Notes under the pieces: generated by a model
Told to the model about the DNA's origin: nothing
The model's input: the letters and a program-made list of their open reading frames with translations, nothing else
Databases searched by the model: none
Position numbers and translations under genes: made by a program
Shown here: in pieces, positions 1-32,000 of the stretch
Position numbering within the stretch: position 1 is the stretch's first letter
Layout of the letters: each line of letters begins with the position of its first letter
Origin: Nostoc punctiforme PCC 73102
GTDB taxonomy: Bacteria; Cyanobacteriota; Cyanobacteriia; Cyanobacteriales; Nostocaceae
Direction of reading: 5' to 3'
NCBI RefSeq assembly: GCF_000020025.1
Contig: NC_010628.1
Coordinates: forward strand, 1,350,001 to 1,382,000
Length of the DNA: 32,000 nucleotides

Positions 1-1
1 G

Positions 2-421
2 CAAGTGTGGGTTTACGAGATTATGAGCAAGCCCTGCATTGTGGTAAATCCTGATTTGGGTGTGGAATATGTAGCACGGTTATTTGCTAACACTGGTATT
101 CATCGGGCACCTGTGATTCAAGGCAAGCTGTTGGGTATCATCTCGATTACCGACATTTTGACCAAAAGCGACTTTGTGGAAGCGCCAAAAGCGCTACTGC
201 TGGAGGAGAGAATTCAAAAAGCAATTGAACAGTCTCGCGCTATTTGCACTGAACAAGGTGCTTATTCTAAAGCCTGTGCAGCCGCTTGGGATGAGGTAGA
301 AGAACTCCAGGCAGAAGCTGCTCATCAGAAAGCTGAGGGGATGGTATCAGCTAAAGTCTCTTTTGAAGAATATTGCAAGGAAAACCCAAATGCACCGGAA
401 TGCCGAAATTATCATCCGTAA
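2..421 (+). CDS. CBS domain-CP12 fusion protein (5' end cut by the window edge)
   Basis: The frame is open from the window edge to TAA at 419-421. The N-part has a CBS-like stretch (GIHRAPVIQGKLLGIISITDIL). The C-part has CP12 hallmarks: a CTEQGAYSKAC cysteine pair, the AWDEVEEL core and a CKENPNAPEC C-terminal cysteine pair. Confidence 0.8.
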   Translation, partial: QVWVYEIMSKPCIVVNPDLGVEYVARLFANTGIHRAPVIQGKLLGIISITDILTKSDFVEAPKALLLEERIQKAIEQSRAICTEQGAYSKACAAAWDEVEELQAEAAHQKAEGMVSAKVSFEEYCKENPNAPECRNYHP

Positions 422-460
422 TTGAAGTGTGAGGATGAAGAGAATTGGGGCATTGAACAT

Positions 461-574
461 GAAGAAGAGACAAGGGAGACAAGGAAGAGGGGGGAGACAA
501 GAGAGAGACTTGTTCAATAATTCCCCCTTGTCCCCCTTGTCCCCCTGTCTTCCTTGTCTTCCTGCCTCCCCTGC
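461..574. repeat. Inverted blocks of tandem heptamers (GACAAGG-type facing CCTTGTC-type) that can form a long imperfect hairpin
   Basis: The left block gaagaagagacaagggagacaaggaagaggggggagacaag faces the right block cccccttgtcccccttgtccccctgtcttccttgtcttcc across a short AT spacer. It lies between convergent stops at 421 and 584. Confidence 0.7.
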
Positions 575-583
575 TTTTTGAAT

Positions 584-1759
584 TTAGCGTTTGGCAACTC
601 GTATCAAGAGGAATAGACCTATTCCCAAGAAAAGAAAGTTGGGCAACCAAGCCCCCATAAAGGGAGAGAGGGCACCTGCTTGCGCGATCGCACCACTAAT
701 AAAGAAAATTAAGTAGTACGAAAAAATAACTACAACGCTAATCCCAAAGCTGGTACCTCTTCCAGTTCTCTGGGGTATGCTTCCCATCGCTGCACCTACC
801 AAGCCAAAAACCACGCATACAAAAGGTAAGGAGATTTTTTGTTGAATCCGCACTTCGAGTTTACGAATTTTTTGGCGATCGCCACCAAGATATTCCACTT
901 GTAGTTGATCTAGTGCTTCAGAAATATTCATCTCACCATAGTCTCGGCTTTTTTCTGCCAAACTTAATGGCGTGCGCGGTAGTTGCAATTGTTGGTGTTC
1001 AAATCTGACGATGTTGCGGTATGAGCGATCGGCTGCAACAAAATAGATCGTACCGTTGTAAAAATCCCAAATATTTTGAGAAGGATTCCACTGGGCAGAT
1101 TCTGATACTACAATTTGATTCAGATTTTTGGTGGAACGGTCTATAATCGTCAAACCTGTCATCCGCTTACCATCAAACTGATCGGCGTAAAACAAGCGTG
1201 TCAATATCCTATTCTTAGAGCCATCCGGTTGTATAACATCCTGGTATTCAGGATAGAAAATATTTTGCTGTTTAAAAGCTGGCTTATCTGATTTCAGGGC
1301 TTTATCCAGAGTTACTCCCGCTTGGTAATTTGCTGCTGGTGCAATTTGTTCGTTGAATACAAATGTCATTCCTGTGACTACAAGACTCAACATCACAGCA
1401 GTTAGCACTATGCGATAGACGCTCACTCCACAACCACGCAGGGCAATTAGTTCGCTCTCGCTAGAAAGACGACTGTAGGTCATCAAAGTAGCTAGTAGCG
1501 TAGACATGGGAAAGGCTAAAACTATAAAGTTGGGAAACTTTAGCAAAAAAACCTGAATGGCAATGTCTATCGGTAGCCCAGATTCTACGATTTTTCTAAC
1601 TAGATCGAATACAGCATCAATGGTGACACCAAGTGATGAAAAAGCTCCGACACCAAAGAAAAACGGCGCGATCAATTCGCTGGTAAGGTAACGATCCATG
1701 ATCGTAAAAGGTAGCAGCGAACCGAGATTGTAGGAAGGCGTAAACTTCTTTGATATCAT
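584..1759 (-). CDS. LptF/LptG (YjgP/YjgQ) family LPS export permease
   Basis: 391-aa ORF. It has the N-terminal MDRYLTSELIAPFFFGVGAF signature, multiple hydrophobic segments flanking a large soluble loop, and sits in a cluster with lptB. An alternative start is Met21 (ATG at 1699). Confidence 0.85.
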   Translation of the reverse strand: MISKKFTPSYNLGSLLPFTIMDRYLTSELIAPFFFGVGAFSSLGVTIDAVFDLVRKIVESGLPIDIAIQVFLLKFPNFIVLAFPMSTLLATLMTYSRLSSESELIALRGCGVSVYRIVLTAVMLSLVVTGMTFVFNEQIAPAANYQAGVTLDKALKSDKPAFKQQNIFYPEYQDVIQPDGSKNRILTRLFYADQFDGKRMTGLTIIDRSTKNLNQIVVSESAQWNPSQNIWDFYNGTIYFVAADRSYRNIVRFEHQQLQLPRTPLSLAEKSRDYGEMNISEALDQLQVEYLGGDRQKIRKLEVRIQQKISLPFVCVVFGLVGAAMGSIPQRTGRGTSFGISVVVIFSYYLIFFISGAIAQAGALSPFMGAWLPNFLFLGIGLFLLIRVAKR

Positions 1760-1795
1760 AAAAAATTTGAACAGTTAAATATTGACAACCCTGGT

Positions 1796-1848
1796 GAAGG
1801 CAGAAGGCAGGGGGCAGGAGGCAGGAGGCAGGAGGCAGGGGGTAGAAG
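1796..1848. repeat. Short tandem heptamer array (GGCAGGA/GGCAGGG units, STRR-like)
   Basis: The sequence gaaggcagaaggcagggggcaggaggcaggaggcaggaggcaggggg lies directly upstream of the lptF/G start on the minus strand. Confidence 0.8.
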
Positions 1849-2045
1849 TAAAATAGTCTTCATAATTTGGTTTTGAAGTCTAAGTTCTTTACCTCTGTTA
1901 ATTGCAAACTGCTTTATCTACTGAATTTAGTATCAAAATTTAATTCTCAATGACTGATAAAGCAGAATCAAATAAATTAATAAATTTATAATTAAAATTA
2001 AATATAAAAATAGCCTTTTAAATTATTAACTAAATAATTATGAAT

Positions 2046-2774
2046 TCAGGCTTGAAAATTATCCCCTAAATAATATTGCCGCACGAGGGGATTGCTGTAG
2101 AGTTCGTCAGCACCGCCAAAAGCGAGGATTTGTCCCTCGCGCATAATGTAGGCGCGATCGGTGATAGCAAGGGTTTCGCGGACATTATGATCTGTAATTA
2201 AGATTCCCATACCGCGATCGCGCAGTTGAGCGACAATTTGCTGAATTTCTGAGACTGCGATCGGATCGACTCCCGCAAATGGTTCATCCAAAAGTAAAAA
2301 TTTTGGTCCTTCTTGTCCAGCCGCTAAAGACCTTGCTAATTCCGTCCGCCGTCGCTCACCACCAGAAAGTTGAATTCCTTTACTATTAGCTAATTTTTCC
2401 AGCCGAAACTCCCGCAGTAAAGTTGTGAGTCGTCTTGACCATTCCCGTCGTGGCACATTCGTTTGCTCCAGCACCAATAGAATATTATCTTGTACCGAGA
2501 GTTGGCGGAAAACACTTGGTTCTTGCGCTAGATAGCCAACACCCAATCGTGCCCTTTTATGCATTGGCATTCCTGTAACATCTAGATTACCCAGCCAAAC
2601 TTTTCCTTGATTGGGTTTTTCTAAACCTGTGGCAATGTAAAAAGTCGTCGTTTTACCAGCCCCATTGGGGCCTAGTAAACCAACGATTTCGCCCTGACCA
2701 ACAGAAAGATTGACACGATTGACAATTACTCGCTTGCCGTAAGATTTGTGAATATTCTCTAAAACAATTTTCAC
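2046..2774 (-). CDS. lptB: LPS export ABC transporter ATP-binding protein LptB
   Basis: 242 aa with Walker A GPNGAGKTT, ABC signature LSGGERRR and Walker B LLLDEPFAGVD. The start is GTG. The size and neighbours are typical of LptB. Confidence 0.9.
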   Translation of the reverse strand: MKIVLENIHKSYGKRVIVNRVNLSVGQGEIVGLLGPNGAGKTTTFYIATGLEKPNQGKVWLGNLDVTGMPMHKRARLGVGYLAQEPSVFRQLSVQDNILLVLEQTNVPRREWSRRLTTLLREFRLEKLANSKGIQLSGGERRRTELARSLAAGQEGPKFLLLDEPFAGVDPIAVSEIQQIVAQLRDRGMGILITDHNVRETLAITDRAYIMREGQILAFGGADELYSNPLVRQYYLGDNFQA

Positions 2775-2804
2775 GCTAGAAGCACCCTTTCTTGGTGGTA
2801 AATG

Positions 2805-3287
2805 CTAATTAGAAGGCTTCAAAGGTGGTGTTTGTGGCACAGATGGGGCGGGTGTCGCAGTTTGTCCACTATTATTTGATTCCTCGATCATGTAGATAGA
2901 CTCTACCTGACGGTTGGATTGGGGTAAAGCAACAAATCGCCCTTCATCAATTAAATACGTTACCTTCTCTGCCCGGATACTGTTACCGCCCTGTTGCAAA
3001 ATATAGACGTTGCCACTGAAATCAATTCGGCGTTCCTTACTAAAGTACTGTGCTTGGGCAGATGTTGCCTGAAGCTGACGAGAAGGATACAACATTTGCA
3101 CGTTGCCGCGAGCGGTGATTACTTGATTTTTGGCATCATATTCTTGCACATCAGCGCGGATAGTGAGGGGACGATTGTCTTTAGATGTTTGTGCAGTAGC
3201 GGTTTGCAGTTGGGTAGGAAAGGCAAAAGTGCCCAATAGTGCAACTGGCAACATTAAAGCTAATCCAAAGCGACGGAATTGTGACAT
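2805..3287 (-). CDS. LptA/OstA-family periplasmic LPS transport protein
   Basis: The OstA_N-like pattern is present (IRADVQEYDAKNQVITARGNVQM ... FSGNVYILQQGGNSIRAEKVTY). Signal peptide MSQFRRFGLALMLPVALLG. It lies 30 bp upstream of lptB. The ORF track extends to 3311, but Met9 (3287) precedes the signal peptide. Confidence 0.7.
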   Translation of the reverse strand: MSQFRRFGLALMLPVALLGTFAFPTQLQTATAQTSKDNRPLTIRADVQEYDAKNQVITARGNVQMLYPSRQLQATSAQAQYFSKERRIDFSGNVYILQQGGNSIRAEKVTYLIDEGRFVALPQSNRQVESIYMIEESNNSGQTATPAPSVPQTPPLKPSN

Positions 3288-3479
3288 GGGCAATTGATAG
3301 CAGGGCATCATAGCAATTGGGGATTCAGGATTTCAGCTTGCATTCTAATTATCTCAAGTACTTTATCCAGATTATGAAATATACAATCTGGAGTGATTTC
3401 CGATAACTACTGGCTGAAATAGTGACGCTACCCCTAACCTCAAGGTTTCAGCTAATTAACATCTGAGTGAAAATGACGC

Positions 3480-3503
3480 AGGCACAATTTATGAATTGTG
3501 CCT
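3480..3503 (-). terminator. Hairpin downstream of the ftrC-DUF309 pair
   Basis: aggcacaatt-tatg-aattgtgcct forms a perfect 10-bp stem. It is 42 nt past the DUF309 stop. On the minus strand a short T run follows a few nt later. Confidence 0.5.
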
Positions 3504-3544
3504 ACCAAGGATTTCGGACAACGCATAATTAATTTACCAGATGT

Positions 3545-3937
3545 CTAATCAGTAGACAGCAAAATTTTAGGCAAAGATAAGACCTTATTTTCACCAATAT
3601 CACCAGATATAATCTTATCTGGCCCTATTTGTTGTAATGTCGTCAACAATGCTGCGCTCTGACTCAATAGCTCATCTACATCAACGCCCCCGTAACTAGA
3701 TGGGTAACGCCGTAGGCGATTGCCGCCTTCTCCCAGTAAAATAACTGCACCTCGCCAGTTTCGATTTTCCAAATGATACAGTGCCACAGAAATTTGGAGA
3801 ATGCCTTGATAAAAGGTTTTCTCTGGTTCACTGGCTTCAATCCATAAAGCCTCTAAAGTGTCATGACAGGCGTAGAACTGGCCAGAATTGAACTGTTCTA
3901 CGCCTTGCCAAAACTCTTGGGGGATGGTTTCGCTCAT
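3545..3937 (-). CDS. DUF309 domain protein
   Basis: 130 aa with FWQGVEQFNSGQFYACHDTLEALW and YQGILQISVALYHLENRNWRGA, as in DUF309. Its ATG overlaps the ftrC stop (ATGA). Confidence 0.8.
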   Translation of the reverse strand: MSETIPQEFWQGVEQFNSGQFYACHDTLEALWIEASEPEKTFYQGILQISVALYHLENRNWRGAVILLGEGGNRLRRYPSSYGGVDVDELLSQSAALLTTLQQIGPDKIISGDIGENKVLSLPKILLSTD

Positions 3938-4308
3938 CCCATACTGTCTCGGACTTCTTTAATTGTTTCCAGAGAGATGTCTTGTTTTTCTCCAGCAAAC
4001 TCGTTGTCAGGGGTGAGGAACAACATACAATGGCACTCTTTGCGTTCTCTCATTGGCACACAAGGACAGTTCCAATATGTGGCATGGACTTCAGCCTCTT
4101 TATCTTCGTAATGGCGACAGGGACATAAAGGCGCACCTAGTTCGTCTTTATGTTTGGCTAGTCCTTCAATCACAACTGCCGTAACAGAAGGTTCAGAACA
4201 GAAGTATGTTCCAGTACGCTTGGCGTATTGTTCGGAAAAATGCCGCATTGCCTCTAGGCTTTTATCGCTGGATTTTGTGTTATGTTCTGATGTGATCATG
4301 TCGCTCAT
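3934..4308 (-). CDS. ftrC: Ferredoxin-thioredoxin reductase catalytic (beta) subunit
   Basis: 124 aa with the CPC...CPC...CHC cysteine pattern (LCPCRHYEDKEAEVHATYWNCPCVPMRERKECHCMLFLTPDN). Confidence 0.9.
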   Translation of the reverse strand: MSDMITSEHNTKSSDKSLEAMRHFSEQYAKRTGTYFCSEPSVTAVVIEGLAKHKDELGAPLCPCRHYEDKEAEVHATYWNCPCVPMRERKECHCMLFLTPDNEFAGEKQDISLETIKEVRDSMG

Positions 4309-4772
4309 AATTTAAATATTTCTTTGCATTGTACCTCAGTCGCACTAAGGGATTACTGGGTGTATTTCCCCAACCTTAACCTTTCAAATTGTTTTACCTT
4401 TGTTCAAGGGCTGATATGTCCGGTGTGCTGGGATCGGGCAAAATCTAGGAAATCATAGAAGTTTAACTTCTAAGCTAATCAAAATTCAAGTTGCATCTTG
4501 AGGCAGAATTTAAAAGTCAAGAGGTTGATTTATTCTCATCAGTAAACGATACTTTGACGCGTCTATGGGGAGATGCCAAGCGCGATCCTTATGTCAGGCT
4601 TTGTTTATTTATACATTAGTGCATTAGTACTGAATTCTCTTCATTATAACTTTATGAGATGAGACTTTATGAAATAACTAAGTAATAACACTAGTTTTTT
4701 TTTGAATTAGTGTATATTCTGAAAGGTCTGATAAAAAAGTACAAACTTATCAAGAGTTACAACTACTACCAC

Positions 4773-5432
4773 ATGAGTATTTCAACTATTGCGAAAAAGT
4801 TATCGACAGCTGTGATCGCAGCAACAGCCATTGTTTTGGGAATAGGAACAGTAGCAGAGGCAACTGTTTTAACATTTGATGATATAGCGCCTATTTCAGG
4901 TTATGATCGGATTCCTAACGGTTACGGTGGATTTAATTGGGACAATTTTGGCTACCTAAATGGCTCGGATACTGCTCTCTCACTTACAGGCTATGACAAT
5001 GGCAGTGTGTCAGGAGACTATGTGAGTTTTAATGAATATGGAGACCCTGCCCTAGTAAGTGATGGTATTTTTGACTTCAACAGTGCTTACCTCACAGCTG
5101 CTTGGAATGATGGTCTTTCGGTGACTGTAGAAGGTTTTAAGAGCGGCGCAACCCTGTATTCAAAGACTGTGGTTGTAGATACGAAACAGCCAACTTTAGT
5201 TAATTTTGATTATTTTGGTGTTGATGAATTAAGGTTTACGTCATTTGGTGGAGTTGAACCAGATTATCTTAGAAGCAAGGGTGGTCCTGGGACACAGTTT
5301 ACGCTAGATAACTTTACCTTTAATGAAAAAGTTACATCTGTTCCCGAACCTACATTGCTACCAGCGATACTGTCAATAGCTACTGTAAGCGCTGGTTCAG
5401 TATTAAAACGTAAACAGTTAAAGCAAAGTTAA
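4773..5432 (+). CDS. PEP-CTERM sorting domain exoprotein
   Basis: N-terminal signal (MSISTIAKKLSTAVIAATAIVLGIGTVAEA). The C-terminus has VPEPTLLPAILSIATVSAGSVLKRKQ, i.e. a PEP motif, a TM segment and a basic tail. The track start at 4710 is GTG; the ATG at 4773 precedes the signal peptide. Confidence 0.8.
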   Translation: MSISTIAKKLSTAVIAATAIVLGIGTVAEATVLTFDDIAPISGYDRIPNGYGGFNWDNFGYLNGSDTALSLTGYDNGSVSGDYVSFNEYGDPALVSDGIFDFNSAYLTAAWNDGLSVTVEGFKSGATLYSKTVVVDTKQPTLVNFDYFGVDELRFTSFGGVEPDYLRSKGGPGTQFTLDNFTFNEKVTSVPEPTLLPAILSIATVSAGSVLKRKQLKQS

Positions 5433-5470
5433 CTCAAGCCTTGCACTTTGCCCGAACAACTAGAAGTCGT

Positions 5471-5545
5471 GGCTACACAAACAAAGTTTACCTCTGTGGA
5501 CTAAAAGTTTTCCAATCTGTAAAGCTAGGCTTTGTTTGTATAGCC
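5471..5545. repeat. Inverted pair of a small dispersed-repeat motif (ggctacacaaacaaag / ctttgtttgtatagcc)
   Basis: The 16-nt arms at 5471-5486 and 5530-5545 are complementary in 15 of 16 positions. They lie between the convergent stops at 5432 and 5582. Confidence 0.5.
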
Positions 5546-5581
5546 CTTCTATAGCATGTGTTTTTTTGCCGAAGGTATTAA

Positions 5582-6766
5582 TTAATACGATTTTAATGTT
5601 TTTTGTAGCTGGGGTTGTAGTGCGCGTAGGCGTAGCCCGTCGGAGACATCGCTTTGCAAAACTATACCAGGATGTTCCCAATTGATTACTTCTTGTTCTG
5701 CTGGTGCGGAAATATTTGGCCACAAAACCCAGCGACTGCCTTGAGGAAGAGTAGTAAGGCTCAGGGGGTTTTGAGTCAGCCAAATCAAAGGGTAGCTTTT
5801 AGGAACTACTGAACTGGCATCTTCTAAGGCTCTGGTTGCTGCTAAGGTTTCTAGAACATAGGCATCGCCTTTGATTAAATTTGTTGATGCTGTCCACAGT
5901 TGCACCTGTAATTGCTGTTGATGTGCATAAAAGTACAGCGATGCTGCGGCAATTACTGCTTGCTCAAAGTTTTCTTCTTCCCAATTGCTAGCACTGTCAA
6001 GGGCAATAACTATTTCTTGTCCACCTGTTACCATTTCTAACTCCCGCACCCTTAATTCACCATAGCGGGCACTAGTCCGCCAGTGAATCAGACGGGTGGG
6101 ATCTCCGATACGGTAAGGACGCAGCGATCGCACCAGCCCTGTTGTAGCTGTCTGCAATGGTCTACCGCGAGGATCGCCCCTTTTGCTCTCTTCTTGCCCC
6201 ATTTCATCTATTAGGGGACAGGTAGCCAAGGGTAACACTGTGGGATAAACGATCGCTGTGGCAGCACAATCACGCTGACGGCGACACCAGAACAATCCCA
6301 AAGGCGCACCAGAACCTAGTTCGACTGTCTGCCAGCGATAAACACCCCGGCGCTGAGTCGGATAGTAATATACCCAACGATAACTACCCCGGCTAGGAAT
6401 TGTTTCGATTGCCTTTTGTACTGGTTTCCCTAAGACGAAGGGCAGTATATCTTCAACTTGCAATAAGCTTACAGGCTGCTGTGTCTGATTGCAGATTTCT
6501 AATTCCACCGTTAGATCGTCACCGGCTGATACTGGTTGCATGGGACGGCGGGTGATGGATAGACCTGTGAGCGATCGCGGCGGTAAGATAGCTGCTACAC
6601 CCAAAAGGGCAAAACTAATACCGCTAATGGCATACAGCCAACCAGCCATCGTATTGATACCTGCTCCAAAAAAACAAATAGCGGTTACTGCTAGCACCCA
6701 ACCGCCATAAGTAGGGGCACAAGCGCGGATTTCTAACCAATTGGTGATGGGTTTGATGATTTTCAT
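5582..6766 (-). CDS. DUF58 domain protein (membrane-anchored, vWA-like)
   Basis: 394 aa with two N-terminal hydrophobic segments and the DUF58 signature LRPYRIGDPTRLIHWRTSARYGELRVRELE. Confidence 0.85.
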   Translation of the reverse strand: MKIIKPITNWLEIRACAPTYGGWVLAVTAICFFGAGINTMAGWLYAISGISFALLGVAAILPPRSLTGLSITRRPMQPVSAGDDLTVELEICNQTQQPVSLLQVEDILPFVLGKPVQKAIETIPSRGSYRWVYYYPTQRRGVYRWQTVELGSGAPLGLFWCRRQRDCAATAIVYPTVLPLATCPLIDEMGQEESKRGDPRGRPLQTATTGLVRSLRPYRIGDPTRLIHWRTSARYGELRVRELEMVTGGQEIVIALDSASNWEEENFEQAVIAAASLYFYAHQQQLQVQLWTASTNLIKGDAYVLETLAATRALEDASSVVPKSYPLIWLTQNPLSLTTLPQGSRWVLWPNISAPAEQEVINWEHPGIVLQSDVSDGLRLRALQPQLQKTLKSY

Positions 6767-6830
6767 GTTTCTTTTTTAACCCAACACCACCCTAAATTCA
6801 CAGTGTCTCAGGGATATGCCGAAAAAGCTT

Positions 6831-7037
6831 TTAGTCGGATTCCTCAAAAAGAGATGGAAAGTTACAACGACCACTTACAAGCCGTAGAATTTCGATACCA
6901 TCATCTAATACTCTGTACAAAACGATATAGCCTTACAAGGATATACCTCGGAGGTCTGGACGAGTTTTTGCGTAACTTTTATCACTGTTTGGAAAGGCAA
7001 CAAGCTGTTGGCACTTACGGTTGAATTCACTGAAAAA
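6831..7037 (-). pseudogene. ParE/RelE-family toxin remnant (N-terminally truncated, in-frame TAA)
   Basis: Minus-strand translation: FFSEFNRKCQQLVAFPNSDKSYAKTRPDLRGISL*GYIVLYRVLDDGIEILRLVSGRCNFPSLFEESD*. This follows the ParE pattern KCQ.L..FPN.G....P.LR....Y.I.YR....IEI.R...G.R....LF. The internal TAA is at 6933-6935. An upstream stop at 7038-7040 leaves no N-terminal third. Confidence 0.65.
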
Positions 7038-7165
7038 TCAATACGGTTCAGTTAGTGCCAAAAACCTTAAACTGCGTAGGTTGGGGAGCCACTGCGCCCT
7101 TGCGGTTTCCCGACTTGAAGCATCCTACCTTCTGTCTCATACTTTCTGACTTTTTCGGTAGCTAT

Positions 7166-7190
7166 TAGAGCGGGCACTTTGCCTACTCTA
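7166..7190 (-). terminator. Hairpin downstream of the phytase-like gene
   Basis: tagag-c-gggca-ctt-tgcc-ta-ctcta lies 38 nt past the stop at 7228. There is no clear U tract on the minus strand. Confidence 0.3.
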
Positions 7191-7227
7191 ACAGTTTTTA
7201 ATAATTAAATATCAACCGAACTGAATA

Positions 7228-8610
7228 TCAATCTTCCCCTTTGATATCCTGGGGCACGAAACCTGGTAGGTCAGTAGTGTCAACAGCGAAGACGAAAAAT
7301 TTGTTTGGGTTGTCAATACCCGGCGCTATAGTACCAACGAAGTCGTTGTCATTGGCGATAAATAACGTATGCTTTTTCACACGGTTGATAACCACATCTT
7401 CTCCGAAGGCTAAACCTTCAAGCTTGGCAGGAATGTCTTCTTCTTTGAAGCCGTTTTGAGTTAGCGCAGTCACCACATCAAGGAACAGGGTCTTGCTGAC
7501 CGCCTTGCCAACAAGGTTGATTTCCCCGGTGATATTGCTTACTTCTTGAGCATTCGTCAGATCGATCCGATATATTTTCTTGAAGGCAGCCTTTGAGCCA
7601 TCGCCAAACCCCTTGCCATCGCGTTCATCTACTAAGAATTCGCGATCGCTGATTGCCAAAATCTCGCTGACGGTGGGATATTTTGGTTTAGCTAAGGTGC
7701 CAATATTATCTAGCTGATAAGCGTATTCCTGGGTGGCACCTGTTTCTATGTCAATCTTGACGATTCTGGTATAAGCACCATTAGTACCACCGTCTTGGAG
7801 CAGTGGACTTTGCAAAATACCAACCAAAGTCTTACCGTTGGGAGTAATTGCAAGACCTTCCATGCCTTTGTTAGCAACCCTACCAGACGTGTTACCAGTG
7901 ATTTCTGTATCACTAACGGGACTTAAGTTGCTAACTGCAAACTTGCTAGGTAGGTTAAAGACCCTAATCCGCTTACCTATATTGCGGTTAAATTGATATA
8001 CATAAGGGCCATATTCATCCGAGATAAATATCTCCTTACCATTATTGGATACACGCACCCCTTCAGGGTCAAAACGGGCATTGTTTGGATATGTCGAGAT
8101 TTGAGTGGGGTTGAAGTTGTCTGAGCGTCCAGTGAAATAGTTTTTATTCTTGGTATTCAAAGCTGGGACACCACTGCCTAAACCCAATCCCGCACCATTA
8201 CCGTAGTAAAGAGGCTCATTGCTGAATAGCAGAGTCGTGTCAACTAAGGAAGGGGTTAGGGTAAAGGGTAACGCTGAACCAAGTTTGTTTGGTTCAAGTT
8301 TCACTTTGATAGTTTGGAAGCGGTTGATATAAGATGCTGTGTCACTGACAGCGCTGTTGTATGACAGGGCATTTGGGCCTCGGTCTGGAATAGCGATAAA
8401 GGTGTTACAGCCAGCATAGGCCAATCCCGACCCTAGACCACCCAAGAGGTTTCCCGGAACGCCGTTTTCAAGGGGAGCAGATGTTTTGTTGGAGCGATCG
8501 CTAATGTTACCATCTAGACTCCCAATTGCAATTAATTTAACCTCTGCATTGGCAGCAGGAGCCACAGCAAATAACCCCAACAAGGACAAAATGAGAATTT
8601 TGTTGAGCAT
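7228..8610 (-). CDS. Secreted esterase-like activity of phytase family protein
   Basis: Motifs FDPEGVRVSNNGKEIFISDEYGPYVYQF and NKGMEGLAITPNGKTLVGILQSPLLQDG match the phytase-like esterase family. Signal peptide MLNKILILSLLGLFAVAPAANA starts at the ATG at 8610; the track start at 8658 adds 16 aa. Confidence 0.8.
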   Translation of the reverse strand: MLNKILILSLLGLFAVAPAANAEVKLIAIGSLDGNISDRSNKTSAPLENGVPGNLLGGLGSGLAYAGCNTFIAIPDRGPNALSYNSAVSDTASYINRFQTIKVKLEPNKLGSALPFTLTPSLVDTTLLFSNEPLYYGNGAGLGLGSGVPALNTKNKNYFTGRSDNFNPTQISTYPNNARFDPEGVRVSNNGKEIFISDEYGPYVYQFNRNIGKRIRVFNLPSKFAVSNLSPVSDTEITGNTSGRVANKGMEGLAITPNGKTLVGILQSPLLQDGGTNGAYTRIVKIDIETGATQEYAYQLDNIGTLAKPKYPTVSEILAISDREFLVDERDGKGFGDGSKAAFKKIYRIDLTNAQEVSNITGEINLVGKAVSKTLFLDVVTALTQNGFKEEDIPAKLEGLAFGEDVVINRVKKHTLFIANDNDFVGTIAPGIDNPNKFFVFAVDTTDLPGFVPQDIKGED

Positions 8611-8690
8611 ATCAGTTTTATATTCTAAAAGACAGTATTTATTGAAGAATATTGTCATTTTTTTTACTTTGTTATTATCTATGTTTAATA

Positions 8691-8731
8691 GTTAAGCAAA
8701 GATTAAGCTTAGATTAACTAAAGATTATCAA
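8691..8731. promoter_or_regulatory. Candidate Pho box (SphR/PhoB-type) array
   Basis: Four 8-mers at exact 11-bp phasing: GTTAAGCA aag ATTAAGCT tag ATTAACTA aag ATTATCAA. They sit in the divergent promoter between two secreted phosphoesterase genes. Further CTTAACTA units lie at 8836-8843 and 8888-8895. Confidence 0.5.
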
Positions 8732-8946
8732 AGCCTAAATAAAAATCCTCAGTAGTAGTATTTTCAATCTGCTAGCGAGAGAGAAAAACTATATAAATTA
8801 ACGGTAACTAAAGAGAAAATAAGGAGTTTAAAAAACTTAACTAAATAAAATTACTACTACCAAAACATAACCAAAATTTACTGATGTCTTAACTATTAAC
8901 TATCAATATTTTTACTTGATGGTTATCCCTACTATAAAAATCTCGC

Positions 8947-11900
8947 ATGGTTACTAACAAAAACCAAGGGTATTTATTAAGTCTTTTGCTGTTAAGTACC
9001 TTGGGTGCAAATATACAATCAGCTAGCGCTCGGACTACCAGCCCTGTTGGTAACTTACAGGGTGGGGCAGCTTTACTACCCACAGGTCAAATTATCACAC
9101 CCGCAGCAGCACCAGGCTCGACATTTGCACCTTTAGCAACTGGTTTGCGTACAGACGATAATGCTGATGCGGCTGAAGCAGTAAGCACAGCCCTTAGTCC
9201 CGATGGTAAAACTTTACTGGTACTTACCAGTGGTTATAACCAAAACTTCAAAAATGAAAATACGGGCAGTAATTTCACTTACCCTGTATTAGATCCACAA
9301 ACTGGGAAATCAAGTGGTACAACAACCCGTAAAGCAGAATGGGTCTTTGTCTATGATGTCAGTAGCGGTAAGTTGGTTAAAAGACAACAGATTAATATTC
9401 CGAATACCTATAACGGTTTAGCTTGGGCCAAAGACGGTTCGCGCTTCTTTGTTTCAGGTGGGATTGACGATCGCGTCTATGTTTATGCCTCTAATGGCAG
9501 CCAGTACGTACCAGATGCCCCTTTTATTTTACTAGGTCATAATTCTAACCAAACTGACCCCTTCCCTAAATATGATGGTGGTTTGTTAAAGGATACGCCA
9601 GCTAAAGCTGTGGCGACAGGAGCAGTTGTAGCCGGTATTGCAGTTAGTAAGGATGGCAGAACCTTAGTAACTGCAAACTTTGAGAATGACTCAATATCAA
9701 TCGTTGATGCTACTACCCGTAAGGTCACTAAAGAAATTAAGTTCTTTAGACCAGGCGATAAAATAGCAACTGGGGAATTTCCTTTTGATGTAGCCATTAA
9801 GAGTGCAGAAAACGGTCAAGCAGCTAAAGTCTTTATTAGTAGCCAGCGCGACAACGAAGTACTTGCTGTTGCCATTACTTCTGGACAAATTACCCGTATA
9901 CCAATAGGCAGCCAACCAAATAAAGTACTACTTTCGCCTAGCCAAAATCGACTGTATGTAGCTAATGGTAATGATGACTCGATTTCAGTAATTGACACAG
10001 ACAGCAATAGAGTTGTCCGAACCATCTCTCTGTCTCGGCCTGGCGATCGATACAAAGGTGCTAATCCCAACTCTTTAGCCCTCAGCCCAGATGGAGCTAC
10101 ACTTTACGTTACTCTAGGGGGCGAGAATGCAGTTGCTGTTGTAGACTTGCAAAGTAGCCGGGTGAATGGACGTATCCCTACAGGCTGGTATCCTAATTCT
10201 GTAAGCGTCAGTCAAGACGGTCAAAGACTTTACGTTGTCAATGCCAAGAGTAATTCTGGTCCCAATCCCGCAGGAAACCTGACAACTCCAGCAGGGCTAG
10301 CACGCAATACTAATTTTAAAAATGAGTACAACTGGGCTTTAGAAAAAGCTGGTATCTCAATTATTCCAGTGCCAAAGGGCGCAACCCTGGGGACACTTTC
10401 GGCGCAAGTAGATAAAAATAATGGTTTCTACAATCGTCGCCCTGACCGGACGATGAGGTATTTACAAGGCAAAATTAAGCACGTTATCTACATAGTTAAA
10501 GAAAACCGTACTTACGATCAGGTACTTGGTGACTTACCTCTCGGTAATGGCGACCCAACACTTACCTTGTTTCCTAACAATATTTCACCCAACCATCACA
10601 AGTTATCCTTTGGCTTCGCAACTTTTGATAACTTCTATGACAGTGGCGAATCAAGTGGAGTTGGTTGGAGTTGGTCTACTTTTGCACGAACGACAGATTA
10701 CACCGAAAAAACTCAATCGGTTCTCTACGGTAACGCTGGATTTAATGGTTTAACCTACGATTACGAAGGTACTAATCGTAACATCAGCCTTGCCCTACCG
10801 CAAACTTCTTCTAATGCCTCTCCAATTAATACGCGCCTGACGGGAATTTTAGATCGCTCTGGTCGGTCTTCAATATTGCCCGGAGACAGAGATGTCAATG
10901 CCCCTGAAGGAGATGGTGACTTAGGAATTGATGTCATTGGTGGTTATCTTTGGGATGCAGCGCTCCGTGCTGGTAAAACTGTACGTAATTACGGTTTCTT
11001 GGTTGACAATGGCGCTCCCTACATTACTAGTCAACCCGATCCTACTAAACCCGATCCTCAAAACCCAGCTTATATTCCCATCTCCCCAAACCCTTACGCT
11101 GACAAAATTCCCCAAGCTCCCGTTACTAAAACTGTATTGTTGGATAAAACCGATCTTTATTTCCGCTCATTCGACATGAATAATCCAGATATTTATCTGT
11201 ACAACGAATGGGCAAGAGATATTGAGCAGAATGGACTGCCTAACTTAATGCTTGTGCGTCTGCCTCACGATCATTTTGGTTCCTTTGGTACTGCTTTGGC
11301 TGGACTAAATACTCCACAACTACAAATGGCAGATAATGACTATGCTATTGGCAAATTGGTAGAGAAAATTTCTCATCTGCCTGAGTGGAAGGAAACAGCA
11401 ATTTTCATCATTGAAGATGATTCCCAAAATGGGCCAGATCACGTTGATTCTCACCGTTCGTTAGCCTACGTGATTTCGCCTTATACAAAACGGGGCGCGC
11501 TTGTCAGCACTAACTACAACACTATTAATGTATTGCGGACAATGGAGGATTTATTAAACATTGGTTATTTGGCAATTACTGATGCTAATGCTGAACCAAT
11601 GTCAGATGCTTTCACTAGAGAACCAAACTTTGAGCCTTATACAGCTGTTGTTCCAGGTAACTTGTGTGCTAATCCTGTAGATCCAAAACTAGTACCAGCT
11701 TGCCAAGACCAGAATGTTGAAAAGACAGCAGCTATGCCGATTCTAAATGATAAGAGTTGGTGGGCTGCTATGACCAAAGACTTCAATTTTGTAGGTGAAG
11801 ATAATCTCGATCCAGAAGAATTCAACGAGATTCTTTGGGCAGGAATTAAGGGCGATAGTATTCCTTATCCTGAAGAACGTAACCGTCAAGACTTGCGGCA

Positions 11901-11970
11901 AAATCGCGCTCAAGTGCTAAAGAATTGGCAATTGAGTGAAAGGAATAATTCTACTGAAGCTAAAAAGTAA
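8947..11970 (+). CDS. Secreted beta-propeller (YncE/YVTN-repeat) fused to a phosphoesterase-family (PLC/AcpA-like) domain
   Basis: 1007 aa with a signal peptide ending SASA. The N-half has repeated SPDGKTLYV / NRLYVANGNDDSISVID propeller motifs. The C-half has HVIYIVKENRTYDQVLGDL and IFIIEDDSQNGPDHVDSHRS phosphoesterase motifs. Confidence 0.85.
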   Translation: MVTNKNQGYLLSLLLLSTLGANIQSASARTTSPVGNLQGGAALLPTGQIITPAAAPGSTFAPLATGLRTDDNADAAEAVSTALSPDGKTLLVLTSGYNQNFKNENTGSNFTYPVLDPQTGKSSGTTTRKAEWVFVYDVSSGKLVKRQQINIPNTYNGLAWAKDGSRFFVSGGIDDRVYVYASNGSQYVPDAPFILLGHNSNQTDPFPKYDGGLLKDTPAKAVATGAVVAGIAVSKDGRTLVTANFENDSISIVDATTRKVTKEIKFFRPGDKIATGEFPFDVAIKSAENGQAAKVFISSQRDNEVLAVAITSGQITRIPIGSQPNKVLLSPSQNRLYVANGNDDSISVIDTDSNRVVRTISLSRPGDRYKGANPNSLALSPDGATLYVTLGGENAVAVVDLQSSRVNGRIPTGWYPNSVSVSQDGQRLYVVNAKSNSGPNPAGNLTTPAGLARNTNFKNEYNWALEKAGISIIPVPKGATLGTLSAQVDKNNGFYNRRPDRTMRYLQGKIKHVIYIVKENRTYDQVLGDLPLGNGDPTLTLFPNNISPNHHKLSFGFATFDNFYDSGESSGVGWSWSTFARTTDYTEKTQSVLYGNAGFNGLTYDYEGTNRNISLALPQTSSNASPINTRLTGILDRSGRSSILPGDRDVNAPEGDGDLGIDVIGGYLWDAALRAGKTVRNYGFLVDNGAPYITSQPDPTKPDPQNPAYIPISPNPYADKIPQAPVTKTVLLDKTDLYFRSFDMNNPDIYLYNEWARDIEQNGLPNLMLVRLPHDHFGSFGTALAGLNTPQLQMADNDYAIGKLVEKISHLPEWKETAIFIIEDDSQNGPDHVDSHRSLAYVISPYTKRGALVSTNYNTINVLRTMEDLLNIGYLAITDANAEPMSDAFTREPNFEPYTAVVPGNLCANPVDPKLVPACQDQNVEKTAAMPILNDKSWWAAMTKDFNFVGEDNLDPEEFNEILWAGIKGDSIPYPEERNRQDLRQNRAQVLKNWQLSERNNSTEAKK

Positions 11971-11998
11971 GTATTAGACATAGGAGTGACAAAAGATT

Positions 11999-12025
11999 TA
12001 GAGATGTAGCACTGCTACATCTCTA
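11999..12025 (+). terminator. Perfect palindromic hairpin (small dispersed-repeat type) after the phosphoesterase gene
   Basis: t-agagatgtagc-act-gctacatctct-a forms a 12-bp stem 29 nt after the stop at 11970. A weaker taggc...gccta hairpin with a T7 run follows at about 12039-12077. Confidence 0.5.
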
Positions 12026-12105
12026 CAAGGATAGTAATAGGCTAATTTCGGTGTGATTGCCTACTTTTTTTAGTTGATAACAAATGGTGTGAGGATGACA
12101 GAAAA

Positions 12106-13770
12106 ATGATCAAAATGTTTTGGAAGCGGCTGCCGATTTCTCCAGTGACTTTGGGGCTATTCTCGGTAATCACTACCACAACTAGCGCGATGTCTGCGGC
12201 GGGCGATGCCAACGCACTTCCAATTTTAGCTGGAACTGTTCAAGAATCAGCAGGACAAGTAACATCTGTTTCTCAACTATCAGATGTACAGCCGACAGAT
12301 TGGGCATTCGGTGCATTGCAATCTTTGGTGGAGCGTTATGGGTGTATTGCTGGTTATCCTAATGCAACTTATCGGGGTAATCGAGCTTTAACTCGTTACG
12401 AATTTGCGGCTGGAATTAATGCGTGCTTAGAACGGGTAAACGAACTAATTGCAACTGCAACATCTGACATAGTTAAGAAAGAAGATTTAACAACTCTGCA
12501 AAAATTACAAGAACAATTTGCAGCTGAATTGGCTACTTTGCGGGGTCGGGTGGATGCTTTAGAACCTCGCCTGGAAAGCTTGGAACAACAGCAGTTTTCG
12601 ACCACGACAAAACTTAATGGTGAAGCCATTTTTGCGATATCAGGGTTTGTATCTGGGCAAGATGCTGATAATGCTGATATTCCTAGAAACACAACTTTTG
12701 GCGATCGCGTTCGTCTCAATTTTGACACCAGTTTCACCGGTCAAGACTTACTCAGGGTTCGACTACAAGCCCTCAATCTTAATTACTTTTCCGGTGAAGA
12801 TGGTACTGAAACCAGATTGCCAGAAGGCACTCTAGCTTTTAATGGAGAAATTGGCGATGAAGATCCTGAAAATAATCAAGTTAGAGTTGAAACGCTATTT
12901 TACAGATTCCCGCTAGGTAAAAAAACTGATGTTACTTTCTTTGCCAACGAAGGAGAAGTAGAAGACTTTGTAGATACGGTTAACCCCTACTTAGATGGAG
13001 ATGAGGGAGCTAGGGGTGCTTTATCTAAGTTTGGTAGCCGCAATTCAGTCTACTACTTTGTACCTTCTGGGGCGGGGGTTGGGCTGAGACATCGTTTCTT
13101 GGATCAGTTAGAACTGAGTTTGGGATATTTGTCAAGTACAGCATCCAATCCCAACACTAACAACGGTTTTATCAACGGTTCTTATGGTGCGATCGCTCAG
13201 TTAACTTTTCAACCTAGCGATCGCTTTAGCATCGGTTTAACTTACGTCAATGCCTACAATAACCTGGGTGAAGATTTGGCAACCCCAGGTACAGGTAGCC
13301 AAAAGGCTAACTTGGGTTTAGTTACTGATTCGCGCACTTCCACCAACGCTTACGGCTTAGAAGCATCTTATCAAGTAAGTTCCCGCTTTTTCATTAATGC
13401 TTGGGCAGGCTATGCCAAAACCAGGGTTTTGGGCGTAGGAGATGCCGATATTTGGAACTATGCAGTTGCTCTAGCTTTCCCAGATTTGGGTAAAAAAGGC
13501 AATTTAGCGGGGATTATTGTGGGTATGGAACCAAAAGTCACCGGTGCTGATGGTGCGATCGCTAATGTATTTACAGAGGTAATTGCACCACAAAACCGTG
13601 ACTCTGCTCAAGACAGAAATACCTCTTTACATGTTGAAGGTTTTTACAGCTATGCACTTTCAGACAATATTACCATCACCCCTGGTTTAATTTGGCTGAC
13701 TGCCCCCAATCATGACGATCGTAACAGTGATGCTGTACTGGGAGTTATTAGAACTACTTTTACCTTCTAA
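12106..13770 (+). CDS. Cyanobacterial outer-membrane porin (N-terminal SLH domain, coiled coil, OprB-type beta-barrel)
   Basis: 554 aa. After the signal peptide comes the SLH motif VQPTDWAFGALQSLVERYGCIAGYPNATYRGNRALTRYEFAAGINACL. A coiled-coil linker is followed by alternating beta-strand-like sequence that ends in an aromatic residue (TTFTF). Confidence 0.85.
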   Translation: MIKMFWKRLPISPVTLGLFSVITTTTSAMSAAGDANALPILAGTVQESAGQVTSVSQLSDVQPTDWAFGALQSLVERYGCIAGYPNATYRGNRALTRYEFAAGINACLERVNELIATATSDIVKKEDLTTLQKLQEQFAAELATLRGRVDALEPRLESLEQQQFSTTTKLNGEAIFAISGFVSGQDADNADIPRNTTFGDRVRLNFDTSFTGQDLLRVRLQALNLNYFSGEDGTETRLPEGTLAFNGEIGDEDPENNQVRVETLFYRFPLGKKTDVTFFANEGEVEDFVDTVNPYLDGDEGARGALSKFGSRNSVYYFVPSGAGVGLRHRFLDQLELSLGYLSSTASNPNTNNGFINGSYGAIAQLTFQPSDRFSIGLTYVNAYNNLGEDLATPGTGSQKANLGLVTDSRTSTNAYGLEASYQVSSRFFINAWAGYAKTRVLGVGDADIWNYAVALAFPDLGKKGNLAGIIVGMEPKVTGADGAIANVFTEVIAPQNRDSAQDRNTSLHVEGFYSYALSDNITITPGLIWLTAPNHDDRNSDAVLGVIRTTFTF

Positions 13771-13811
13771 ATTTTGCTGTGGTTTTAGTCTAGACAAGTG
13801 AAGGATTGGTT

Positions 13812-14270
13812 ATGCACAAAATACGATCGAGTTCCATTTTTTTCAGATATAGTCTGGTCTCTGCCATCTTATTAACAACATTTTCTGCCGAGTTAATTCG
13901 CCCAGTCAAAACACTAGCTGAATGTACCTCTGGCAATAGTAATTGCGAGAACAAAACAGAAAATCCGCCCTGTGATTCTAGAAATCCATACAACTTGGTT
14001 GCAGATACCACAAGAGTGCGGAGAATTAAGATTGCTTGGGATGTATGCCAAAAAAATGATTTTTATCAAGTGAGTTCGGGCGACGGCAAAGATGATGTGA
14101 CGCAAATCGATGACCCAACAGCACGTAGTTGGACTTATGTTGGAGCCAGGGATCTTGTTAAATACACGTTTAAAATCCGTGGTTGTAATGCCCGTCCTGC
14201 TCAAGATGCTGCTCAAGAACCAGATTGTACCCCTTGGACAGAGTTAGTTGTCACAACACCTGATTGGTAA
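13812..14270 (+). CDS. Hypothetical secreted cysteine-rich protein (possible FN3-like fold)
   Basis: 152 aa from the ATG at 13812; the track start at 13806 is TTG. It has a hydrophobic signal-like N-terminus and 6 Cys. It lies 41 bp after the porin stop and 57 bp before the next PEP-CTERM gene. Confidence 0.55.
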   Translation: MHKIRSSSIFFRYSLVSAILLTTFSAELIRPVKTLAECTSGNSNCENKTENPPCDSRNPYNLVADTTRVRRIKIAWDVCQKNDFYQVSSGDGKDDVTQIDDPTARSWTYVGARDLVKYTFKIRGCNARPAQDAAQEPDCTPWTELVVTTPDW

Positions 14271-14327
14271 CTGTTGGTAGTTGTTTGTAAAGTTCCCTTA
14301 CATAAACCTATTTTGAGGATAACCGAT

Positions 14328-14855
14328 ATGAAATTCTTTCCACAATTAGCGATCGCTAGTAGTCTTGTCTTGGGTTTGGCTACCTTAAGTATGAAATCGG
14401 CATCGGCTGCAATTGTTAATTATGCTTTCAGTGTTGATAGTTCTACAGCTAAGGGAAACGGTTTATTTAGCTTTGATGACTCAACCTTCAGTAATGATAA
14501 TTTTCCAGTAGCACTAGTTCAGTCACTAACTTTTCAATTCGATAATAACCCCAATATTTACACCGCAAAGGATGATATTGAATATCCCGATTATCCCGTT
14601 GCATTTCCAACTGTATCCTTAGCAGATAACGCATCTATTGGATTGCTATACAGCTTCCCAGACAAAGCTAATCCTGACAAAAATTACGAAATTGCTGGAA
14701 CATTATTTTCCGTCTCCTCTGAAACTTCTGATTCCGGTACAGTTTCTTATCGACAAGTACCTGAACCTAGTACTTTAGGTAGCACACTTTTAGTTGCCAC
14801 TATTGGCCTATTCCTAAAAAGAAAGGTAAGATCAATCGAAAAGATTAAAGTTTAA
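14328..14855 (+). CDS. PEP-CTERM sorting domain exoprotein
   Basis: Signal peptide MKFFPQLAIASSLVLGLATLSMKSASA. C-terminal VPEPSTLGSTLLVATIGLFLKRKVR. The ATG at 14328 is preceded by gaggat. Confidence 0.8.
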   Translation: MKFFPQLAIASSLVLGLATLSMKSASAAIVNYAFSVDSSTAKGNGLFSFDDSTFSNDNFPVALVQSLTFQFDNNPNIYTAKDDIEYPDYPVAFPTVSLADNASIGLLYSFPDKANPDKNYEIAGTLFSVSSETSDSGTVSYRQVPEPSTLGSTLLVATIGLFLKRKVRSIEKIKV

Positions 14856-14864
14856 CCTCGGCTT

Positions 14865-14907
14865 GAGAGGGTGTAATGTGGTTATGTTTGCAACCACGTA
14901 CACTCTC
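14865..14907 (+). terminator. Imperfect hairpin after the PEP-CTERM gene
   Basis: gagagggtgtaatgtggtt / aaccacgtacactctc with an 8-nt loop, 10 nt after the stop at 14855. Confidence 0.45.
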
Positions 14908-14933
14908 TTAAAAAGATAATAAAAAAAATACCT

Positions 14934-15320
14934 ATGAAAATTACTGACATTCATCATATAGCTATTATTTGTTCTGACTACGAGCGTTCCAAAAGTTTTT
15001 ATGTAGAAACTTTAGGTTTTACGATTATTCAAGAGACTTTCCGTGCCGAGAGAAACTCTTATAAATTAGATTTACGAGTTGGAGAGAATGGTCAGATAGA
15101 GTTATTCTCTTTTCCAAATCCTCCAGAACGATTTAGTAGTCCAGAAGCTTGTGGTTTAAGACATCTTGCTTTTAAAGTTGATGATATCCAAGAAACTGTT
15201 TTTTGCTTACACTCGCAAGGTGTAGAAACAGAGAATATCAGAATTGACGAAATCACAGGTAAGAAATTTACTTTTTTTAAAGATCCAGATAATTTACCGT
15301 TAGAAATTTATGAAAATTAG
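14934..15320 (+). CDS. VOC-family (glyoxalase I-like, YaeR-type) metalloprotein
   Basis: 128 aa with IHHIAIICSDYERSKSFYVETLGF ... GLRHLAFKVDDI ... FFKDPDNLPLEIYE, typical of the YaeR/SMU1112c group. Confidence 0.85.
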   Translation: MKITDIHHIAIICSDYERSKSFYVETLGFTIIQETFRAERNSYKLDLRVGENGQIELFSFPNPPERFSSPEACGLRHLAFKVDDIQETVFCLHSQGVETENIRIDEITGKKFTFFKDPDNLPLEIYEN

Positions 15321-15390
15321 AGTAGATAAATTTGGATTAAATAATTGCAGAGAAATAATAAATGAGCAAGCTATTTGGTAACATTATCAA

Positions 15391-16176
15391 ATGTTTGACA
15401 ATATCTACAAATTTTTAGCTGAAAATTTCTCCAGTGACTTCGCCACTTGGTTATTAGGCGAACCAATCACTTTAACCGAACTAAGTCCAAAGGAATTATC
15501 TCTCGAACCCATTCGCGCTGATGCCTTAATTCTGCTACAGTCAGAGCAAAACATCTTGCATTTGGAATTTCAAACCCAAGTGGATGCAGAAATTCCTTTT
15601 CGGATGATTGACTATCGATTGCGAGTGTATCGCCATTTTCCACACAAATCAATGCATCAAGTTGTAATTTACCTCAAGCAGACAAATTCGGATTTGGTGC
15701 AACAAAATACATTTACAATTGCTGGAACACGCCATGAATTTGCAGTTATCAGACTTTGGGAACAACCAACTGAAGTATTTTTGAGAACACCTGGACTTTT
15801 ACCTTTGGCAGTGTTGAGTAGTACAATTGAGCCAGAAGTTATACTAAATGAAGTGGCGCGTGAAATTAACGGTATTACAGAATCAAGAACTCAAAGTAAT
15901 ATTGCTGCTTCCACGGCTATTTTAGCTGGTTTAGTATTAGATAAAGAGGTTATTAGACGAGTTTTGAGGTCAGACATTATGCGCGAGTCAGTGATTTATC
16001 AAGATATTTTACAAGAAGGGAAAGCTGAAGGGAAAGCCGAAGGGAAAGCTGAAGCTTTACTTGAAGTGGCAAGTAACCTTTTTAATACTGGTATGCCATT
16101 AGAACAGATAGCAAGATTGACAGGGTTATCAATTGAGCAGTTACAGTATTTGCAGGTAAGCAAATCTGGTGATTAA
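15391..16176 (+). CDS. Rpn-family recombination-promoting nuclease / putative transposase (PD-(D/E)XK, DUF4351 C-terminal domain)
   Basis: 261 aa. The signature IRADALILLQSEQNILHLEFQTQ (D...E.Q nuclease core) is present. The C-terminal RESVIYQDILQEGKAEGKAEGKAE...IARLTGLSIEQLQ is typical of the multi-copy cyanobacterial family. Confidence 0.85.
   Translation: MFDNIYKFLAENFSSDFATWLLGEPITLTELSPKELSLEPIRADALILLQSEQNILHLEFQTQVDAEIPFRMIDYRLRVYRHFPHKSMHQVVIYLKQTNSDLVQQNTFTIAGTRHEFAVIRLWEQPTEVFLRTPGLLPLAVLSSTIEPEVILNEVAREINGITESRTQSNIAASTAILAGLVLDKEVIRRVLRSDIMRESVIYQDILQEGKAEGKAEGKAEALLEVASNLFNTGMPLEQIARLTGLSIEQLQYLQVSKSGD
16015..16056 (+). repeat. 12-bp in-frame tandem repeat (3 copies plus a partial one) encoding (EGKA)n
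   Basis: gaagggaaagct gaagggaaagcc gaagggaaagct gaagct, inside the Rpn-family CDS. Confidence 0.9.
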
Positions 16177-16184
16177 AAATAAAT

Positions 16185-16211
16185 AATCGGTGCAGATTGA
16201 CTGCACCGATT
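16185..16211. terminator. Bidirectional hairpin between convergent genes
   Basis: aatcggtgcag-attga-ctgcaccgatt forms a perfect 11-bp stem. It lies between the stops at 16176 (+) and 16247 (-). Confidence 0.6.
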
Positions 16212-16246
16212 GCACAATTTATATTTAATTGCACCGGACATTTCCC

Positions 16247-17344
16247 TCACGCCAATGCTGATGCTTGGGGTTTGGCAAAAATCATTCTTCCTGCGGTGGT
16301 TTGCAAAGCACTGGTAACTACTACTCGCAGTTCACCACCAACATAACTGCTACCTTCTTCAACGACTACCATTGTGCCGTCATCTAGATAGCCAATACCT
16401 TGACTGGGTTCTTTGCCTTCCTTGAGAATTTTCAAATCCAAGTTATCACCAGGTAGATAACTGGGACGGACGGCGTTCACTAAATCATTCACATTCAAAA
16501 CAGGTACTTTTTGAACGCTGGCGACTTTAGACAAGTTGTAGTCGTTGGTTAGCAATGTACCGCTAATTTCTTGGGCAAAGCGCACCAACTTGGCATCGAC
16601 TGTGGGAATATCTTCGTAGTCAACTGTATTAATCAAAATGCGATCGGGATATTCTTCCTTAATGCGGTTGAGAATTTCTAGTCCTCGCCTTCCCCGTACC
16701 CGCTTTTGGTCTTTGCTAGCATCAGCTACTTGTTGGAGTTCTTGCAAGACAAACTGCGGTACGAGAATTTGTCCTTCTAGAAACCCTGTTTCTAATAGTG
16801 CTTCAATGCGACCATCAATAATACAGCTAGTATCTAAAACTTTCGTATTAGCTGGTTTTAGCGTTCCTTCTACAACCATCGATTCGACGGTGTTGGGATT
16901 AATGAACCGCAGCAAACCTCGTCCGTGGGTATCTGCCAAATTCATGCCAGTGACGGAGAGAATAATACTACCGACAACTGCCACAAGTGGCTTAATAAAT
17001 CCAAAGTCCGCCGGGATAGGTAGTAAGAATAATGGGGCTAGCATGAGGTTAGCTAGCAATAAGCCAATTACTAAGCCAATGGCACGAGTTAAAATCATTT
17101 CCAGAGGCATTTCTTTGACTTGCGATTCTAGGCGGCGATATGTCGTCTGGAAACTCAGTCCGATCGCACCACCAATAATAGCGGCAAAGACGGCAACAAC
17201 TAAGCGTAAAGCTTCAAGATTTGTTACCTGATCGAGAGTGCCATTGGGTAGTAGTTCAATGCTGTAGAACCCTATTCCCGAAGCTGCCAGGATAAATGAG
17301 AAAATGATAATTGCGTCAAGCATGGTTATGTTGTTTTCCTGCAA
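16247..17344 (-). CDS. PIN/TRAM domain-containing membrane protein (YacL-like)
   Basis: 365 aa. Four N-terminal hydrophobic segments are followed by a PIN-like core (KVLDTSCIIDGRI ... TNDYNLSKVA) and a TRAM-like C-terminus (GIGYLDDGTMVVVEEG). Confidence 0.85.
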   Translation of the reverse strand: MQENNITMLDAIIIFSFILAASGIGFYSIELLPNGTLDQVTNLEALRLVVAVFAAIIGGAIGLSFQTTYRRLESQVKEMPLEMILTRAIGLVIGLLLANLMLAPLFLLPIPADFGFIKPLVAVVGSIILSVTGMNLADTHGRGLLRFINPNTVESMVVEGTLKPANTKVLDTSCIIDGRIEALLETGFLEGQILVPQFVLQELQQVADASKDQKRVRGRRGLEILNRIKEEYPDRILINTVDYEDIPTVDAKLVRFAQEISGTLLTNDYNLSKVASVQKVPVLNVNDLVNAVRPSYLPGDNLDLKILKEGKEPSQGIGYLDDGTMVVVEEGSSYVGGELRVVVTSALQTTAGRMIFAKPQASALA

Positions 17345-17426
17345 CTGTGTTCACCGAGAAAGTTAAGTATTTTTTATTTCATCGGTAAGATAAACTGATC
17401 GATATTGACCCTTCGGCTCCGCTCAG

Positions 17427-17458
17427 AGTCAACAGTGAGCGAAGCCGAACTGTTGACT
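17427..17458. repeat. Small palindromic dispersed-repeat-like hairpin
   Basis: agtcaacagt-gagcgaagccga-actgttgact forms a perfect 10-bp stem. It lies in the divergent region between the PIN/TRAM gene and hemW, so it is not positioned as a terminator. Confidence 0.4.
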
Positions 17459-17622
17459 TACACTAAGGGTTTAGGCTGACAATATCTGCAATTATTATAA
17501 CTAAAGGCTTTTATCTTAATATTTTTCATTGTTTCTTTGTAAAACGACAAAAATTTGTAAATTAACTGCTCATTTTCATTGTCTTTAATTCGCAGTTGGC
17601 TTAACTTAAAACTTTTCTCAAA

Positions 17623-18804
17623 ATGATTCAAAAATTTAGTGTTTCTAGAATTGCGAGTTCTGCTTATGTGCATATTCCCTTTTGCAGACGGCGATGCTTT
17701 TATTGTGATTTCCCGGTGTCTGTTGTGGGCGATCGCTTGCGGGGCGAAACATCTGATACTATCTCCCAATATGTTGAGGTACTATGTAAAGAAATTGCCA
17801 TTACACCAGCCTTTGGTCAACCTCTAAAGACAATTTTCTTCGGTGGTGGTACTCCTTCGCTGCTATCAACAGAACAGCTACAACGAATAGTGGGAGAATT
17901 GGAGAAGCATTTTGGGATTGCATCTGGGGCAGAGATTTCTATGGAAATTGACCCAGGTACCTTTGATTTAGCACATATAGCAGGCTATCGCAGTGCAGGT
18001 GTGAACCGGGTAAGTTTGGGTGTACAAGCCTTTCAAGAAGAATTATTGCAAAGGGCGGGGCGATCGCACTCAGTTGAAGATATTTTCGCGGCTGTGGAGT
18101 TAATCCACCAAGTCGAGATTCCCGCATTTAGCTTAGACTTAATTTCTGGGTTGCCGCATCAGTCTTTGGATCAATGGCAGAATTCTCTAACTAAAGCGGT
18201 AGCACTTTTACCCACTCACATTTCCATATACGATCTTACCATCGAACCAGGTACAGCCTTTGGTCGTTACTACAAACCAGGTGATACACCTTTACCGACG
18301 GATGAAGCCACAGTCAAAATGTACCAGATGGGGCAGCAAGCTTTGACTGGTGCTGGTTATGAGCATTATGAGATTTCTAATTATGCTCAACCTAAGCATC
18401 AGTGTCGGCATAATCGCGTTTATTGGGAAAACCGCCCTTATTATGGCTTTGGCATGGGTGCGGCGAGTTATGTTGAGGGGAAACGCTTCACTCGTCCGCG
18501 TAAGACTAGGGAGTATTACCAGTGGGTACAAGCTGGCGGTGTAATTGATTGTGATGTTACCCCCCCAAAAGAAGTATTGTTAGAAACGTTAATGTTAGGG
18601 TTGCGTTTGGCGGAGGGTTTGAGTTTGGCGGCGTTGGTGGAGGCGTTTGGCGAAGAGAAGGTGGAGGAAATTTGCAGGTGTTTGCAAGGGTATTTTGATA
18701 AAGGTTGGGTGGAAGTTACAGAGGGAAGGTTGCGTTTGATTGATCCCCAAGGGTTTTTGTTTTCTAATGTGGTGTTGGCACAGTTGTTTGAGAAGTTGGG
18801 GTGA
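17623..18804 (+). CDS. hemW: Radical SAM family heme chaperone HemW (HemN-like)
   Basis: 393 aa with AYVHIPFCRRRCFYCDF (the CxxxCxxC radical SAM cluster), GGGTPS, and a HemN_C-like tail. Confidence 0.9.
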   Translation: MIQKFSVSRIASSAYVHIPFCRRRCFYCDFPVSVVGDRLRGETSDTISQYVEVLCKEIAITPAFGQPLKTIFFGGGTPSLLSTEQLQRIVGELEKHFGIASGAEISMEIDPGTFDLAHIAGYRSAGVNRVSLGVQAFQEELLQRAGRSHSVEDIFAAVELIHQVEIPAFSLDLISGLPHQSLDQWQNSLTKAVALLPTHISIYDLTIEPGTAFGRYYKPGDTPLPTDEATVKMYQMGQQALTGAGYEHYEISNYAQPKHQCRHNRVYWENRPYYGFGMGAASYVEGKRFTRPRKTREYYQWVQAGGVIDCDVTPPKEVLLETLMLGLRLAEGLSLAALVEAFGEEKVEEICRCLQGYFDKGWVEVTEGRLRLIDPQGFLFSNVVLAQLFEKLG

Positions 18805-18854
18805 CGAACCGCAGAGGCGCAGAGTCCGCAGAGAGACGAGGAGAGGGGAGGTTA

Positions 18855-19742
18855 ATGCAGAAAAATCAAGTTAGAAAAGCTGTAATTCCGGTAGCTGGTT
18901 TTGGGACTCGGTTGTTTCCAGCAACTAAGGTTGTGAAAAAAGAACTTTTCCCAATTATCGATCGAGATGGGAGGGCAAAACCTGTCATTCTCGCAATTAT
19001 TGAAGAGGCAATTAGTGCTGGAATTGCAGAAGTCGGGATTGTGGTACAGCCGGACGATCGAGAAATATTTGAAGATTTATTGAAAAACCCACCTAAAAAA
19101 GAACTTTTCAAGAAACTTTCACCGCAAAATCAAGAATATAGCCGATATCTCGAAGATTTAGGTAGCAAAATTACGTTTTTATTGCAAGAGGAACAATTAG
19201 GTTATGGTCATGCAGTATTTTGTGCCAAAGATTGGGTACAAGATGAGCCATTTTTGCTAATGTTGGGCGATCATGTTTATGCATCTGATATTCAAAAATC
19301 TTGTGCAAGTCAACTTTTAGATGTTTATGAACAAGTTAATCAAAGTGTCGTTAGCTTAACTACAACACCAGCAGAAATTCTTCATACAGCCGGGTGTGTA
19401 ACAGGAGTTTGGCAAGAGTTAAACTCGATTTTAGAAGTTACACAACTCTATGAAAAACCAACCATTGAATATGCACAACAACATTTGCATGTAGAGGGAA
19501 TGGCAGAAAACGAATTTTTATGTATATTTGGTTTGTATTTACTTAGTCCGAAAATTTTTGACTTTTTAGCAGAACACATAAACCAAAATTTACGAGAACG
19601 AGGCGAATTTCAGTTAACATCTTCTCTTGATAGATTGCGTCAGGAAGAGGGAATTACAGGATATGTTGTTAAAGGGAAGTGTTTTGATACAGGTTTGCCA
19701 GATACTTATCGTCAGACGATGATTGATTTTAGAAATTTTTAG
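18855..19742 (+). CDS. GalU-type UTP--glucose-1-phosphate uridylyltransferase / sugar-phosphate nucleotidyltransferase
   Basis: KAVIPVAGFGTRLFPATKVVKKELFPI, GYGHAV and YEKP motifs. The ATG at 18855 is preceded by ggggagg. The track start at 18801 is a GTG overlapping the hemW stop. Confidence 0.8.
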   Translation: MQKNQVRKAVIPVAGFGTRLFPATKVVKKELFPIIDRDGRAKPVILAIIEEAISAGIAEVGIVVQPDDREIFEDLLKNPPKKELFKKLSPQNQEYSRYLEDLGSKITFLLQEEQLGYGHAVFCAKDWVQDEPFLLMLGDHVYASDIQKSCASQLLDVYEQVNQSVVSLTTTPAEILHTAGCVTGVWQELNSILEVTQLYEKPTIEYAQQHLHVEGMAENEFLCIFGLYLLSPKIFDFLAEHINQNLRERGEFQLTSSLDRLRQEEGITGYVVKGKCFDTGLPDTYRQTMIDFRNF

Positions 19743-19829
19743 ATTAATCTTTGTTCAAAAAGCCGCTTGCTCTGAAAAAGGCATAATCTTTTTATTCTCC
19801 ACCAATAAATTTAGTTACTAGTAGCCATT

Positions 19830-19871
19830 AATTACGAATTACGAATTACGAATTACGAATTATGAATTATT
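19830..19871. repeat. Tandem heptamer array AATTACG x4 plus two degenerate units (STRR-like)
   Basis: aattacg aattacg aattacg aattacg aattatg aattatt. The fifth unit contains the ATG at 19862. Confidence 0.9.
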
Positions 19872-20983
19872 TTGCAACGGTTGCTCGCGGATTAGAAACT
19901 CTTGCGGCTCAGGAGTTAGAGCAACTGGGAGCCCATTCTGTGGAGCCAGGATTTTGCGGTGTCGCCTTTGAGGGCGATCGCACTCTGCTTTATCGCGTCA
20001 ACCTCTGGGCTAGGCTGCCGTTCCGAATCTTGGTGGATATCCATGAGTTTCCATGCCTTGATGCTAAGGATCTTTATCGCGGCATTCAGACTATCGATTG
20101 GCAAAACTATCTTACGCCAGACATGACGCTGGCGGTGAATGTCACGGGCAAAAACGCTCACCTCAACCACAGCCACTTCACATCTCTACAGGTCAAAAAT
20201 GCGATCGTCGATCAGCAGCAGGAAAAGCTGGGTGAGCGTTCAAATGTAGAACTTCATGAACCAGATGTGCGGGTTAATGTTCATATTGAGCGCGACTTTT
20301 GTACCGTCAAACTCGATAGTTCTGGAAATAGCCTACACCGCCGTGGCTATCGCCCTGCGGTTGGTTCAGCGCCTCTCAAGGAATCTCTGGCTGCTGCTCT
20401 GATTCAACTTTCGGGTTGGAAGCAAGACCAGATGTTCTACGATCCTCTCTGTGGATCTGGTACTTTACCTCTGGAAGCTAGCTTAAAAGCACTGAACATA
20501 GCACCAGGGCTGTTTCGTGAGTCCTTTGGATTTGAAAATTGGCTCGATTTTGATTTGGTCCTTTTAGAAAAGCTGCTTCAAGAAGCAAAGGACAGCCAAC
20601 TGGATACCCTTCCCGCACCTATTTGGGGAAGCGATCACGATGAAAATGTAATTGAGCAAGCGATTAACAATGCTCAAAATTGCGGCGTTGATAATCATGT
20701 ATGGTTTTCTCAAATGGAACTTGCTGATGTTGTTGCCCCCGCAGACAGTGGAATTTTATTGTGCAATCCACCTTATGGCGAACGTCTGGGGCGAGATAGT
20801 GATTTGGGGGCATTTTACAAACTTTTGGGCGATGTGCTGAAACAACGCTTCAAAGGCTGGACTGCATTTGTGCTAAGTGGCAACAAGGAACTGTCTCAAT
20901 CCATTGGGCTGAAATCATCCAAACGAATTGCTGTGTACAACGGAGCGTTGCCTTGTCAGTTAATGAAATATGAGTTGTATTAA
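19862..20983 (+). CDS. THUMP domain-containing class I SAM-dependent RNA methyltransferase (COG0116, RlmL/K-like)
   Basis: 373 aa. The N-terminus MNYFATVARGLETLAAQELEQLGA is typical of the family. It also has DPLCGSGTLPLEA (SAM binding) and the NPPYGERLG catalytic motif. Confidence 0.85.
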   Translation: MNYFATVARGLETLAAQELEQLGAHSVEPGFCGVAFEGDRTLLYRVNLWARLPFRILVDIHEFPCLDAKDLYRGIQTIDWQNYLTPDMTLAVNVTGKNAHLNHSHFTSLQVKNAIVDQQQEKLGERSNVELHEPDVRVNVHIERDFCTVKLDSSGNSLHRRGYRPAVGSAPLKESLAAALIQLSGWKQDQMFYDPLCGSGTLPLEASLKALNIAPGLFRESFGFENWLDFDLVLLEKLLQEAKDSQLDTLPAPIWGSDHDENVIEQAINNAQNCGVDNHVWFSQMELADVVAPADSGILLCNPPYGERLGRDSDLGAFYKLLGDVLKQRFKGWTAFVLSGNKELSQSIGLKSSKRIAVYNGALPCQLMKYELY

Positions 20984-21035
20984 GGGCGATTTGTAGTATG
21001 GTTTAGCGATCGCTCTCAACTACTTCTGTTAGATC

Positions 21036-21107
21036 CAAAGACGCGATAAATCGCCGTCTCTACAATAATCGGTCTTTTGTCTTGACGGCGATTCATCGCG
21101 TCTTTTG
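21036..21107. repeat. Imperfect 23-bp inverted repeat (small MITE-like hairpin element)
   Basis: caaagacgcgataaatcgccgtc (21036-21058) pairs with gacggcgattcatcgcgtcttttg (21084-21107), about 50 nt after the methyltransferase stop. Confidence 0.6.
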
Positions 21108-21283
21108 CCTTAACCGAACCACAACCTAAATCTGCTGTTGCATGGCATTGCCTATCTCCATAGACTCATCGGTGATATTTTTAACACTATTTAATAAAAT
21201 TAAATTTAGCCAAAAAAAGCTTTAAACTACCCCTGGGCATATACTATAGCAGTTAACATGACATCTTTTAAAAAAAGTGGCAG

Positions 21284-21289
21284 TATAAT
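21284..21289 (+). promoter_or_regulatory. Candidate -10 box (TATAAT) for the 88-aa ORF
   Basis: There is an exact TATAAT about 50 nt upstream of the ATG at 21340. TGACAT lies 19 nt upstream, which is a sub-optimal spacing. Confidence 0.3.
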
Positions 21290-21339
21290 CGGTGACTGAC
21301 AATCTGCAATTTATTTATCGCTAAAAGGCAGGGCCATTT

Positions 21340-21606
21340 ATGTCAGATCAATTCACTTTTACCGTTACCAATGATACCGAACAGGCAATTACAGAGTTGT
21401 GGGTATCTGTCGATGATGAAGATTGGGCTTCATTTACCTTGAGTGATTCAGGGATTCCATCAGGTGAAACAGTAACCATTGCATGGGCTGAATATACGAA
21501 TGATTCGCCCTGTGAATGGTATATCTCTGCTGTCTTTGAAGATGAATCAGAAACTGAGTCAGCCCTATTTAACTTCTGTGAAGAACCAGCTTTAACAATC
21601 GGATAA
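21340..21606 (+). CDS. Hypothetical small acidic protein
   Basis: 88-aa ORF, rich in D/E, with 2 Cys and no signal peptide. An aaggcaggg purine tract precedes the ATG. I recognise no family. Confidence 0.5.
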   Translation: MSDQFTFTVTNDTEQAITELWVSVDDEDWASFTLSDSGIPSGETVTIAWAEYTNDSPCEWYISAVFEDESETESALFNFCEEPALTIG

Positions 21607-21684
21607 ATTTCCCATTGCGATCGCATCCAGTACGATCTTGTTCTCAGTCGAAGGCTGGGAATGCCTAATCTGAGGGCTGCCGCC

Positions 21685-23304
21685 TCAAGACTTGCGATCG
21701 CAATTCCTCAAAATACTTAAAGCCACTGCTTCTGCCACCTTAATCCCATCGATACCAGCCGAGAGGATTCCCCCTGCATATCCTGCTCCCTCTCCAGCCG
21801 GATATAGACCGACTGTATTTAGACTCTGATAATCCTCTTTGCGTTTAATCCGAATCGGTGATGACGTGCGGGTTTCCACACCAGTCAATACGGCATCATC
21901 CATTGCAAATCCTTTAATTTGTTTGTCAAAAGCGGGAAGGGCTTCGCGGATGGCGGCGATCGCATAATCTGGTAAACTCTGGCTCAGATCGCATAAATGT
22001 ACTCCAGGTGTATAAGACGGTTTAACCGTGCCGAATGCTGTAGAGGAGCGATCTTTGAGAAAGTCTCCTACCAACTGCCCCGGAGCTTCATAAGTGCCAC
22101 CGCCCAATTTAAAAGCCTGTTCTTCTAAACGTCGTTGAAAGTCAATTCCCGCTAAAGCATTTCCCGGATAATCTTCGGGGGTGATGCCCACAACGATCGC
22201 ACTATTAGCATTACGCTCATTGCGAGAGTATTGGCTCATCCCATTGGTGACAAGTCGCCCCGGTTCTGATGCAGCTGCAACTACCAAGCCTCCCGGACAC
22301 ATACAAAAACTATAGACGGAACGACCATTTTGGCAGTGGTGAACCAGTTTATAATCGGCAGCACCTAAAAGCTTATGACCAGCTTGAGGCCCGAAACGAC
22401 ATTGGTCGATGAGAGTCTGGGGATGTTCCACCCGAAAGCCGATGGAAAAAGGTTTAGGCTCAATGTAAACTCCGCGCTCGTATAGCATTTGGAAAGTATC
22501 GCGGGCGCTGTGTCCCACTGCCAAAACCACATACTCGCTGGCGATATATTCCCCACTGGCAAGGGTGACTCCCCGCACTTGTCCATTTTCAATGTTGATA
22601 TCTTCCACCCGACTTTCAAAGCGAATTTCGCCACCGAGGGATTCGATTTTGGCACGCATACTTTGGACGATTCCCACCAGTTTGAAGGTGCCGATATGCG
22701 GTTTGTTGATATAAAGAATTTCCGGTGAGGCTCCGGCGTTGACGAGTTCGGTTAATACCTTGCGCCCATAATGCTGAGGATCTTTAACTTGACTGTAGAG
22801 TTTGCCATCGGAAAATGTACCCGCACCACCTTCGCCAAACTGGGCATTGGATTCGGGGTTGAAGTCTGATTTTTTCTTCCAAAAGCCAAAAGTATCAGCA
22901 GTGCGATCGCGAACTTTTTTCCCACGTTCTAAAATGATGGGACGGAACCCCATTTGCGCCAGCATCAAACCCGCAAATAAGCCACAAGGGCCAGTACCAA
23001 TGACTATGGGGCGAATCGCCAAATTGCTAGGTGCTTTTGCCACTGGGCGATAACTCATGTCTGGAGTGACCATTACATGAGGATCTTTTTTCAGGCGCTT
23101 GAGTAGATGAGTTTCCTGAGTCGTTTCTACATCCAGAATATAAACAAGAGCGATCTCTCCTTTCTTACGGGCATCATAGCTACGCTTGAAGATGGAATAA
23201 CCGATCAATTCTTCGTCCGTGATTTGCAGCTTTTTGAGGATGGCAGTCTTGATCTCATCTTCAGGATGATCGAGCGGGAGCTTTACTTCTGTTAGTCGTA
23301 ACAT
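21685..23304 (-). CDS. NAD(P)/FAD-dependent oxidoreductase (COG2509-type FAD-dependent protein)
   Basis: 539 aa with the dinucleotide-binding motif IVIGTGPCGLFAGLMLAQMG and a C-terminal LYPAGEGAGYAGGI motif typical of this family. Confidence 0.85.
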   Translation of the reverse strand: MLRLTEVKLPLDHPEDEIKTAILKKLQITDEELIGYSIFKRSYDARKKGEIALVYILDVETTQETHLLKRLKKDPHVMVTPDMSYRPVAKAPSNLAIRPIVIGTGPCGLFAGLMLAQMGFRPIILERGKKVRDRTADTFGFWKKKSDFNPESNAQFGEGGAGTFSDGKLYSQVKDPQHYGRKVLTELVNAGASPEILYINKPHIGTFKLVGIVQSMRAKIESLGGEIRFESRVEDINIENGQVRGVTLASGEYIASEYVVLAVGHSARDTFQMLYERGVYIEPKPFSIGFRVEHPQTLIDQCRFGPQAGHKLLGAADYKLVHHCQNGRSVYSFCMCPGGLVVAAASEPGRLVTNGMSQYSRNERNANSAIVVGITPEDYPGNALAGIDFQRRLEEQAFKLGGGTYEAPGQLVGDFLKDRSSTAFGTVKPSYTPGVHLCDLSQSLPDYAIAAIREALPAFDKQIKGFAMDDAVLTGVETRTSSPIRIKRKEDYQSLNTVGLYPAGEGAGYAGGILSAGIDGIKVAEAVALSILRNCDRKS

Positions 23305-23368
23305 GGCAAGGAGAAATTCATACTATCTATCAAAATTTTAATCAAAGTCACTGTGGTACGGCTGATGC

Positions 23369-24400
23369 TTAAACCAGACTGACAGCCGACTCTAACATTC
23401 GTATTATCCCAAGTTCAGCATCTATTTCCACTTCCACACCGATTGGCAAGGTAAATTTATCCTTAATATGACCAATCATTGAACCATACCAAGCAGGAAT
23501 ACCTAAAGGTAGTATGTGGTCTTGCAATACTTGGATTAATGTGAATGACGGTTCATCTCCAAGACTACATTTAGTGCATTGCCCAAAGATAAAGCCAGCA
23601 ATTTGGTTCAGTATTCCAGCAGTTTTTAACTGTGTCAGCATCCTATCTATACGATAAACATCCTCGCCAACTTCTTCCACAAACAAAATGCTTTTGTTCC
23701 AAGAAGGGAGGTAAGGTGAACCTACCATCGCTGATAGCACTGATAAGTTTCCACCGATGAGTTTACCTCTCGCCTTTCCTGGTGCTATTGTCTCCACCCG
23801 CACTTCGCTAGGGTTGAGATTTTGCATAGTCACTGCTTCACCATTAAATAAGATGCGTTTGAAGTAATCCACTGTAAATTGATTCCAAGTAGATGTGGCA
23901 ACTGGCCCATGAAAAGTAATCATTTGACTACGGGCATTAATTGCCAACAACAGCGTTGTAATATCGCTGTAACCAATGATAATTTTCGGATGGGAGCTGA
24001 TCAGTGAGTAGTTTAGTAGCGGTAAAATGCGATTACAGCCCCAACCGCCACGCATAGGGATAATTGCTTTGATGGTGCGATCGCTAAACATCAAGTTTAC
24101 ATCCTGGGCGCGATCGCTATCTTTACCCGCTAAATAGCCATAACGAGCTAAAATATGCTTCCCCAACTTGACTTTTAACCCTAATTGTGAAATTGATTGC
24201 TGCGCTGCTTCAATATCTTTAGCGTCAACAATACCCGCAGGGGCGATTAATCCTACAGTATCACCCACTTGTAGGCGTGACGGCTTGTGAATGATGTTTG
24301 GAGATGGCTTACCTTGGGCGGTAAATGATGATATTTGGGTGGCTAAGGTAGCTAGTCCACAGGTTGTAATAAATTGCCGACGCTTGATAAGCATAACCAT
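23369..24400 (-). CDS. LD-carboxypeptidase (peptidase S66, LdcA/MccF-like) with a Tat-type signal
   Basis: 343 aa. The N-terminus KRRQFITTCGLATLA resembles a twin-arginine motif. VGLIAPAG, GYSDITTLL (nucleophile Ser) and a C-terminal GHI are as in S66 peptidases. Confidence 0.85.
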   Translation of the reverse strand: MVMLIKRRQFITTCGLATLATQISSFTAQGKPSPNIIHKPSRLQVGDTVGLIAPAGIVDAKDIEAAQQSISQLGLKVKLGKHILARYGYLAGKDSDRAQDVNLMFSDRTIKAIIPMRGGWGCNRILPLLNYSLISSHPKIIIGYSDITTLLLAINARSQMITFHGPVATSTWNQFTVDYFKRILFNGEAVTMQNLNPSEVRVETIAPGKARGKLIGGNLSVLSAMVGSPYLPSWNKSILFVEEVGEDVYRIDRMLTQLKTAGILNQIAGFIFGQCTKCSLGDEPSFTLIQVLQDHILPLGIPAWYGSMIGHIKDKFTLPIGVEVEIDAELGIIRMLESAVSLV

Positions 24401-24470
24401 TTAATTGAGGATTAGGATAGTCACGAATTTTAATAGGTTATAGCAACGCCTGAATAATTCATAAAAAGTT

Positions 24471-24503
24471 AGATCCCCAAAAACTTTTACGAAGTCAGGG
24501 ATC
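24471..24503 (-). terminator. Hairpin downstream of the KGK gene
   Basis: agatccc...gggatct arms (7 bp plus partial inner pairing). On the minus strand they are followed by aacttttta. The hairpin starts 64 nt past the stop at 24567. Confidence 0.4.
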
Positions 24504-24566
24504 TGAACATCACTAATTTTTACAAATTAAATAGAATTGCGATATATAAATTATTATTGACTAATT

Positions 24567-24947
24567 TTAGTCATGAATCATGCGGCGAAGATCGTCAAGA
24601 GAGGATTCTGGTTCAATGATTTCTGAATTTTTGCTGTTAGTTATTTCTACATCTTCCTCTTCAATATAAAATTCAACGCTTATCTTAATTTTTACTTTGC
24701 CCTTTTTCCAGCTTTGAGAACCTAATGTTAAAATTTCACAATCTATACCCTTCTGAAACCAATTCATATTCGGAGAGTCTTTTATCTCTACTTCTTGTCT
24801 ACTTAATTCTTCATTCAATGTATCTTCCAGCTTGGAGTTAAATGAGGTATCCATTGCTTGCCTAAATTTAGCAATTTTATATGTCTTATCTCCGAAGTCC
24901 AAAACATCACCATCGTTACACTCTATTGCCTTGAATCCATCTTCCAT
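24567..24947 (-). CDS. KGK domain protein
   Basis: 126 aa. WFQKGIDCEILTLGSQSWKKGKVKIKISVEFYIEEE matches my recollection of the cyanobacterial KGK domain, and the C-terminal tail is acidic. It lies 92 bp downstream of the dynamin-like gene and in the same orientation. Confidence 0.75.
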   Translation of the reverse strand: MEDGFKAIECNDGDVLDFGDKTYKIAKFRQAMDTSFNSKLEDTLNEELSRQEVEIKDSPNMNWFQKGIDCEILTLGSQSWKKGKVKIKISVEFYIEEEDVEITNSKNSEIIEPESSLDDLRRMIHD

Positions 24948-24992
24948 ATCAACCTTACCTTTTAAAATTTTCTAATTTACACAAAGCTGCAA

Positions 24993-25018
24993 TTAGTGAG
25001 TGACTTAGCACTCACTAA
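24993..25018 (-). promoter_or_regulatory. Perfect 10-bp stem-loop in the dynamin-KGK intergenic spacer
   Basis: ttagtgagtg-acttag-cactcactaa. No U tract follows it on the transcribed strand. Confidence 0.35.
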
Positions 25019-25039
25019 AAGATAGAATTCTCTTTGAGA

Positions 25040-27496
25040 TTAATATTCAACCTCTTGCATCGCGTCTGAAACCACAAATCCATTATTGGTAAACTTATCA
25101 TCAGCATCAAAAGAATCACCAATTGTAGGCAAGAAACGATCGTATAGTTTCATCGACTGCAAACAACTATTGATACTAGAAACGGCTGAATTGTATGCTG
25201 CAATATTTTCCTCAACAACACTCAATAATCGGCGATTATTCGCAATTTTTTCTTCAGCTTCTTGTTGCAGTGTTTTCTCTAAATAAGCCCGCGCCTGTGG
25301 GTATTGCTGCAAAATCTCATCTGCTTGCTGTTCTGCCATTGGTAACAACTGAGTTTTGAGCGTTTGGTTGATGGTTTGACGGAAAGATTTACGAATAGTA
25401 TGAGAGACTTTTGGCTCAAAATCTAGCTTCAATAATTGCCTAATTGCTGGTTCTGCTTCCACGATACTTTCAGCGTCGTATCCTTGAGAAGTTTGTAATA
25501 AAGTTTGGCGAAATTGATATATAGAAAAAGTGCCTTCATCATAAAATCTTGGACTTTCTCGCACGAAGCGATCGCACTCTACACTAGCTGCACTCACTAA
25601 TGCTTGAGTAACTCCTTTTTCTAAATTTCTGATCTCTTGTTCAATCCCACCATCATTATCTAATAAACGATACAACTGGCGATAATATTCTGACTTGCGA
25701 ATTTTTTCAATCAATCTCTGGAAATAATTCGTAACAACTTGCTGAGATGATTCAATCAAAATATCTTCTAACTGATTTGCTAAGTAATAAAATGCCTCTA
25801 CTAAAATAGCAATTAGAGGTGCAGTAGCGTTGCGAGGATGGCTAATTGTTGCACGTTGATAAGCAGAAGCTACAGAAAAAGTATCTAGCAATTCATCTAA
25901 ACGGCGAATCATTCGTGATTGCAATTGTCTAAAATCTACTTCAAAGGCATCACAAGAATTATTAATTATTTGGTTAACTTCTTCTGTGATATGCTCGCTA
26001 AATTCTCTACCAACTTGCTGGAGTTGCTGATTTAGACGTTGCAACTCTTGCACCTTCATACTCTCAATTTCTTGGGGTTGACTATCTAAATTACGTTGCA
26101 CACTTTGATAATGTTTTTTCAGTTTAATACAAACATCTTCCAAATCATCAGCAAGATTCTTAAATAATTGGGGGCGCTTTTCTTCTGTAAGATAGCGAGT
26201 AATAGCTGTGCGAAATTCTTCAGTACCACTATCTTGAATTAGCTTTTCTATCAGTTCATTTCCCCAATCTCCCAAAATCCGCACATAATTTTGATTTGGG
26301 GTTTCATAGCCATTAACAGAGACACGGAATTTAGTGGTAGATAACTTTCCTGAATTTACGCAGTAGTTGTTAAACGCATAGACAAATTGTGGTGTTTCTT
26401 CTTTACCATCTAAACCTTTAATGCTTTCTGCAAAAACAGAATCTAAACCAAATCTATCTAGTTGATTTGTCTGTTTAATCTGACTGCCATAAAATCCTAA
26501 TAATCCACTTGTTTTATAGACTTTGTTTGAATTAGCAAATTGCCCACTAATTAAATCGTCTAATCGTTGTCGTAGTTGGGTATTGTACCAAGTTTCATCG
26601 ATGCGGTTGAAGACATAGAAGACGCGATCGCGTACTCCCCCATTTTGCCGCATTAATTCCAAAAGTTCTGTTTCTTCTTTTGTCATGTCACCCGCCGCAG
26701 CAGGTTTTAGCACACACACCACCGCCGAAGTATCAGGATGTTGAATTTTAGCATAAGTTAATTGTGCGTCTTTCTCTACTGGTGCATCTATACCTGGTGT
26801 GTCAATAATTACATTTCCATCTTCTAGCAAAGGATGATTGCAGTAATATTCTATTCGCTTCAATACTGCACTATTGCTACCACGACGGGCATATCCAGCC
26901 GCTTCCTTGAGGTTAGAAAAGTTAAATTGCTCCATTGAGTATGTAGCATTATTAACCGTGTTGATGCGATCGCGGTTTGCTATATATCCTTCTACCAACA
27001 ACATTAACGCCTTCGCCTGTTTTGCACGTTCTGATTTACTCTCGCCACCCTCCTGCTGAATAATTGCTTCAGAACCTTGACGTAGCAAAGTAATTACATC
27101 AGCTTGGTTAATATTAGTTACTGTTGTAAATCCTAGTTGCTGACACAAATAAACTGCTTGTTCTCGAATTTCTGCTTCACTTAAAAACGTTAAAACAACA
27201 CGTTCTTTATCTACTTCTGCATACTCGATTTTGCATTCTGTACCTGTAGCGTGTCCTTCTGCACTGTAAAGTAGTTCTCTCTCCAATAGTGCATTGATTA
27301 GCATTGATTTACCAGCACTAAATGCACCTGCAAACACAATCTCAAACTTAGGAGAAATCGCTTTAGTTAAGGAAGTTTGTACAGGTGTAATATCTTGAAA
27401 ATGTAGCGTTGGTTCTTGTTGTAAAAGTTGTAATATCGACTCAACTTGCTCTTTCAAATTTTTGCACTGAAGCGGTAAATCTGACATATTCAGCAT
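25040..27496 (-). CDS. Bacterial dynamin-like protein (large GTPase, dynamin family)
   Basis: 818 aa. G1 is GAFSAGKS (codons at 27305-27328), G2-region HATGT, G3 DTPGID and G4 NRID. A roughly 500-aa helical, Q/E/L-rich stalk region follows. An alternative start at Met4 (27487) has AGGA 8 nt upstream. Confidence 0.9.
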   Translation of the reverse strand: MLNMSDLPLQCKNLKEQVESILQLLQQEPTLHFQDITPVQTSLTKAISPKFEIVFAGAFSAGKSMLINALLERELLYSAEGHATGTECKIEYAEVDKERVVLTFLSEAEIREQAVYLCQQLGFTTVTNINQADVITLLRQGSEAIIQQEGGESKSERAKQAKALMLLVEGYIANRDRINTVNNATYSMEQFNFSNLKEAAGYARRGSNSAVLKRIEYYCNHPLLEDGNVIIDTPGIDAPVEKDAQLTYAKIQHPDTSAVVCVLKPAAAGDMTKEETELLELMRQNGGVRDRVFYVFNRIDETWYNTQLRQRLDDLISGQFANSNKVYKTSGLLGFYGSQIKQTNQLDRFGLDSVFAESIKGLDGKEETPQFVYAFNNYCVNSGKLSTTKFRVSVNGYETPNQNYVRILGDWGNELIEKLIQDSGTEEFRTAITRYLTEEKRPQLFKNLADDLEDVCIKLKKHYQSVQRNLDSQPQEIESMKVQELQRLNQQLQQVGREFSEHITEEVNQIINNSCDAFEVDFRQLQSRMIRRLDELLDTFSVASAYQRATISHPRNATAPLIAILVEAFYYLANQLEDILIESSQQVVTNYFQRLIEKIRKSEYYRQLYRLLDNDGGIEQEIRNLEKGVTQALVSAASVECDRFVRESPRFYDEGTFSIYQFRQTLLQTSQGYDAESIVEAEPAIRQLLKLDFEPKVSHTIRKSFRQTINQTLKTQLLPMAEQQADEILQQYPQARAYLEKTLQQEAEEKIANNRRLLSVVEENIAAYNSAVSSINSCLQSMKLYDRFLPTIGDSFDADDKFTNNGFVVSDAMQEVEY

Positions 27497-27831
27497 CCTG
27501 ACAATATTTATGTATATGTTAGTTACATTTATTGTCTTGATGGTTCAGTAATATTTCTGAGATATTTGAGGTAGTAGCGTTACCGGATATCACTTAATCC
27601 ACAAATATCATGTCTGCTTAAAAACTTATTAAACTAACGCGGTTAAACCCTTTGCTCTCTCTGTTCGCGGCAGGAGACAGAGATCAATTTTCCTTATATA
27701 TTAGTTTTGAGAAAAAAATCTGTGTATTTAGATACTTTTTAGAGACTTTTTTCCAAATGTCATGGTATTGTAACTTAAGCAAAGCCTTGCTCAGTCAATT
27801 CAAGGAGTCATGATTATCGAGTGGTTGATTC

Positions 27832-28404
27832 ATGATCGATAGTAAAAAAGTTCGGTTGAAGTGGCAAAATTATTGGTTTAAAACCTTTGGTAGATGGCGT
27901 TCTTGTCCGTTAACCTGTCCAATAGACAGACCTCATCATCGCCATGTTTTTTGGAGTTGGATCGGTAGTTTTTTAGCCATCACAGCAACGTCTTACCTTG
28001 CTGTTAAAACTAATTCTCCTTTGCTAATGGCTCCTTTTGGTGCTACAAGTGTCTTGATCTTTGGTGTCCCTGACAGTCCTTTAGCTCAACCTCGTAATGT
28101 CATTGGGGGTAATCTTTTAGCTGCTATAGTGAGTCTGATAATTCTGCATTTTTTCGGTGCTTCTCCCTTGGCAATGGGAATGGCTGTTTCTGGTGCGATC
28201 GCAATTATGCAGTTTACCGGAACTGTACACCCACCTTCAGGTGCTGTTGCATTAGTTGTCATGATGACGAAACCAGGCTGGCTATTTCTGCTAACACCTG
28301 CCTTTGAGGGATCGATGATCTTAGTGCTAATAACAACATTGTCTCTAGAGAAATCAAACAAAAAATGTAGGGGCAAGCGATGCTCTGCCCCTGAGTGTGT
28401 ATAG
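27832..28404 (+). CDS. HPP family membrane protein (nitrite-transporter-related family)
   Basis: 190 aa with several TM segments and the eponymous motif GTVHPPSGAVAL. The last ~25 aa look atypical. Confidence 0.8.
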   Translation: MIDSKKVRLKWQNYWFKTFGRWRSCPLTCPIDRPHHRHVFWSWIGSFLAITATSYLAVKTNSPLLMAPFGATSVLIFGVPDSPLAQPRNVIGGNLLAAIVSLIILHFFGASPLAMGMAVSGAIAIMQFTGTVHPPSGAVALVVMMTKPGWLFLLTPAFEGSMILVLITTLSLEKSNKKCRGKRCSAPECV

Positions 28405-28446
28405 TTTTGTGTAAGTCCTAAATAGGGAAAATACGCTGTATTACAA

Positions 28447-29013
28447 CTAACTCGATACTGAATTAGCTGCCTCGGAAGCTTTCGCAGCAGGTGGAAAACC
28501 ACCCATGCGAATCTCAGAAGTGAAGGAAGTAATGCTAAATCCACCAAAACTCTTGAGGACATTTACCCGCATTCGCAAATTGGGGCTAGCAAACCACAGG
28601 CGCTCCTCTGACCAGATGTTTTCATCTTCTATAGTTAGGATTAAAGCACCATCACTGTCAAATTTGTAGTGTCCAGCAACTGGAGTTTTCTCAGCATCAA
28701 CTACTTCCCGCAGTAACTTGCCTTCAGACGGATTATCTGCATCGGGTACTGAAACTAACACAGTTGAACCACTATGTTTTGTTTGATCCTTTTCCATTGT
28801 GCCATTCCAGTTAATTTTGATAGCACAGGAGGCGGAACTAGGATTAATTTCGTACTGTTGACACAGTTTGGTCGCTTCTGGATGATCTACTGCTAAGGTA
28901 TCAATGATAATGTCTGACTTGCTATGTTCAGATTGATTCAAAGCTAAATGTTGACTAGTCCGATGAGAAAACCATTTACCAGCGCTTAACTGAAAAAACT
29001 CTTCAATATTCAT
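28447..29013 (-). CDS. cpcS: CpcS/CpeS-family phycobiliprotein (bilin) lyase
   Basis: 188 aa. [24 protein letters not shown] at the N-terminus and [36 protein letters not shown] at the C-terminus are hallmark S-type lyase sequence. Confidence 0.85.
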
Positions 29014-29088
29014 GAATGAAATTACCCTGCATCAAAATGCTAAAATTCCCACTTAATTATTAAAAGGTAGTAGGAGGCTCTAATATTA

Positions 29089-29778
29089 TTAAGCTTGATC
29101 GCCTATTTCCTCAAGCTTCTTGAGGCCAATTCTGGCTGCCTCAGCAACGTTGAAATGATTGTCTTTTTCTAAGTATTTTAAAGCTGAGACACTCTTGGGA
29201 GTGGGAAGATTACCCAAAGCTTCTGCCAAACGCTGCCTGACTAACCAATCATCTGATTGGGCAAAGCGTAGAATCTGATCGACAGACTCAATATCTTTAA
29301 TTTCTCCGAGCGCAGAAATTGCAGCTTGTTGCAACACTACTTCTTTGCTATCTAATGCCTGAAGAAGAATTTGACGGGCACGGGGGTCTTTAATGTTACC
29401 AAGAGAAACGGCTGCACTAAAGCGTACTAGCCAATCAGTATCTTCATAAAACGCCCGTGAAAGCACTTCAAAGGCTCTGGCATCGCCCAAATATCCTAAA
29501 GCACCGGCGGCATCAGCGCGGATGCCATAATCGGGGTCATTTTCGAGAATTCTGACCAAAATTGAATAACATTCTGGCGTTGGCTTGATTCCAAGGGCAA
29601 ATATTGCCATCGATCGCAGTTGCAAAGATTCGTCGTCTAGTACCTTTTTAATTAAAGGGACTGCCTGTTCAGGAGAAACATGACGCAGATTAGCAAGAGC
29701 TACCATGCGATCGCGTAAGTTCGGACTTTCTAACTGAGTAGAAATTTCTTGTAAGCTGAGAGCTGTCATGTAGTTCAA
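29089..29778 (-). CDS. HEAT-repeat (PBS lyase HEAT-like) protein, NblB-like
   Basis: 229 aa made of repeated LxDxDxxVRxxAAxALGxIGD-type units (e.g. DWLVRFSAAVSLGNIKDPRA, DYGIRADAAGALGYLGDARA). Confidence 0.85.
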   Translation of the reverse strand: MNYMTALSLQEISTQLESPNLRDRMVALANLRHVSPEQAVPLIKKVLDDESLQLRSMAIFALGIKPTPECYSILVRILENDPDYGIRADAAGALGYLGDARAFEVLSRAFYEDTDWLVRFSAAVSLGNIKDPRARQILLQALDSKEVVLQQAAISALGEIKDIESVDQILRFAQSDDWLVRQRLAEALGNLPTPKSVSALKYLEKDNHFNVAEAARIGLKKLEEIGDQA

Positions 29779-30041
29779 AGCATTTTCTTTACTTATCTTA
29801 ATTTACCCGATCCTTTCATCAGGCTGTCACCATAGTGAAGTAGGAGTTTGGCGACTTTACAAAATGACTCAATTATGAGTGAAAAATAAATAAATGTTAC
29901 TTTCCGCTAGATTGTGTGTTGAACTTAGCAGTTAGACTTAACACTTAGATATACCTGAAGTATGAAGAGAATGATTGGATAGCAGACGTAGGTTAGGGGT
30001 GTGACTGTTAAATACAGCATCAAACCTTTAGGAGAATCACA

Positions 30042-30593
30042 ATGGTTCAACTTAGCGAACGTCCCGGCACCAAAAAAATCACAAACTTGCAGGATAAGTT
30101 CATCTATGAGCTTGGTGGTATATACGATGCTGAACACCGCTTTTTGGAAGCACAGCAATTAATGTGGCAGTATAGCCAACATAGCCAGTTGAAGTCCTTG
30201 CTCGAAACCCATATTGGCGAAACCGAGCAGCAAATTAGGAATTTAGAGCAGGTATTCAGGACCTTGGGACAGCAACCGCAGCGCGTTACTTGTGATGCGG
30301 CGGCTGGTCTGATTAGTGATGGTCAAAAATTAACACTACTGTCTGCTGATAATCCTCAAATTGTGGATTTAGGGCTAGCAGGCGGACAGGCCAAGGTAGA
30401 ACAGTTGGAAATTGCCGCCTATCGTGCTTTGATTAGAGGTGCCGAGCAGATGGGGCAGAACGAAGTAGTGCAGCTGCTACAGCAAAACTTGCAGCAGGAA
30501 GAGCAGACAGCTAAAAAGATTGAGCAGCATCTGCCACAGTTACTTAAAGAGGCAAAGTCGGCTGAAGGTTCAAATGCTAATAGGTCTCGTTAA
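30042..30593 (+). CDS. DUF892 (YciE/YciF-like) ferritin-like protein
   Basis: 183 aa with LGGIYDAEHRFLEAQQ and EIAAYRALI motifs. AGGAGA lies 7 nt upstream of the ATG. Confidence 0.85.
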   Translation: MVQLSERPGTKKITNLQDKFIYELGGIYDAEHRFLEAQQLMWQYSQHSQLKSLLETHIGETEQQIRNLEQVFRTLGQQPQRVTCDAAAGLISDGQKLTLLSADNPQIVDLGLAGGQAKVEQLEIAAYRALIRGAEQMGQNEVVQLLQQNLQQEEQTAKKIEQHLPQLLKEAKSAEGSNANRSR

Positions 30594-30622
30594 TCTTGTG
30601 TAAACTACTGGTGTAGTGGACT

Positions 30623-30662
30623 AAAAAACAAGCGAGGCAACCATCGGTCTCGCTTGTTTTTT
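30623..30662 (+). terminator. Rho-independent terminator
   Basis: aaaaaacaagcgag-gcaaccatcggt-ctcgcttgtttttt, a GC-containing stem flanked by A and T runs, 30 nt after the stop at 30593. Confidence 0.8.
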
Positions 30663-30819
30663 GGTTTGTACGATACCTTTTCTGCGGAACGCTAACCACT
30701 GATGCACTTTTAAAGCAATTTTAAGAATAAGAATATATTTAGCAATATTCTGCTTTTTCTTGAACCCGACTATTTGTAGAAGTCTGGTTCAAACTATATA
30801 TTTAGACTAGGTTTCAGAA

Positions 30820-30904
30820 CGGAGAGGGGGGGATTCGAACCCCCGTTAAGTTTCCCTAAACAGACTTTCCAGGTCTGCGCCTTAAACCACTCGGCCACCT
30901 CTCC
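30820..30904 (-). tRNA. trnS: tRNA-Ser (anticodon GGA)
   Basis: The reverse complement GGAGAGGTGGCCGAGTGGTTTAAGGCGCAGACCTGGAAAGTCTGTTTAGGGAAACTTAACGGGGGTTCGAATCCCCCCTCTCCG folds as a cloverleaf. It has a 7-bp acceptor stem, the anticodon stem CAGAC/GTCTG with loop CTGGAAA, a long variable arm and the T arm GGGGG-TTCGAAT-CCCCC. No CCA is encoded. Confidence 0.9.
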
Positions 30905-31011
30905 AGGTGCCACAAGTTACGATCATACTATAGAATCCCAGAAAATGCAAAGATAAAGAAAGATATTCTTAGATTGAATCTGAAAGTCCTAATTCCACAA
31001 CGCAAATCCAG

Positions 31012-31380
31012 ATGTCCCGTACATACACAATTAAAGTTCGCGATCGCGCCACTGGCAAAACACACACCCTAAAAGTGCCAGAAGACCGTTATATCCTGCA
31101 CACTGCCGAAAAACAAGGTGTGGAACTACCGTTTTCCTGTCGCAACGGAGCTTGCACCGCTTGTGCTGTGAGGGTATTGTCAGGAGAAATTTATCAACCA
31201 GAGGCGATCGGATTGTCACCAGATTTACGTCAGCAAGGTTATGCCCTGTTGTGTGTGAGTTATCCCCGTTCTGACTTGGAAGTAGAGACACAAGACGAAG
31301 ATGAAGTCTACGAACTCCAGTTTGGGCGCTATTTTGCTAAGGGGAAAGTTAAAGCGGGTTTACCGTTAGATGAGGAATAA
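31012..31380 (+). CDS. Plant-type [2Fe-2S] ferredoxin with C-terminal extension (Fed2/FdC2-like)
   Basis: 122 aa. Cluster ligands are in CRNGACTACAVRVLSG ... LLCVSYP. An extra ~20-aa tail (YELQFGRYFAKGKVKAGLPLDEE) is absent from canonical ~99-aa PetF. Confidence 0.85.
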   Translation: MSRTYTIKVRDRATGKTHTLKVPEDRYILHTAEKQGVELPFSCRNGACTACAVRVLSGEIYQPEAIGLSPDLRQQGYALLCVSYPRSDLEVETQDEDEVYELQFGRYFAKGKVKAGLPLDEE

Positions 31381-31392
31381 ACAATTGAATAA

Positions 31393-31451
31393 GGCAGGAG
31401 GCAGGTGGTCGCCGAGCGCAGCCGAGGTGAGGCAGGGAGCAGGGGGCAAGA
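31393..31451. repeat. GGCAGGA-type heptamer array interrupted by a different small repeat
   Basis: ggcaggaggcaggt | ggtcgccgagcgcagccgaggtga | ggcagggagcagggggcaaga. The heptamer family is the same as at 1796-1848. Confidence 0.5.
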
Positions 31452-31495
31452 AGTTCTGCTCTCTAGGCGCAGCAGCGACCATAGGAGAATTTGTG

Positions 31496-32000
31496 ATGGT
31501 TGTGAGTCTTGGTAACTGGATACGAAAAATAGCCATTTTGGTTTGCTTATTGCTCTTGGTGAGTTGCCAAAGCAAAAACCAGTTGCCAAATAATCAGGCT
31601 CAGGTGAAAGTAGCGCGGGTAGTTAGCGGGCAAAGTTTGGAAGTGTTAGGAATGGCTGAACAACCGAATTTGATTTCTCAAGTGCGGTTAGTTGGCGTTG
31701 ATGCACCAGATTTGCGACAGAGACCTTGGGGAGAAGCAGCAAAAGAACAGTTAGAAAATCTTATTGGTGGTGCAGAAGAATTGGTTGAACTAGAGTTTGA
31801 TTTAGAAGCAAAAGATAAAATCGGGCGAACTCTAGCTTATGTATGGAAAAATAAGGTGTTGTTGAATGAAGAATTAGTGAAACAAGGGAATGCAATGTTT
31901 GTTGGGCGATCGCCTAACCACAAATATGACCAGCGTTTAGAACGTGCCCAACAATGGGCTAGACTCATGGGTCAAGGAATCTGGAACCCAGAAAAACCCA
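31496..32000 (+). CDS. Thermonuclease (SNase-like) family lipoprotein, 3'-partial
   Basis: This ORF is absent from the track because it runs off the window. The ATG at 31496 has AGGAGA 8 nt upstream. Lipoprotein signal MVVSLGNWIRKIAILVCLLLLVSC. SNase-like motifs VRLVGVDAPDLRQRPWGEAAKE, GRTLAYVW and LVKQGNA are present. Confidence 0.8.
   Translation, partial: MVVSLGNWIRKIAILVCLLLLVSCQSKNQLPNNQAQVKVARVVSGQSLEVLGMAEQPNLISQVRLVGVDAPDLRQRPWGEAAKEQLENLIGGAEELVELEFDLEAKDKIGRTLAYVWKNKVLLNEELVKQGNAMFVGRSPNHKYDQRLERAQQWARLMGQGIWNPEKP

Follow-up and report, generated by a model that had tools for sequence, protein, structure and literature searches.

The dynamin-like GTPase (DLP) encoded in the 32-kb stretch of Nostoc DNA analysed here (the window, from whose first nucleotide all positions are counted) was shown by sequence comparison to be an orthologue of SynDLP (Slr0869), and the locus is the Nostoc counterpart of the SynDLP operon. 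The reading that we consider most likely, although only tentatively, is that the small KGK-domain gene following the GTPase is transcribed with it and encodes an accessory factor that is not essential, in a DLP-KGK-HNH operon that is decaying. The features on which the argument draws are as follows.

25040..27496, minus strand: DLP gene, SynDLP/Slr0869 orthologue; ORF of 818 aa from the first ATG
24567..24947, minus strand: KGK-domain gene; ORF of 126 aa, acidic, pI 4.5
24948-25039: DLP-KGK spacer of 92 bp, between the DLP stop and the KGK start
24994..25017 (about), minus strand: spacer stem-loop with a 10-bp stem and a 6-nt loop, T-run absent
24463..24504, minus strand: terminator-like hairpin after KGK (hairpin 24471-24504 plus T-run), AGATCCC...GGGGATCT, then AACTTTTT
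27497..27831, minus strand: upstream intergenic region, shared divergently with an HPP-family gene
25568..25575, no strand: HIP1 site GCGATCGC inside the DLP gene
26624..26631, no strand: HIP1 site inside the DLP gene
26966..26973, no strand: HIP1 site inside the DLP gene

The GTPase is an orthologue of SynDLP

Both ORFs were confirmed at exactly these coordinates, on the minus strand. The larger product belongs to the dynamin superfamily according to Pfam Dynamin_N (PF00350; 2.2e-16, 60.8 bits against a gathering cutoff of 27), with 164 model positions spread across residues 53-295 and a single G domain. The complete dynamin-type GTPase signature claimed in the original prediction was confirmed, with G1 GAFSAGKS at residues 57-64, G3 DTPGID at 232-237 and G4 NRID at 297-300. 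A P-loop extension, LINALL, occupies residues 66-71, and residues 57-71 (GAFSAGKSMLINALL) match the extended P-loop consensus GxxxxGKS/TxL/INALL/I of Jilly et al. 2018. The approximately 80 extra residues of the G domain fit the long insert described earlier between G2 and G3; however, SynDLP has the same insert, which is thus a feature of the clade and not special to the window gene. The claimed lack of a transmembrane paddle also held, as no transmembrane-like segment was found in the protein, the best 19-aa Kyte-Doolittle mean being 1.55, at the P-loop strand.

When compared with PDB sequences by phmmer, the window DLP scored 1128 bits against 7zw6 (Slr0869), residues 4-795 aligning with 1-793, and blastp gave 64% identity over 794 columns. 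As SynDLP aligns from Met4, and gene callers give either 815 or 818 aa, the true start is probably Met4 at 27487. The two proteins share full-length alignment, G1-G4, the P-loop extension, the HPRN loop, the lack of transmembrane segments and the presence of a downstream KGK gene, and Cys11/Cys778 align to the BSE cysteine pair C8/C777 of SynDLP, so that a disulfide may form in the window protein. They differ in that the window DLP comes from a different order (Nostocales), has DTPG at G3 where SynDLP has DLPG, and ends in approximately 20 unrelated, hypervariable residues.

The title of the original prediction, which spoke of no assigned function, understated what is known of this GTPase, since cryo-EM structures and biochemistry are available for SynDLP of Synechocystis sp. 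PCC 6803 (7zw6; further entries 9em7/9em8/9em9). SynDLP is soluble and self-oligomerising, binds anionic thylakoid lipids and has high basal GTPase activity (PMC10104851); its oligomerisation is nucleotide-independent, and in vitro it attaches to anionic membranes and remodels them (Gewehn et al. 2023, PMC10104851). It is not essential in Synechocystis under standard conditions (PMC10104851). By analogy, at 64% identity, these biochemical properties would carry over to the window DLP.

NosDLP/BDLP1 of Nostoc punctiforme (Low & Lowe 2006) is also a cyanobacterial dynamin-like GTPase, and from the same genus; however, it belongs to the 'Tandem A/B' clade, with a paddle, tandem DLP pairs and no KGK partner (PMC5827413, clade table), and the window DLP matches the SynDLP type and not this one. 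B. subtilis DynA and Eleos (LeoA/LeoBC) share the dynamin-superfamily G domain and a proposed membrane-protection or phage-related role. A DynA-type two-headed dynamin (NCBIfam NF052648) was rejected, as the window protein scored 32.8 bits against an equivalog cutoff of 1600 and has one G domain. LeoA/LeoBC was rejected as well: the PADLOC matches (37.5 and 30.8 bits) covered only the P-loop/G-domain N-terminus, and no LeoB/C-like partner gene was found for the window DLP.

The KGK gene and the borders of the unit

The co-oriented 126-aa ORF with a KGK motif, reported 92 bp downstream of the GTPase, was confirmed as a KGK family member (PF08872; 1.6e-44, 151.6 bits against a gathering cutoff of 25.6, model positions 1-119 of 119), and its position downstream of the DLP on the same strand is the arrangement of the 'KGK clade'. 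This clade of cyanobacterial DLPs, of which SynDLP is a member, was defined by Jilly et al. 2018 (PMC5827413), and the window is another member; the earlier mention of such a clade and of SynDLP was right (PMC5827413, PMC10104851).

Across 108 family members, G66, L72, W79, G82, K83, E91, S114, L116, D117 and R120 are nearly invariant. The protein is predicted to have a small alpha/beta core round the invariant W-K-K-G-K strand, followed by a disordered acidic linker and a conserved C-terminal helix (PESxLDDLRR) in an AF2 model with a pLDDT of 74, and PDB comparison of the predicted fold returned no structural relative. The acidic tail noted earlier spans residues 96-126 (pI 4.2). With a mean identity of 36%, compared with 72% for DLP and 69% for the HNH protein discussed below, KGK evolves fast, while HNH is conserved like DLP. 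Purifying selection acts on the 23 intact Nostoc copies, whose overall dN/dS of 0.40 falls to 0.23 in the core and to 0.14 in the C-terminal helix, so KGK appears to be functional where it is kept, and residues 36-62 are near-neutral (dN/dS 0.93).

Hairpins had been proposed both between the genes and after the second one, and both regions fold better than shuffled sequences (z about -2). The spacer folds at -20.5 kcal/mol (z = -2.1); its stem-loop is conserved in KGK-bearing Nostoc loci and essentially locus-specific (13 matches in 13 loci), and no Rfam family matched the spacers. This stem-loop may mark the 3' end of an mRNA or act in mRNA processing or stability. The hairpin after KGK is one of a dispersed family of GATCCCC...GGGGATC palindromes and is found directly 3' of the DLP stop in KGK-less relatives. 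From its position, it would close the DLP-KGK unit in the manner of a terminator. Both hairpins were established by folding and comparison between loci; a simple terminator scan called neither.

As KGK lies after the DLP stop and before this shared hairpin, and as slr0868, slr0869, slr0870 and slr0871 respond together to lexA disruption in Synechocystis (up 16x, 8x, 6x and 8x, respectively, in published expression data), co-expression of DLP and KGK is plausible. The DLP promoter presumably lies in the intergenic region at 27497-27831. No promoter-like consensus match was found within it, the nearest on the same strand being at 27867-27839, just outside and inside the HPP gene. It also contains no LexA box, and the 10 matches to this box in the window compared with 7.9 expected indicate no enrichment.

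The three HIP1 sites in the DLP gene (25568, 26624 and 26966) were confirmed, but the argument for long residence that had been built on them is weaker than proposed. Although the window has 29 sites where 0.18 would be expected, their density in the DLP gene (1.2/kb) is that of the window background (0.9/kb), which is compatible with long residence and nothing beyond.

DLP and KGK are linked across cyanobacteria

The proposed check of adjacency across cyanobacteria came out clearly. Each of the 11 chromosomal KGK genes sampled from other genera is preceded on its own strand by a SynDLP-type DLP, a Dynamin_N gene of 752-843 aa, and at least 7 different flanking contexts are represented. A metagenome scan with SynDLP as the query returned 5 loci, and all four complete distant loci (60-84% identity to SynDLP) carry KGK. 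By a rough estimate, chance alone would place KGK on the same strand and within four genes downstream with a probability of about 3e-4 per genome. These comparisons support DLP-KGK as a genuine, ancient, co-oriented unit, adjacent far more often than by chance outside close relatives.

Gaps between DLP and KGK range from 64 to 1650 bp, and some loci contain tandem KGK paralogues, with up to 4 pieces in locus L081. Among the 150 best KGK representatives there was no DLP-KGK fusion, only tandem double-KGK proteins. Two plasmid-borne KGK genes have neither DLP nor HNH nearby. No SynDLP-type gene was found on plasmids and no KGK in the phages searched, and a mobile origin was rejected on these grounds. 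On the suggested co-evolution, KGK and DLP divergence are correlated, but the coefficient (r = 0.65-0.75) is uncorrected for shared phylogeny.

KGK has been lost repeatedly in Nostocaceae

A genome scan with the window DLP kept 80 loci, all from Nostocaceae and 81-97% identical; these are therefore unfit for testing distant adjacency and were used for presence and absence at a fine scale. KGK was found in 26 of the 77 informative loci and was missing from 51, with 4 uninformative, and these counts were reproduced by tblastn and a broader HMM. Here KGK-less means no KGK within 10 kb of an intact DLP, so that a copy elsewhere in the genome is possible. On the DLP tree, loci with KGK are intermixed with loci that lack it, and at least 2 deletion alleles are present; the indel alignment puts KGK after the DLP stop and ahead of the shared hairpin with its T-run. 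KGK has been removed by clean deletions many times, and most close relatives have lost it; three further KGK genes are pseudogenes. The window and locus L001, whose DLPs are 97% identical, form a natural comparison pair with and without KGK.

The GTPase does not seem to have responded to these losses. DLP dN/dS is 0.12 with and without KGK alike, and a search for the footprint of a contact surface revealed no region of the protein with relaxed constraint in KGK-less lineages (p = 0.33). The repeated loss of KGK with no detectable effect on DLP sequence evolution argues against an obligatory regulator. It was originally predicted that KGK is a dedicated regulator of the GTPase. What stands of this is a linked, ancient unit; 'dedicated' is not supported as stated, because the DLP is intact and equally constrained in 51 of 77 loci with no KGK within 10 kb. 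The literature points the same way, as Jilly et al. 2018 describe KGK as 'typically' downstream but list it for 9 of 19 clade members in their own table, with an HNH nuclease for 3 (PMC5827413).

The slot after DLP in Nostoc is variable and also hosts unrelated genes, among them those for Uma2, ParE and a GAF histidine kinase. This, and the frequent absence of KGK, would suit an adjacency that is only synteny with no functional link. However, the same order and strand recur in 11/11 of the genomes sampled in other genera, where the flanks are unrelated, against the chance estimated above, and slr0868-0871 are co-regulated in the published data; synteny of this kind is very unlikely and the least probable of the explanations considered here.

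An HNH gene is the recurrent third member

The locus had been described as a two-gene module. Both genes are present in the window, but in most lineages there are three or more: the DLP is accompanied by one KGK paralogue or several, and by an HNH gene of 80-81 aa. HNH follows in 10 of the 11 KGK loci from other genera, and also occurs in L069, L073, L075, L081, L082 and L085, at varied positions relative to DLP. No HNH homologue was found in the 32-kb window or in the core Nostoc loci, so the window does not carry the triad; it has one KGK and no HNH, whereas L081, the closest SynDLP-like metagenomic locus, has a KGK array and a divergent HNH. No paper discussing or naming a DLP-KGK-HNH triad was found in the searchable literature. 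Jilly et al. 2018 discuss neither repeated KGK loss, nor tandem KGK paralogues, nor the recurrence of HNH as a third gene (PMC5827413); each of these is shown here.

KGK and HNH overlap by 4 nt in L089 and L092 and are separated by 2-12 nt in L086, L087, L088, L090, L095 and L097 and by 50 nt in L096. As these gaps are tighter than those between DLP and KGK, the primary partner of KGK could be HNH. KGK would then work mainly as an inhibitor, immunity-like factor or adaptor for a basic HNH nuclease and be found by the dynamin gene only through the shared operon; after the loss of HNH in Nostoc it would be superfluous and in the course of being deleted. The opposite charges (KGK pI 4.5 with its acidic tail, HNH pI 9.6), the massive loss and pseudogenisation of KGK in core Nostoc, which has no HNH, and the near-neutral residues 36-62 are all in keeping with this. 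Small acidic proteins, Im7 and Im9, inhibit the HNH DNases colicin E7 and E9, and in most lineages a small acidic KGK is likewise adjacent to, and apparently translationally coupled with, a small basic HNH. The likeness ends with the KGK fold, an alpha/beta prediction with no PDB match, with the occurrence of HNH without KGK, and with the window itself, which has no HNH. An intact HNH with no KGK at all in L073 and L075 means that KGK is not an obligatory antidote, and we have lower confidence in an obligatory immunity factor for this reason. KGK without HNH in L098, the selection on the 23 intact Nostoc copies (dN/dS 0.40), and the HNH genes of L081 and L085, which lie divergently upstream of DLP and are uncoupled from the KGK array yet still DLP-linked, also speak against HNH as the main partner. 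This explanation is possible, although we consider it unlikely.

A stress or anti-phage system, in which the GTPase senses or seals membrane damage (a role proposed for B. subtilis DynA), HNH is the nuclease effector and KGK gives specificity or acts as the trigger, is more doubtful still. It has precedents in the phage defence role of DynA and in Eleos, and the authors of the SynDLP study discuss repair following phage or other membrane stress (PMC10104851). The HNH domain resembles the HNH modules of the defence proteins DpdF (7e-11), PtuB and ZorE; KGK diverges rapidly, is patchy and forms tandem paralogues of up to four pieces (L081); and toxin-antitoxin, PIN, Uma2 and transposase genes adjoin the unit in several loci. 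However, DLP is inherited vertically, its identity tracking taxonomy, and it is strongly constrained (dN/dS 0.12), persists alone and is absent from plasmids, as KGK is from phages. The PADLOC matches (37-44 bits) are confined to the G domain, and no LeoB/C-like partner is present. Housekeeping genes make up most of the flanks, the density of HIP1 sites is that of the background, and the window copy lacks the putative effector.

A DNA-related role is improbable, and we give it little weight. It would resemble that of E. coli CrfC, a dynamin-like protein of the replication fork, with HNH supplying the nucleic-acid activity, and it could draw on the conserved HNH neighbour, on the response of the Synechocystis cluster to lexA disruption and on the name 'replication fork clamp-binding protein CrfC' given to these DLPs in source databases. 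The name is a generic automatic label and not tested orthology, and SynDLP acts in vitro on anionic membranes, which it binds and remodels. According to one abstract, Synechocystis LexA is not an SOS regulator, and no LexA box lies upstream of DLP in the window.

Discussion

Under the favoured reading, that of a non-essential accessory factor, KGK would be transcribed with DLP, as its position between the GTPase stop and the hairpin suggests, and would dock on the GTPase, probably through the conserved C-terminal helix. There it could tune the assembly state or the futile GTP turnover of the enzyme, or link it to a further partner. The SynDLP authors expect 'accessory proteins' that restrain oligomerisation and futile GTP hydrolysis (PMC10104851). 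The order DLP, at least one KGK paralogue, then the 80-81-aa HNH is seen in other genera and may be ancestral. The Nostoc lineage would have lost HNH and would now be losing KGK repeatedly, the losses being observed and their direction likely, and the window would represent an intermediate, reduced state of the module.

A bolder version, which is conceivable but which we would not expect to hold, is that the ancestral unit was an unrecognised three-component system in which rapidly evolving KGK proteins, as adaptors or triggers, coupled a SynDLP-type membrane-remodelling GTPase to a minimal HNH nuclease; it could have responded to membrane damage or phage infection, or acted on DNA, and the window would be its decayed two-gene remnant.

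The window therefore holds an orthologue of a described operon and not a new system, and the pairing itself is real, ancient and already published. Among bacterial proteins, SynDLP is regarded as the nearest relative of eukaryotic dynamin, and the KGK partner is the obvious candidate for restraining its constitutive oligomerisation and GTP hydrolysis. As the neighbourhood has a third, well conserved member in HNH, co-expressing only DLP and KGK may miss a relevant partner. If the three-component system is true, the presence and absence variants of KGK in near-identical Nostoc would be ready-made material for testing KGK.

The GTPase gene is an orthologue of SynDLP

Both genes of the pair were found where the original prediction had placed them, co-oriented and 92 bp apart, and each matched its Pfam model in the profile search that had been proposed as a check:

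25040-27496, minus strand: dynamin-like GTPase (DLP) ORF, 818 aa; Dynamin_N, 2.2e-16, residues 53-295
24567-24947, minus strand: KGK ORF, 126 aa; PF08872, 1.6e-44, full model (positions 1-119 of 119)

The predicted GTPase motifs are all present (GAFSAGKS at 57-64, DTPGID at 232-237 and NRID at 297-300), and hydropathy along the whole protein gave no segment hydrophobic enough for a transmembrane helix, as had been expected. In a comparison with all PDB sequences, the DLP matched SynDLP (Slr0869 of Synechocystis sp. PCC 6803; entries 7zw6, 9em7, 9em8 and 9em9) over its full length (1128 bits), and the two are 64% identical over 794 columns. The DLP also has the extended P-loop GxxxxGKSxLINALL of SynDLP, a trait of cyanobacterial DLPs (Jilly et al. 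2018, PMC5827413), its HPRN loop and, as read from the alignment, the cysteine pair of its BSE disulfide (C11 and C778 in the DLP of the window). As predicted, the G domain contains a long insert; SynDLP has the same one, and it is a feature of the clade. Judged from its sequence, the large protein is orthologous to SynDLP, which has already been studied.

Membership of the DynA family was rejected (32.8 bits against a cutoff of 1600 bits), as was that of Eleos LeoA/LeoBC, where the match was limited to the P-loop region. One source database names the DLP 'replication fork clamp-binding protein CrfC', which looks like automatic over-annotation.

Linkage of DLP and KGK genes outside Nostoc

The pairing of DLP with KGK is already published. 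Jilly et al. (2018, PMC5827413) divided 121 cyanobacterial DLPs into six clades, and the KGK-named clade mentioned in the original prediction is one of theirs; SynDLP was placed in it by Gewehn et al. (2023, PMC10104851).

An exhaustive profile search returned 701 KGK clusters at 50% identity, nearly all of them stand-alone proteins of 80-180 aa with a few tandem double-KGK proteins, and there was no DLP-KGK fusion among the best 150 of the 701. Adjacency outside close relatives, another of the proposed checks, was found at every chromosomal locus sampled. Eleven chromosomal KGK genes were sampled from other genera, including Argonema, Microcoleus, Symplocastrum, Planktothrix, Calothrix PCC 7507 and Crinalium, and a same-strand Dynamin_N gene (752-843 aa) lay upstream of KGK in all 11 loci, which often held two or three KGK paralogues and had flanking genes that varied by locus. 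With SynDLP as the query, KGK was downstream of the DLP in all four complete metagenomic loci (60-84% identity to SynDLP), in up to four pieces in L081 and in two in L083. The chance of such placement is roughly estimated at 3e-4 per genome. These loci show that the linkage is ancient and did not arise by chance.

Two distant KGK genes (33-35% identity) are carried by mobilizable plasmids, pNPM6 of Nostoc sp. N6 (NZ_CP026688.1:26020-26457) and one of Calothrix sp. PCC 7716 (AP025019.1:230360-230716), where their neighbours are either an integrase together with a PIN-protein and an HTH-regulator gene or else transposases. Neither a DLP nor an HNH gene is near them, therefore the KGK domain is not restricted to a dynamin context.

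Two to four KGK paralogues, fragments among them, stand in tandem at L081:4616-6251, L083:3799-4620, L095:3088-5420 and L091:5001-5762, and one fused double-KGK protein (253 aa) is also found there. They are old paralogues, and lineages differ in which of them they have retained; between the window and L069, a locus of the clade that is sister to core Nostoc, identity is only 40% for KGK although it is 84% for the DLP. In L097 (2101-4717), two KGK genes of a single module are separated by an inserted DDE transposase and a HepT/MNT toxin-antitoxin pair; a PIN gene is found just upstream of the DLP in L090, and a ParE pair nearby in L095. HEAT-repeat genes lie between DLP and KGK in L082 (4820-5894) and right after the HNH gene in L095 (5720-7021) and L097 (5720-7015). 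These repeated neighbours, including the one upstream in the window, may be a coincidence.

Repeated loss of KGK within Nostoc

Within the Nostocaceae, a genome scan covered 80 species representatives with DLPs 81-97% identical to that of the window. A KGK gene was present within 10 kb in 26 of 77 informative loci, the window counted, and absent from 51; four contigs ended too early. Loci with and without KGK are interleaved on the DLP tree, and the nearest neighbour of the window (L001, DLP 97% identical) is without it. In the KGK-less junctions the DLP stop is followed directly by the same AGATCCCC...GGGGATCT hairpin and T-run as stand after KGK in the window, and in about 27 loci the next gene, an LD-carboxypeptidase, starts only 92-240 bp past the DLP stop. 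Aligned across the junction, the presence or absence of KGK is a clean indel with at least two distinct deletion end-points, and two nonsense mutations and one frameshift have turned three of the 26 KGK genes into pseudogenes. KGK is shown by these loci to be dispensable and repeatedly lost in Nostoc, and its frequent absence agrees with the table of Jilly et al. (PMC5827413), in which 9 of 19 KGK-clade members have KGK downstream.

The gap between DLP and LD-carboxypeptidase in Nostoc (L001-L079) is a variable slot, which can be empty or hold KGK or unrelated genes, such as those for Uma2 (209-216 aa), a GAF histidine kinase (665 aa), ParE with its antitoxin, a protein of 202 aa that looks secreted or a repeat protein of 330 aa. 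The most constant gene downstream of the Nostoc DLP is the LD-carboxypeptidase (Peptidase_S66), usually followed by an FAD-dependent protein.

All DLP ORFs are intact, with a dN/dS of 0.12 whether KGK is present or not, and no DLP region was more variable in the KGK-less lineages (permutation p = 0.33). The proposal that KGK is a dedicated regulator of the GTPase is supported only in part: the ancient, non-random linkage speaks in favour, but the KGK-less majority of Nostocaceae loci and the unchanged constraint on the DLP speak against the word dedicated.

The KGK protein

An AlphaFold2 model of KGK, built from an alignment of 108 family members, was moderately confident (pLDDT 74, pTM 0.54). 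The predicted fold consists of a pair of short strands, two helices, a loop of low prediction quality and a beta-hairpin on which the invariant W-x-K-G-K lies, together with an acidic linker that is disordered (residues 102-109) and a C-terminal helix (residues 113-126) that is conserved; Foldseek returned no structural relative, whether from the PDB or from viral models. In loci keeping KGK, the dN/dS was 0.40 overall, 0.23 in the WKKGK core, 0.14 in the C-terminal helix and 0.93 over residues 36-62, and the kept genes are thus under purifying selection, weaker than that on the DLP. As S114, L116, D117 and R120 are nearly invariant among the 108 members and the dN/dS is low there, the C-terminal helix would be the best candidate for a docking element.

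The name 'ATP-dependent protease HslVU ATPase subunit', given to KGK by one source, looks like automatic over-annotation and probably goes back to a sub-threshold compositional match to the HslU I-domain (E = 0.26).

An HNH gene next to the pair

An 80-81-aa HNH gene (PF01844) followed the last KGK gene in 10 of 11 KGK look-ups (L086-L092 and L095-L097; for example L092:6390-6635). The junction is a 2-12-nt gap or a 4-nt overlap in most loci and 50 nt in L096; in L091 a 162-aa ORF lies between the two. The same HNH gene was also found at:

L069:14462-14710: after KGK
L073:12615-12863: directly after the DLP, no KGK
L075:7031-7306: 1.8 kb after the DLP, no KGK
L082:6976-7221: after a Uma2 gene
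L081:1828-2097, minus strand: divergent, upstream of the DLP in a SynDLP-like locus
L085: divergent, upstream of the DLP in a SynDLP-like locus

There is no HNH gene in the window or in core Nostoc. With the tight KGK-HNH junctions on one side, and HNH genes standing without KGK and KGK standing without HNH on the other, it is possible, though rather unlikely, that KGK serves mainly the HNH protein. Over ten triads of DLP, KGK and HNH, pairwise identity averages 72% among DLPs and 69% among HNH proteins, HNH being as conserved as the DLP, and 36% among KGK proteins.

The HNH protein has CxxC...DH...N...CxxC motifs and a pI of 9.6, and its matches went no further than generic HNH modules found in defence proteins. 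A triad acting as a defence or stress system is improbable, and a DLP-KGK-HNH unit with a CrfC-like role on DNA is very unlikely. None of these three readings excludes the main one, of KGK as an accessory factor of the GTPase. An 'HNH nuclease' downstream of three clade members was listed without comment by Jilly et al. (2018, PMC5827413); nothing relevant on a dynamin-HNH link, or on HNH as a partner, was found in the literature.

In the clade that is sister to core Nostoc, the place after that of HNH is taken by a conserved protein of about 84 aa, with one predicted hydrophobic stretch and the motif ...HGLFRCEWLYPY.CD (L069:14721-15002, L073:12887-13141, L075:7330-7584 and L070:13922-14188), and this protein is present even where HNH and KGK are missing.

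Transcription and surroundings of the pair

Hairpins had been predicted between and after the two genes, and both were found:

within the 92-bp DLP-KGK spacer: hairpin, 10-bp stem
24471-24504: post-KGK hairpin, longer stem followed by a T-run; terminator-like

By sequence matches among the collected loci the spacer hairpin is locus-specific, and the spacers matched no Rfam family. The hairpin at 24471-24504 is one of the dispersed Nostoc palindromes (GATCCCC-N-GGGGATC, with inner GACTTC...GAAGTC variants), a family with 44 matches in 41 loci, also in Nostoc contigs away from the DLP locus.

In a Synechocystis lexA mutant, slr0868 rose 16-fold, slr0869 (SynDLP) 8-fold, slr0870 6-fold and slr0871 8-fold, with similar values in a second data set (Kizawa et al. 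2016, PMC4759255); a motif scan of the window gave no LexA box upstream of the DLP. This joint rise and the shared terminator-like hairpin in Nostoc support the view that the DLP is co-expressed with the genes downstream of it. KGK lies inside the DLP transcription unit as the hairpins define it, and the two would be co-transcribed.

The genes flanking the pair are ordinary:

21685-23304: FAD-dependent protein, downstream
23369-24400: LD-carboxypeptidase (Peptidase_S66), downstream
27832-28404, plus strand: HPP-family membrane protein, upstream of the DLP
28447-29013: CpeS-like, 1-2 kb upstream of the DLP
29089-29778: HEAT-repeat/PBS-lyase-like, 1-2 kb upstream of the DLP

A 158-aa ORF (28086-28562, minus strand) overlapping the opposite-strand HPP-family gene is probably spurious. 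The G+C content is 0.37 over 24-28 kb (DLP 0.375, KGK 0.341) against 0.42 for the window. Three HIP1 sites in the DLP gene, taken earlier as a sign of long residence, are there at the predicted positions (25568, 26624 and 26966); their density is not special, because the window holds 29 such octamers (GCGATCGC; 0.18 expected by chance), and the 1.2/kb of the gene is mere local background (0.9/kb).

Interpretation

The window holds the SynDLP orthologue with its KGK neighbour, as the end-to-end match and the linkage show; the module is real and belongs to a described kind, not to a new system. SynDLP is expressed but not essential in standard conditions, and it is 'likely' kept from oligomerising and hydrolysing GTP futilely 'by accessory proteins' (Gewehn et al. 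2023, PMC10104851). For its GTPase activity a kcat of about 45 per min has been published. KGK could be a non-essential accessory factor acting on assembly or GTP turnover of the GTPase, or could link the GTPase to HNH; no test of its role was found in the literature. The ancestral neighbourhood probably included the HNH gene, and the Nostoc module would then be shrinking, from the triad to DLP with KGK and on to the DLP alone. The remaining interest lies in the role of KGK and in the overlooked HNH partner.
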